A stretch of 64,000 bases of DNA from Planctomycetota bacterium (GTDB lineage Bacteria; Planctomycetota; UBA1135; UBA2386). Position numbers and translations under genes: made by a program. Within the stretch, counting starts at the first letter, position 1. Every line of letters begins with the position of its first letter. This document shows positions 1-64,000 of this stretch, in pieces. The notes under the pieces are model-generated. The model made no database searches and was not told the DNA's origin. It worked only from the letters and a program-made list of their open reading frames with translations. The stretch spans positions 32,001 to 96,000 of the forward strand of contig JBKAGP010000001.1 of the NCBI GenBank assembly GCA_046290465.1, read 5' to 3'.

Positions 1-176
1 GCCATGTATTCGAGCGACATGACCGTGTCGATCCTGCCGTCGCGCAGCAACGGATTGTCGGCGCGGATGGTCAGCTCGCCGCGGGCGTGCTCCTGCTGCC
101 ACGAGGTCAGGCGCTCGAGCGCGAGCACCGGCTTCTGGTGGGGGACGAGTTCGGTGACGGCGGGTAGGGGCTGCAT
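1..176 (-). CDS. Hotdog-fold 3-hydroxyacyl-ACP dehydratase, ApeP/FabZ-like (5' part; runs off window)
   Basis: Hand translation from ATG at 176: MQPLPAVTELVPHQKPVLALERLTSWQQEHARGELTIRADNPLLRDGRIDTVMSLEYMA. The LVPH..P and LEYMA motifs fit this family, and it lies directly downstream of the KS/CLF pair. Confidence 0.75.
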   Translation of the reverse strand, partial: MQPLPAVTELVPHQKPVLALERLTSWQQEHARGELTIRADNPLLRDGRIDTVMSLEYM

Positions 177-191
177 GGTCGCCAGCAACGT

Positions 192-968
192 TCAGGCCTC
201 GAGCCTGGCGAGGTAGCCGCGGCCCTTGCCGCGATCGAGCCGCAGCGCGCCGGTCGCGCCGCGCTGGATCGCGTCGATCAGGTCGACGATGCCGACCTGC
301 GGATTGTGCGAGAACCCCTCGGCGACGTCCGAGGCGTCGACGTCGGCGCTGCCGTCGGTCGCGACCGTCAGGTGCGCGTGCGCGCCAGCCGCACCCGCGC
401 GCGTCAGCACGACCGCGCCCGCGAGCATGTCCCAGTGCGGGGCGTGTTCGAGCAAGCTGCGCGGCGACGCCTCGTCGGCGCAGACGCAGCAGACCGCGTC
501 GTGGCCGGTCGCGAGCAGGCCGATGCCCTCGAGCAGCGCCGCCGCCGGCGTGTCGTAGTCGGCGGCGATCGAGGTCGTGTAGCCCTTGTTCTTCATCGAG
601 ATCGACAGCAGGCCGCTCGCCGCGTTGTGCACGCTGACGGTGAACACCGCCGGGGACATCGGCTCCTGCTCGCGCCACATCTGGTCGAGCAGGCCGATCA
701 TCGCCGAGGCCTCGCCGATCGACGAACCGACGATCACCGGCGTCGTCTGCGGATCGACCTCGGCCTGCGCCAGCGCCTCGGCGACGGCGTCGCCGATCGC
801 GCGGCCCATCTGGCTGGCGCGGCGCCGGTTGACCCGGTTGTAGGCCTGGCCGGTCGGCTTGGTCGGCTCGTCGTCGGGCAGCGGCGTGCGCTCGGCCCAG
901 GCCGCGGCGTTGGGGAAGCGCGGCATCCACAGGCCGACGCCGGTGACGGCGACTCGGAGGGCGCTCAC
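192..968 (-). CDS. Beta-ketoacyl synthase chain-length-factor-like protein (aryl polyene type)
   Basis: GTG start overlaps the KS stop (GTGA). RRRAS, SPAVFTVSVHNAASG and ADEASP motifs; truncated KS fold with no catalytic Cys motif. Confidence 0.8.
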   Translation of the reverse strand: MSALRVAVTGVGLWMPRFPNAAAWAERTPLPDDEPTKPTGQAYNRVNRRRASQMGRAIGDAVAEALAQAEVDPQTTPVIVGSSIGEASAMIGLLDQMWREQEPMSPAVFTVSVHNAASGLLSISMKNKGYTTSIAADYDTPAAALLEGIGLLATGHDAVCCVCADEASPRSLLEHAPHWDMLAGAVVLTRAGAAGAHAHLTVATDGSADVDASDVAEGFSHNPQVGIVDLIDAIQRGATGALRLDRGKGRGYLARLEA

Positions 969-2170
969 GGCCTGGCCACCAGCAGCGAGACGTTGTTGCC
1001 GCCGAACGCGAACGAGTTGCTCAGCACGCGCTGATACGTGCCGGTCGTCTTCTGCGTCGGGATGTTCACTTCGATCTGGGGGTCGATGTCGCCGTCGCCG
1101 ATCGCGGGCGGGATCCAGCCCTCCTCGATCGCGCACGCCGAGAACGCCAACTCGAGCGCGGCGGCCGCGCCCAGCGTGTGGCCGGTGTAGGCCTTGGTCG
1201 AGACGGTCGGCACGTCCTTGCCGAGCACGCACTGGATCGCGTTGGCCTCGGCGGTGTCGTTGAGCCGCGTGCCGGTGCCGTGCGCGTTGACGTGGTCGAC
1301 GTCCTCGGGCCTGCGGCCGGCGCGCTGCAGCGCCTCCCGCATCGCGGCCTGCGCGCCGAGCCCCTCGGGGTGCGGCGCCGAGATGTGGTAGGCGTCCGAA
1401 GTCTCGCCGATGCCCTCGATCAGCACGCGCGCGTCGCCTTCGCGTTCGACCAGCGCGAACGCGCCGCCCTCGCCGATGCTGATGCCGTTGCGGTTCTCGC
1501 GGAACGGCCGGCACGGGGCGCTGTCGAGCGCCTGCAGCGAGTGGAACCCGGTCAGCGTCATCGTGCACAGCGTGTCGAGGCCGCCGACGATCGCCGCGTC
1601 GATCGCGCCGGCGGCGATCAGCCGCTGCGCGGTGGCGAACGTCTTGCCCGACGACGTGCAGGCGGTCGACGCCATCCACGACGGCCCCTCGACGCCGGCC
1701 AGCTTGCGCACCACGGACAGCACCGCGCCGAACGTGTGCTGGCGCTGGAAGTCGTAGTCGCGCGGAAAGCTGCCGCCGGCCACGAACTGCTTGTAGGCGA
1801 CCTCGGTGGTCTCGGCGCCGGCCGTCGACGTGCCGAGCAGCACGGCGATGCGCTCGGGACGCCACTTCTCGCGGGCGCGGCGCAGCGGCTCGTCGAGTTC
1901 CTGCAGCAGCGCGTAGGCCATGCGCGCCAGCCGCGTCGACCACGGCTGCAGCTCCGCCGGCAGCTCCGGCAGCTCGTCGCGGACGGCGCCCGCGGCGGTC
2001 TCGAAGTCGAGTCGGATCGGGTGGTCGCCGAGGCCGGAACGTCCGGCCGCGAGCGCCTCGAGGTGCTGCTGGCGGCCCGTTCCGAGCGCGCTGAGCATGC
2101 TGTAGCCGGTCACCAACAGCGGAGCGATCGGCTCCAGCGGTCGGGCTTGCGGCGAAGGGGCGTCGGTCAC
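965..2170 (-). CDS. Beta-ketoacyl-ACP synthase (FabF-like, APE/xanthomonadin type)
   Basis: TACTSSGK (catalytic Cys), AHGTGTRLND, TKAYTGHTLGAAA and SNSFAFGGNN motifs; probable GTG start at 2170. Confidence 0.92.
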   Translation of the reverse strand: MTDAPSPQARPLEPIAPLLVTGYSMLSALGTGRQQHLEALAAGRSGLGDHPIRLDFETAAGAVRDELPELPAELQPWSTRLARMAYALLQELDEPLRRAREKWRPERIAVLLGTSTAGAETTEVAYKQFVAGGSFPRDYDFQRQHTFGAVLSVVRKLAGVEGPSWMASTACTSSGKTFATAQRLIAAGAIDAAIVGGLDTLCTMTLTGFHSLQALDSAPCRPFRENRNGISIGEGGAFALVEREGDARVLIEGIGETSDAYHISAPHPEGLGAQAAMREALQRAGRRPEDVDHVNAHGTGTRLNDTAEANAIQCVLGKDVPTVSTKAYTGHTLGAAAALELAFSACAIEEGWIPPAIGDGDIDPQIEVNIPTQKTTGTYQRVLSNSFAFGGNNVSLLVARP

Positions 2171-2184
2171 GATGGGGGCAGCTC

Positions 2185-3429
2185 TCAGTTCTTGGTCGGC
2201 GCGGTGCGGCGCCGGCGGGCGGACAGCAGCATGTCCTGGAAGGCGTTGTCGTGCCGCCAGACATCGCCGGCGAGCACGGACATGACCCCGCGACGCAGGT
2301 CGTCGCCGAGGTCGCCGCCGAGGAAGTAGCTCTCGGCGAAGCGGGTGTTGTAGAAGCGTTCGACCAGGCCCGCGAACGTCGCGTAGGCGCGCTGCATCGA
2401 TCGGTGGTAGTCGTCCAGCAGCGTCGGGTCGGCCTCGCGGCCGTCGCGCAGCGCCGGCGCGACCAGGTCGACCAGGTCGGCGGCGCCGCGCAGCGCGAGC
2501 GTCACGCCGGAGCTGAACACCGGGTCGAGGAAGCAGGCGGCGTCGCCGGCGGCGGCGAAGCGCGCGCCGGACGGGCGCGTGTTGGCGTAGCTGTAGTTGC
2601 CGACCACCTGCGTCTGCAGGCGCGTGGCGCCCTCGGTCAGCGCGGTGCACAGCGGCCCACTGAGCAGGCCGTCGTCGAGGTCGGGCTGCGCGATCTTGCC
2701 CTTGGCGACGATGCCGACGCTGAGGCGCCGCCCCGGCAGCGGGATGATCCAGCCCCAGCCCTCGGGCCGCAGCATGATGCGGATGTCGAAGTCGGGCCCG
2801 AGCAGTTCGACGTTGGCGTCCCGGTAATGCGTGTAGACCGCGCAGTGGCCGAAGCGCGTGTAGGGCTCGACCGCGTCGTGGCGGCGCGCGAGCAGGCGCG
2901 ACTGGCCCGACGAGTCGATCAGGTAGCGGCCCGTGTAGCGCGCGGTGCGGGTCTCGACCCACGCGGCGTGGTCGTCGGCGCCGAGGTCGGTGACGGTCTC
3001 ACCGTGGCGCACGTCGGCGCCGAGTTCGACGGCGCGGTCGCGCAGCTGCATGTCGAAGCGCGCGCGGTCGACGTGCCAGGCGTGCTCGGCGGCGCCCGGC
3101 AGCGCGTGCCGGAACTCGAACGCCTGCTGCCGGTCGGTGTGCTCGCAAACGAACCGCGCACCGCGCTTGTAGACGTAGGTCTCGTCGTTGGGCGTGACAC
3201 CCAGCCGTTCGAGCACCGGCATCAGGCCCGGCAGCAGCGACTCGCCGATCCGCTCACGCGGGAACTGGTCCTTCTCGAGCACGATCACCGAGAAGCCGTG
3301 CTGCGCCAGCAGCGCGGCGGCGGTGGTGCCGCCGGGCCCGGCGCCCGTCACCAGGACGTCGGCGTCGACGCGGTCCAGCCCGTCGCTGGCCGCAGCTGTC
3401 CGGGGCCCGGCTTGGTTCGAGTCGTTCAT
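2185..3429 (-). CDS. Flavin-dependent halogenase-like oxidoreductase
   Basis: GAGPGG FAD motif, FPRERIGESLLP, YKRGARF (candidate catalytic Lys), GWGWIIP (WxWxIP) and GDAACFLDPVFSSGV. Confidence 0.85.
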   Translation of the reverse strand: MNDSNQAGPRTAAASDGLDRVDADVLVTGAGPGGTTAAALLAQHGFSVIVLEKDQFPRERIGESLLPGLMPVLERLGVTPNDETYVYKRGARFVCEHTDRQQAFEFRHALPGAAEHAWHVDRARFDMQLRDRAVELGADVRHGETVTDLGADDHAAWVETRTARYTGRYLIDSSGQSRLLARRHDAVEPYTRFGHCAVYTHYRDANVELLGPDFDIRIMLRPEGWGWIIPLPGRRLSVGIVAKGKIAQPDLDDGLLSGPLCTALTEGATRLQTQVVGNYSYANTRPSGARFAAAGDAACFLDPVFSSGVTLALRGAADLVDLVAPALRDGREADPTLLDDYHRSMQRAYATFAGLVERFYNTRFAESYFLGGDLGDDLRRGVMSVLAGDVWRHDNAFQDMLLSARRRRTAPTKN

Positions 3430-3772
3430 CGTGCGGTCCGCTTCGCGCGCTCGCGCCGGGACGATGCGTCGAAATCGGGCCGGGCGAGGTTCATCCAGGA
3501 GACGCTACGCCTCCGATGGCGCCGATCAAGCGCGGCCCGGCGGGGCCTCGCGAGGGGCCGGCCAGGGACCAGCCAGCGAGTCCCGGCGGCGCTGCCGGGG
3601 TTGCGCTGCGGTCCGCGCGGCTCGCCGAACAGGATCCAACCGCCCACGGGCGACGCATCCGACGTCTCGAACCGCGGGCGCGCCGCGCGTAGGCCTTTGC
3701 GTGGCCCTCCCGTGCGACGGCGTCGCGCGGTGGTTGCGCCGCCGGACTCCCGGCGGGCGCGCGAACGGCTGG

Positions 3773-4768
3773 CTACTTGCCGCCGCCCGTCTGTTCGCCG
3801 CCGGCTTCGTCGCCGCCGTCGCCCTTCTCGGCGGCCGCCTTGAGCTGCGGCAGCACCCGGTCGATCTGCTGCGCGATCGGCGTCTTCGGCGCGACCGCCT
3901 TGGCCTGCTCGAGCAGCGCCAGCGCGGCCTTCGCGTCGCCCGACACGTCCATCGTGACCATGCCCTTGAAGTAGAGCGCCATCTGCTTGTGGATCGGGCC
4001 CTTGGTGTTGGCGATCGCGGCGTCGAGCTTCTTCAGCGCGTCCTCGCCCTTGCCGGCCTTCATGTCCTCCGAGATCAGCTCGTTCAGCTCCCGGCCGGCC
4101 TCGTCGATCCGGCGGCGCTGTTCGACTTCCTCGACCTTCTTGGCGTACTTCTCCTTGAGGCCCGCCTTGCCGTCGGCGTCGATCGTGACGATCTCCTTCA
4201 TCAGGTCGAAGTGGTAGGAGGCCGCGACCTGCTCGTCGAGCGCCTTCAGGCAGTCGTCGAGCGCCATCGCGCGGTCGATGCCCTTCTTCTGCTGGGCCGC
4301 CGCGAAGCCGGCCTGGAAGCCCGCACCGGCCTTCTTCTGCTCGGCCAGCTTCTCGACGTAGGGGGCCGGGCCGCCCTGCTCGTAGCCCATCTGGCCGTAG
4401 ACGCGGCCGGCGTGCGACATCAGCAGGATCGTCGGGTAGCCCTGGATGTTGTAGACCTGCTGCAGCTTCTTGTTCTGCTCGATGATCTCCTTGGTCAGGA
4501 TCGACTTGTCCTGCGGGTAGTCGAGCTTGACCAGCACGAAGTGCTTGGGCGCCTCCTGCTGGAACTCCTCCTTGCTGAAGACCTCGTTGTCGAGGCGGAT
4601 GCACCAGCCGCACCAGTCGGAGCCGGTGAAGTCGACCAGCAGGTCCTTGTTCTCCGCCTTGGCCTTGGCCTTGGCGGCTTCGAAGTTCTGCATCCAGAGG
4701 TCCTTTTCCTGGTCCTGCGCGAGGGTCAGGCCGGTGATAAGGGAGAGAGCGATCGCAGTGCGCATCAT
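3773..4768 (-). CDS. Exported thioredoxin-fold protein with helical/TPR-like C-terminus
   Basis: Signal peptide MRTAIALSLITGLTLA; DFTGSDWCGWC (CxxC); GYPT cis-Pro motif. Confidence 0.88.
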   Translation of the reverse strand: MMRTAIALSLITGLTLAQDQEKDLWMQNFEAAKAKAKAENKDLLVDFTGSDWCGWCIRLDNEVFSKEEFQQEAPKHFVLVKLDYPQDKSILTKEIIEQNKKLQQVYNIQGYPTILLMSHAGRVYGQMGYEQGGPAPYVEKLAEQKKAGAGFQAGFAAAQQKKGIDRAMALDDCLKALDEQVAASYHFDLMKEIVTIDADGKAGLKEKYAKKVEEVEQRRRIDEAGRELNELISEDMKAGKGEDALKKLDAAIANTKGPIHKQMALYFKGMVTMDVSGDAKAALALLEQAKAVAPKTPIAQQIDRVLPQLKAAAEKGDGGDEAGGEQTGGGK

Positions 4769-4910
4769 GATTCGTTCGGGCGGGCAGGCAGCCCGCGGAG
4801 CGCCGCATGCTACGCAGTCGTGCCAGACCGTGCGGGTGGGATCCGCGGAAACGGGCCTTTTCCGGTAGGTCGAACGTGAGCCGCCGACGCCGGTTATCCT
4901 CGCCCGGCGG

Positions 4911-5381
4911 ATGGACGGGCGACGGCAAGGCGCGATCGGTGACGAGCCGGCAGGTTCCGGGCCCGCAGCCTTCCGCGCGGCCCTGCGGCGCGGGATCTGG
5001 CTGGGCTGGTTCGTGGCGGTCGCGACCGTGGCCGCCGTCTTCGCGTTGCTGCACAGCCCCGGCGCGCTGGTGGTGGCGCCGCTGGCGCTGCTGTTTGGAT
5101 TGCCCGCGGCGCTGCTGCAGGAGGTCGCGCTGGTGTTTGCCGGGTGGCTGGCCGCGTCGCGATGGCGCGTGGCGCTGTGCCTGGTCGGGGCGCACGCCGC
5201 CGGCCTGCTGGCCTGGACGGTGCTCTGGGCCAACGCCGGCTACGGCGGCTCCTGGCAAGCGTTCGCCAAGGTGCTGCTGCTCGTTGAGGGGCCGGTCGCC
5301 GTGCTGCAGGTCGCGATCGTCCTGCAGCATCTGCGGCGCGCGCGACGTGCGCCCGCCAACGACCCGACGATCGTGCCATGA
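4911..5381 (+). CDS. Hypothetical membrane protein (about 4 TM)
   Basis: 156-aa ORF with several hydrophobic stretches and high GC3; start uncertain. Confidence 0.55.
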   Translation: MDGRRQGAIGDEPAGSGPAAFRAALRRGIWLGWFVAVATVAAVFALLHSPGALVVAPLALLFGLPAALLQEVALVFAGWLAASRWRVALCLVGAHAAGLLAWTVLWANAGYGGSWQAFAKVLLLVEGPVAVLQVAIVLQHLRRARRAPANDPTIVP

Positions 5382-5452
5382 CCGGTGGCATGGCAGCAGG
5401 CCAACGGGCGGCTGCTGCACACGGGGACCATCGCGGCCGAAGCGCCGCAGCG

Positions 5453-5488
5453 CGACGCCGGATCCGACGCCCGATCCGACGTCCGATC
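5453..5488. repeat. 12-bp tandem repeat x3 (CGACGYCSGATC)
   Basis: CGACGCCGGATC CGACGCCCGATC CGACGTCCGATC, upstream of the ELWxxDGT gene. Confidence 0.8.
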
Positions 5489-5541
5489 GAAAGCCGAAGA
5501 AACACCGTGATGCGCGTCTGCGGATGTCGCTCGGGCCGACC

Positions 5542-8500
5542 ATGCACACCCGTTTCGGAACCGTCGCCGTTCTCGCCCTGGCGCAAGCGATCGCCGCGCA
5601 GGGTCTGGTGGCCAACCTGGTCACCAACGCCAGCGGCCAGCCGTCCAGCGGCTTCGACCCCTATTACGTGATCGGCAGCCGCGCGGTGTTCGTCGCCGAC
5701 GGCCCGTTCGGCGAAGAGCCCTACGTCACCGATGGCACCGTGGCGGGCACCAGGATCCTCGCCGACCTGGTCGCGGTCGGCGAGAGCCGGCCACGGGACC
5801 TGGTGGTGCTGGGCAACGAAGTGCTGTTCTCGGCGGACGTGCCGGGGCTGGGCCGCGAGCTGTGGAAGACCGACGGCACCACGGCCGGCACGGTGCTGGT
5901 CGCCGACCTGCGGGCGGGGGACGTCGCGGGCAATCCACAGGAGCTGGTCGCGTTCGGTGGCTACGTCTGGTTCGCCGCCGACGACGGCAGCAACGGCCGC
6001 GAACTGTGGCGCAGCGACGGCACCGCGGCCGGCACGCAGCTGTACGCGGACGTGTTTCCCGGCGTGGGCGGCTCGGGGCCGCAGCAGCTGACCGTCGCCG
6101 GTGGCCGGCTGTTCTTCGCCGCCGACGCGCCCGGGTTCGGCGTCGAACTGCACGTGTTGGCGGGGCCCAACGGTGCGGTGTCGCTGGTCGAGGACCTGAC
6201 CCCCGGCGGTGCCAGCACCGGCTTCGCGTCGATGGCGCCGTTCGGCGGCAGCGTGCTGTTCGAGGCGTTCACGGCGGCCGGGCGTGAGCCGGCGGTCAGC
6301 GACGGCACGGCCGCCGGAACGTTCGTGCTGGCCGATCTGGAGGCCGGCAGCGGCAGTTCGGTGCCGCGCGGCTTCACGTCGCTCGGCGGGCTCGCCGTGT
6401 TCAGCGCGGTGACCGGCGCGCTCGGCCGCGAGCTCTACGTCACCGACGGCACGGTGGCCGGCACGTCGCTGCTGGCGGACATCCGGGCCGGCGCGCTCGA
6501 CGGTGGTCCCGAGGAGTTCGCCGCATTCGGCGGCGCCGTCTACTTCTCGGCGCGCTCCGATCCCAACGGCCGCGAACTGTGGCGCACCGACGGCACCGCG
6601 GCCGGCACGTTCGAGCTGGCCGACCTCAACCCGGGCTCGCTGCCGTCGAACCCGACCGGGTTCACGGCGTTCGCCGGGCAGCTGTGGTTCGGCGCGACCA
6701 GCCAGTCGGTCGGCACCGAGCTGTTCCGGACCGACGGCACCAGCACGGTGCTGGTCGCCAACCTGGTGGCCTCGTCGTCGTCGTTGCGGCCGCGCGGCCT
6801 GACCCCGTTCGGCGCAGAGCTGCTGTTCCGCGGTTCGTTCGGCAACGCCGGCTCCTTCGAGCCGTGCATCACCGACGGCACGCTCGCCGGCACGCAGCTG
6901 CTGGCCGACCTCGCGCCGGCGACCGCGGACTCGGATCCGGCACTGTTCCAGCGGCTCGGCAGCGAGGTCTGGTTCGTCGCCGACAACGACAACGTCGGTC
7001 GCGAACCGCTGCTGACCGACGGCACGGCGCAGGGCACGCGGCTGCTCGACGACCTCGTGCCGGGCGGCGGGGACAGCAGCCCGACGACGGCCGCGCGCCG
7101 CGGCGGCGAGATCTTCTTCGACGCGCAGCTGCCTGCGCAGGGCAGCCAGCTGCTGGTCAGCGACGGCACCGTCGCCGGCACCGTGCAGCTGACCGCGACC
7201 GCCGCGACGCTGCGGATCCGCAACCTGACGACGTTCGGCAACCTGGTGCTGTTCTCCGGCGACACGCCGGCCAGCGGGCGCGAGCCGTGGGTCAGCGACG
7301 GCACCGTTCCGGGCACGTTCGAACTGGGCGACCTGCGGCCGGGCAGCGCGGACAGTTCGTCCGGGCACCGGTTCGCGGTGGTGAACGGTGTCGCCGTGTT
7401 CGCCGCGAACGACGCCGTCAACGGCACCGAACTGTGGGGGACCGACGGCACCTCGGCCGGAACCCAGCTGCTCGTCGACCTGCGGCCCGGCGCGGGCAAC
7501 GCGAACCCGTCGGAGTTCACCCGGGTCGGCAACGTGCTCTACTTCACCTGCTCGACCCCGGCGTTCGGCCAAGAGCTGTGGCGCACCGACGGCACGGCGG
7601 CGGGCACGGTGCCGGTCGTCGACCTCGCCCCGGGCAGCCTCAGCAGCAGCCCGGCGCAGCTGACCGCGGCGGCAGCGGACCTCTACTTCACGGCCAACGT
7701 CGCCGGCGTGCGCACGATCCTGCGCACCGACGGCACCGCCGCCGGCACGGTCGCCGTGACCGACACCGGCACGACCGATCCGCAGAGCTTCCTCGACCTG
7801 ACGTGGACCCAGGCGGGCCTGTTCTTCCTGCACGACGACGGCCTCGGCAGCGGCCGCGAGCTGTGGCGGACCAGCGGTTCGCTGTCGACCACGCAGCTGG
7901 TGCGCGACATCGCGCCGGGCCTCGCCGACGGTCCGGTGCCGGGCACGCTGCTGTCGGCGATCGGCGGCACCCAGCTGCACTTCGCGGCCAACGACTTCGC
8001 CTCGGGCCTGCAGCTGTGGCTGTCGAACGGCACCGCGGCGACGACCCAGCAGGTGACGGCGTTCGGCGGGCCGGGCTTCGGCGCGGTGGTGCTGCGCGAC
8101 CTCTACTCGGACGGCGCGCGCACGTTCTTCGCGTGCGACGACGGCGTCAGTGGCGTCGAACCGTGGGTCTACGATCCCAGCAGCAGCAGCGTGTCGTTCG
8201 TGCTGCCGTACGGCAGTGCCTGCGCCGGCACGGCCGGCGACCCGCAGATCGGGGCGGTCGGGCTGCCGACGATCGGCAACGGTTCGTTCGCCCTGACCGT
8301 CGCGCAGGCGTTGCCGCAGTCGCTGGCGCTGCCGTTCGGCAGTGAAGGCGCGTCCAACCTGAGCCTGGGCGGCGGCTGCCGGCTGCTGCTCGACGTGCCG
8401 CTGGTGCCGTTCTCGGCGCTGGCCACCGACGCGGCAGGAACCGCCACGTTCGCGCTGCCGATCCCCAACGACCCGATGCTGGTCGGACGCAGCCTGTTCT

Positions 8501-8586
8501 TCCAGTGGGCGGTGCTCGACCCGTTGGGGCCGGTGCTCGGCGACTTCAGCGCGAGCGGCGGCCTGCAGGCGCAGATCGGCAGCTGA
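5542..8586 (+). CDS. Secreted ELWxxDGT repeat protein (about 18 repeats) with a distinct C-terminal domain
   Basis: Signal peptide MHTRFGTVAVLALAQAIAAQ; recurring ELW(R/K)TDGTxAGT units about every 48 aa; non-repeat tail of about 130 aa. Confidence 0.9.
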   Translation: MHTRFGTVAVLALAQAIAAQGLVANLVTNASGQPSSGFDPYYVIGSRAVFVADGPFGEEPYVTDGTVAGTRILADLVAVGESRPRDLVVLGNEVLFSADVPGLGRELWKTDGTTAGTVLVADLRAGDVAGNPQELVAFGGYVWFAADDGSNGRELWRSDGTAAGTQLYADVFPGVGGSGPQQLTVAGGRLFFAADAPGFGVELHVLAGPNGAVSLVEDLTPGGASTGFASMAPFGGSVLFEAFTAAGREPAVSDGTAAGTFVLADLEAGSGSSVPRGFTSLGGLAVFSAVTGALGRELYVTDGTVAGTSLLADIRAGALDGGPEEFAAFGGAVYFSARSDPNGRELWRTDGTAAGTFELADLNPGSLPSNPTGFTAFAGQLWFGATSQSVGTELFRTDGTSTVLVANLVASSSSLRPRGLTPFGAELLFRGSFGNAGSFEPCITDGTLAGTQLLADLAPATADSDPALFQRLGSEVWFVADNDNVGREPLLTDGTAQGTRLLDDLVPGGGDSSPTTAARRGGEIFFDAQLPAQGSQLLVSDGTVAGTVQLTATAATLRIRNLTTFGNLVLFSGDTPASGREPWVSDGTVPGTFELGDLRPGSADSSSGHRFAVVNGVAVFAANDAVNGTELWGTDGTSAGTQLLVDLRPGAGNANPSEFTRVGNVLYFTCSTPAFGQELWRTDGTAAGTVPVVDLAPGSLSSSPAQLTAAAADLYFTANVAGVRTILRTDGTAAGTVAVTDTGTTDPQSFLDLTWTQAGLFFLHDDGLGSGRELWRTSGSLSTTQLVRDIAPGLADGPVPGTLLSAIGGTQLHFAANDFASGLQLWLSNGTAATTQQVTAFGGPGFGAVVLRDLYSDGARTFFACDDGVSGVEPWVYDPSSSSVSFVLPYGSACAGTAGDPQIGAVGLPTIGNGSFALTVAQALPQSLALPFGSEGASNLSLGGGCRLLLDVPLVPFSALATDAAGTATFALPIPNDPMLVGRSLFFQWAVLDPLGPVLGDFSASGGLQAQIGS

Positions 8587-8607
8587 CGACGGCGATCGCC
8601 CGCGCCG

Positions 8608-10025
<1,418 letters not shown>

Positions 10026-10029
<4 letters not shown>

Positions 10030-11489
10030 GGCTGCGGCCTCCGCTGGTGGTGTGCGGTGTGCTGCTGGAACACGTGCGCGACCTCGAGCACGCGGCCGTC
10101 GGCGCCGTGCGGCGCCATCACCTGCATGCCGACCGGCCGGCCGTCGTCGGTCGGCGCGCACGGCATCGACAGGGCCGGGATCCCGGCGAGGCTCGCCGGC
10201 ACCGTCAGCGCGTCCCACAGGTAGCGCTGCAGCGGGTCGTCGGCAGCTTCGCCGAAGCGCGGTGCCGCGGTCGGCGAGGTCGGACAGACCAGCACGTCGC
10301 AGTCGGTGAACGCGCGCACGAAGTCGCGCTGCACGGCGCGACGGGCCAGCCGCGCCTTGTCGTAGTACTGCGCGCTGTGGCCGATCGACGTCGCGAACGT
10401 GCCGAGCAGGATGCGCAGCTGCACCTCCTCGCCGAAGCCGCTGCTGCGGGTCCGGGTCGTCATCTCGGCCTGGGTCCTGGCGTGCTCGCCGCCGCGCCAG
10501 CCGTAGTGCACGCCGTCGTAGCGGGCAAGGTTGGACGCCGCCTCGGACGTCGCCAGCAGGTAGTAGGCGGCCACCGCGTGCTGGGCGCTCGGCAGGCTCG
10601 CGTCGACGACCTCGGCGCCGCGGTCGCGCAGCGACTCGATCGCGGCACGGGTGCTGCGCAGCACCTGCTCGTCGATGCCGGGGCCGTTGAGTTCGCGCGG
10701 TACGCCGACGCGCACGCCATGCAGGTCCGTTCGTCCGGCGAGGCCGGCGCGCACCGGCGGCAGCGTGGCGATGCTGGTGGCGTCCGCCTCGTGCCGGCCG
10801 CTGGCGCAGTCGAGCCAGAGCGCCAGGTCCTCCGCGGTGCGCGCGATCGCGCCGACGCAGTCGAGCGAGCTGGCGTAGGCGATCAGGCCGTAGCGCGGCA
10901 CGCGGCCGTAGGTCGGCTTGAGGCCGGTGACGCCGCACAGCGCCGCCGGTTGCCGCACCGAGCCGCCGGTGTCGCTGCCGATCGCCAGCGGGCACAGGTC
11001 GGCGGCGACCGCCGCGGCGCTGCCGCCGCTGCTGCCGCCCGGCACCAGGTCGCGGCCGAACGGGTTGCGGGTGCGCTGGCACGACGAGGTCTCGGTGGTG
11101 CTGCCCATGCCGAACTCGTCCATGTTGGTGCGCCCCAGCAGCACCCCGTCGTCGCGCTCGAGCCGCTCGAGCGAGGCGGCCGTGAATGGCGCCGTGAACG
11201 TCGACAGCATGCGGCTGCCGGCGGTGGCGTTCTCGCCGTGCACGAGCAGGTTGTCCTTGATGCCGATCGGGACGCCGGCGAGCGCACCGAGCGGCTCGCC
11301 GGCCTCGCGACGGCGGTCGACCTCGGCGGCGCGGGCACGCGCGCGGTCGGCGAAGGTGCCGCAGAACGCGCCGATCTCGGGGTCGACGGCGGCGATCCGC
11401 GTCAGCTGTGCCTCAAGCACGTCGGTCGCGCTGCGCGCGCCGCTGCGCACGGCGTCGGCGAGCGCGGTTGCGGTGGGGTGGTCCGACAT
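10026..11489 (-). CDS. gatA: Glutamyl-tRNA amidotransferase subunit A
   Basis: Amidase signature PGGSSGGSAAAV...GSDTGGSVRQPA and SNLARYDG; lies between gatC and gatB. Confidence 0.96.
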
Positions 11490-11493
11490 CGCC

Positions 11494-11802
11494 CTACGGC
11501 TCCACCACGCGCGGCACGACGAAGCTGTCGGCGGCGGTCTGCGGGGCGTTCTGCAGCACGTCGGCCACGCTCGGCACCGGCTCGGGCACGTCCGGGCGCA
11601 GCGTTTCGGGGCGCACCGTGGCGGCGTCCGGCGCGGTCGTTCCGGCCTCGCCCAGCGCCGCGGTTTCGAGTGTCGAAAAAGCCTCGACCAGCGCCTGCAG
11701 CTTGGTGCGTAGGGCTTCCTGGCGCTGCTCGGGCAGGCTGAGACGGGCGAGTTCGCCCAGGTAGGCAACCAGGTCGGCGTCGATCGGCGGTGGGTTCGGC
11801 AT
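11494..11802 (-). CDS. gatC: Amidotransferase subunit C
   Basis: VAYLGELARL...LRPDVP...LQNAP...FVVPRVVE; position upstream of gatA. Confidence 0.9.
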   Translation of the reverse strand: MPNPPPIDADLVAYLGELARLSLPEQRQEALRTKLQALVEAFSTLETAALGEAGTTAPDAATVRPETLRPDVPEPVPSVADVLQNAPQTAADSFVVPRVVEP

Positions 11803-12002
11803 GTGGAAAGCGGACGTAAGTGGACCGTAATTCCCGCCCTGGGGCGAGCGGGCCGGTCGTTTTGCACGCGGATGTTGGCGGAAGGTGCTTTTCAGGGCTA
11901 GCATTCGGCCCTGGCGTGCGCTGACGGGCGCCGCTCTCGTCCGCATCCCGGGATCGGTCAGACCGGGGCGGTGACGGGAGCGTTCGTCATGCCGTCCCGA
12001 TC

Positions 12003-12545
12003 ATGGATAACCCCGAACTAGTCGTCGTCGGACTCACCTGCAACGTGGTGGGCGTGTTCTTCCTGGCGAACTCGATCCGCTTCCGCGAGCCGCGGAAGGC
12101 GCTGCGCGATGCTTTGGGCGTCGCCGGCCGAAGCCTGCTGAAGGTGCGGGACACCGCGCTGAACAACATGCAGGTGATCATCGGATTCCTGTTCTTGACG
12201 ACCGGGTTCCTGCTCCAGATCGTCGCGCACTGGGACATGCGGCTGACCACGCTGCTGTCGTGCGCGGGCATCATCGCGTTCGCCGGCGCGGTCTACGCGA
12301 TCGGCGCCTACAGCAGCCGCCGCGCGTTCCGCCGCCTGCTGCGCGAGTTCTTCCAGAGCCAGGCGTGGTCGTTCCAGGACGACATGGAGCTGACCAAGGA
12401 GATCGGCGAGATCCTCGGGGTGCCGCACACCAAGGACATGACGGTCGAAGCCTACGTGCACCGCGTGCGCCAGGCGCTCGGCGTCAAGGAGCAGAAGTCG
12501 GGCGCCGCCGAGCGGGCCCGCCGCATCGCGCTGCCGGGCAGGTAG
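12003..12545 (+). CDS. Hypothetical membrane protein
   Basis: 180-aa ORF with three hydrophobic segments and typical codon usage. Confidence 0.75.
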   Translation: MDNPELVVVGLTCNVVGVFFLANSIRFREPRKALRDALGVAGRSLLKVRDTALNNMQVIIGFLFLTTGFLLQIVAHWDMRLTTLLSCAGIIAFAGAVYAIGAYSSRRAFRRLLREFFQSQAWSFQDDMELTKEIGEILGVPHTKDMTVEAYVHRVRQALGVKEQKSGAAERARRIALPGR

Positions 12546-12629
12546 CGCGCGCGTTCGGGCCCGGCCCGGGCATCGGCACCTCGCCGCGAACTTCGCGGCG
12601 CAGATTGCGCCGAGCGATGCCACCACGGT

Positions 12630-13355
12630 GTGCATCCGCTCTGGACCCCGCGCGTCCGCCGCTGCGCCCGCGATTTGGTGGGCGCCGGCCTCGACCTGTT
12701 GCTGCCGCCGGTCTGTCCCGCCTGCGGCGACGCGGCGCGCGGGCTGTGCCAACCGTGCCACCGGCAGCTGTCGCGCCGGCCCGAGCTCGGCTGCGTGCGC
12801 TGCGGCGACCCGGTGCTGGCGACGGCGCGCTGTGGCCGCCGTCACGACGACCTGCGCCGGGTCTCGCAGCTGGTGGCGCCGCTGCGGTTCGTCGGCACCG
12901 GCGGGCGGCTGGTGCGGCGCTTCAAGCTCGACGGGGACGCGACGGCCGGGCGCCTGCTGGCGCGCGAGATGGCCGACGCCTGGCGCGTGGCCGGCCGGAT
13001 GCCGCGGCCGCTGCTTGTGCCGGTGCCGCTGCACCGCGCGCGGCTGCGGCGACGCGGCTTCGACCAGGCGCGCTGGCTGGCTTCGGGCGTCGCCGAACGG
13101 CTGCGCCTGCGCGCGCTGGCCGGCGTGCTGGCCAGGGTGCGGGCGACCAGGCCGCAGGGTGACCCCCTGGTGCGTTCGCGCGCCGACAACGTGCGCGGCG
13201 CGTTCGCGGTCCGGCGTCCGAAGGCGATCCGTGGGCGCGACGTGCTGCTGGTCGACGACGTGTTCACGACCGGGGCGACCGCGCGCGCCTGCGCCGGCAT
13301 CCTGCGCGAGGCCGGTGCGCGCTCGGTGTCGCTACTGGTGGCGTGCCGGAGCTGA
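12630..13355 (+). CDS. comF: ComF family double zinc ribbon/phosphoribosyltransferase protein
   Basis: CPAC/CQPC/CVRC zinc ribbon, VPVPLHRARLRRRGFDQA and LLVDDVFTTGAT. Confidence 0.88.
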   Translation: MHPLWTPRVRRCARDLVGAGLDLLLPPVCPACGDAARGLCQPCHRQLSRRPELGCVRCGDPVLATARCGRRHDDLRRVSQLVAPLRFVGTGGRLVRRFKLDGDATAGRLLAREMADAWRVAGRMPRPLLVPVPLHRARLRRRGFDQARWLASGVAERLRLRALAGVLARVRATRPQGDPLVRSRADNVRGAFAVRRPKAIRGRDVLLVDDVFTTGATARACAGILREAGARSVSLLVACRS

Positions 13356-14717
13356 GCGCAGCCGTTCGATGCCGCAGCCGATCGCGAACGCGGCGATCGC
13401 GGCGGCGAGCGAGGTCATGTACGGGTGCGGGATCGCGTCCGGCAGCAGGTGGCGGCCGGTCACCCAGACCCCGAGGCCGGCCAGCAGGGTCAGGTTGGCG
13501 GCGAGGCTGCGGCCGCGGCGGCCGTAGAGGCCGACGCACGCCAGCACGAACACGCCGGCGCTGCCGAAGCCCGAGGCCTCCTCGACCAGGTCGGCCACGT
13601 TCCAGTCCGAACTCGCCAGCAGGTAGGCGGCGAGGCCGCCGCCGACGACGCTCCAGCGCGCCAGCCGCAGGCGGCCGACGGCGGGGTCGTGGGCGGCGCT
13701 GCGTGGCGTCAGGTTGCGGGCCACCAGCGACGACACGACCAGCAGGCAGCTGTCGACCGTCGACAGGATCGCAGCGATCAGCGCGCCGGCGAACACCACG
13801 TTGAGCGCGGTCGGGAGCAGTTCGCGGCTCAGCTGCGGCAGGATGCTCTCGGGGTCGACCAGGTCGGGCAGGAAGCGCGGCCCGACGGCGCCGATCGCCA
13901 GCGGGATCACGCCGACCGCGATGTAGATGGCGCCGCCGGTGATCGCGGCCCGGCGCGCGACCGAGGCGCTGCGGGCCGCGAGCGAGCGCGAGACGACCTC
14001 CTGCGCGACCACCGAGCCGCAGATCGGGATCGCCCACTCCTCGAACTGGGCGAACCAGCCGGACGGCGTGGGTGGGGGAGCGGCAGGTGCGGTCGCGACG
14101 GCGGCGGCTGCGTCGTCGGGCGGCAGGTTCCACCAGACGGCGACGGCCAGCGCGGCCAGGCCGAGCAGCAACGCGCCGCACTGCACGACGTCGGTGTAGA
14201 CGTCGGCGAGCAGGCCACCGGCGACCGTGTAGACGATGGCGATGGCGGCGGCGATCGCGATCGCGGTTTCGACGCCGAGCAGGCCGTCGGAGTTGACCGC
14301 CACGACCTGCCCGAAGGCGCGGATCTGGGCGGCCGCCCACAACAGCGACGACGGCAGCAGCAGCGCAGCGGCCAGCCGTTCGCTCGAAGGGCCGAAGCGG
14401 CGCGACAGGAAGTCGGCCATCGTCGTGATCCGCAGCCGCCACAGCCGGGCCGAGAAGAACAGGCCGGTCAGGACCAGGCACAGGCCGTAGGCGAACGGTT
14501 CCGGGGCGTTCCAGGTCCAGCCGGTGCCGTAGGCGGCGCCGGCCGCACCGACGCAGCTCTCGGCGCCGAACCAGGTCGCGAAGATGCTGGTCGCCGCCAG
14601 CGCAGGACCCAGGCTGCGGCCGGCGACCAGGAAGTCGTCCTCGCTGCGGATCTGGCGCAGGGCCCACAGTGCCACCGCAAGTTGCACGGCGACAAAGGCG
14701 AACAGCAGGAGCAGCAC
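13332..14717 (-). CDS. Sodium:solute symporter family protein
   Basis: DFLVAGRSLG, FATWFGAE, TMADFLSRRFG, GGLLADVYTD and AAILSTVDS; probable GTG start at 14717. Confidence 0.9.
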   Translation of the reverse strand: MLLLLFAFVAVQLAVALWALRQIRSEDDFLVAGRSLGPALAATSIFATWFGAESCVGAAGAAYGTGWTWNAPEPFAYGLCLVLTGLFFSARLWRLRITTMADFLSRRFGPSSERLAAALLLPSSLLWAAAQIRAFGQVVAVNSDGLLGVETAIAIAAAIAIVYTVAGGLLADVYTDVVQCGALLLGLAALAVAVWWNLPPDDAAAAVATAPAAPPPTPSGWFAQFEEWAIPICGSVVAQEVVSRSLAARSASVARRAAITGGAIYIAVGVIPLAIGAVGPRFLPDLVDPESILPQLSRELLPTALNVVFAGALIAAILSTVDSCLLVVSSLVARNLTPRSAAHDPAVGRLRLARWSVVGGGLAAYLLASSDWNVADLVEEASGFGSAGVFVLACVGLYGRRGRSLAANLTLLAGLGVWVTGRHLLPDAIPHPYMTSLAAAIAAFAIGCGIERLRSAPARHQ

Positions 14718-14781
14718 GGCGCCTTGGTAGCGGACCAGGGCGCAGGAGCAAGGCCTTGCGGCCGGGCGGGGGCCGAGCCGA

Positions 14782-14837
14782 CAAAAAAAGAGCACGTGGG
14801 CTTGACGTTCTCGGCTGGCTCGCTACCTTCTCTCGCC
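14782..14837 (+). promoter_or_regulatory. rRNA operon sigma70 promoter
   Basis: A-tract (UP-like), TTGACG at 14802-14807, 16-bp spacer, TACCTT at 14824-14829 and a GC-rich discriminator; boxA-like GATCTTTGGCA at about 14871. Confidence 0.75.
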
Positions 14838-15075
14838 GCCGTGAGCGAGCGCAAGCCGCCCAGGGGGAACGATCTTTGGCATTCTGGGTGGCCTCGAAAG
14901 TAAGCGTGTGAGCTTATTGAGGTTGGTTCTCGCGGTTTCCGGCGCTTGCGTCGGGCAGCGGGGACCGGCAAGCCGCTCATGCTCGGAATGCGGTGGGATG
15001 CATCAGCATCTTGTCGTTCGGGTGTGAGTTAGCGACAAAGCCAAAGAGAATGACCCTGTGTTGTTCAACGAACAT

Positions 15076-16633
<1,558 letters not shown>

Positions 16634-16816
16634 TAAGGAACCTTGTCGGTGGACCTCTAATCCACCGATAACCACAGGGGCTTGCACGCTCTTCTCGAGG
16701 CCACCCTATTTTCTTCTCTCTCGGACTGTTCGCAGACGAGTCAGCAGAGCTGCCAGCGCGGACGAGGTTCGTGCCAGGCGCCAGGTGACGAGTCGGCGAT
16801 CGGCCGACCGCAGCCT

Positions 16817-16893
16817 TGGCCTATAGCTCAGCTGGTTAGAGCGTACGCCTGATAAGCGTAAGGTCGGTGGTTCGAATCCACCTAGGCCAACCA
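16817..16893 (+). tRNA. tRNA-Ile(GAT)
   Basis: Cloverleaf with acceptor stem TGGCCTA/TAGGCCA, anticodon loop CTGATAA, TTCGAAT and encoded CCA. Confidence 0.97.
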
Positions 16894-16917
16894 TTCTGCG
16901 GCCTCTCCGCTCACGGC

Positions 16918-16993
16918 GGGGACGTAGCTCAATTGGTAGAGCACCTGCTTTGCAAGCAGGAAGTTGTGGGTTCAAGTCCCGTCGTCTCCACCA
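16918..16993 (+). tRNA. tRNA-Ala(TGC)
   Basis: Acceptor stem GGGGACG/CGTCTCC with G3:U70, anticodon loop TTTGCAA and encoded CCA. Confidence 0.97.
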
Positions 16994-17107
16994 GTTCGGA
17001 GCGCCTGATGCAGCTTGCTGGTCGGCAAATTGCTGGTCAGGAGCGAGAGAGATGGAAGCGAACACGACGCGTTCGGTTCGAGCGAAAGCTCACCGTGCGA
17101 GTCGACG

Positions 17108-17119
17108 TGCTCTTTGACA
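17108..17119 (+). promoter_or_regulatory. Spacer boxA antitermination element
   Basis: TGCTCTTTGACA just upstream of the 23S gene (consensus TGCTCTTTAACA). Confidence 0.8.
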
Positions 17120-17166
17120 AGTAGGGTTGGTGGAACGAGATCGTCGAGGATCTCGAGTGAGAATCA

Positions 17167-20071
<2,905 letters not shown>

Positions 20072-20183
20072 TCATTTTCACTCGCTGGCAGCAGCAGCTG
20101 CAGATTCTCGACGACTCGTTCCACCAACCCTTCTTATCTCCTCGCGGAGGCAGCTCGACTGTCCGCCGCGTGGACAAGCGCCT

Positions 20184-20290
20184 CCCGGTGCCCATACCAG
20201 ACTGGAAATACCCGTTCCCTTTCCGAACACGGCAGTCAAGCAGTCTGGGCCGATGATAGTGCTATGCGCGAAAGTAGGTCAGTGCCGGGT
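20184..20290 (+). rRNA. rrf: 5S rRNA (short, about 107 nt)
   Basis: CCCGG...CCGGG terminal stem, CCGTTCCCTTTCCGAACACGG and GCGAAAGTAGGTC. Confidence 0.92.
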
Positions 20291-20299
20291 CATTCTTCC

Positions 20300-20343
20300 A
20301 ACAGCTCCGTCGTCCGTCAGGACGGCGGAGCTGTTTTCATTTG
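20300..20343 (+). terminator. rrn intrinsic terminator
   Basis: AACAGCTCCGTCGTCC-GTCA-GGACGGCGGAGCTGTT followed by TTCATTT. Confidence 0.9.
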
Positions 20344-20351
20344 TGGGCCAC

Positions 20352-20494
20352 GTCAGCAAGGCGAGGTCAGCAAGGCCAGAGCAGCAAGGACGGTCCGCGT
20401 TGTGTGGTCAGCTAGGCCTGATCAGCTGGTTCTGGTCAGCTAAGCTCGGTCAGCTTTGGCCAGCTCAGCGACGGTCAGCTCAGCGACGGCCAGG
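20352..20494. repeat. Degenerate tandem repeat, about 14-bp period (GTCAGC core)
   Basis: Core or variant at 20352, 20366, 20380, 20393, 20407, 20421, 20435, 20449, 20459, 20474 and 20489. Confidence 0.75.
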
Positions 20495-20591
20495 CCGGCG
20501 GCGTCCAGGTCCGGCGGGCGGCTCCGGCTCGGGACACGTCCGTCGGCCGCGCCATTTACGGACGCGGCCTCGACCTCTAACGTCCCTGGCA

Positions 20592-21362
20592 ATGAGCGAC
20601 GGCGCGCGGATGCCTGGGGTGCCCGAGGCACGCACGGACCCGGTCCTGCGTCGCTATCCCCTGCGCCGAGTGCGCCTTCCTGTCGGACAGGGCCAGCTGT
20701 CGCTGGTGGTTCCGGATGAACGCGCGTGGATGCGCGAGGGCACGTGGGCCCCTTCGGTCGTGCTCGGCAAGGAGCCTCCGTACTGGATCCGGATCTGGCC
20801 GGCCGCGCTGGCGACGGCGCGCGCGGTGCAGCGGGTCACGGATCTCGGTCAGGCGTCGGTTCTCGACCTCGGCTGCGGGCTCGGGATTCCTGGTGTGCTG
20901 GCGGCTGCGGGCGGTGCGAAGGTCACGTTCGCCGATCTGGAGCCGGACGCGCTGGCGTTTGCGTGCTGGAACGGCCGAATCCAGCCCGGTCGGCGATGCG
21001 ATCCAACAGGAGTGGCGTTGGATTGGGCACAGGGGCTCGTGCCCGGTTCGTTCGACCTGCTGCTGCTGTCCGACGTCAGTTACCACCACAAGCACCATGC
21101 TCCACTGCGGCGCCACCTCGAGCATGCCCTGGCTGCGGATGGTGCGGCGCTGCATGCCGATCCGCACCGGGACCTGGCCTCGCGGTTCCTGCAGCAGTTG
21201 CCCGAACCGTTCGTCACGGCGAGCTGGACGCGGCCGACGCTGTGCCAGGACCGGCGCGCGGATGTGCGCCTGACGTTGATCTCCCGCGGCCGCAGCCTGC
21301 TCGACCGCTGGCGCGCCCGCTTCGCCGTTCCCTCCGACAAAGGTCCCGCCGCTGGCGCGTGA
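20592..21362 (+). CDS. Class I SAM-dependent methyltransferase (METTL21/ETF-beta lysine methyltransferase-like)
   Basis: PPYWIRIWPAA, VLDLGCGLG, LDW and FDLLLLSDVSY motifs. Confidence 0.85.
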   Translation: MSDGARMPGVPEARTDPVLRRYPLRRVRLPVGQGQLSLVVPDERAWMREGTWAPSVVLGKEPPYWIRIWPAALATARAVQRVTDLGQASVLDLGCGLGIPGVLAAAGGAKVTFADLEPDALAFACWNGRIQPGRRCDPTGVALDWAQGLVPGSFDLLLLSDVSYHHKHHAPLRRHLEHALAADGAALHADPHRDLASRFLQQLPEPFVTASWTRPTLCQDRRADVRLTLISRGRSLLDRWRARFAVPSDKGPAAGA

Positions 21363-21439
21363 ATCCCCACGCGGCCGAACCGACGAAGAACGCGGGGCGC
21401 AACCGTCGGTGATCCACCTGCTGCGTCTCGCCCGACCCC

Positions 21440-22546
21440 ATGACCGTGCAACTCGAGAACGTCACCATCCGCTACGGCGAGTTCGTCGCGGTCGACGATT
21501 TGAGCGTCACCTTCGAGCAGGGCTCGGTGGGGCTGCTCGGCCGCAACGGTGCCGGCAAGAGCTCCGTACTCAAGTCGCTGCTCGGGCTGGTCCGCCCGGC
21601 GGCCGGCACAATGCGCTTCCGGGACCTTCCCCCCGACGCATCGCCGGCGGAGATCCGTGGCCACGTCGGCTACATGCCCGAGCGTGACGCCCACCTGCCG
21701 CAGGCCTCGGCGTTCGAGATGGTCAGCCTGCTCGGCATGCTCAGCGGCCTGCCGCGTCGGGACGCGTGGCGCCGCGCCCATGAAGTGCTCTACCTGGTCG
21801 GCCTCGAGGAGCAGCGCTACCGCCCGGTCTCCGGCTACAGCGCCGGCATGCGGCAGAAAGCCAAGCTCGCGTCGGCGCTGGTGCACGATCCGCAGGTGCT
21901 GTTCCTCGACGAACCGACCAACGGGCTCGACCCCGCCGGCCGCCGCGAGATGCTCGGACTGGTCCGCCAGCTGAGTCGGGACCTCGGCAAGTCGGTCGTG
22001 TTCTCGACGCACATCCTGCAGGACGTCGAGGCGGTCTGCGATTCGGCGGTCGTCATGGAGCGAGGGCGCGTCGCCGCACAGGGCGACCTGCAGGAGCTGA
22101 CTGCAGGCGCGGATCGCCAGTTCCGCCTGCGCATCGACCCGACGGCCACCAACGTGCTGGCAGTGCTCGCCGAGCGGTGGCGTGCCGAGTCGCTCGGTGA
22201 CGGCCACTACGCGGTCTGGCTCCCCGAAGACGCGCCAACCAACGGCGTCTTCGAGGCCGTTCGCGGTGCCGGCGCGCGAGTGCGCAGCTTCACGCTCAAG
22301 CGACGCTCGCTCGAGGAGGTGTTCTTGAGCGCGGTGCGCGAACAGCCTGCGGCCACCAACGCCGGTGCCCACAACGGCGGCGCCGCCGCCCCCGATGTCG
22401 CCAACGCCACCGCAGCCGACGCCACCGCAGCCAACCCCACCGCAGCCAACCCCACCGTCGCCAAACCCACCGCAGCCGACGCCGACGCTGCCAGCCGCGA
22501 CCCAGAACGTCCCGGTGCCGTCGACGACCACGAGGCCGATCGATGA
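21440..22546 (+). CDS. ABC transporter ATP-binding protein with low-complexity tail
   Basis: GRNGAGKS, YSAGMRQK and LFLDEPTNGLD; 15-bp repeat tail. Confidence 0.93.
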   Translation: MTVQLENVTIRYGEFVAVDDLSVTFEQGSVGLLGRNGAGKSSVLKSLLGLVRPAAGTMRFRDLPPDASPAEIRGHVGYMPERDAHLPQASAFEMVSLLGMLSGLPRRDAWRRAHEVLYLVGLEEQRYRPVSGYSAGMRQKAKLASALVHDPQVLFLDEPTNGLDPAGRREMLGLVRQLSRDLGKSVVFSTHILQDVEAVCDSAVVMERGRVAAQGDLQELTAGADRQFRLRIDPTATNVLAVLAERWRAESLGDGHYAVWLPEDAPTNGVFEAVRGAGARVRSFTLKRRSLEEVFLSAVREQPAATNAGAHNGGAAAPDVANATAADATAANPTAANPTVAKPTAADADAASRDPERPGAVDDHEADR

Positions 22547-23442
22547 GTCAGGCCCTGCACTACCGACCGCTGTCCTGCCAGCGGGTCACCGGGTTCGCGC
22601 GGCTGTGGCCGCTCGCGCGTCAGGAGATGACGGCGCTGTTCCGCACCAAGTGGGGCGTCGCGCTGTTCTTCGTCTGCCTGTTCCCGTCGCTCGGCCGGCT
22701 GGTGATGCTGCTGATCATGTTCGGCGTGGTCGACTTCGGGCCGCGCGGCCTGCGCGACCGGATGAGCCAGAACCTGCCGCCCAACCTCGACCACCTCAAC
22801 CCCGAACGCGCCGCGTTCTATTTCGAGACCGCGCTGAGCACGATGCCGGGCATGGTGTTCTTCTTGATGCTCACCTCGATGTCGGTCGCGCGCAGCATCG
22901 CCCGCGACCGCGCCACCAACGGCCTCGAACTGTATTGGACCCGCGGCATCTCGCCGTGGGGCTACGTGTTCGCCAAGTGGCTCGGCGGCTTCCTGATCAC
23001 GGCGACGCTGACCGTGCTGATGCCGCTGCTGCTGTGGATCGCCGCAGGCTTCCTCGCCGAGGACTGGACCCTGCTGGCCGACACCTCCGGCCAGGTCGTC
23101 ATCGGCCTGCTCGGACTCGTCATCATGACGGCGATCTGGACCGGCATCGGCACGCTGCTCAGCGCCGTGGCCAACAGCGCCAACCTCGCGATGGTGATGT
23201 GGGCGATGCTGCTGGTCGGCAGCTCGGCGATCGGCTTCGTGTTGTCGAAGGCGCTGCGCGAACCGGAGCTGCGCTCGTGCCTCTCGTTCTGGGACGCCGG
23301 CCGCGTCGTGGTCCGCGACCTCGCGTCGCTGCCGCAGCGCGACGTCTCGGTGTTCGGCGCCTACGCGATGCTGGTGACCGTCGCGACCGTGCTGGTCGTG
23401 CTGGCGCAGCGGCGCATGCGGGTGGTGGAGGCGCTCCAGTGA
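22543..23442 (+). CDS. ABC-2 type permease
   Basis: About 6 TM; IARDRATNGLELYWTRGISPWGYVFAKW; ATGA overlap with the upstream gene. Confidence 0.85.
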   Translation: MSQALHYRPLSCQRVTGFARLWPLARQEMTALFRTKWGVALFFVCLFPSLGRLVMLLIMFGVVDFGPRGLRDRMSQNLPPNLDHLNPERAAFYFETALSTMPGMVFFLMLTSMSVARSIARDRATNGLELYWTRGISPWGYVFAKWLGGFLITATLTVLMPLLLWIAAGFLAEDWTLLADTSGQVVIGLLGLVIMTAIWTGIGTLLSAVANSANLAMVMWAMLLVGSSAIGFVLSKALREPELRSCLSFWDAGRVVVRDLASLPQRDVSVFGAYAMLVTVATVLVVLAQRRMRVVEALQ

Positions 23443-24362
23443 GCGACCCGCAAGCCATCCTGCAGTTCGAATCCGTGACCAAGTGGTACGGCTCGGTCGC
23501 CGCCCTGCTCGACGTCTCGTTCGACGTGCGCACCGAGGTCGTCGGCCTGGTCGGCAAGAACGGCGTCGGCAAGTCGACGTTGATGAAGCTGGCGGTCGGC
23601 CTGCTGCGGCCGAGCCAGGGTCGGGTCGTCGTCTGCGGCCATCCGTCGCAGTCGATCGACGCGCGCGCCCGGATCGGCTTCTGTCCCGACTTCGATCGCC
23701 TCTACGAGCCGCTCTCCGGCGTGCAGTTCGTCGCCTGGATGCTGCGCTACCACGGCTACGGCGGCCGCGCCGCCAGAGAACGCGCCGAGCAGGTGCTGGC
23801 CGAGCTCGGCCTCGCCGAGAACATGCGCCGGCCGATCCGCGAATACAGCAAGGGCATGCGCCAGCGGGTGCGCCTCGGCCAGGCGCTCGCGCACGGCCCG
23901 AGCTTCGTGCTGCTCGACGAGCCGATGACCGGCCTCGACCCGGTCGCACGCGCCGAGCTGTCCGAGCACATCCGCGAATTGCCCCGCCGCGGCGTCGGCG
24001 TACTGGTCTCGAGCCACGTGCTGCACGAACTCGAGGCCGTCGTCGACCGCGTCGTGCTGGTGCACCAGGGCCGCCTGCTCGCCGACGGCAAGATCCACGA
24101 ACTGCGCGACAAGCTGCCCGAACGGCCGCACCGCCTACGCCTGCGCGGCGCGCGCCCGCGCGAACTCGCCGCCGAGTTGACCGGCTGGCCGCAGGTCGAG
24201 GGCCTCGCGATCCACGACGACCAGGTCGAGGTCTCGTTGCTCGGCCAGGGCGACTTCTACGACCGGTTGACGGCGCTCTGCGCGACCTGGCAGGGCGGGG
24301 TGCACGAGGTCGCGCCGCTCGACGACGACCTGGCGGCGGTGTTCGGATACCTGGTGGAGTGA
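23439..24362 (+). CDS. ABC transporter ATP-binding protein
   Basis: GKNGVGKST, YSKGMRQR and LLDEPMTGLD; GTGA overlap. Confidence 0.93.
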   Translation: MSDPQAILQFESVTKWYGSVAALLDVSFDVRTEVVGLVGKNGVGKSTLMKLAVGLLRPSQGRVVVCGHPSQSIDARARIGFCPDFDRLYEPLSGVQFVAWMLRYHGYGGRAARERAEQVLAELGLAENMRRPIREYSKGMRQRVRLGQALAHGPSFVLLDEPMTGLDPVARAELSEHIRELPRRGVGVLVSSHVLHELEAVVDRVVLVHQGRLLADGKIHELRDKLPERPHRLRLRGARPRELAAELTGWPQVEGLAIHDDQVEVSLLGQGDFYDRLTALCATWQGGVHEVAPLDDDLAAVFGYLVE

Positions 24363-24366
24363 CGCG

Positions 24367-25245
24367 ATGACGACGACCCGACCGATGCCCACCGCACCCG
24401 CCCGGATCGGATCGCTGCGCACGCTGCTCGAGTCGGCGCGGCAGACGATCCTGATGCTGCGCCATCGGCGCGTGTTCTGGTACGTGCCGATCGCGCTGGT
24501 GCTGCTGTTCGCGTTCGCGTTCGTGGTCTCCGGCCGCGCCCACGACTCGGTCGACGGCGCCCACCTCTACTGCGTGATCGCCTGGTGGGGGCTCGGCACC
24601 GTGATCGTGCCGTGGACCACGCTCTACCTCGGGGTGCAGGCGGTGCACGGCGAGATCGAGGACCGCACCAGCCAGTACCTGTTCCTGCGTCCGGTGCACC
24701 GGGTGCCGCTGCTGCTCGGCAAGTGGCTGGCGGTGTCGCTGGTCGCGAGCCTGATCGCGTGCGGCGGCGCGGCGGCGCTGTTCGCCGGCGTCGGCGGCCA
24801 CCCGGACATGTGGCTCGACGGCCGCGATCCGGCGCTGCTGGCCACCTACTGCCAGGTCCTGTGCCTCGGCGTCGTCGCCTACGCCGCCACCGCGATGCTG
24901 TTCGGCGCCATGTTCCGCCGACCGCTGGCGTGGGCGGCGTTCTTCGTCGTCGGCGTGCAGATGCTGGCCGCCAACCTGCCGGTTTCGGCGGGCATGCGGC
25001 GCCTGACCATCACCGACCCGCTGCGTCGGGTGCTGCTCGACCAGCTCGAGCCGAGCCGGAAGCTGGCCCGCGACCTGTGGCCGGCCGAACGCGGCGAGGC
25101 GCTCGAGGTCGACGAGCTGGCCGGTTCGTTCGAACTGGAGTTGGGCAGTCCGCTGATCGACCTGCTGATCTTCACCGGCGTCTGCCTCACACTGGGTGCG
25201 TGGCGCTACGCACGGACCGAGTACGAGTCGAGGAACCGCGATTGA
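24367..25245 (+). CDS. ABC-2 type permease
   Basis: EIEDRTSQYLFLRPVHRVPLLLGKW motif; multiple TM segments. Confidence 0.85.
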   Translation: MTTTRPMPTAPARIGSLRTLLESARQTILMLRHRRVFWYVPIALVLLFAFAFVVSGRAHDSVDGAHLYCVIAWWGLGTVIVPWTTLYLGVQAVHGEIEDRTSQYLFLRPVHRVPLLLGKWLAVSLVASLIACGGAAALFAGVGGHPDMWLDGRDPALLATYCQVLCLGVVAYAATAMLFGAMFRRPLAWAAFFVVGVQMLAANLPVSAGMRRLTITDPLRRVLLDQLEPSRKLARDLWPAERGEALEVDELAGSFELELGSPLIDLLIFTGVCLTLGAWRYARTEYESRNRD

Positions 25246-26603
25246 GTGCGGCCGGCCCGCTGCCTGGCGGGAGCCTGCTGCTGCCCGAGGAGGCGCGCGA
25301 GCACAGCTCGCTGCTGTCGCAGGTCGGCTGGTTCAACCGTCTGCGGCTGGTGGTGGCGGCCGGCGTGATCTGGCTGTGCGCGCTGGCGACGCACGCGTTC
25401 GACCTGATCGAGGACCCGTGGCCGCTCTACCTGCTCGGCGCGGCGATCGTGCTGGTCGACGGCCTCTACATCGTCGCCTACGCCCGTCTGCAGCGCAGCA
25501 GCCTCGCCGCGGTCCGCCGCCACGTCTACCTGCAGATCGGCGTCGACCTGACGATCCTGACGGCCCTGCTGCACTACGCGGGCGGCATCACCAACCCGCT
25601 GGCGTTGTTCTACCTGTTCCACGCCTTCATCGCGGCGCTGGTGCTGTCGGTGCGCGCCGCGGTGATGGTGGCCCTGGTCAGCATGCTGTCCTTGCTGCTG
25701 CTCGGCTTCTCCGAACGCGAGGGCTGGCTGCCGCACCATCCGCTCGGGGTCGGCATGTTCGACCTGTTCGCGATCGACCCGCTCGGCCTGTGGCTGCTGG
25801 TGTTCGCCTACGCGACGACGCTGGCGTTCTCGATCTACTTCGTCTCGACCGTGCTCGCGCGGCTGCGCCGCCAGGAGCGCGAACTCGTGCGGCTCGGTCG
25901 CCACCTGGCGCTCAGCGAGAAGCTGGCGTCGGTCGGCACGCTCGCCGCTGGGGTCAGCCACGAGATCAACAACCCGATCGGGGTCATCAAGAACAAGGTG
26001 CAGATCCTGCGCTACCGCGTCGAGGACGGCGACGGCAAGGACAAGCTGCTGTCGGAGCTCGACGTCGTCGACAAGCACACGCGGCGGATCTCGAAGATCA
26101 CCGACGGCCTGCTGCAGTTCTCGCGCGAGACGCCGTTCGAGCTGCGGCCGCTCAACCTGCGCAAGCTGCTGCGCGAGGCCGAGGATCTGGTGCGCGTGCC
26201 GTTCCGCCAGGCCGAGGTCGAGCTGAAGCTCGACGACCGCGTGCCGGCCGACGTGGTCGTGCGCGGCTCGACCAACCACCTGCTGCAGGTGCTGATCAAC
26301 ATCCTGCTCAACGCCAAGGACGCGTCGGCCCGCCACGGGGTGGTGGAGCTGACCTGCTCGCTGCGCGGCCACGAGGTCGCGCTCGAGGTGCGCGACCACG
26401 GCAGCGGCATCGAGCCCGACGTGCTCGAGAAGGTGTTCGACCCGTTCTTCACGACCAAGGACGTCGACAAGGGCACCGGCCTGGGCCTGGCGATCAGCCA
26501 CGGCATCGTCGAACGGCACCACGGTCGCATCGAAGTCGAGAGCGAACTGGGCCGCGGGACCTGCTTCTCGATCCTGCTGCCGGCGGTGCCCCGCGACTCT
26601 TGA
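25242..26603 (+). CDS. Membrane sensor histidine kinase (PilS/RegB-like membrane domain, NtrB-type core)
   Basis: About 6 TM with GGITNPL; H-box AGVSHEINNP, N-box NILLNAKDA, DHGSGI and FFTTKDVDKGTGLGL; probable TTG start overlapping the permease stop. Confidence 0.92.
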   Translation: MSAAGPLPGGSLLLPEEAREHSSLLSQVGWFNRLRLVVAAGVIWLCALATHAFDLIEDPWPLYLLGAAIVLVDGLYIVAYARLQRSSLAAVRRHVYLQIGVDLTILTALLHYAGGITNPLALFYLFHAFIAALVLSVRAAVMVALVSMLSLLLLGFSEREGWLPHHPLGVGMFDLFAIDPLGLWLLVFAYATTLAFSIYFVSTVLARLRRQERELVRLGRHLALSEKLASVGTLAAGVSHEINNPIGVIKNKVQILRYRVEDGDGKDKLLSELDVVDKHTRRISKITDGLLQFSRETPFELRPLNLRKLLREAEDLVRVPFRQAEVELKLDDRVPADVVVRGSTNHLLQVLINILLNAKDASARHGVVELTCSLRGHEVALEVRDHGSGIEPDVLEKVFDPFFTTKDVDKGTGLGLAISHGIVERHHGRIEVESELGRGTCFSILLPAVPRDS

Positions 26604-26670
26604 CGAAACTAGGGATGGCGCCTTGGCGACCTGTGGACAACAACAGGTAGTCGGTCGCGTCAAGAAACCC

Positions 26671-26699
26671 TTGGCACCGGCCGTTCGCATTGCTATGGT
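26671..26699 (+). promoter_or_regulatory. sigma70-type promoter of the orphan RNA
   Basis: TTGGCA (26671-76), 17 bp, TATGGT (26694-99), with extended -10 TGn. Confidence 0.7.
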
Positions 26700-26704
26700 G
26701 CGCA

Positions 26705-26936
26705 TCCGTGTTGGGCGGTCACCAAGGGAGGGACCGACAGCACGGGTCACTCGAACTAGGCACTCGGGTGGCCCGACTCTGGTCACTTCGTTCTGCCGCT
26801 GCCCCGACGTGGGTGACTGACGTTGCTGACGGTGCCGCGACCGGCGGGTTGCGGCGTCGGGTTCGTCGGGTGCAGCGGCAGGCGGGGTCCTGAGGTTTCT
26901 GGGCGCCGCCGGCCGTCAGGTCGGCGGCGCTTTTTT
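26705..26936 (+). ncRNA. Candidate structured small RNA (unassigned family)
   Basis: Bounded by the promoter and an intrinsic terminator; three hand-folded helices rich in G-U pairs; no convincing CDS. Confidence 0.6.
26903..26936 (+). terminator. Intrinsic terminator
   Basis: GCGCCGCCGGCC-GTCA-GGTCGGCGGCGC followed by TTTTTT. Confidence 0.9.
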
Positions 26937-26964
26937 GTCGGGCCGCGCCTGCACGGGCCTCGGG

Positions 26965-27063
26965 GCTTACGCGGCCCGGCTTGCCGAGGTCGGGCCTGCA
27001 GAGCCCAGCCCGCGAAGCCCAGCCTGCAGAGCTCAGCCTGCCAAGGCGGACCGCCAAGGTCCT
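26965..27063. repeat. Degenerate 14-bp tandem repeat
   Basis: GCCTGCAGAGCCCA GCCCGCGAAGCCCA GCCTGCAGAGCTCA GCCTGCCAAGGCGG, with weaker flanking units. Confidence 0.65.
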
Positions 27064-27177
27064 GGCCCCAAAACCGCCGAAGGCTCGCCTTCTGGCGAGC
27101 CTCCGGTTCTTCCGGGCGATTGCAGCTTACGAGCGGCCGGGAGCTTGGGTCGACCGGTCGGCCGGATGCCGGCCTGA

Positions 27178-27223
27178 GCTTGCCGACTACAGTTTGCCGG
27201 CTACAGCTTGCCGACTAGAGCTT
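27178..27223. repeat. 14-bp tandem repeat x3 overlapping a stop codon
   Basis: GCTTGCCGACTACA GTTTGCCGGCTACA GCTTGCCGACTAGA GCTT. Confidence 0.85.
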
Positions 27224-27436
27224 CACGTTGACGATCTGGTCGACGTTGAAGTCGTAGCTGAACTCTTCGTCCACGTTGATCAGGCGTCCGGTGCCCTTGA
27301 ACTCGTTGAAGATGATCGCGCCGGACATCGAGCGGCCGTCCTCGAGGGACAGCTCGACCCAGTCGGCCTGGCGGGCGTTCATCAGCAGATCGTAGACTTC
27401 GTCGCGCGTGGGGCGTGCGGCTTGCCGGGTGGACAT
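27215..27436 (-). CDS. Small (73 aa) protein, possible Sm/Hfq/Rof-like fold
   Basis: AGGAG SD and strong codon bias; helix followed by VELSLEDGRSMSGAI and a final DQIVNVKL strand, resembling Sm1/Sm2 patterns. Fold assignment is by eye. Confidence 0.75.
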   Translation of the reverse strand: MSTRQAARPTRDEVYDLLMNARQADWVELSLEDGRSMSGAIIFNEFKGTGRLINVDEEFSYDFNVDQIVNVKL

Positions 27437-27664
27437 AGATTGGTCTCCTGTGCAGCAGTTCCTGGAGAGCGGGAGCTGCATCGGGTGGTTGGGGGCTTCG
27501 GGCTGGCGTGCCGTCGGCTGTCGGGTTGGATGGTAAGGCTGACGCGCCGGCGACCGTGAGACACCGGGGCTGCGGGCTGAGATCCGCAACATCCGGCCTC
27601 TCGAGAGGCAAAGGACGCCATTGCGTTCCAAGGCGACGACCGGCCGGGAGAGGCCAACCGAAAC

Positions 27665-28399
27665 CTAGGATTCGAGCCCGGATCCGTCCTCGGCCGTCGC
27701 CGGACCACTCCAGGACCTACCGCCCATGGCACCGACGATTTCGGCCTGGATCAAGAACTGCGACCAGGACTCGAACTGAGATGGAGTTTGCCATAGTTCG
27801 GCGAACTCGACAAGGTGGGTAAAGCCACCTCGCATCTTCGAGATTTCACGGATTCCGACCATTTCTCGGGCCTGCGCGAGCGGCTGGGGCAGGTCGATGC
27901 AGTAGGCCAGCCCGGCGTGCACCTGGCCGACGTCGGTGCTGTCGTCGTTGATCAGGCCCAGCAGCCTGGGGGCCGGCAGCGCCGCGTCCGGGAGCTGCAG
28001 CTCCTCGGCCAGTTCGCGCTGCAGGGCGGCGCCGAAGAAGGCCCGTGCGTCCGGTGCGCCCTGATCGTCGGCGTCGACCGGCTCGATGTGCCCGCCCAGC
28101 CCGATCGTCCACGACTCGTGCAGGCGCGCCTCGCCGCCCTTGCGGGTCCGCTGGACCAGCAGGATGCCACGGCCGTGCGGATCGCCGCCCGCGCGCCAGT
28201 CGCCGCAGCGCAGCATGCAGTAGGGGATCCACTGCTTCCACGCAGGCGTGCGTTCGGCCTCGTCGCGGTCGACGAAGCGGCCAAGCCGCATCGCCCGGCC
28301 GAGGAACGCGCCGGGCGCGTCGATCGGCTGGTAGCCGTGCGGCCAGTCGCCGCCGAAGAACGCGTCACGGTATACGACGAAGACCTGCTCCGTGGCCAC
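27665..28399 (-). CDS. Predicted NUDIX-family phosphoesterase
   Basis: KQWIPY, EARLHESWTIGLGGHI, RELAEE and GLINDDSTDVGQVH. Confidence 0.85.
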   Translation of the reverse strand: MATEQVFVVYRDAFFGGDWPHGYQPIDAPGAFLGRAMRLGRFVDRDEAERTPAWKQWIPYCMLRCGDWRAGGDPHGRGILLVQRTRKGGEARLHESWTIGLGGHIEPVDADDQGAPDARAFFGAALQRELAEELQLPDAALPAPRLLGLINDDSTDVGQVHAGLAYCIDLPQPLAQAREMVGIREISKMRGGFTHLVEFAELWQTPSQFESWSQFLIQAEIVGAMGGRSWSGPATAEDGSGLES

Positions 28400-28404
28400 C
28401 GTGG

Positions 28405-31400
28405 CTACGCCTTCTTGTTGTCGTCGTCCTGACGGCTGAGCAGGTTGCGCAGGCTCGACAGCGAGGTGACCTCGCCCTTCTCGGTGCGCTGCTCCTCGAC
28501 CTCGCGGGCCGGCTCGACCGTGTAGATCCGCTGCTCGCGCGGACCGCCGCGACGACCGCCGCCGTCGCGACCGCGACCGCCGCCGAAGCCCCGATCGCCG
28601 CCGAAGCCGCGGCCGCCGCCATCCCGGCCGCCACCATCCCGGCCGCCGCCATCGCGACCGCCGCCGGGACCGCCGCGGCGTCCGCCGCCGCCGCCCGGGC
28701 GGCCGCCGGCTGCGCCGGGGCGACGTCCTTCCTGGCCTTCGCCGCGGCCTTGGCCGCGCGGGCCGCGATCCCCGCGTCCGCGCCGGCGACCCTTCTGCTG
28801 CTCCATGCGTTCGCCGAGCGTCGGCAGGCGGCCCTCGGCGAGGTGGCGCGGCTGGTGCATCGACAGCGAGATCTTCTGCTTCTGGGTGTCGACGTTGAGC
28901 ACCCACACGGTCACGACCTCCCCGACGCGCAGCATCTGGTTGGGGTCGCGCAGGCGGTGGCCCGGGATCTGCGAGATGTGCACCAGGCCGTCCTGGCCGA
29001 TGCCGAGGTCGACGAACGCGCCGAACTCGGTCAGGCTCGCGATGCGGCCCTTCAGCTCGCGGTCCTGGTGCAGGTCCGCCAGCGTGTGCACGCCCTCGTT
29101 GGCCGTCGCCATCAGCTCGCCACGGCTGTCGTGGCCGGCGCGGCCGAGCTGCTGCAGCACCGACACCACGCGCGCCTTCGGCAGTTCGTCGCTGCTCAGC
29201 GCGTCGGCGTCGACGTCGCGCAGGTTCTTGCCGATCAGCTCGATCGGCTCGCAGCCCTTGGCCTGGGCGATCGCCCGGACCAGCTCGTAGTCGTCGGGGT
29301 GGATCGGGGTCGCGTCGAGCGGCTCGCTGCCGCCCGTCAGGCGCAGGAAGCCGACGATGTTGCGGTAGCAGGCGTCGTTGATCGACTCGACCTCCTGCAC
29401 GTCGGTGCGCGCCTGGAACCCGCCCTTGCCCTTGCGGTGCTTGACCAGGGCCTGGGCGCGTTCGTGGCCGAGGCCCGGGATCATCTGCAGCACGTCGGCG
29501 CCCGACGTGTTGACGTCGCAGCCGACCTCGGCGAGGCAGCTCGACTTGACCCGGCCGAGCTCGCGCTGCAGCGTGCCCTGGTGCACGTCGTCGAGCGTCT
29601 GGCCGAGGCCGAGCGTGCGGACCTCCATGCGCGCGAGCTCGAGCAGCGGGTCCTGCAGGCGGCGGCCCAGCGAGATCGCCGTGCGCACCCCGACCTCGAC
29701 GCCGGGGATCGCCTTCTTGCCGCCGGTGCTGGTCGCGAAGATCGTCGACGCGGCCTCGTCGACCGGCACGACCATCGGCAGCGGCGTCTCGCCGAGCGCT
29801 TCGCGCAGCCGGGTGACGATCTTCTCGCTGCCCGCCTGGCGCCGGCCATGCGGCACGGCGATCGCGTGCGGCTTCTCGTTCTGGATCCACTCGACCAGCA
29901 GGTTCAGGGCGCCCTGCTTCTGCTCGTCGTTGTCGGTCGGCATCGTCTTGTGCTGGCCGATCGAGCCGTCCTCGTTGAGCAGCACCGCCCAGATCGCCTT
30001 GCCCGACGTGCGCAGCGACAGCACCTTCTTGCTGCCGAGCGGCGGCGCCAGCAGCTGCGAACGCAGGTTGCGGCCGTAGGTGCGCATCGCTTCGCGGTCG
30101 GCCTTCTCCTTCAGGCGGCGACGGACGTCGTTGCCGCAGACCTCCTGCAGGCCCTTGGCGGCGCTGTCGAATACCAGGTCGTAGAAGTCGCCGAGCTGGG
30201 TGCCGGGCACCGCGTCCTTGGCGTGCAGGCTGCGCAGCACGGTGCGGTGGTGGCCCTTCTTGAGGCCGAGCTCGAGCCTGAGGATCTTCTCGCGCTCGGC
30301 GCGGCGCAGCGCCAGCATGCGGTTGGCCGGGATCCGGTTGATTGGCTCGGCGAAGTCGAAGAACTGCTTGTACTTGCCGGGGTCCCCGTCCGGGTTGACC
30401 GGCTTCGCGCGCAGGATGCCGCGGCGCAGCTCGTCGCGGAAGCGCGCGCGCGTGGCCGGATCGTGCAGGATCCGGTCGGCGAGGATCAGCAGCGCGCCCT
30501 CGAGCGCGGCCTCGGGCGTCGGCAGGTCGTTGTCGGCCGACACGTACGGCTCGGCGAGCTTGCGCAGGTCGACGTCCGGAACGGGCTCGCCGGCGGGCTC
30601 GCTGGCGCCAGCGGGGGCATCAGCGGGGGCATCAGCGGGGGCATCAGTCGCGGCGTCACTCGCAGGGGCTTCGCTCGGGGCCTGACCCGCTGCCGGCTCG
30701 GCGGCGGGCTCGGCCACAGGGTCCGGTTCGGACGGCCCATCGGTCGACGACTCGCCGGTCGACGATTCGCCAGTCAACGATTCGCCAGTCGACGATTCGT
30801 CCGTCGACGACTCGACGGTCGACGGGGCCTCGGCCGCCGCGGCTTCCGCTGCAGCCGCCTCGCTCGGCGCGGCCTCGGCCTCGGTGGGAGCCGCCGCTTC
30901 CGCGGGCGTCGGGGCTTCGTCCGAAGGTGCCGCCTCGGCCTGCTCGGCAGCCGGCTCCGTCGGCGCGTCCGCCGCAGCCTCGCCGGCGCCTTCGCCAGCT
31001 GCGGCTTCCTGCGGTTCGGCCGCGGCCGGCTTCGGCGCCCGCTCGGCGACTTCGACCTTCGGTGCCGGCACCGTCGTGATCGCTGCGTCACCGAACTGGC
31101 GGTGCTGGATCGCGAGCGCCAGCGGCAGAAGGCCCTTCTCCTCCATCTGCATCGCGATGCCGCGACGGCGTGGACGCATCGACTGGTAGTAGTCGTCGAG
31201 CAGGTCCTGGTCGGCCGTGTTGGCCAGCGTCTGTTCGAGCTCGTCGGTCTTGCGGCCGCGCTCCTCTGCCTGTTGCAGGATCGTGGCGCGGCGCTGCTCG
31301 AGTTCGTTCAGCAGGTGCAGGCGCTCCGCCAGCGCGACGAGCCGGTCCTCGGGGAGGTTGCCGAGCTCGTAGCGGCGGTAGCGGGACAGGTAGGCGGGGG

Positions 31401-31497
31401 TGGCGTTCTGCTCGAGCAGGGTGACGGCCGCGGCGATGTGCTCGGGCGGGCTGTCGAACTCGGCACAGAGACGATCGAGGGTGGCTTGGGATGCCAT
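28405..31497 (-). CDS. tex: Tex/YhgF-like transcription accessory protein (YqgF, HhH, S1) with a large acidic insertion
   Basis: TPAYLSRYRRYELGNL, NRMLALRRAERE, AISLGRRLQDPLLEL, LDATPIHPDDY and S1 FGAFVDLGIGQDGLVHISQ; RGG-rich tail. Confidence 0.9.
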   Translation of the reverse strand: MASQATLDRLCAEFDSPPEHIAAAVTLLEQNATPAYLSRYRRYELGNLPEDRLVALAERLHLLNELEQRRATILQQAEERGRKTDELEQTLANTADQDLLDDYYQSMRPRRRGIAMQMEEKGLLPLALAIQHRQFGDAAITTVPAPKVEVAERAPKPAAAEPQEAAAGEGAGEAAADAPTEPAAEQAEAAPSDEAPTPAEAAAPTEAEAAPSEAAAAEAAAAEAPSTVESSTDESSTGESLTGESSTGESSTDGPSEPDPVAEPAAEPAAGQAPSEAPASDAATDAPADAPADAPAGASEPAGEPVPDVDLRKLAEPYVSADNDLPTPEAALEGALLILADRILHDPATRARFRDELRRGILRAKPVNPDGDPGKYKQFFDFAEPINRIPANRMLALRRAEREKILRLELGLKKGHHRTVLRSLHAKDAVPGTQLGDFYDLVFDSAAKGLQEVCGNDVRRRLKEKADREAMRTYGRNLRSQLLAPPLGSKKVLSLRTSGKAIWAVLLNEDGSIGQHKTMPTDNDEQKQGALNLLVEWIQNEKPHAIAVPHGRRQAGSEKIVTRLREALGETPLPMVVPVDEAASTIFATSTGGKKAIPGVEVGVRTAISLGRRLQDPLLELARMEVRTLGLGQTLDDVHQGTLQRELGRVKSSCLAEVGCDVNTSGADVLQMIPGLGHERAQALVKHRKGKGGFQARTDVQEVESINDACYRNIVGFLRLTGGSEPLDATPIHPDDYELVRAIAQAKGCEPIELIGKNLRDVDADALSSDELPKARVVSVLQQLGRAGHDSRGELMATANEGVHTLADLHQDRELKGRIASLTEFGAFVDLGIGQDGLVHISQIPGHRLRDPNQMLRVGEVVTVWVLNVDTQKQKISLSMHQPRHLAEGRLPTLGERMEQQKGRRRGRGDRGPRGQGRGEGQEGRRPGAAGGRPGGGGGRRGGPGGGRDGGGRDGGGRDGGGRGFGGDRGFGGGRGRDGGGRRGGPREQRIYTVEPAREVEEQRTEKGEVTSLSSLRNLLSRQDDDNKKA

Positions 31498-31671
31498 GTT
31501 GGAACTGGTGGGCGCCAGGGGATGGTGGCGAATGGGTCGAGCACGATAACAAGCGAGCCGGCGTAGTCGCCCGCGGACGCCAACAAATCCCCGGAAACCC
31601 CGCCGAACGGCTGCGGTGCGCATGCGGCATCTTGGTTGCTCCGCGGGCCCCGAGGCCGCAACATCGTCGCC

Positions 31672-32745
31672 GTGACTCGAGCCGTCGACCGCAGCAAGAT
31701 CGAACGCATCTGGATCCGCACCCCGAACTGGCTCGGGGACTTCGTGATGGCGACGGCGAGCTTCCAGCGGGTGCGCGAGGCGTTTCCGGATGCCCATGTG
31801 ACCGCGGGAATGCGTCCCTACCTGCGCGACATGGTCACCGGCAGCGACTACTTCGACGAGATCGTCGACACGCCGAAGGGCGGCGGCCTGCGCGGCCTGT
31901 GGCGACAGGTCGCCGACATGCGCTCGCGTCGCTTCGACCTCGCGATCGTGCTGCCCAACTCGCCGGCGACCGGCCTGGTGCCGTTCCTTTCGGGGGTGCC
32001 GCTCAGGCTCGGCTACCGGCAGGGCCGGCCCGGTCTGATGAATCTTGGCCGCGTCGCGCACGTGCGACGTAGGTGGTGGCAGCGCCGCGAAGGTCCGCGG
32101 CGCTGGCCCAACCCGATGCCCCAGTACTGCCACGACCTGCTCGACGAGCTGGACCTGCCGCCGGGCGGCCTGCATCCGAAGCTCGACGTGACCGACGAGG
32201 ACGACGCGTGGGTCGCGCAGCACCTGCGCGAACGCGGCGTCGCCGACGGCCAGCGGCTGGTGCTGCTGGTGGTCGGCGCGAACTTCGGCGCCAGCAAGCT
32301 GTGGATGCCCGAGCGCTTCGCCGCGATCAGCCGCCACTTCCAGGACCGGCACGGCATGCGCGCGCTGGTGCTGGTCGGCCCGGCCGAGGTCGAGCTCGGC
32401 AACCGCATCGCCGCGGAGGGCCAGGCGCTGGCGCTGACCGAGCCGGTGCTGCCGCTCAACGCGCTCAAGGCGGTCGTGCGCCGCGGCAGCCTGATGGTGA
32501 CCGGCGACACCGGCCCGCGGCACATGGCCAACGCGTTCGACCTGCCGGTCGTCTGCATGATCGGCCCCAACGACCCCAACTACACCAACTACTGCCTCGA
32601 GCACACCGCGCTGATCCGCAAGGACCTCGAGTGCTCGCCGTGCCAGCGCAAGATCTGCCCGCTCGGCCACCAGCGCTGCATGAAGGACATCACCGTCGAA
32701 GAGGTCGCCGCCGCCGGCGAACGGCTGCTGGGGTTGACCGCATGA
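31672..32745 (+). CDS. waaF: Lipopolysaccharide heptosyltransferase II-like (GT9)
   Basis: PNWLGDFVMA, GANFGASKLW, TGDTGPRHMA and CSPCQRKICPLGHQRCM. Confidence 0.85.
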   Translation: MTRAVDRSKIERIWIRTPNWLGDFVMATASFQRVREAFPDAHVTAGMRPYLRDMVTGSDYFDEIVDTPKGGGLRGLWRQVADMRSRRFDLAIVLPNSPATGLVPFLSGVPLRLGYRQGRPGLMNLGRVAHVRRRWWQRREGPRRWPNPMPQYCHDLLDELDLPPGGLHPKLDVTDEDDAWVAQHLRERGVADGQRLVLLVVGANFGASKLWMPERFAAISRHFQDRHGMRALVLVGPAEVELGNRIAAEGQALALTEPVLPLNALKAVVRRGSLMVTGDTGPRHMANAFDLPVVCMIGPNDPNYTNYCLEHTALIRKDLECSPCQRKICPLGHQRCMKDITVEEVAAAGERLLGLTA

Positions 32746-33995
32746 AGCGCGGCCGCCGCACGCTGCTGGTGGCCCTGTTGCTGGCGGCGTTCGGTGCGTA
32801 CCTGGCCTTCGACGCGTGGCGCGGCGGCAGCCTGTGGCGCTACCGGCTGGTCGGCTACGTCGCCGGCGCGGCGCTGATGGTGCCGCTGGGCTCGCGGCTG
32901 TTGCTGGGCGGCGCGCGCGGCAGCTGGCTGTGGCGGCGCGTGCTGTTCGTCAGCGCACCGCTGCTGGTCCTGCTGTTGCTGGCCGAAGGCGCCGTGCGGC
33001 TGTTCGGCGCGCCGCCAGAACGGCCGGCCAGGCTGCTCGACGAGCCGCGCCTTGGCCACGTGCTCGCGCCCGGCACCGCCGGCACCGACGCGCGGGGCTG
33101 GCGCAACCAGGTCGCGCTGGAGACTGCCGACGTGCTGTTCGTCGGCGACTCGCAGACCTACGGCTTCGGCGTCGAGATCGACGAGACGTTCGCGGCGCAC
33201 AGCGAGACCGCCGGGCGCCGCTGCTACCAGATGGCCAACGGCTCCTACGGCCCGGTCCAGTACGTCGAACTGGTGCGCCGCGGCCTCTCGCTGCAGCCCG
33301 AGGTCGTGGTCGTGACGCTGTACTACGGCAACGACCTGGTCGACGCGCCGGACTACACCGGGCTCGAGGGCGCCGAGGCGCTGCGCGCCGGCGAGCAGGG
33401 GCCGCGCATCCGGGCCAATCCCGAGCCGGACTCGTCGGCGCCGCCCAACCTGACGATGACGCTGGTCGACGGGGTGCTGTCGCACAGCCGCCTGCTGAAC
33501 CGGGCGGCCGAGGTGGTCAAGTCGCGGCTGCAGGGCGGCGCGCTCGACCAGACCCCGGCCAGCGTGCCGTTCGCGCACGAGACGGCGGCGACCATCTGGC
33601 AGCCGCAGTATCGGCGCCGGGCGCTGCGCGCCGCGTCGGCCAACGTGCGGGACGGCGTCGCGATCACGCGCCGCTGCCTCGAGCACATCGCCGAGCTGTG
33701 CGGCGACGCGGGCGCGCGGCTGGTGGTCGCGGTGCTGCCGACGAAAGAACGGTGCTACGCCGCGTGGCTGGGGGAGCGAGCGCCGGCGCTGTCCGGGCTG
33801 GCCGCCGACGAGGCGGCGGCGCACCGCGCGATCTTCGCCGAGCCGATCGCCGCCGGCGTGCAGGTCGTCGAGCTGCTGCCGGCGCTGGTCGTGGCGATGG
33901 AGGGCGGGCGCATGCCGTGGTTCGCGAGCGGCGACGGCCACATCGCCAGCGAGGGGCACCGGGTCGTCGCCGAGGCGCTGCGGCCGTTCTTGTAG
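32742..33995 (+). CDS. Membrane-anchored SGNH/GDSL hydrolase-like protein
   Basis: N-terminal TMs; GDSQTYG, YGPVQY, GND and DGH motifs. Confidence 0.8.
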   Translation: MKRGRRTLLVALLLAAFGAYLAFDAWRGGSLWRYRLVGYVAGAALMVPLGSRLLLGGARGSWLWRRVLFVSAPLLVLLLLAEGAVRLFGAPPERPARLLDEPRLGHVLAPGTAGTDARGWRNQVALETADVLFVGDSQTYGFGVEIDETFAAHSETAGRRCYQMANGSYGPVQYVELVRRGLSLQPEVVVVTLYYGNDLVDAPDYTGLEGAEALRAGEQGPRIRANPEPDSSAPPNLTMTLVDGVLSHSRLLNRAAEVVKSRLQGGALDQTPASVPFAHETAATIWQPQYRRRALRAASANVRDGVAITRRCLEHIAELCGDAGARLVVAVLPTKERCYAAWLGERAPALSGLAADEAAAHRAIFAEPIAAGVQVVELLPALVVAMEGGRMPWFASGDGHIASEGHRVVAEALRPFL

Positions 33996-34004
33996 CGGTC
34001 GGTC

Positions 34005-34065
34005 GTCGGGGCTCAGTGGTCGGGGCTCAGCGGTCGGGGCTCGGCGGTCGGGGCTCGGTCGGGGC
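34005..34065. repeat. 14-bp tandem repeat (GTCGGGGCTCRGYG), about 4.5 copies
   Basis: Units start at 34005, 34019, 34033, 34047 and 34058. Confidence 0.85.
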
Positions 34066-34090
34066 GGCGTTTGCGCTACGCTGCGCGGCC

Positions 34091-35260
34091 ATGACCAGGC
34101 TCCGACTGCTCGCCGCGTTTGCGCTCCCGCTCCTCGCCCATCCCCTGCTCGCCCAACAGGACGAACGGCCCGCGGCCGGCAAGCCCGATGCCGCCGCCGT
34201 GCGGCAGAGCGTCGAGGCCTGGGCGCGGACGTTCGAGAAGGCGCTGCGCGAGGACCAGCCCGACGAGGTCGAGGGCTTCCTCGACGTCGAGGCGATCATG
34301 GACGCGACCCTGGATGGCGTCGAGGTCGACAACGCCAGCGTGCTGAAGGGCTTCCGGGCCGGCATGAAGGGCTCGATGGGGACCGCGAACCGCACGCTGT
34401 GGACGCAGTGGGCGGCCAGCCAGCCGAAGTTCAAGCAGGTGCTGTTGATCGACGGCAAGCCGTCGGCGCGCTTCCGCTTCTGCGGCGAGAACGGCATCTC
34501 GATCCTCGACCTGCGGCTGCGGAAGGACGGCGACACCTGGCGCGTCGCCGACGTCTACAACCACGCGTTCGGCCTCGGCATGGTCGACCAGATGCGCAGC
34601 ACCGCGGCGCTGATGCTGAAGGGACTCGACGCGGGTGTGATCGCGCGCCTGTTCGGTGCCGAGGGCGTTTCGCCGAAGGACGGGTCGCGGGTCGCGGACA
34701 TGACCCGCAAGATGCGCCAGGGCGACTACCAGGGCGCGATGGCGGTCTACGCGCGGTTGTCGAAGGCGATGCAGCAGACGCAGATGGTGACGGCGCTGCA
34801 CGTGCAGTCGCTGTCGATGATCGAGAGCGAATCGGACGCCTATGTCGCCGCGCTCGAGGACGCCGCCCGGCGCTTCCCGGCGCCGCAGTTCCGGCTGACG
34901 TTGATCGACGCGCACTTCCTGAAGGAGCGCTGGGACGCGGCCGTCGGCTGCATCGACGACTGCATGAAGGCGGTCGGCCGCGACGCCGTGCTGTTGACGC
35001 TGCGCGCGTTGATGCTGCTGCAGGCAGACCGCAAAGCCGACGCGATCGCCGACCTGAAGGAGGCGGTGTCGCTGGAGCCCGACTGCGAATACGTGCTGTC
35101 GACCGGGCTCGACGTGTGGCTCGCGGCCAAGGACTGGAAGGCGGTCGCGAATGCGATCCGCAAGCTCGAGGCGACCGGCGAATACGACTTCAAGGGCCAG
35201 CTCCAGGGCGAGCAGTGGGCCGGCTTCGCCGCTGCCGAAGAGTCGAAGCCGTGGCGGTGA
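34091..35260 (+). CDS. Exported protein with TPR-like C-terminal half
   Basis: Signal peptide MTRLRLLAAFALPLLAHPLLAQ; helical repeats such as AIADLKEAVSLEPD. Confidence 0.75.
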   Translation: MTRLRLLAAFALPLLAHPLLAQQDERPAAGKPDAAAVRQSVEAWARTFEKALREDQPDEVEGFLDVEAIMDATLDGVEVDNASVLKGFRAGMKGSMGTANRTLWTQWAASQPKFKQVLLIDGKPSARFRFCGENGISILDLRLRKDGDTWRVADVYNHAFGLGMVDQMRSTAALMLKGLDAGVIARLFGAEGVSPKDGSRVADMTRKMRQGDYQGAMAVYARLSKAMQQTQMVTALHVQSLSMIESESDAYVAALEDAARRFPAPQFRLTLIDAHFLKERWDAAVGCIDDCMKAVGRDAVLLTLRALMLLQADRKADAIADLKEAVSLEPDCEYVLSTGLDVWLAAKDWKAVANAIRKLEATGEYDFKGQLQGEQWAGFAAAEESKPWR

Positions 35261-35280
35261 TGGCGCGGTAGGCTTGTCGC

Positions 35281-36147
35281 GTGACCGCCTCCGACCAAGC
35301 CCGCGCGAACGAGCCGCTCTACCTGTTCGCGCACGTCGCGAAGGCGGGCGGCACCACGGTCGAGGACGTGTTGGCGCGGCGCTTCGGCGACCGTCTGCAG
35401 CGCACCAATCCGCGGCCCGGCAACCGCAGCTGGCCGCAGGTGCGCGAGCCGCGCTGCTACAGCGGCCACGACTGCGAGGTGGCGGCAACGGTCGGGGCTG
35501 CCCGCGACGACGTGCGCTGGTTGAGCTGGGTGCGGGATCCGCTGCGCATGGCGGTGTCGACCTACTACTACCTGCGCGACGTGCTGGTCCGGCAGCACCC
35601 GCCGGGCGAGCTGTTCGAGGACCGCGGCCTGCGCACGTGGCTGCTGCACGAGGGCCGCGGCGGCTGGCCGCTGCCCGACGGCTACGGGCACGACCGGATG
35701 AGCTACGTGGTCGAGCACACGACCGGCAGCTTCGACGCGTTCGCGTTCGTCGGGGTCACCGAGCGTTTCGCCGAGTCGATGCTGCTGATGTTCGATGTGC
35801 TCGGCTGGCAGCCGATCGTCTACCGCGCGCTCAACCCGACCCGGGCCAGGCGCACCGCCGAGGAGCAGGCGGTGATCGACGACCCCGACGTGCGCGCCGC
35901 GTTCCGCGAACGCAACCAGCGCGACTACGCGCTCTACGAGGCGGCCAACGCGCGGCTCGACGAGCTGCGCGCGGCCGCCGGCGCCGACTTCGCGGCGCGG
36001 CTGGCCGCCTACGAGCGCCGGGTCGCCGCGGTCGAACGGCGGCGCCGCCTGTTGCTCGAGAACGGCCTGACCAACCTCGCCCGACGCGGCTGGCGCGCCG
36101 TCTACGATCGCTGGATGCAGGCGAAGGTCGCGCGCCGCGACGGCTGA
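35281..36147 (+). CDS. Sulfotransferase family protein
   Basis: PAPS-binding motifs FAHVAKAGGTT and VRDPLRMAVSTYYY; FVGVTERFAES and NQRDYALY. Confidence 0.85.
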   Translation: MTASDQARANEPLYLFAHVAKAGGTTVEDVLARRFGDRLQRTNPRPGNRSWPQVREPRCYSGHDCEVAATVGAARDDVRWLSWVRDPLRMAVSTYYYLRDVLVRQHPPGELFEDRGLRTWLLHEGRGGWPLPDGYGHDRMSYVVEHTTGSFDAFAFVGVTERFAESMLLMFDVLGWQPIVYRALNPTRARRTAEEQAVIDDPDVRAAFRERNQRDYALYEAANARLDELRAAAGADFAARLAAYERRVAAVERRRRLLLENGLTNLARRGWRAVYDRWMQAKVARRDG

Positions 36148-36268
36148 CGGGGTCTGCCGGCGGCCGGCCCCGCCGCTGCCACCGCGTGTATCGCCCGCTG
36201 TGGCGACAGGTTGGGCACGCCGACGTGTTACGTCGGGGCGGTTCGGGGCTATGGTGGTGCGTCCCGCC

Positions 36269-38311
<2,043 letters not shown>

Positions 38312-38363
38312 TCCGCCCGGCCGGCTCCCCGCGGGCCGCTCGCTGTGCCATGATGGGAGGCAG

Positions 38364-41300
38364 GTGACCAACTTCGACCAGCCGTTCCAGGACTACGAGA
38401 TCCTCGACCGCGTCGGCGGCGGCGCGATGGGCACGGTCTTCAAGGCGCGGCACAAGCGCCTCAACCGGATCGTCGCGCTGAAGATCCTCAAGCCGTCGCT
38501 GGCGCGCGACAAGCGCTACGTCGACCGGCTGCGCCGCGAGGCGCGCATCGTCGCGTCGCTGAGCCACCCGCACATCGTCACCGGCTACGACCTCGGCGAG
38601 GAGGGCGGCTACCACTTCTTCGTGATGGAGTTCGTCGAGGGCAAGTCGCTCCGGCAGCTGCTGGTCGAGTGGGGGATGTTCGCGGAGGAATACGTGCTGC
38701 GCGTCGCGCGCGAGGTCGCCGAGGCGCTCGACCACGCCTACCAGCGCGACGTCATCCACCGTGACATCAAGCCGGGCAACATCCTGATCGACGACAAGGG
38801 CAGCGTGAAGCTGACCGACATGGGCCTGGCCAAGGGGCCGGCCGACCTGACGTTGACGCGCGACGGCGCGACCGTCGGCACGCCGATGTACATCTCGCCC
38901 GAGCAGGCGCGCAACCCGCAGGACGTCGACGTGCGCAGCGACCTGTACTCGCTCGGCGCGACGCTCTACCACATGGCGACCGGCGTGCCGCCGTTCAGCG
39001 GCAACACCATGGCCGAGCTGATCACCAACGTGCTCAACGAGAACGTGGTGCCGCCCGACGAGGCCAACTCGGCGGTGTCACCAGGCCTGTCGCTGGTGAT
39101 CCGCAAGCTGCTCGCCAAGAACCTCACGGTCCGCTACCAGACGCCGCGCGAGCTGCTCGACGACCTCGACCGGCTCGACAAGGAGCTGCCGCCGGCGGTC
39201 GACGCCGGCCGGCTCGAGGCCGCCGCCGACCTGTCGGGCCGGTGGCTGCGGCCGGTGACGCTGGCCTGCGGCGCGATGCTGCTGGCATTCTCCGCGTGGT
39301 GGGTCGGCCGCCAGATGGTCGAGCCACGCGACGCCCAGCCCGATTCGGCGCAGTATCTGTCCGAGCTCGACCGCGAACTGTTGTCGCTGCCGTCGCCGGG
39401 CTCCCGCCACCTGCGGCTGGCGACCATCACCGATGCGCCGAGCGGCACGATCCGGCCGTTGGAGCAGCGCCGTCTCGAGGTCGCCAACGAACTGCAGGCG
39501 GTGCTCGACGGCGTCGTCGACGAGTTCGAGGGGCCGCGCCGCAGCGAGCTGTGGCGCTGGCTGCGCGACCCGACGGTCTGGCCCGACCTGTCGCAGTTCG
39601 ACCGCGAACGGCTGCAGCCGCGCGCGCGGCAGGCCTGCGGCATCGCGCTCGCCCAGCTGCCGGTGCGGGTGCGTCGCGAGCGGGTCGAAGCGCTGCGCCA
39701 GGCGGTGCAGCACGAACTCGAGCGCCGCGACGCGGAGCTGGTCGAGCAGTTCGAGCACTACCTGACCAAGGTTGTGCCCGGCCGCGCCAACGCGAGCGCG
39801 CGCACGCACAACTTCACCGAGGCGATCGGCCACTGGCGGGTGGCGCTGTCCGCGTTCTGCGACGGCGTGCGCCAGCCGCTGCCCGAGCGCCTGCCCGACG
39901 CCGTGCGGGTCGGTCTCAACGAACGGCTGCAGCGGGCCGCCGGTCCCGCGGTCGGCGCGCTCGAGCAGGCCGAGAAGGACGTCGCGCTGGCGCTGCGCAG
40001 CAACGTGTCGGTCGCGGTCGGCGACCTGCGCAGCCGGCTCGACGGCGGCACCGATCCGGCGGTGGTGCGCGAGGCGCTGCAGCGGCTGCGCAGCAACCTG
40101 GGCTACTTCTGGCCGGCGGCGTCGTGCTTCCGGCCGGGCCACAACCCATGGCCGTCGGTCGACCAGCAGCTGCTGGCCGCCGACGCCGCGGTCGAGGTCG
40201 CCGTGATCGAGCACCAGGGCCTGCGCTTCGAGGCGCGCTGCGACACCGCCTGGCGGGTGTTCCGCTACGGCGACGCCGCCGCCGCGCAGGCAGTGCTGGC
40301 CGACCTGGAGCCGGCGACCGACGAGCAGAAGCGGCAGCTCGAGGGGCACCGCCGCTGCCTCGGCGAGACCCGCCGGGTCGAGCGCGCGCTGCTGCGCGCG
40401 ATCGCGGCGCGTTCGCCGAACCCGATCGGCTTCCTGCACGGCGGCGCCGAGCCGTACGCGCTGCGCGTCGAACCCGACGGCGAGGACCTGCGGCTGCTCG
40501 GCGAGGCGGTCGACCAGCCGCCGCGCGGGATCCACCTGACCGAGCTGCGCATCGGCAACCTGCTCGACGCGCTCGGCCCGGACGCCGGCCCGCTGCGCGA
40601 CATCCCCAGCGGACCGCGCGCGCTCGGCCTGACCATCCTGCGGCTGGCCGCTGACGACGCCGGAGGCCTCGATCGCCACGTCGAGGCGCTGGCCGAGATC
40701 GACCGCGCGTTCGTGCTCGACGAGGTCGCACCGCGGCTCGAGAACGCGCGCAGCGAGCAGGGCACGTCGGTGCAGATCGACCTCGACAGCATGTTTGCGC
40801 AGCTCGAGACCGCCCTGCGCGACGTCGACCAGGGCGGTTCGGCGAGCCAGCTGCGGCGCGCGCTGATGCGGTTCGACAGCGTGCCGCTGCTGCAGATGAG
40901 CGGGCGGCAGGAGACCATGCTGCGCCGCGCCCGCCAGCGCCACAAGCTGGCGCAGCGCGAGGGCAGCCTGCTGCGCGACCTGCGCAGCGAGATGCCGCGC
41001 GGCGCGACCGCGACCGTCGCGGCGCAGGACGGTGCGCTGGTCGCATCGGTGACGATGCCCGCCGACGTGCTGCGCGGGGGTGCCAAGGAGGGCTGGCAGC
41101 TGCACGGCGAGGAGCTCGAGTTCGCCGGCGGCCGCCGGCCGTTCGCGGAGCAGCCGCTGCTGGCGCTGCGGGCCGAGCCGGGCATGCGCGCGCTCGGCAA
41201 GCACACGCGGGCCGAGATCGAACTGACGTTCCCGCAGCCGGCGGTCGGCGACCGCAGCTACATGATCGAGTTCGACGGCGTTCACCTGATCGTCGTGCTC

Positions 41301-41621
41301 GCCGCCAACGACAGCGTGCAGGTCGAGCTGATCGACGGGCCGGCGCTCGAGGAGGAGCGCGCGCGGCGCGCGTTCGCCAAGGCGCTGTCGGGTGCGTTCG
41401 CGCCGGCGAAGGCGACCGCGATCCCCGGCGCGCTGCACCGGATCACCATCGACGTGCTGCAGTCGGCACCGACGCAGGCGATGGTCAAGGTCAACTTCGA
41501 GGGCAAGGAACTGCTGAGCCGGCGCTACCTGTTCGACGCCAAGCTGCCGCCGAGCTTCGCGCTGCATCCGCTACAGGAGGTCTCGGTGCGCGAACTGACG
41601 GTGCGGGCCTACGGGCTGTGA
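38364..41621 (+). CDS. Membrane Ser/Thr protein kinase (Hanks type) with large C-terminal region
   Basis: GGGAMGTV, VALK, HRDIKPGN, DMGLA, GTPMYISPE and DLYSLG; one TM after the kinase domain; GGAGG SD. Confidence 0.92.
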   Translation: MTNFDQPFQDYEILDRVGGGAMGTVFKARHKRLNRIVALKILKPSLARDKRYVDRLRREARIVASLSHPHIVTGYDLGEEGGYHFFVMEFVEGKSLRQLLVEWGMFAEEYVLRVAREVAEALDHAYQRDVIHRDIKPGNILIDDKGSVKLTDMGLAKGPADLTLTRDGATVGTPMYISPEQARNPQDVDVRSDLYSLGATLYHMATGVPPFSGNTMAELITNVLNENVVPPDEANSAVSPGLSLVIRKLLAKNLTVRYQTPRELLDDLDRLDKELPPAVDAGRLEAAADLSGRWLRPVTLACGAMLLAFSAWWVGRQMVEPRDAQPDSAQYLSELDRELLSLPSPGSRHLRLATITDAPSGTIRPLEQRRLEVANELQAVLDGVVDEFEGPRRSELWRWLRDPTVWPDLSQFDRERLQPRARQACGIALAQLPVRVRRERVEALRQAVQHELERRDAELVEQFEHYLTKVVPGRANASARTHNFTEAIGHWRVALSAFCDGVRQPLPERLPDAVRVGLNERLQRAAGPAVGALEQAEKDVALALRSNVSVAVGDLRSRLDGGTDPAVVREALQRLRSNLGYFWPAASCFRPGHNPWPSVDQQLLAADAAVEVAVIEHQGLRFEARCDTAWRVFRYGDAAAAQAVLADLEPATDEQKRQLEGHRRCLGETRRVERALLRAIAARSPNPIGFLHGGAEPYALRVEPDGEDLRLLGEAVDQPPRGIHLTELRIGNLLDALGPDAGPLRDIPSGPRALGLTILRLAADDAGGLDRHVEALAEIDRAFVLDEVAPRLENARSEQGTSVQIDLDSMFAQLETALRDVDQGGSASQLRRALMRFDSVPLLQMSGRQETMLRRARQRHKLAQREGSLLRDLRSEMPRGATATVAAQDGALVASVTMPADVLRGGAKEGWQLHGEELEFAGGRRPFAEQPLLALRAEPGMRALGKHTRAEIELTFPQPAVGDRSYMIEFDGVHLIVVLAANDSVQVELIDGPALEEERARRAFAKALSGAFAPAKATAIPGALHRITIDVLQSAPTQAMVKVNFEGKELLSRRYLFDAKLPPSFALHPLQEVSVRELTVRAYGL

Positions 41622-41625
41622 ACGG

Positions 41626-42786
41626 TCAGCGGCCCGGCGACGCGCCGAGCCGCTGCACGCCGTACAGCTGCGCCGAAGCGCGCACCGGGTGCGCGCCGAG
41701 CGTCAGCCGCCGCGACCACTCGGTCATCGACTGCGCCCAGGTGTCGGTGCGGTCCGCCATCGGCACCGAACCGCCCGAGCCGTCGGCGTGCTCGTACTCG
41801 CGCGCCAGCAGTTCGGCCGCCAGCGCCGCCATCTCGTCGCCGCGGTGGCGGTGCAGCGTGCTGAGCAGGTGGTAGTCGACGGCCGGTGCCGGGTCCGAAC
41901 GGCGCGCGCTGTGCAGCCGCTGCTCGGCGCCGGGCAGGTCGCCGGCCATCAGGTGGTCGAGCGCCTCGCTGCGCATGCCGGCTGGCCGCCGTTGCCGCTC
42001 GCTGGCGTCGGCCGCCGACTGCGCCAGCGCCGCGCGCCGCGCCGGGTCGGGCTCGAGCAGCGCCGCGCGGCGCAGGTTGGCGACCGCGCGCTCGCACTGG
42101 CCCTCGGCTGCCAGCAGTTCGGCGAGCTGTTCGAACACCTCGCTCGGCGCGTCCGGCAGCCGCGATGCGGCTCGCAGCAGCGCCGCGCGCTGCTCGCTGT
42201 GTTCGCTGCGGTGGGCGCGCGCCAGCAGGCGGCCGAGGCGCCAGACCACCAGGTTGGCCTCGGCGGCGCCCGGGCCGCCGTCGTCGTCGCAGACCGCCAG
42301 CTCGAGGGTGCGGTGCACGACCGCCCCGAGCCGGGCGTGCAGGTCGGCGGGAGCGCGGAAGCGCACCTCGCAGCGAGCGCCGCGGTCAACAACGGACACC
42401 TCGACGGCCGCCGTGCGGCGGGCCGCGAAGCCGGCCAGCGGTGCCTCGCGCAGCTCGCGGCTGCGCACCGCGAGGCCGCCGCGGCCGTCGGTGCGACGCA
42501 GCGACAGCCGCCGGTCGGCGTGCGGCAGCCAGTGCTCGCCCGGGCCGCGTTCGTAGCGCACGACGAAGCCGTCGTCGGTGCGCCGCGCCGGTGCGCCGCA
42601 GCTGTGCGCGGCGGGCTCGGCGTGCAGCTCGTCACACAACGCCGCAGACAGCAGCGTCGCGGCGACGTCGGCCGGCAGGGCAACCTCGCCGTGCACCGTC
42701 GTCCGCGACGACGGCTCGAACACCCCGCAGCCGGCGCACAGCAGCGCGAGCAGCGACGCGAGGCGGATTCGACGGAGAGCAGCCAC
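41626..42786 (-). CDS. Putative lipoprotein with TPR-like repeats
   Basis: LLALLCAGC lipobox-like sequence; AVANLRRAALLEPD. Confidence 0.6.
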   Translation of the reverse strand: MAALRRIRLASLLALLCAGCGVFEPSSRTTVHGEVALPADVAATLLSAALCDELHAEPAAHSCGAPARRTDDGFVVRYERGPGEHWLPHADRRLSLRRTDGRGGLAVRSRELREAPLAGFAARRTAAVEVSVVDRGARCEVRFRAPADLHARLGAVVHRTLELAVCDDDGGPGAAEANLVVWRLGRLLARAHRSEHSEQRAALLRAASRLPDAPSEVFEQLAELLAAEGQCERAVANLRRAALLEPDPARRAALAQSAADASERQRRPAGMRSEALDHLMAGDLPGAEQRLHSARRSDPAPAVDYHLLSTLHRHRGDEMAALAAELLAREYEHADGSGGSVPMADRTDTWAQSMTEWSRRLTLGAHPVRASAQLYGVQRLGASPGR

Positions 42787-42878
42787 GGCCTCTCCGGTTT
42801 CGGAAGTTGCACGCGCCGCCTGGAGGTGCCGGCCGGGCGCCGTCCCGGGCCGAGACCAAGACGATCAGACCAGGACGA

Positions 42879-43256
42879 TCAGGCCTCGGCGATCACGAAC
42901 GCCGTCGCGGTGATCGCCGTGTGCGTCAAGCTCACGTGCCATCGGCGGATCCCGCGCGCGGCGGCACGCTCGGCCGCGACGCCGCGCAGCACCAGTTCGG
43001 TGTCGCCGCTGGGCAGCCGCTGCACCTCGATCTCGCGGAACGCGGTGCCGTCGGCCCAGCCGGTGCCGAGGCACTTCATCACTGCTTCCTTGGCCGCGAA
43101 GCGCGCCGCGAACGACTCGGCAGGGTGGTGGCGGCTCCGGCAGTAGCTGGCCTCGTCCGGCGTGAACACGCGCTGCACGAAGCGTTCGCCGCTGCGCTCG
43201 TAGAGGCCGCGGATACGCCCGATCTCGACCGCGTCGGTGCCGATCGCGACGATCAT
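42879..43256 (-). CDS. acpS: Holo-ACP synthase
   Basis: IGTDAVEIGRI, FTPDE, FAARFAAKEAVMKCLGTG and VSLTH. Confidence 0.95.
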   Translation of the reverse strand: MIVAIGTDAVEIGRIRGLYERSGERFVQRVFTPDEASYCRSRHHPAESFAARFAAKEAVMKCLGTGWADGTAFREIEVQRLPSGDTELVLRGVAAERAAARGIRRWHVSLTHTAITATAFVIAEA

Positions 43257-43669
43257 CGCGACGCCTCCGCGACCCTCAGCCGCAGCGGTCGCACCGCGCG
43301 TCCCGCGGTCAGCCAGAACGCCTCGATGCGACGACCGTCGGTGATCAACTGCACGCAGTCGGTCCACAGTTGCTCGCGGTCGCGCAGCGATGGCGCGCAG
43401 CTGCCGCGCGGGTGGCTGTGGGCGAAGCCGACGAACGGCGCGCCGCGGGCCGCGAGCTGCTGCTCGGCGCGCACGAACGCGGCCGGCGGCACCTCGAATG
43501 CATCGTCGCCGCGCGCGACGTTGGGCAGTTCGACGAGGTCGGTGATCCAGGTCGCGTGCTCGCGACGTTCGCCGCCGACCAGCACCGCGCACTCGCGCGG
43601 CGCCGCTGCCGACGCGAAGCGCAGCAGCGCACCCTGCACCTGCTCGGTCCACGCGATCTCGTCGGGCAT
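43253..43669 (-). CDS. JAB/MPN (Mov34) metalloprotease
   Basis: PREC plus the JAMM motif HSHPRGSCAPSLRD. Confidence 0.85.
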   Translation of the reverse strand: MPDEIAWTEQVQGALLRFASAAAPRECAVLVGGERREHATWITDLVELPNVARGDDAFEVPPAAFVRAEQQLAARGAPFVGFAHSHPRGSCAPSLRDREQLWTDCVQLITDGRRIEAFWLTAGRAVRPLRLRVAEASR

Positions 43670-43718
43670 GCCGGCAAGCTTCGTTGCAAGCCGGACGCGG
43701 TTCAAACAACATCCCCGC

Positions 43719-44885
43719 ATGTCCGAACCGCTCTACGGAACTCCGCAGCCGCACCGGCCGCCGCTCGGCCCGCTCGCACCCACTCTGGTCCGCAGCAGCA
43801 CGTCCGGACTGCCGGACGCCGAGACGCTGCGCGCGATGGGCAGCGGCGAGAAGTCCGGCGACTTCTACCAGCGCATGGGCCACCACAACGGCCGCTGCTT
43901 CGAGGCGCTGGTCGCCGAGCTCGAGGGGGCCGAAGGGGCCGTGTCGTTCGCCTCGGGCATGGCCGCGATGAGCGCGACGCTGGGCGCGCACCTGTCGCAG
44001 GGCGACCGCGTGCTGGTCGCCGAGGAGATCTACGGCGGCACGTCGGCGTTCTCGCTGCACGACCTGACGCGCTTTGGGGTGACCGTCGAACGGTTCTCGT
44101 CGCTCTCGCCGGACACTCTGCGCGCGCAGCTGGAAAGGCCGGCGAAGATGGTCGTGTTCGAGTCGCCGATCAACCCGACGCTGCGCGTCGCCGACATCGC
44201 GGCGGTGGTGGCCATGGCGCGCGACGCCGGCGCGACGACGGTGTTCGACGGCACCTTCTCGCCGCCACCGATCCAGCGCGTGCTCGCCCAGGGCGTCGAC
44301 CTCGTGGTGCATTCGGCGACCAAGTTCTTCGGCGGGCACTCGGACGTGCTGGCCGGCGTCGTGGCGGGCCGCCACGAGCACCTCGGCCCGATCGAGGCGT
44401 GGCGGCGGCGCACCGGCGGCCTGTTGGCGCCGGACTCGGCGTGGCTGCTGCAGCGCTCGTGGCCGACGCTGGCGCTGCGCGTCCAGGCCCAGCAGGACAT
44501 CGCGCTCGCGGTCGCCAAGGGCCTGCAGGAGGAGGTGGCGAAGGGCACCGTCGCCGCGGTGACCTACCCGGGCCTCGAGGACCACCCCGACCGCGAGATC
44601 GTGCAGCGGCAGATGAACGGCGGCGGCGCGGTGCTGGCGATCGAGTTCCCCGGCGGCCTGCCGGGGGTGCTGCCGGTCGTCGACCGCCTGAAGGTCATCG
44701 CCCGGGCCGCCAGCCTCGGCGGCATCGAGACGCTGGCGACCGTGCCGGCCTACACGACCCATGCGCCGCTGACGCCCGAGCAGCGCGCCGCGGCCGGCAT
44801 CCCGGACGGCCTGATGCGCGTCGCGGTCGGTCTCGAGGGGGCCGAAGTGCTGCTGGAGGACCTGCGCCAGGCGATCCGCGGCTGA
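43719..44885 (+). CDS. PLP-dependent trans-sulfuration enzyme (cystathionine gamma-synthase/lyase family)
   Basis: FYQRMG, FASGMAA, ESPINP, HSATKFFGGHSD and ASLGGIETL. Confidence 0.9.
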   Translation: MSEPLYGTPQPHRPPLGPLAPTLVRSSTSGLPDAETLRAMGSGEKSGDFYQRMGHHNGRCFEALVAELEGAEGAVSFASGMAAMSATLGAHLSQGDRVLVAEEIYGGTSAFSLHDLTRFGVTVERFSSLSPDTLRAQLERPAKMVVFESPINPTLRVADIAAVVAMARDAGATTVFDGTFSPPPIQRVLAQGVDLVVHSATKFFGGHSDVLAGVVAGRHEHLGPIEAWRRRTGGLLAPDSAWLLQRSWPTLALRVQAQQDIALAVAKGLQEEVAKGTVAAVTYPGLEDHPDREIVQRQMNGGGAVLAIEFPGGLPGVLPVVDRLKVIARAASLGGIETLATVPAYTTHAPLTPEQRAAAGIPDGLMRVAVGLEGAEVLLEDLRQAIRG

Positions 44886-44981
44886 CGGATCTCGGCCCGT
44901 TCGTCGGGCTTCGGCGTTGGCCTTGGGGCCCCGGGCCTGCTACCTTGCGCGGTCATTGGCGCCGAGGCCAACTCCCTAGAC

Positions 44982-45680
44982 ATGTCGATCGCATCCATCG
45001 TCGGACTGTTCCTCCCGGTCACCGCAGCGCTGTCGCTGCTGGCGTCCGCGACCGCCCAAGGCCCGCAGAACGCGAACGCGTCGAAGTCCGCGGCGAACCA
45101 GCCGGCCGGCGGCGTCGTCGTCGGCGTGATCGACGTCGTCAAGGCGGTCGAGCAGTACCCGCGCTACATCAAGCTGCGCGGCGAACTGGAGGCGAGCATC
45201 CAGCAGTACGAAGAGCAGCTGAAGGAGATGTCGGCGCGCGGCAACGAACTGCGCGGCACCATCCAGGTGCTGGCCGAGGGCTCGCAGGAGCGGGCCGACA
45301 AGGAGTTCGAGTACAAGATGCTGCTGCAGACGCAGGACTACCGCCGCAAGGCCTACCGCGACCGCATGCAGCTGCAGGACCTGCGCAACACGCTCGCGGT
45401 CTACGAGGATCTCGAGTACGTGATCGGCGTCGTGGCGAAGCGCAAGGGCGTGTCGCTGGTGCTCAGCAAGCGCGCGCTGCCGCAGACCGTGCAGCCGATC
45501 GCGGAGATGTCGCCGAGCGAAGTGCAGGGCCGCGTCAAGGCGTTCGACGAGCGCAAGGTCTGGTTCGCGAGCAAGGAGCTCGACCTGACCGGGGACGTGA
45601 TCAAGGAGCTGATGATCCCGGTGCCGGATCGCAACTCGCCGGAGCGCGCTCCGAAGGACCAGCAGGACGGCAAGGAGTAG
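44982..45680 (+). CDS. skp: OmpH/Skp family periplasmic chaperone
   Basis: Signal peptide, VGVIDVVKAV, coiled coil and DLTGDVIK; located upstream of lpxC. Confidence 0.75.
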   Translation: MSIASIVGLFLPVTAALSLLASATAQGPQNANASKSAANQPAGGVVVGVIDVVKAVEQYPRYIKLRGELEASIQQYEEQLKEMSARGNELRGTIQVLAEGSQERADKEFEYKMLLQTQDYRRKAYRDRMQLQDLRNTLAVYEDLEYVIGVVAKRKGVSLVLSKRALPQTVQPIAEMSPSEVQGRVKAFDERKVWFASKELDLTGDVIKELMIPVPDRNSPERAPKDQQDGKE

Positions 45681-45686
45681 AACCGA

Positions 45687-47048
45687 GTGGTAGCGAACAA
45701 GGACGATGCGACGGCGGCGCCGAGCCGCATGCAGCGCACGGTCAAGGAGCCGGTCGAGTACACCGGCGTCGGACTGCACTCGGGCAAGGAGATCCACATC
45801 ACGGTGCGTCCGGCCGAAGCCGGCACCGGCGTGTCGTTCGTGCGCACGGACCTGGACGACCAGCCGGTCGTGCGCGCCCACGGCGCCAACATGAAGGCGC
45901 GGCAGCGCCGCACCTGCATCCAGGACGGCCGCGCCGAGGTCTACACCTGTGAGCACCTGCTGGCGGCGTTCTACGCGCTCGGCATCGACAACGCGGTCGT
46001 CGAGATCGACGGCGAAGAGGTGCCCGGGCTCGACGGCTCGGCGGTGCAGTTCTTCGAGGGGCTGCGCAACACCGGCTCGGTCGAGTCCCGCATGCCGCGG
46101 CCGCTCTACTCGGTCAAGCAGCCGATCTACGTGCGCGACGGCTCGGCCAGCATCGTGGCGCTGCCGGGCACCGGCAAGCTGACCATCGAGTACCACCTCG
46201 ACTATCCGGCGCAGACCGAAGGCAACGGCCAGAACGGCCACATGCCGGGCGCCAAGCAGATCGTCGCGTTCGAGATGTCGCCCGACAACTTCGCGCGCGA
46301 CATCGCGCCGGCCCGCACGTTCGTGTTCCAGCACGAGGTCGAGGCGCTGCGCGCGGCCGGCCTCGGCAAGGGCGCCAACAACCAGAACACGCTGGTGGTG
46401 GGGCCGGACGGGCCGCAGGAGAACACGCTGCGCTGGGACGACGAACTGGCGCGCCACAAGATCCTCGACCTGATCGGCGACATCGCCAACGTCGGCGTCG
46501 ACCTCGACGCGCACATCATCGCGACCCGTTCGGGCCACGGCCTCAACATGGCGCTGGTGCAGCGCATCCTCGAGGAGCGCGAACGCGAGCAGGAGCAGGG
46601 CGAGGCCCCGACCGACACCGGTCTGGACATCCGCGACATCCTCAAGCTGCTGCCGCACCGCTACCCGTTCTTGCTGATCGATCGCGTGATCGAACTCGAC
46701 GGCTTCCAGAAGGCGGTCGCGATCAAGAACGTCACCATCAACGAGCCGTTCTTCCAGGGCCACTGGCCCGAGCAGCCGATCATGCCCGGCGTGCTGCAGC
46801 TAGAGGCGATGGCCCAGCTGGCCGGCGTGCTGCTGCTGCGCAAGCTCGAGAACACCGGCAAGCTCGCCGTTCTCTGGAGCATCGACAAGGTCAAGCTGCG
46901 CGGTGCCGTCGTCCCCGGCGACCAACTCCGCATCGAAGTCGAGACCATCCGCGCCCGCCCCCAGGTCGGCCACGTGCGCGCCCGCTGCAAGGTCGCCGGC
47001 CGCCTGGTCGCCGAAGCCGAGCTGAAGTTCACCCTGGTCGACGCCTAG
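45687..47048 (+). CDS. lpxC-fabZ: Bifunctional LpxC deacetylase / FabZ dehydratase
   Basis: LpxC part: QRT..GVGLHSG, EHLLAA, DGSA, APARTF, HKILDLIGD. FabZ part: LPHRYPFLLIDR, FFQGHWP, PGVLQLEAMAQ. Confidence 0.96.
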   Translation: MVANKDDATAAPSRMQRTVKEPVEYTGVGLHSGKEIHITVRPAEAGTGVSFVRTDLDDQPVVRAHGANMKARQRRTCIQDGRAEVYTCEHLLAAFYALGIDNAVVEIDGEEVPGLDGSAVQFFEGLRNTGSVESRMPRPLYSVKQPIYVRDGSASIVALPGTGKLTIEYHLDYPAQTEGNGQNGHMPGAKQIVAFEMSPDNFARDIAPARTFVFQHEVEALRAAGLGKGANNQNTLVVGPDGPQENTLRWDDELARHKILDLIGDIANVGVDLDAHIIATRSGHGLNMALVQRILEEREREQEQGEAPTDTGLDIRDILKLLPHRYPFLLIDRVIELDGFQKAVAIKNVTINEPFFQGHWPEQPIMPGVLQLEAMAQLAGVLLLRKLENTGKLAVLWSIDKVKLRGAVVPGDQLRIEVETIRARPQVGHVRARCKVAGRLVAEAELKFTLVDA

Positions 47049-47242
47049 GTCGGCCGGGGCGCTGCTGCCTCGGCGCGAGGGCTTCGGGGTCGGCCCAGGC
47101 GCTTCGGAGTCGATGGCAGCCGAAGTCAGGCCGGGCCCATCCTGCGGCGGACGAAGCCTGGCGGCGGTGCGTGGCGGAGACCGCACCCATGGCAGGCGAA
47201 AGCTTGGCGGCGGTTGCATAACGGAGGCCGCAACGCGCGCAC

Positions 47243-47989
47243 CTACGGCGGCGCAACCGGAGCCCCGCCAACCGGCGACAGCAGCCCGTGCCGCCGCCAC
47301 CCCGCGCTGAGCAGCCACGTGCGGGTGGGGGAGACCGGCCGCGGCAAGCCCTCGATCCCGCGCGTGCGCACCCGCGGCCGGAAGCCGTCGAACCACGGCG
47401 CGCTCGAGTAGCAGTCGATCGGCCCGTCGACGTTGGGCCCCGTGCCGCCGTTGCGCGCCGAGTGCTTGTGGCCGTTGCCGAACACGTAGCGCAGCACGTT
47501 GCGCACCTCGCGCGGCGTCTTGAGCACCCGATCGTGGAACCGATCCGCCCACACCTTGCCGCGCCGCTGCCACAGCTTGTTGAGCGCCTTGGCGATCCGG
47601 ATCAGCAGCCCCTGCATGCCGCGCCGCAGCGCATCGCGCCCCTTGGCCTCGCAGACCATGTGCAGGTGGTCGTCGAGCACGACCCAATGCGTCAGCCGCA
47701 TCCCGAACCGATCGCACCCCTTGGCGAACGCCTGCAACAGCACCGCCCGCTCCCTCCGCCTTCGCAACCGCGGCAGCCCCCGCGCCACCCGACACGTCAC
47801 GTGCACGGGAAACCGCGACGCCAGCGCCGCCCGCGGCCGGTGGTCGACCAGCGCCTTGCTCCCGTTCGGCTTGCGCCCCGCACCCTTCCGCACCCCGCCA
47901 TGCCCCCGAAACGGCAACCCCAGCTGCCGCCCCTCACCGGCACCCCGCTTGCCCCTGCCCTTCCCCGTCATCCGACCGTTCTTCACCAT
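47243..47989 (-). mobile_element. HUH/Y1 tyrosine transposase-like nuclease (RAYT/IS200 TnpA superfamily)
   Basis: PVHVTCR, HUH motif DHLHMVCEA, VWADRFHDRVL, catalytic-Tyr helix LRYVFGN and CYSS; basic N-terminal extension; no tnpB nearby. Confidence 0.85.
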
Positions 47990-48003
47990 CTTGATTGCGC
48001 ACT

Positions 48004-48032
48004 AATCTACCCCAAGCCCCCAACCCAATCAA
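48004..48032 (-). promoter_or_regulatory. sigma70 promoter of the RAYT-like gene
   Basis: Minus strand TTGATT, 17 bp, TAGATT; the -10 ends 14 nt before the ATG. Confidence 0.6.
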
Positions 48033-48147
48033 CCCACCACCCCCAAACTTGCCGTGACTGTACGCGGTTCATCCTCCAACTTCCGGCACGCCCCAGACCG
48101 CCGCCACCTACCTCACACCGCCCCAATCCCAAACCCACACCCGCCCC

Positions 48148-48240
48148 CGTTCCCCCGCGGCTCCGTCCCCCTCGGCGTCGGCTGCGCCCTCTGGCGCCTC
48201 GCCTCGAGCCGACGCCGAGGGGACGGAGCCGCGGGGAACG
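48148..48240. repeat. Long inverted repeat (about 34-bp arms)
   Basis: CGTTCCCCCGCGGCTCCGTCCCCCTCGGCGTCGGCT ... AGCCGACGCCGAGGGGACGGAGCCGCGGGGAACG; the arms differ only by single-C indels in two homopolymer runs. Confidence 0.9.
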
Positions 48241-48489
48241 CCCTCGCCGTTATCGAATCCCGAGGTCGAGGCGCGTTCGACCGACCCTCGTGACCAGCCC
48301 CGTGGACTCGTCCCGTTGCATCGAGCCTCCGCGCATCGACTCGCGTGGCCGCTTCCGCCACGCCTCCAACCTCGCCACCGCTCCAACCCCGCCGCCCCTT
48401 CAACCTCCAACCCCGCCAACCCCGCCCCTCCAACCACCCCGCCACCCCAACCCTGGCCTCCCCAACCCACACCCGGTAAACCCTCCCCC

Positions 48490-49542
48490 GTGCCCACCGA
48501 CCCGACCTCGTCCCCCGAGACCCCCAACCCGACCCCCAACCCCAACCGCCCCCGCATCGCGGTCGTCGGAGTTGGCCATCTCGGCAAGCACCACATGCGC
48601 CTGCTCGGCGGCATCGACTGCGAACTCGTCGGCGTCGCGGATCCCAGCGACGAAGCCCGCACCTTCGCGAAGGACACCTACAAGCTCGACACCTTCGCCG
48701 ACTACCGCGAACTCGCTGGCAAGGTCGACGCGGTCAGCGTCGTCGTGCCGACCCGGCTGCACCGTGAGGTCGGCTGCTTCTTCCTCGAGCGCGGGGTCGA
48801 TGTGCTGGTCGAGAAGCCGATCGCGCGGTCGGTCGCCGATGGCCAGGCACTGGTCGATGCGGCGGCGGCCAACGACCGGATCCTCGCGGTCGGCCACGTC
48901 GAACGGTTCAACCCGGCGCTGCGCGGCATCGAGACGATCGGCAAGGCGGCGCGCTACATCGAGTCGCACCGCCTGGCGCCGTTCTCGTTCCGCTCGACGG
49001 ACATCGGCGTGGTGCTCGACCTGATGATCCACGACCTCGACCTGGTGCTGGCGCTGGTGCAGTCCGAGATCAAGTCGGTCGAGGCGTTCGGCGGCGCGGT
49101 GTTCACGCCGGCCGAGGACATGGCGTCGGCGATCATCAAGTTCGAGAACGGCGCGGTCGCGCACCTGACCGCCAACCGGGTCGCGCTGAAGCCGCTGCGC
49201 AAGATGCGGGTGTTCTCCAAGGAGGGCTACGTGTCGCTCGACTTCCAGGCGGCGACCGGCATGGTCGTGCGCAAGGCGCCGGGCTGGGACTTCGAGCAGC
49301 TCGACATGGAGAGCCTCGACAAGGCCCAGATGGGGGACCTGTGGAAGTTCGTGTTCGACGGGCTGCTGCAGGTCGAGAACCTGCAGCTCGACAGCGGCAA
49401 CCCGCTGCAGGAAGAGCTCGCCGAGTTCGTCGAGTGCGTCAGGACGCGCAGCCGGCCGACGGTGCCGGGCGAGGACGGCGTGGCCGCGGTGGCAGCGGCC
49501 GAACGGGTGCTCTCGGTGATCGCCGAAAACCGCTGGGAGTAG
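48490..49542 (+). CDS. Gfo/Idh/MocA oxidoreductase, GnnA-like (UDP-GlcNAc 3-dehydrogenase)
   Basis: GVGHLGKHH, VEKPIA, VGHVERFNPA and RSTDIGVVLDLMIHDLD; lipid A gene context; start uncertain. Confidence 0.8.
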   Translation: MPTDPTSSPETPNPTPNPNRPRIAVVGVGHLGKHHMRLLGGIDCELVGVADPSDEARTFAKDTYKLDTFADYRELAGKVDAVSVVVPTRLHREVGCFFLERGVDVLVEKPIARSVADGQALVDAAAANDRILAVGHVERFNPALRGIETIGKAARYIESHRLAPFSFRSTDIGVVLDLMIHDLDLVLALVQSEIKSVEAFGGAVFTPAEDMASAIIKFENGAVAHLTANRVALKPLRKMRVFSKEGYVSLDFQAATGMVVRKAPGWDFEQLDMESLDKAQMGDLWKFVFDGLLQVENLQLDSGNPLQEELAEFVECVRTRSRPTVPGEDGVAAVAAAERVLSVIAENRWE

Positions 49543-49611
49543 CGGGTCGCGCCCCGGCAGCGTCTCGAGTTGGGGCCCCAGTCGGACCCGCGCGCGCGGT
49601 AGACTACCCGG

Positions 49612-51183
49612 ATGGACGCCAAGCCAGCACCCGGCCCGTTCGACGGGAGCGTGCCGCCGCCCGACTTCGCCGGCATCGAGACGACCCGCTTCTGCAACCT
49701 GCGCTGCCGGATGTGCCTGCAGTTCAACGACGGCACGACCGTCGCCGGTCCGCACATGGAGCTGGCCGAGTTCGAGCGCATCGCCGGCTCGCTGTTCCCG
49801 TACGTGACGCGCTGGCAGCCGACGGTCTCGGGTGAACCGACCATGTCGCAGGGCTTCGAGACGATGCTGGCGATCGCCGAGCGCTTTGGCGTCAAGGCCG
49901 AGATGTTCAGCAACGGCACGCTGCTGAAGCCGTCGATGATCGAACGGCTGGCGCCCAACCTCGGCTCGATGTCGATCTCGTTCGACGGCGTCACCAAGGA
50001 CACGTTCGAGGGCATCCGCGAAGGCGCCGACTACGAGCACGTGGTCGGCAACGTCAAGCAGCTGATGGCCTACTGTCGGGAGCACCTGTCGCAGGACTTC
50101 CAGCCGCTGTTCGCGCTCAACTGCACGCTGATGGAGCGCAACATCCGCGAGCTGCCGGACCTGGTCCGGTTCGCGAAGTCGCTCGGCATGGACCACCTGA
50201 GCTGCTACCACGTGTTCCCGGTGACCGACGAGATGAAGCGGCAGTCGCTGGTGCACCACCGCGAGCTCGCGATCGAATGCCTCGACGAGGCGTTCCGGGT
50301 CGCGGCGGAGCTGTCGCTGCCGCTCGACGTGCAGTCGCTCGACCAGCTGACCGCGGCGACCGCCAACGACTTCGACACCAAGCGCAGCTATGCGATCAAG
50401 GACGGCGTCGTCGAAGGGCTCGAGCGGCGTTCGGTCGGCTTCGACCGGCGACGCACGTGGCCCGGCAACGACCCGGCCAACCCGGAGTTCGCGGCCGTGC
50501 AGCAGCGCCGCGCCGAGGCGCGCCGTTCGTCGGGCTTCCCGGCCCCGGCCCCGCAGGTCGACGGGGACGACGCCGAAGGGTCGATCTGGTACTGCGACTT
50601 CCTCTGGAACAAGACCTACGTGGCGATCGGTGGCGACGTGCGGCCGTGCTGCGTCGATGGCGTTCCGATCCTCGGCAACGCGGTCGAGCAGCCGTTCGAG
50701 CAGGTCTGGAACAACGAGAACTACCGCGCCATGCGGCAGCGGCTGGTCGCCAAGGAGCCGGCGCCGGCGTGCCGCGGCTGCATGCACGTCGTCGAGGTCG
50801 AGGACCCGGCCACGATCCGGAAGCACCTGCTCGGCCAGCGCGCGCCGCGGCCCGACGAACTGCCGGAACTGCCGGACGCGCTCGACCCGAGCAAGCGTCG
50901 CCGCCAGCGCAGCGGCAAGCCGCCCGAGCTGACCTGGCCAGAGGTCGAGGGCGCGCAGAACTACGTGCTGCAGTTCTCGCTCGACGGCTTCGGCTCGATC
51001 CTGTGGGCGACCGACGGCCCGATGGGCGGCGCGGTGCGCACCAACCGCTACCAGGTGCCGGTCTGGGCGTGGCGCGACGCGCCGGTCGACCGCGAGATCT
51101 ACTACCGCGTGCTGGCGCGGCTGCCCGACGGCCAACGCGAAGTGGCGAGCGGTTCCGTGGCGGCCGAGACGCTTGCGGGATAG
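49612..51183 (+). CDS. Radical SAM protein with SPASM/twitch domain and C-terminal extension
   Basis: CNLRCRMC, GEP, ISFDG and CDFLW...GDVRPCC...CRGC. Confidence 0.9.
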   Translation: MDAKPAPGPFDGSVPPPDFAGIETTRFCNLRCRMCLQFNDGTTVAGPHMELAEFERIAGSLFPYVTRWQPTVSGEPTMSQGFETMLAIAERFGVKAEMFSNGTLLKPSMIERLAPNLGSMSISFDGVTKDTFEGIREGADYEHVVGNVKQLMAYCREHLSQDFQPLFALNCTLMERNIRELPDLVRFAKSLGMDHLSCYHVFPVTDEMKRQSLVHHRELAIECLDEAFRVAAELSLPLDVQSLDQLTAATANDFDTKRSYAIKDGVVEGLERRSVGFDRRRTWPGNDPANPEFAAVQQRRAEARRSSGFPAPAPQVDGDDAEGSIWYCDFLWNKTYVAIGGDVRPCCVDGVPILGNAVEQPFEQVWNNENYRAMRQRLVAKEPAPACRGCMHVVEVEDPATIRKHLLGQRAPRPDELPELPDALDPSKRRRQRSGKPPELTWPEVEGAQNYVLQFSLDGFGSILWATDGPMGGAVRTNRYQVPVWAWRDAPVDREIYYRVLARLPDGQREVASGSVAAETLAG

Positions 51184-51202
51184 ACTGTTCCGGTCCTATT
51201 CC

Positions 51203-51428
51203 ACGGGAGCCTCGCTCTGCGCTGCTCGCGCTTGCACGCGGGCCATCAAGTTGAACCGATGACCATTCGCCGGGCTCCGACCCTGAGGGCCAAGCGGGAT
51301 CAGGAGACGTCGCTGTGCGCGAGCATGGCGGCGCCGGCCTCTTCCCAAATACCCCGGGGGGAGCCCACCTGAACCCAAGGGTTCAACCGGCCTCCGTCGA
51401 CGGCAGATGGCGGAGCGAGGCCTCTCGT
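51203..51428 (+). ncRNA. ssrS: 6S RNA
   Basis: Closing stem ACGGGAG-CCTCGCTCTGC / GCGGAGCGAGG-CCTCTCGT; 5' AAGTTGAACCGATG; 3' CACCTGAACCCAAGGGTTCAA, close to the E. coli 6S CACCTTGAACCAAGGGTTCAA. Confidence 0.8.
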
Positions 51429-51588
51429 TTTCCGTTCGGATCGGACACTTGCTCGACGCCATCGGCGTCAGCGGGTAGCCTGCGCGCACCGGCGCCGGCT
51501 CGACGGTCAGCACCTCCGTGGTCGGGGGTGGGAGCAGGCGCGCGGCGGTCCGCAGCGTCCCGTGGGGGGAGGCTGCAGCGGAGGTGAT

Positions 51589-52797
51589 ATGCGGCAGTTC
51601 CTGCTCGGCCTCATCGTGGCGGCGCTCGCCTGGTGGGGATATGGCAAGTGGACCTCGAACGAGGTCCAGGCGAAGCACGAGACCGATCGCGTCGAGGCGC
51701 CCGACGGCGATGGCGCCGACGTGCCAGGTGGCGGCACGGCGCCGGCGACGGCGAGCATCGACGACATGCTGGCCGCCGGCGGGGGCGACGACCTGCCGCC
51801 CAACCGCGCCGAGGTGACCGAACCGATGCCGAGCGACGTCGCCGAGCTGATCGAGCGCGTCAAGCGCGGCGATCGCGCCGCGATCGGCACCGCCTGGCTC
51901 GCGGTCGCGACCCGGCGCCTCGGCGCCAACCACGACCGCATCGTCAAGCTGCTGCAGCCGCGCAGCGAGACGTTCGAGGACCAGCTGGCGATGCTCGGCA
52001 ACCACAACGGCTTCCTGCGCAGCCCCGAGGGGCGCGCGGCCGCCGAGAAGGCGACCGCCGCCGCGATGGCGCTGCCGGACGCCGAGGCGATCGACGCCGG
52101 CACCGACCTGATCTACCTGATGACCTGCGGTCGGATCGAGCGAACGGATCAGAAGTGGCGCGAGGTCGTCGACAAGGCGCGCGCGCAGCACCGGATCCGC
52201 GTCGATCGCTGGTTGTGCAACCCGACCAACGTCGCCGGCGCGCGCAGCTACACGGTCAAGCCGGGCAACTCGCTCGATCGCATCGCCCGCAAGTACCGCC
52301 AGGAGGGGCTGAAGGTCGAGGCCGGCACGATCGCCGTGCTCAACCGCATCACCAACCCGAACGCGCTACGCGTCGGTCAGGTGCTGAAGATCCCGGTCGC
52401 ACCGATCACGGCGCTGCTGGAGAAGGACAGCTACGCGCTGATGGTGTTCGTCGGCGACCAGCTGCTGCGGCTCTACTGGGTCGGCCACGGCGCCAACGAC
52501 CACACGCCGGTGACCGAGTTCGAGGTCATCGCCAAGCAGTCCCGTCCCGACTGGACCGCGCCGGACGGCAACATCTACCCCTACGGCCACAAGAAGAACG
52601 TGCTCGGCGAGTACTTCATCAAGTTCGGCCACCCGAGCTACTCGGGCTTCGGCGCGCACGGCACCACCGAGCCGCAGACGATCTGCACGCAGGCGTCGAT
52701 GGGCTGCATCCGGATGTTCGACAAGGACATCCACGAGCTGTTCCACCTACTCCCCCGCGGCGCCAAGGTCGTCGTCCGCGACACCGCCGTCCGCTAG
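51589..52797 (+). CDS. LysM-containing L,D-transpeptidase (YkuD family)
   Basis: GGAGGTGA SD; N-terminal TM; LysM YTVKPGNSLDRIA...LRVGQVLKIP; catalytic HGT...SMGCIRM. Confidence 0.9.
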   Translation: MRQFLLGLIVAALAWWGYGKWTSNEVQAKHETDRVEAPDGDGADVPGGGTAPATASIDDMLAAGGGDDLPPNRAEVTEPMPSDVAELIERVKRGDRAAIGTAWLAVATRRLGANHDRIVKLLQPRSETFEDQLAMLGNHNGFLRSPEGRAAAEKATAAAMALPDAEAIDAGTDLIYLMTCGRIERTDQKWREVVDKARAQHRIRVDRWLCNPTNVAGARSYTVKPGNSLDRIARKYRQEGLKVEAGTIAVLNRITNPNALRVGQVLKIPVAPITALLEKDSYALMVFVGDQLLRLYWVGHGANDHTPVTEFEVIAKQSRPDWTAPDGNIYPYGHKKNVLGEYFIKFGHPSYSGFGAHGTTEPQTICTQASMGCIRMFDKDIHELFHLLPRGAKVVVRDTAVR

Positions 52798-52807
52798 TTG
52801 CGGTACG

Positions 52808-52875
52808 GTACCTGGTTCATCCTCCAACATTCGCGAGCGCCAGCGCTCGCGAATGTTGGAGGATGAACCAGGTAC
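52808..52875. repeat. Perfect 33-bp-arm palindrome (REPIN-like) between convergent genes
   Basis: GTACCTGGTTCATCCTCCAACATTCGCGAGCGC-CA-GCGCTCGCGAATGTTGGAGGATGAACCAGGTAC. Confidence 0.95.
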
Positions 52876-52880
52876 GCAAC

Positions 52881-53558
52881 TCAGTTGCCTTCGGTGAGTT
52901 GGTCGAGGGTGCGGATCTTCCATTCGCGGCGGACGCCGAGGGACTCGACGTTGGCGATCGGGATCTCGTCGATGTTGCTGTGCAGCACGTTCTGCGGCAG
53001 CAGCGATACGAACGAACGGTCCTCCTCGGCCTCGGCGTCGAGGTCGATGCGGACCGTGCCGGTCAGGTTGTCGAGGCGGTGGCCGAAGCGGGCCTCCCGC
53101 TCGTCCGGAGTCAGGTCGGCTCCGGGGCGCCGGTAGCGGAGCTCCCAGTAGGTCTGCCGCACCAGGCCGATCTGCAGCGGCGTGCCCTCGACGTCGACGA
53201 CGATCGTCGCGTTGCTGCCCTGCTCGTCGATGCGGGCCGGCGGCACCTCGGCGTAGCCGGCGACGTGCAGGTAGGGATACTGCTCCTTGATCTTCGCCCA
53301 CGCGAGCTGGAGCGCCAGGCCGTCGATGCCCATCTGCCTGCGCAGGTCGTCCGACAGCGCGTCGTAGACGATCTGCGGCTCGTCGCGCCGCAGCGCCTCC
53401 AGCAGGGTGCGCGTCGCCAGCTCGGGCGTGCGGAAGTCGATCGACACCCACGGCGACTTGTCCGGGCCGCACCAGGCCCGCGCGATCGAGCAGCATCCGG
53501 TCAGCGGCAGCGCGGTGGCGCAGAGCAACGACAAGGCCAAGGGTCGCATCGGCTGCAT
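52881..53558 (-). CDS. Putative lipoprotein
   Basis: Lipobox-like LPLTGC; NTF2-like TPE...YDALS pattern. Confidence 0.7.
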   Translation of the reverse strand: MQPMRPLALSLLCATALPLTGCCSIARAWCGPDKSPWVSIDFRTPELATRTLLEALRRDEPQIVYDALSDDLRRQMGIDGLALQLAWAKIKEQYPYLHVAGYAEVPPARIDEQGSNATIVVDVEGTPLQIGLVRQTYWELRYRRPGADLTPDEREARFGHRLDNLTGTVRIDLDAEAEEDRSFVSLLPQNVLHSNIDEIPIANVESLGVRREWKIRTLDQLTEGN

Positions 53559-53719
53559 CGTGGGGGACTTGGACGCGCGATGCCACCGTCGCCTGGGCGC
53601 CGTGCCGGTAGATCGTCCCGACCTGGGCTCGCTGTTTGTGGATCGGGAGTTTTCCGTTGCCGAGATAGCTATAGTGCTCGCCCGAACTCGCCGTCCTCGA
53701 CTCTGAACCCGCGACGACC

Positions 53720-54931
53720 ATGAATTCCATCATCCGTAACCTCGGTATCGCCGCCGCTCTGGCGCTCCCCGCCCTCGGCCAGGAGGCCGCCAAGAAGCCG
53801 GCCAAGGCCGACCTGCAGATCAAGAAGTCGCAGGTCGACGAGGCGCGGCAGACGCCCCAGGACCACATCCCGCGGCCCGGCACCGGCGGCCAGAAGGCCT
53901 CGGGCGGCAACACCTGGTTCCCGGTGACGGTGCGCGAGCTGGGCACGTTCTACGGCTCGGGTGAGGCGGTCGGCACGTTCCAGTTCGAGAACCCGCAGGA
54001 CACGTCGGTCGACTGGGTCGCGCTGACTCCGAGCTGCCAGTGCGCCAGCGCCGAGATCACCATCGGCGACCGCATCTACAAGGTCATCGCCAAGCCGCAG
54101 AAGCGCCTGGTGCGCGTCACGCGCCGCGCGGGCCAGCCCGACAAGCTCGAGAACGTCGCCAAGATCACGATCGGCCCGAAGGAGAAGGGCACGGTCGAGA
54201 CGCGCCTCGACATGAACAAGATCACCGGCGGCAAGCACGCGACGCTGGACATCCACACGACCGACCCGGTCGAGCCGCACTCCAAGCTGACGTTCCGTGC
54301 CACCGGCGCCCAGCTGTTCGCGGTCTCGCCCAAGGAGGTCAATCTCAACAAGATGACCTGGAACGAGACCCGTGAGTTCACGGTCACGGTCTCGTCGACG
54401 ATGCAGAAGCAGTGGGAGATCCTGTCGGTCGACAAGCCGTCGGACGCCTTCGACGTGAAGTGGGAGAAGGTGCAGAACGGCGAGCACACGTCCTACCGCA
54501 TCAGCGGCAAGTACGGCCCGGTCAACTCGGAGGTCGGCGGTGGCGGCATGCTGAAGTTCCGCACCAACGTCAACAACGGCGCGACCTTCAACGTGCGCGT
54601 GCTGGCGTTCGTGCAGGGCCCGCTCGACGTCAAGCCGGGTGGCTTCCTGACACTCGGCCTGATCCGCAAGGGCAAGCCGATCAAGAAGTCGATCACCTTC
54701 ACGCCCAACGACGGCACCGAGCTGAAGGCGACCGAGATGCTGTTCGAGAAGATGACCCTCAAGCAGGAGTTCATCACCGCGACGCAGCGCAAGGAAGGCA
54801 ACAACCTGGTGGTCGAGCTGTCGGTCGCCGACAACGCCCCGACCGGCCTGGTCAAGGGCGAGCTGGTCGTCAAGCTGAACCACCCGCTGATCAAGGAGAA
54901 GCGGATCATGTTCAACGGCTTCGTCCGATAG
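53720..54931 (+). CDS. Exported Ig-like (DUF1573-type) protein
   Basis: Signal peptide; FQFEN...PSCQCASA...IGPKEKG pattern; strong codon bias. Confidence 0.75.
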   Translation: MNSIIRNLGIAAALALPALGQEAAKKPAKADLQIKKSQVDEARQTPQDHIPRPGTGGQKASGGNTWFPVTVRELGTFYGSGEAVGTFQFENPQDTSVDWVALTPSCQCASAEITIGDRIYKVIAKPQKRLVRVTRRAGQPDKLENVAKITIGPKEKGTVETRLDMNKITGGKHATLDIHTTDPVEPHSKLTFRATGAQLFAVSPKEVNLNKMTWNETREFTVTVSSTMQKQWEILSVDKPSDAFDVKWEKVQNGEHTSYRISGKYGPVNSEVGGGGMLKFRTNVNNGATFNVRVLAFVQGPLDVKPGGFLTLGLIRKGKPIKKSITFTPNDGTELKATEMLFEKMTLKQEFITATQRKEGNNLVVELSVADNAPTGLVKGELVVKLNHPLIKEKRIMFNGFVR

Positions 54932-55031
54932 AGGCGTAGCCGGCGCCAGGTGATGGTGCCGGCGATGGCGCCGGACGATGGCGCAGATGCTGCCTGTCGA
55001 CCCGCGAGTCGACGGGTAACGGCTCCACCTG

Positions 55032-55070
55032 ACGGGGAGGAAGGGACGCGCATCCCTTCCTCCCCGTTTG
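55032..55070 (+). terminator. 15-bp stem hairpin, probable terminator
   Basis: ACGGGGAGGAAGGGA-CGCGCA-TCCCTTCCTCCCCGT followed by a short T tract. Confidence 0.6.
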
Positions 55071-55109
55071 CGTTGCAGCTATTGTCGGGCCCGACCCCAC
55101 CCGTCTCCC

Positions 55110-57031
<1,922 letters not shown>

Positions 57032-57035
<4 letters not shown>

Positions 57036-58210
57036 GCGGCGTCGCCGTCGAAGCCGCTTCGGAGCAGACGATGCAGCGCGAGATCGGCAGGTGGGATCGC
57101 GGCCGGCCCGGGCCGACGCTGCTGGTCACCGGCGGCATCCACGGCAACGAGCCGGCCGGGGTGCACGCCGCCGAGCGGGTGCTGGCGCAGCTGCAAGAAC
57201 GCGAACCCGACCTGCGCGGCCGGCTGGTGGCGCTGCGCGGCAACCTCAGCGCTCTGTCGACGCGGCGCCGGTTCCTTTCGCGCGACCTCAACCGCGGCTG
57301 GAGCGACGCGGCGATCACCCGCACGCGCGCGCGCGACGAGCGCGAACGTTCTCCCGAGGACCGCGAGCAGCTCGAACTGCTCGAGGCGTTCGACGAGGTC
57401 GAGCGCACCGCGTCCGGCCCGATCCTGTTCGTCGACCTGCACACCAGCTCGGCCGAGGGCTCGCCGTTCCTGTGCCTCGCCGACACGATCGACAACCGCC
57501 GCCTGGGCATGTCGACCGGCGTGCCGATCATCCTCGGCATCGAGGAGAACATCGCCGGGGCGTCGCTCGAGTGGTTCGCCGATCGCGGCATCGCCGGCTT
57601 CGCGGTCGAGGGCGGCCAGCACGACAGCGACGAGGCGGTCGACAACCACGAGGCCGTGCTGTGGGGGCTGTTGGTCGAGCTCGGCATGCTGGCGGCGGAC
57701 TTCGTCGACCTGGCGCCGCACCGCGAACGGCTGCGCCGGGCCGTCGGCGACGCGCCCCCGATCGTCGAGATCACGCACCGCGAGGAGATCGCGCCCGAGC
57801 ACGCGTTCCGGATGGAGCCCGGCTTCGTCAACTTCGCGCGGGTCGCCAAGGGGGCGCTGCTGGCGCGCAACCGCGACGGGGAGATCCGGGCGCCGAGCGC
57901 CTGCCACGTGATGCTGCCGCTCTACCAGGAGCAGGGCGACGACGGCTTCTTCCTGGCGCGGCGGGTGCGCTGGTTCTGGCTGTGGTTGGCGAAGTGGCTG
58001 CGCGCGATGCGCCTCGGCGGGCTGCTGCCGGTGCTGCCCGGCATCTCGCGCGCGCCCGACGATCGCAACACGCTGCTGGCCGATCCGCGGGTCGCGCGCT
58101 GGTTCGTCGTCGAGGTCTTCCACCTGCTCGGTTTCCGCAAGGAGTCCCGACGCGGGAATCGCCTGGCGTTCTCGCGGCGCGTCTCGCGGCCCGAGAACCG
58201 GCGGCTCTGA
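57032..58210 (+). CDS. Succinylglutamate desuccinylase/aspartoacylase family (M14-like) enzyme
   Basis: GGIHGNEPAG, DLNRGW, DLHTSS and VEGGQH; ATGA overlap with the ligase. Confidence 0.88.
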
Positions 58211-58398
58211 ACCCGCGCGGCAACCGTCGATGGCGCCGGGCCGAGGGGCGCCGCGGCGCCCGCGCGACGGTGACCCTGCGTCGTCGCCGCGCCGCGCACG
58301 TGGCGTAGGTGGTGGCGGCGGCCGTCGTAGGGGCTGTCCCCTACGCGGGTGGGCGCATGAGACGCCGCCCATCGCGGTCGAAACGGGGTGGGTAAGGA

Positions 58399-58860
58399 AT
58401 GAGACCGATGCAAGGAACCGACATCCCGACCGAGACCGCGCCCGAGGTCGAAGCGCTGCAGGCCGCGGCGCGGCTGGTGGTGGCGACGTCGCTCGGCCAC
58501 GAGGGGCTGCAGCTGCGACGCACCGAGCGCGACGAACAGCCGTTCGAGCTGGGCTTCGACGACGGCCGCACGATGCCGGCCTGGGACGGCCTGCTGCTCG
58601 ACGTCGCGGCGCGCCAGGAGGTGGGGGGCTGCCGGCCCGCGTTCTCCGCGTGCGTGACCGACGAGTGCCGCAAGTGCCTCGCGTCGTTCGCGGTCGAGCA
58701 GCACCACATCACCAACGCGCGCAGCGTGCTCGAGGACATCTGCGAGTCGGCGGCGCGCGACGTCGACCGCTACGGGGAGGCGATCGCGGCGGTCGCGCGC
58801 GAACTGCTGCTGCGCGAGCAGGTCGACCAGGACTTCGCTCGGCAGGTGATGTGGGGCTGA
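58399..58860 (+). CDS. Hypothetical protein, possibly a degenerate M41/FtsH-like protease domain
   Basis: 153-aa ORF with typical codon usage (start may be 58408); C-terminus AIAAVARELLLREQVDQD. Confidence 0.65.
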   Translation: MRPMQGTDIPTETAPEVEALQAAARLVVATSLGHEGLQLRRTERDEQPFELGFDDGRTMPAWDGLLLDVAARQEVGGCRPAFSACVTDECRKCLASFAVEQHHITNARSVLEDICESAARDVDRYGEAIAAVARELLLREQVDQDFARQVMWG

Positions 58861-58873
58861 GGTCCGGCCGGCC

Positions 58874-59986
58874 TCAGCCCTGCACCAGGCCGTAGAACGC
58901 CGGGTCGCGCACCTCGGGGCACAGCTCGGGTGGCAGCAGCAGCGTGCGACCGGCCCAGATCTCGGTGAACACGCGGTACTCGAGCGCGGTCTGGTCGAGG
59001 TAGGCGACGCCGTCGCTGCCGCCGGTGCCGACGCGGCGCCCGATCACGCGTTCGACCATGCGCGCATGCCGCTGGCGGAACGCGAGCATCGCCTGCTCGC
59101 ACTCGATCAGGCCGTCGATGATCGCGCCCGGCCAGCTCAGCAGCGGCAGTGCGCGGTTGCTGTCGACGAACAGGATCGCCGCGCGCAGCCGGCGCACGAA
59201 CGCGCGGCGGTCGTCGGCGACGTCCTCGGCGTCGAGGTGCCGCCTGGCGCCGCGCAGCTGGCCCTCGTAGCGCTGCCGCAGCCGGGCCTCGTCGTCGGGT
59301 GACAAAGCCTGCGCCTTGACCGCGTACTGCAGCGCGCGTTCGTGCAGCTGCTGGTGGCCGCGATAGTAGTCCTCGCCCCACAGCGCGACCGCCGCGTCGT
59401 CGCCGTCCTGGCCCGGCACGCTGCCCTGGATCGGGGTGCGGTGCAGCCAGCCGCGCACCGCGTCCTTGAGCGTCGGGGTGTCGGCGATCCGGCGGGTCAC
59501 CCGCGCGTGCGCGGGAGATGGCGTGCCGTCGTGGCTCTTCAGCGCGTCGAGGTAGCTGCCCTCCTTGCCGAACGGGATGCGGTCGTCGTCGTCGAGGCCC
59601 ATCAGCACCTCGATCTCGCGCATCTGCGCCGACTGGAAGCCGGACGCCGGGTTGAGCTTGTCGCGGAACGTCAGGTAGTCCTGCGTGCGCATCGTCTCCA
59701 TCAGCCGGAAGTGTTGCGCCGCCAGCTCGAAGCAGATGGTGACGCGCTTCAGGCTCTGCACCGCGCCGGCCAGCGCGTCCTCCGGAACGTGCGGCTTGGC
59801 GAACAGGTCGCGCGCCGTCGCCAGCTCACGCAGCACGAGCTTGAACCAGAGCTCGTCGACCTGGTGGATGACGATGAAGCGGACCTCGTCGTTGCAGAGG
59901 TCCTGCTCGCTCGCGTCGATCCCGCTCTGCAGCTGCAGCAGGTCCTCGACGCGGATGTAGTCCCAGTAGCTGGCCTTCTTTGGCAT
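58874..59986 (-). CDS. kynA: Tryptophan 2,3-dioxygenase family protein
   Basis: YWDYI..LLQLQ, FIVIHQVDELWFK, ASGFQSAQMR and VERVIGRRVGTGGSDGVAYL. Confidence 0.9.
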   Translation of the reverse strand: MPKKASYWDYIRVEDLLQLQSGIDASEQDLCNDEVRFIVIHQVDELWFKLVLRELATARDLFAKPHVPEDALAGAVQSLKRVTICFELAAQHFRLMETMRTQDYLTFRDKLNPASGFQSAQMREIEVLMGLDDDDRIPFGKEGSYLDALKSHDGTPSPAHARVTRRIADTPTLKDAVRGWLHRTPIQGSVPGQDGDDAAVALWGEDYYRGHQQLHERALQYAVKAQALSPDDEARLRQRYEGQLRGARRHLDAEDVADDRRAFVRRLRAAILFVDSNRALPLLSWPGAIIDGLIECEQAMLAFRQRHARMVERVIGRRVGTGGSDGVAYLDQTALEYRVFTEIWAGRTLLLPPELCPEVRDPAFYGLVQG

Positions 59987-60067
59987 CCCGACACGGTAGC
60001 CGCGCCGGGGCCGCAGACCATACGGCGCCTGCCCGAGGGCGGTGCCACAGCAGGGCCGAGTCCGGCC

Positions 60068-60405
60068 CTAGCGGGCAAGCCCCGTCCGCACGCGTACTCG
60101 CCGCTTCCGCGATCACGGTTGGCAGCGCGTCCACTACATGGACGCGCTCCTAGCGGGCAAAGCCCCGTGCGCACGCGTACTCGCCGCTTCCGCGATCACG
60201 GTTGGCAGCGCGTCCACTACATGGACGCGCTCCTAGCGGGCAAAGCCCCGTGCGCACGCGTACTCGCCGCTTCCGCGATCACGGTTGGCAGCGCGTCCAC
60301 TCCATGGACGCGCTCTTAGCGGGCAAAGCCCCGTCCGCACGCGTACACGCCGCTTCCGCGATCACGGTCGGCAGCGCGTCCCCTACATGGACGCGCTCCT
60401 AGCGG
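60068..60405. repeat. 83-bp tandem repeat x4 with internal palindromes (BIME-like)
   Basis: Units start at 60068, 60150, 60233 and 60316, with a partial fifth at 60399; each holds AGCGCGTCCA-N5-TGGACGCGCT and GGGC-AAA-GCCC, with minor variants. Confidence 0.95.
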
Positions 60406-62477
60406 TTGGACAGGTTGAAGTTGATCGTGATCGTGTCCTGTCCCGGGCTGACCACCAGCTCCTGCTCGGTCTCCTTCATGTCGAGCAGCGCGCCGAACGG
60501 GTTCTCCGCCGAGTGGCGGGCGGCGGTGATCTTGTAGGTGCCGGGCGGCACCCGCTTGCCCATCACGTAGTTGCCGTTGCCGTCGCTGAGCACGTGGGTG
60601 CTGAACAGGCGCTTGGCCGCCTCGCGCTGCTGCTCCGGCGTCATCTTGGCGCCGGGCTGGATCGCGCCCTGCTGGCCGGGGGCCGGCGCCGGCATCGAGA
60701 TCACGACCTTGACCTGGCCGGTCGGCAGGCCGCCGACCGTCGTCACGCCCTGCACACGGCAACCGAGCTGCAGCTCGATGACGCCGGCGTCGACGACCTG
60801 GCCTTCCTGGTCGAGCTTGATGTTGATCGCGGTGCCCTCGCAGTACTTCGGGTGCGCGACGCGGATCATGTAGTCGGCGAACGACAGCTTGCTGATACGG
60901 AAGCGGCCCTGCCCGTCGGTGCGCACCTTCTTGGTGGTGTGCTTCTCCGGGATCATGCTCTTGAAGATGTCGAACAGGCCGGTGCCCGCCGCGAGGCCGG
61001 CGTTCATGTCGGACGTCACGTAGGCGCCGGCGACCGGCTGGCCGCGGTCGTCGATGACGGTCCCGGTGATCGAGCCGCCGTCGGTCAGCACCGCGATCAC
61101 CTCGACCTGGCCCTCGTCACCCTGCACGACGTGGAACATCGGCGACAGCGACTTGGCGTGGTTCTTCTCGGTGATCTGGAACTTGAAGTCGCCGGCCGGC
61201 AGGTTGTCGATGATCGCCCAGTCGCCGGCGTAGTCGCGCGGCGAGATGTTGCGGTCGCGCCAGTCCATCACGTTGCCGATCGCGTCCGGGTTCTGCGGGA
61301 AGGCGCGCTTCAGCGACAGGCGGTAGCTCTTGATCGGCCGCTGCTGCGACGTCAGCACCTTCAGCTTGACGCTCGCGCGCGGGTGCATGACGACCTTGAT
61401 GTCCTCGCTGGTCAGCGCCACCGGGATCTCGACCTCGGCGAACTTGCGCGCCGACGCGGTCAGGCGGTACGGGCCGCTGCGCAGCGGCGGGAACTCGAAC
61501 TCGCCCTGGTCGTCGGCGTAGATCGTCTCGTTCTGCGGCGTCTTGACGCTGAGGCCGTTGGCCTTGATCTCGGCACCGGGGATGCGCTTGCCGCGCGGGT
61601 CGACGACGACGCCGGTGATCGTGCTGCCGGCCTCGATCTCGAGCGTGAACTCGTTCGGCTTGTCGGCTGCGATCTGCTGGTTGAGCTTGGTGCCGGTGGC
61701 GTAGCCGGCGGCTTCGGCGGTCAGGTTGATCGCGCCGATGCGCGGGCCGCTGGTGAAGCGGAAGAAGCCGTTGCCGTCGGTGATCGCCTGGGCGCCGCGC
61801 TCGCGGCCCGGCGTCGCCGACATCGCGTGGGTGCGGGCGCTCGCCATCATGAACACGGCCGCGTTGGCGACCGGCGCCTTGGTCATCGCGTCGAGCACGC
61901 GACCCTGGACCGTCAGGCCGATCTCGAGCTTGAGGTCGCCGGCGTCGAACCAGTCGTCGGCGCGCACCGTGATCGGCGACTTCGACAGCTCGGGGTACTG
62001 GTCGGTGACGATGCGCAGGTCGACCTTCTGGCCGGGCTGCAACACGCCGAGCGCGAACGAGCCGTCCTCGACGGTGGCGCTGCTGGCGATCGGCGGCGCG
62101 ACCTGGCCGGTCTTGTTCTTGAGGAACATGTCGATCATGTTGCTCATCGCGTTCTCGAGCAGCATCACGCGCACGCCGACCGCGGCGCTGCCGTCGGGCA
62201 GCAGCACGCGGCCCTTGACGCCCTGCGGCGCGTCGGCGTGCGAGTCGCCCTCGGTGACCTCGACCCGCTCGATCGGGCGCGGCTCCTGGTCCTTGGCCTT
62301 GGCCGGCGCCGTCTTCGGGTCCTGCGGACCCTGGTCCTGCTCGGGCTGCTTCTGCGGCTGCTGGCCGGACGGCGGCGCGACCGGCGTCGTGCCGCCCTGG
62401 TTGAAGTAGTAGAAGGCTCCGCCAGCGGCAGCGGCGACGAGCAGGAGCGGGACGGCGATCTTGGCGACGGAGGACAC
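60399..62477 (-). CDS. Membrane-anchored carboxypeptidase regulatory-like domain repeat protein
   Basis: N-terminal TM; repeated (V/I)xGxVxD..G.PV.GA.V ... TDxxGxF beta-sandwich units. Confidence 0.85.
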   Translation of the reverse strand: MSSVAKIAVPLLLVAAAAGGAFYYFNQGGTTPVAPPSGQQPQKQPEQDQGPQDPKTAPAKAKDQEPRPIERVEVTEGDSHADAPQGVKGRVLLPDGSAAVGVRVMLLENAMSNMIDMFLKNKTGQVAPPIASSATVEDGSFALGVLQPGQKVDLRIVTDQYPELSKSPITVRADDWFDAGDLKLEIGLTVQGRVLDAMTKAPVANAAVFMMASARTHAMSATPGRERGAQAITDGNGFFRFTSGPRIGAINLTAEAAGYATGTKLNQQIAADKPNEFTLEIEAGSTITGVVVDPRGKRIPGAEIKANGLSVKTPQNETIYADDQGEFEFPPLRSGPYRLTASARKFAEVEIPVALTSEDIKVVMHPRASVKLKVLTSQQRPIKSYRLSLKRAFPQNPDAIGNVMDWRDRNISPRDYAGDWAIIDNLPAGDFKFQITEKNHAKSLSPMFHVVQGDEGQVEVIAVLTDGGSITGTVIDDRGQPVAGAYVTSDMNAGLAAGTGLFDIFKSMIPEKHTTKKVRTDGQGRFRISKLSFADYMIRVAHPKYCEGTAINIKLDQEGQVVDAGVIELQLGCRVQGVTTVGGLPTGQVKVVISMPAPAPGQQGAIQPGAKMTPEQQREAAKRLFSTHVLSDGNGNYVMGKRVPPGTYKITAARHSAENPFGALLDMKETEQELVVSPGQDTITINFNLSNR

Positions 62478-62496
62478 GGTGGCGATCGACAGTGGG

Positions 62497-64000
62497 TTAG
62501 TTCGCGGGCAGGTTCAGGTGCTGCACGACGACGTCCTGGCCCTGCGGCACGAGCACGGTCGTCGACGACTTCTTGAGCTGCAACATCTGCTGGAAGATCT
62601 CGGTATCGGGCTGGGCGCCGCCGACGACGGCCGCCCGCAGCACGTAGCTGCCCGGCCGGATCCGACGGGAGAAGGCGTAGCGACCTTCCCGGTCCGTTAC
62701 GGTTTCTAGACGGATCGACTGATCGGCCGGCGCGGTGCTTTCGGTGGTGAGGATCACCTTCATCTGTCCCGCGATGCGCCCGTCGACCTTCGCGGTGCCC
62801 CGGACGAGCGCTCCCGACGGCATCGTGATGGCGGGCAAGGTCCGTTCCTGTGGGAGGTTGCAGTCCAGGTTGCGGACGAACGTGCGGCACGCGTCGGGGT
62901 GCTCGAGCTGCAGCTGGTAGGAGGCGGCAGCCAGCCGTTCGAGCGCGAACCGTCCCTGGGCGTCGGTCGTCACCGTGCGGCGGCTGATCCTGGACGGCAC
63001 CGAGCGCTGCAGCGCCCGCAGCACCGGGTGGTCCGGCATCGTGCCGACCACCTGGGTCGTCACCCTGGCCCCGACCAGCGGCCGGCCCCGCTCGTCGACG
63101 ACCTGCCCGCGCACGATCGCGCCGCGCGAGACGGTCAGTTCGAGGCGCTGCAGCGTGCCGGGCGAACCGGCCCCCGGAGACCCGTCGGGCGCGGTGCCGT
63201 CGGGCGGCGGGAAGCGGACCGGCAGCGACAGCGTCTTGGCAAAGCCGTCGGCCTCGACCTCGCAGACGTAGGTGCCGTCGGGCACCCCGACGATCTCGGC
63301 GTGGTCGGTGGCGTTGTCCAGGCGCACCCGCTGCTCGGGCACCTGGTGCATCGCGCCGATCTGGCCGGCTGCCAGCGCCACTTCGTCGAGCGGCGCGTCG
63401 AGGTCGGCGGGGAAGAAGCGCCGCAGCGCCAGCCGGTAGCGACGCAGCACGCCGCCGTTGGGGGTGTAGGCGGTCAGGTGGATGCGGTGCTGCGGCTGCA
63501 GGGTCAGCGGCAGTGGCTCGCCGGTCTCGACCCCGGTGCGCTCGAGCCTGGCGAAGCCGCGCGCGCGGCACACGATGCGGTGCTTGCCGGGCCGCAGGCC
63601 ATGCACCGCGAACGCGCCGCGCTCGTCGCTGTAGCCGACCAGCGGCGGCAGGCTGGCCTGCTTCGGCCACGCCTCGATGCGGGCGTCGGCGATCGCGGCC
63701 CCGGTGACGGTGCGCACCGTGCCGACCAGCGTCAGGCCGGTCGGCAGTTCGAAGTCGAGCGTGACCGGCAGGTCGGGGCGCAGTTCGACGTCGCGCTGCA
63801 CCACCCGGGCGAATCCCGGGGCGACCGCGGCCACCTGCACGACGCCGCGGGTCGGGGCGTGCGGCAGTTCGTAGGAACCGTTGTGGTCGACGTGCGCGAC
63901 CAGCGCGCCGCGGCCACCGGGCAGCGCCTGCAGCGCCGCGTCGGCGAACGGTCCGCCCGCCGACACCGTCACCACCGCCTGTGGCACCGGCAGGTCCGGC
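62497..64000 (-). CDS. Carboxypeptidase regulatory-like domain repeat protein (5' end outside the window)
   Basis: Same repeat type (GQVVDERGRPLVGARV, TDAQGRF, TDREGRY); frame open to the window edge; paralog-like to its neighbour. Confidence 0.85.
   Translation of the reverse strand, partial: PDLPVPQAVVTVSAGGPFADAALQALPGGRGALVAHVDHNGSYELPHAPTRGVVQVAAVAPGFARVVQRDVELRPDLPVTLDFELPTGLTLVGTVRTVTGAAIADARIEAWPKQASLPPLVGYSDERGAFAVHGLRPGKHRIVCRARGFARLERTGVETGEPLPLTLQPQHRIHLTAYTPNGGVLRRYRLALRRFFPADLDAPLDEVALAAGQIGAMHQVPEQRVRLDNATDHAEIVGVPDGTYVCEVEADGFAKTLSLPVRFPPPDGTAPDGSPGAGSPGTLQRLELTVSRGAIVRGQVVDERGRPLVGARVTTQVVGTMPDHPVLRALQRSVPSRISRRTVTTDAQGRFALERLAAASYQLQLEHPDACRTFVRNLDCNLPQERTLPAITMPSGALVRGTAKVDGRIAGQMKVILTTESTAPADQSIRLETVTDREGRYAFSRRIRPGSYVLRAAVVGGAQPDTEIFQQMLQLKKSSTTVLVPQGQDVVVQHLNLPAN

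Follow-up and report, generated by a model that had tools for sequence, protein, structure and literature searches.

The regulator NrdR has a narrow known range, mainly ribonucleotide reductase genes. RyhB, a trans-acting sRNA under a regulator, is the RNA arm of Fur control, and CsrB and RsmZ act as protein-decoy RNAs. According to the available part of PMC13584703, NrdR boxes carry C4, A6, A8, T9, T11 and G13, are joined by a linker of 15–16 bp and have at least 63% AT between C4 and G13, a limit set with the E. coli and S. coelicolor proteins; NrdR also activates topA in P. aeruginosa, as stated in the accessible portion of PMC4409342. In the window, that is, the whole 64,000-nt stretch of Planctomycetota DNA analysed here, tandem boxes of this type stand upstream of a promoter whose product is very probably a structured non-coding RNA (ncRNA). 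Titles and abstract openings in the literature contain no account of this ncRNA or of an NrdR-controlled one, and the available parts of PMC4989314 and PMC4898720 name neither an NrdR-controlled ncRNA nor the RNA at 26706–26936; novelty could also be affected by the motif survey in PMC13584703 and by the ChIP-seq tables that belong to PMC4989314.

A probable stand-alone ncRNA gene between a promoter and a terminator

An independently transcribed, structured and undescribed sRNA had been proposed in a sequence-only reading, which placed it between a σ70 promoter (TTGGCA-17-TATGGT, with an extended −10) and a strong terminator ending in T6. Both elements are present (Table 1). Specifically, the promoter pattern has one match at its position against a shuffle mean of 0.2, and homologous promoters retain a TTG −35 (46/58) and a TAnnnT −10 (45/58). 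The enclosed 241 nt fold with an MFE of −144.8 kcal/mol (z = −5.5), and none of 200 shuffles folds equally well. No Rfam family matches the ncRNA at the gathering score, the best match at E up to 10 across 26300–27900 (E 0.24) lies outside it, and diverged homologues within five loci (L118, L120, L121, L157 and L164) have no Rfam match either. Taken together, conservation, covariation, the conserved promoter and terminator, decay of the enclosed ORF and a weak hint from RNA contigs support an undescribed, independently transcribed ncRNA gene, a conclusion that we hold with high confidence.

Table 1. Coordinates of the ncRNA gene, its elements, its neighbours and other RNA genes (window positions unless a genome position is given)
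Feature	Position	Strand	Remarks
Distal NrdR-type box	26606..26621	.	C4, A6, T11, G13 present; 4/8 AT between C4 and G13; strict in 32/58 homologous promoters
Proximal NrdR-type box	26638..26653	.	16-bp linker to distal box; centre ~61 bp upstream of predicted start; strict in 51/58
A-rich tract adjoining −35 on upstream side	26661..26668	+	Conserved in alignments; putatively UP-element-like
σ70-type promoter TTGGCA-17-TATGGT, with TG	26671..26699	+	
ncRNA, ~230 nt	26706..26936	+	Start predicted from −10; based on fold, homologues and RNA contigs
P1 hairpin (H1)	26708..26743	+	Sequence-constrained; near-invariant GGCGGU 26714–26719 and GGGAGG 26726–26731
P2 hairpin (H2)	26744..26774	+	Covarying stem (double changes in 9/11 pairs); loop motif (U)AGGCA conserved
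P3 rod with three-way junction	26777..26894	+	Base (CUCUGG-UC) conserved, distal part variable
Intrinsic terminator	26901..26936	+	Stem 26901–26932, 14 pairs including G-U; U6 at 26931–26936
Histidine kinase, upstream	25242..26603	+	Neighbour in f1 only; not part of the ncRNA element
Sm/Hfq-fold protein, 73 aa, convergent	27215..27436	−	Unannotated, no Pfam family; possible partner; linkage not obligatory
Diverged 6S-like RNA	51211..51420	+	E 0.002, below Rfam cut-off
SRP RNA	G000:6160361-6160459, within C1:6160329-6160525 (L031)	−	Long helix extension, below large-SRP cut-off; directly behind tRNA-Ser

The common stable RNAs of this genome (G000) lie elsewhere. In agreement with the earlier reading, which saw no SRP, tmRNA or RNase P hallmarks and placed 6S RNA elsewhere in the window, the models for SRP RNA (RF00169/RF01854), RNase P RNA (RF00010, G000:2158703-2159074) and tmRNA (RF00023, G000:6293791-6294143) match other genome positions, and the sole 6S match (RF00013) is the weak one in Table 1. 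A riboswitch or 5′ leader was rejected, as no same-strand gene lies directly downstream and the terminator is followed by a convergent gene. A position near oriC was also rejected, the GC-skew minimum being at 4.22 Mb; far from this minimum lies the sole DnaA-like gene in our crude gene set, a divergent one (G000:C1:343743-344975, +), and canonical DnaA boxes are very few in the genome.

Fold, covariation and coding potential

The RNA is predicted to form two 5′ hairpins, P1 and P2, followed by a long rod, P3, as drawn by hand in the sequence-only reading; the rod gains a small hairpin (26812–26827) that makes its three-way junction. Of 51 distinct 5′ domains, 44 were aligned and seven, which have indels or a long P2, were excluded; in the alignment, the doubly changed cells of P2 number 68, whereas shuffles give 19.1 ± 3.5 and 0/500 of them are as high. 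P1 has no double change in these 44 close homologues: its 5′ strand is invariant and its 3′ strand varies only between G-C and G-U, a fixity that is partly a product of how the homologues were found. In diverged members, compensatory changes are seen by eye in the outer P1 stem, and GGCGGU and a GGGAGG-like G-rich stretch are retained; in family f7, the GGCGGU/GGGAGG core adopts a different fold. Among 13 full-length genus members (excluding the short L015, which lacks the distal rod), the main fold is 97.3% paired, with 20/66 pairs doubly changed. P2 and the rod thus covary in a G-U-tolerant manner, which points to selection at the RNA level, as the abundance of G-U pairs had suggested before. 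A mutually exclusive hairpin, formerly read as a possible conformational switch, is formable in this genome, yet over the 13 genus members it is 79% paired and shows no covariation (288/500 shuffles as high), and the switch is not supported. The P1 loop had also been described as exposing a GGA/SD-like motif. The loop consists of AAGGGA only, the final GG of GGGAGG is paired and the probability that GGGAG is unpaired is below 0.05 in 25/26 homologues, so the motif is only partly exposed.

The locus might instead be a leaderless or short mRNA for the 61-codon ORF at 26708–26893, or an untranscribed element that works as DNA; a GTG does stand at the predicted start, and the expression evidence is at the level of contigs. 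However, ORF lengths in 52 homologues differ widely, the shortest being 12 codons and the longest 150 or more, 21/43 measurable 5′ domains are out of frame and the G-U-tolerant covariation points to RNA, and we regard this explanation as highly improbable. By this comparison the ORF is not conserved, in line with the initial view that the region holds no credible CDS.

Expression was followed in seven RNA runs, all as contigs. A 200-nt contig of a relative (run X8) spans 26702–26901, and a 168-nt contig from another study (run X14) spans 26734–26901 with the same end base. The contig of run X9 covers the 5′ domain, that of run X12 extends beyond the terminator and that of run X10 enters from the kinase side, and contigs of runs X1 and X2 do not cover the ncRNA; the contig of run X19, a run whose type is not on record, continues past the shared end base of X8 and X14. 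For the ~230-nt transcript foreseen from the sequence, contig ends at the terminator stem in two metatranscriptome studies are a weak hint of expression, given at contig level only.

Tandem NrdR-type boxes upstream of the promoter

Fifty-eight homologous promoters, which are mutually related and not independent samples, share a 16-bp partial palindrome upstream of −35, with C4 in 55, A6 in 57, T11 in 54 and G13 in 55 of them, weaker A8 (29/58) and T9 (21/58), and a second box peak 31–32 bp further upstream. The 51 strict proximal boxes compare with a shuffled mean of 1.9 (maximum 8); a strict tandem at 31–32 bp occurs in 26/58 promoters against a shuffled mean of 0.006, and in 43/58 when one mismatch is allowed. 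The gap between box and −35 is 16–21 bp in 54/58, a figure that the search window partly constrains. The nrdR gene is present in this genome (G000:1255546-1256040) and in 5/5 relatives tested (from f1, the family of the window, f3 and f7). Reciprocal scans connect the two loci: with a matrix derived from nrdJ, whose upstream regions have box pairs in 28/30 cases chosen by the literature core, the RNA's pair ranks 4th, only 3 of 730,949 intergenic positions of the genome scoring higher, and with a matrix from the RNA's proximal boxes, the pair at the class II nrdJ (Pfam) promoter ranks 4th in the genome's intergenic DNA. As a control, such a pair is absent from 58/58 tRNA genes and from the 16S, 6S-like, tmRNA and RNase P genes. 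Because tandem NrdR-type boxes stand upstream of the promoter, control of ncRNA transcription by NrdR is likely, and we infer from the sequences that NrdR binds the pair. The earlier label "orphan" overlooks these conserved boxes and the convergent Sm/Hfq-fold gene.

The ncRNA could also be real and the boxes not functional NrdR sites, belonging to another regulator or being weak relics, with a role unrelated to dNTPs. Consistent with this, many boxes are low in AT: between C4 and G13 the proximal box has 5/8 (borderline) and the distal box 4/8, below the 63% limit from the E. coli and S. coelicolor proteins, and 5/8 or more is reached by 33/58 proximal and 13/58 distal boxes. Moreover, the boxes of f1 lie outside the core promoter, and, among f1 members, at least L153 and L154 seem to have lost the pair. 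On the other hand, the four critical positions and the 31–32 bp spacing are conserved across three families, the reciprocal scans recover nrdJ and the stable-RNA controls are negative, and we consider non-functional boxes improbable.

Geometry may bear on the sign of control. By analogy with CRP class I sites, which activate from upstream of −35, the pair at about −61 and −93 suits activation; a strict box over −10, found in 10/58 promoters, mostly of f7, and absent in the window, suits repression.

Boxes of this type occur at other loci as well. The nrdR gene itself has one strong box upstream (G000:C1:1256156-1256171) and a weaker one 33 bp off, and autoregulation is possible. Two further high-scoring pairs lie at G000:C1:4000516 and 1163542, one in a long unannotated stretch and one over the start of a gene beginning MRLGLTQSLRAEQRLIQSPQMIQAMQVLQLP, which may be rpoN. 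At L307 (G041, f6), an NrdR-like box and a similar promoter precede a GGGCGGT that lies close to where a coding gene begins, which hints that GGGCGGT may also act at the DNA level at such promoters.

Homologues and the convergent Sm/Hfq-fold gene

Among 60 relatives, a DNA search identified 26 genuine homologues that carry the 5′ motif, and every one of them belongs to f1 (26/36; 13/14 in the genus), the other matches listed being short noise. Pattern scanning across species genomes picked out 49 stretches, most of which have Planctomycetota in their titles; the 5′-domain model matches in f1 only, and a phylum sample likewise gave matches in f1 only (3/150). Diverged copies in f1, f7 and f3 were found by reading the DNA beside the neighbour gene. 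A promoter-plus-core model recovers 24/26 f1 and 5/5 f7 genomes at E < 1e-5, many of them in its training set, and in the two f1 genomes that it misses the ncRNA is present by eye. Thirteen weak model matches outside known loci (12 in other families and one second match in f1) were rejected upon reading, and neither the f2, f5, f6, f8, f9 and f10 genomes covered by the search nor other classes gave a real homologue. The homologues thus span three families (f1, f3 and f7) of one Planctomycetota order and are known here only from MAG-type records.

The terminator is followed by a convergent gene at 21/27 f1 loci and 10 f3/f7 loci, and these 10 retain the ncRNA and its Sm/Hfq-fold neighbour without the kinase. 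The neighbour protein has a highly conserved FNxFKGTGR loop, occurs in 241/251 class genomes and its gene usually follows a Nudix gene, the order here being tex-nudix-Sm. A PDB sequence search and Pfam gave no match for it, and Pfam Hfq was not found in G000; the protein is a candidate cryptic Hfq of the class. The stretch between ncRNA and neighbour gene (26940–27215) varies among relatives and in the window holds CTGCAG-containing and GCTTGCCG-type short repeats and a minus-strand operon terminator. In two f7 genomes, RNase P RNA (L118:1187-1548 and L120:3684-4051) lies less than about 2 kb from the ncRNA–neighbour pair.

Proposed mechanism, partner and targets

We propose that the dNTP pool would act through NrdR at the tandem boxes on transcription of the ncRNA, which would in turn work by means of a protein bound to its conserved 5′ domain (P1–P2); this partner may be the Sm/Hfq-fold product of the adjacent gene. 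We predict that the ncRNA would serve the dNTP/replication regulon at the post-transcriptional level, in the way that RyhB serves Fur. The sign of NrdR control, the protein nature of the partner and its identity are what we infer here, and the reading as a whole is held tentatively, at somewhat less than an even chance. Protein binding taken by itself is slightly favoured: the core common to the families is the 5′ domain, which survives across them, L015 does without the distal domain, the C/U-rich stretch is confined to certain lineages and is not single-stranded in the window's genus, and no conserved target emerged from the scans. What speaks for the Sm/Hfq-fold neighbour as a possible partner is its fold, the failure to find Pfam Hfq in G000 and the f3 and f7 loci that keep the pair without the kinase. 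Of the protein sponge suggested previously, a protein-binding role stays as the leading mechanism, with a partner other than CsrA; a CsrA-type GGA sponge is unlikely, since a single GGA is conserved and csrA (PF02599) was not found in G000, a 94%-complete single-contig genome.

Alternatively, the ncRNA may be a base-pairing sRNA under NrdR, whose anti-SD C/U seed (UCCUC-type) or invariant 5′ GUUGGGCGGU pairs with mRNAs, including nrdJ, helped by the Hfq-fold neighbour. The terminator is U-tailed, the P1 5′ strand is invariant in the 44 close homologues, its partner changing only from G-C to G-U, and C/U-rich anti-SD-like tracts occur in f7, where the tract is conserved and single-stranded, and in part of f1, with UCCUC in the distal domain of other f1 genera. 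In the window's genus, however, such tracts are not single-stranded, the matching UCCUGAG being paired. Some cognate nrdJ SD pairings look good (G020, G024, G019 and G049), but overall pairing with nrdJ is unexceptional (ranks 1–22/25; permutation p = 0.06 for 12 non-genus pairs), and nrdJ was rejected as a target. Seven exact off-locus complements of the f7 seed fall in no shared gene (17 regions were read, covering part of the one-mismatch matches), no perfect 10–11-mer complement of the 5′ seed lies near a start codon in G000, and a genome-wide duplex scan with six seeds over a crude set of 5,014 genes gave no convincing target; across these crude scans no conserved mRNA target emerged. We judge base pairing unlikely, though a serious competitor.

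A further possibility is a ribosome decoy, in which GGGAGG pairs with the anti-SD tail and GGGCGGU with ACCGCCC of the decoding region, parking or slowing the 30S subunit under dNTP imbalance. The 16S gene of the window contains a single exact complement of GGGCGGU, 23S contains no such site, and every loop variant is SD-like with no conserved start codon after it. However, the 7-mer match was found post hoc, both motifs are mostly paired, their order is opposite to that needed for one antiparallel partner, and the anti-SD binding energy, by rough cofold values, resembles that of ordinary RBS regions; the chance of this mechanism appears slim.

Returning to a protein-binding RNA, its loop motifs have a counterpart at nrdJ. 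Across relatives, class II nrdJ is preceded by a structured leader some 250–600 nt long (G000:C1:661139-661590, −; L201), a possible cis-regulatory RNA for which scans of four loci gave no Rfam match. Its conserved hairpin loops read (U/C)UGGUC(A/G), the repeated UGGUC resembles the ncRNA loop motifs, and GGUCR occurs 113 times in 23 related nrdJ leaders against 49 in shuffles. The UGGUC loops are a lead, not established, to a binding protein common to the nrdJ leader and the ncRNA. A wider GG(U)CA-loop regulon was rejected as unproven, the GGUC-loop hairpin before the dnaA-like gene not being conserved in 23 relatives, and AGGCA/GGUCA have no leader strand bias.

Meaning and comparison with known systems

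If the ncRNA is under NrdR, dNTP homeostasis would gain a post-transcriptional level of control, much as iron control did through sRNAs. The locus also draws attention to a near-universal but unannotated Sm/Hfq-fold protein in a lineage in which neither Pfam Hfq nor CsrA was found, and the impact of the locus is limited by its range of three families in one order. That the RNA is the first ncRNA of the NrdR regulon and, with a lineage-specific Hfq-fold protein, couples dNTP supply to translation or replication in Planctomycetota without canonical Hfq and CsrA is a speculative extension that we consider rather doubtful.

Among known structured RNAs, the ncRNA resembles the Alu domain of large SRP RNA in that a pair of stacked 5′ hairpins precedes a long rod, but it lacks the S-domain and matches no model; its size is similar to that of 6S RNA, which is a single rod with a central bubble, again without a model match. 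With CsrB and RsmZ it shares a structured stand-alone RNA and conserved loop motifs, one of them with GGA, yet it has one conserved GGA rather than many. Like RyhB and other regulator-controlled trans-acting sRNAs, it is a stand-alone gene with a promoter, a site for a metabolite-sensing regulator, a U-tailed terminator and an Hfq-fold gene in the genome; unlike them, it is longer and far more structured, has no exposed seed common to all members, and stands in a genome where no target and no Pfam Hfq were found. With the NrdR regulon as described in the available part of PMC13584703, the locus shares two 16-bp boxes with C4, A6, T11 and G13 and a 15–16 bp linker, although many boxes of the family fall short of the AT limit given there. 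The same motif stands at the class II nrdJ promoter of this genome, which also encodes NrdR; what sets the locus apart is that the pair in f1 lies upstream of −35 and that the regulated unit is a non-coding RNA.
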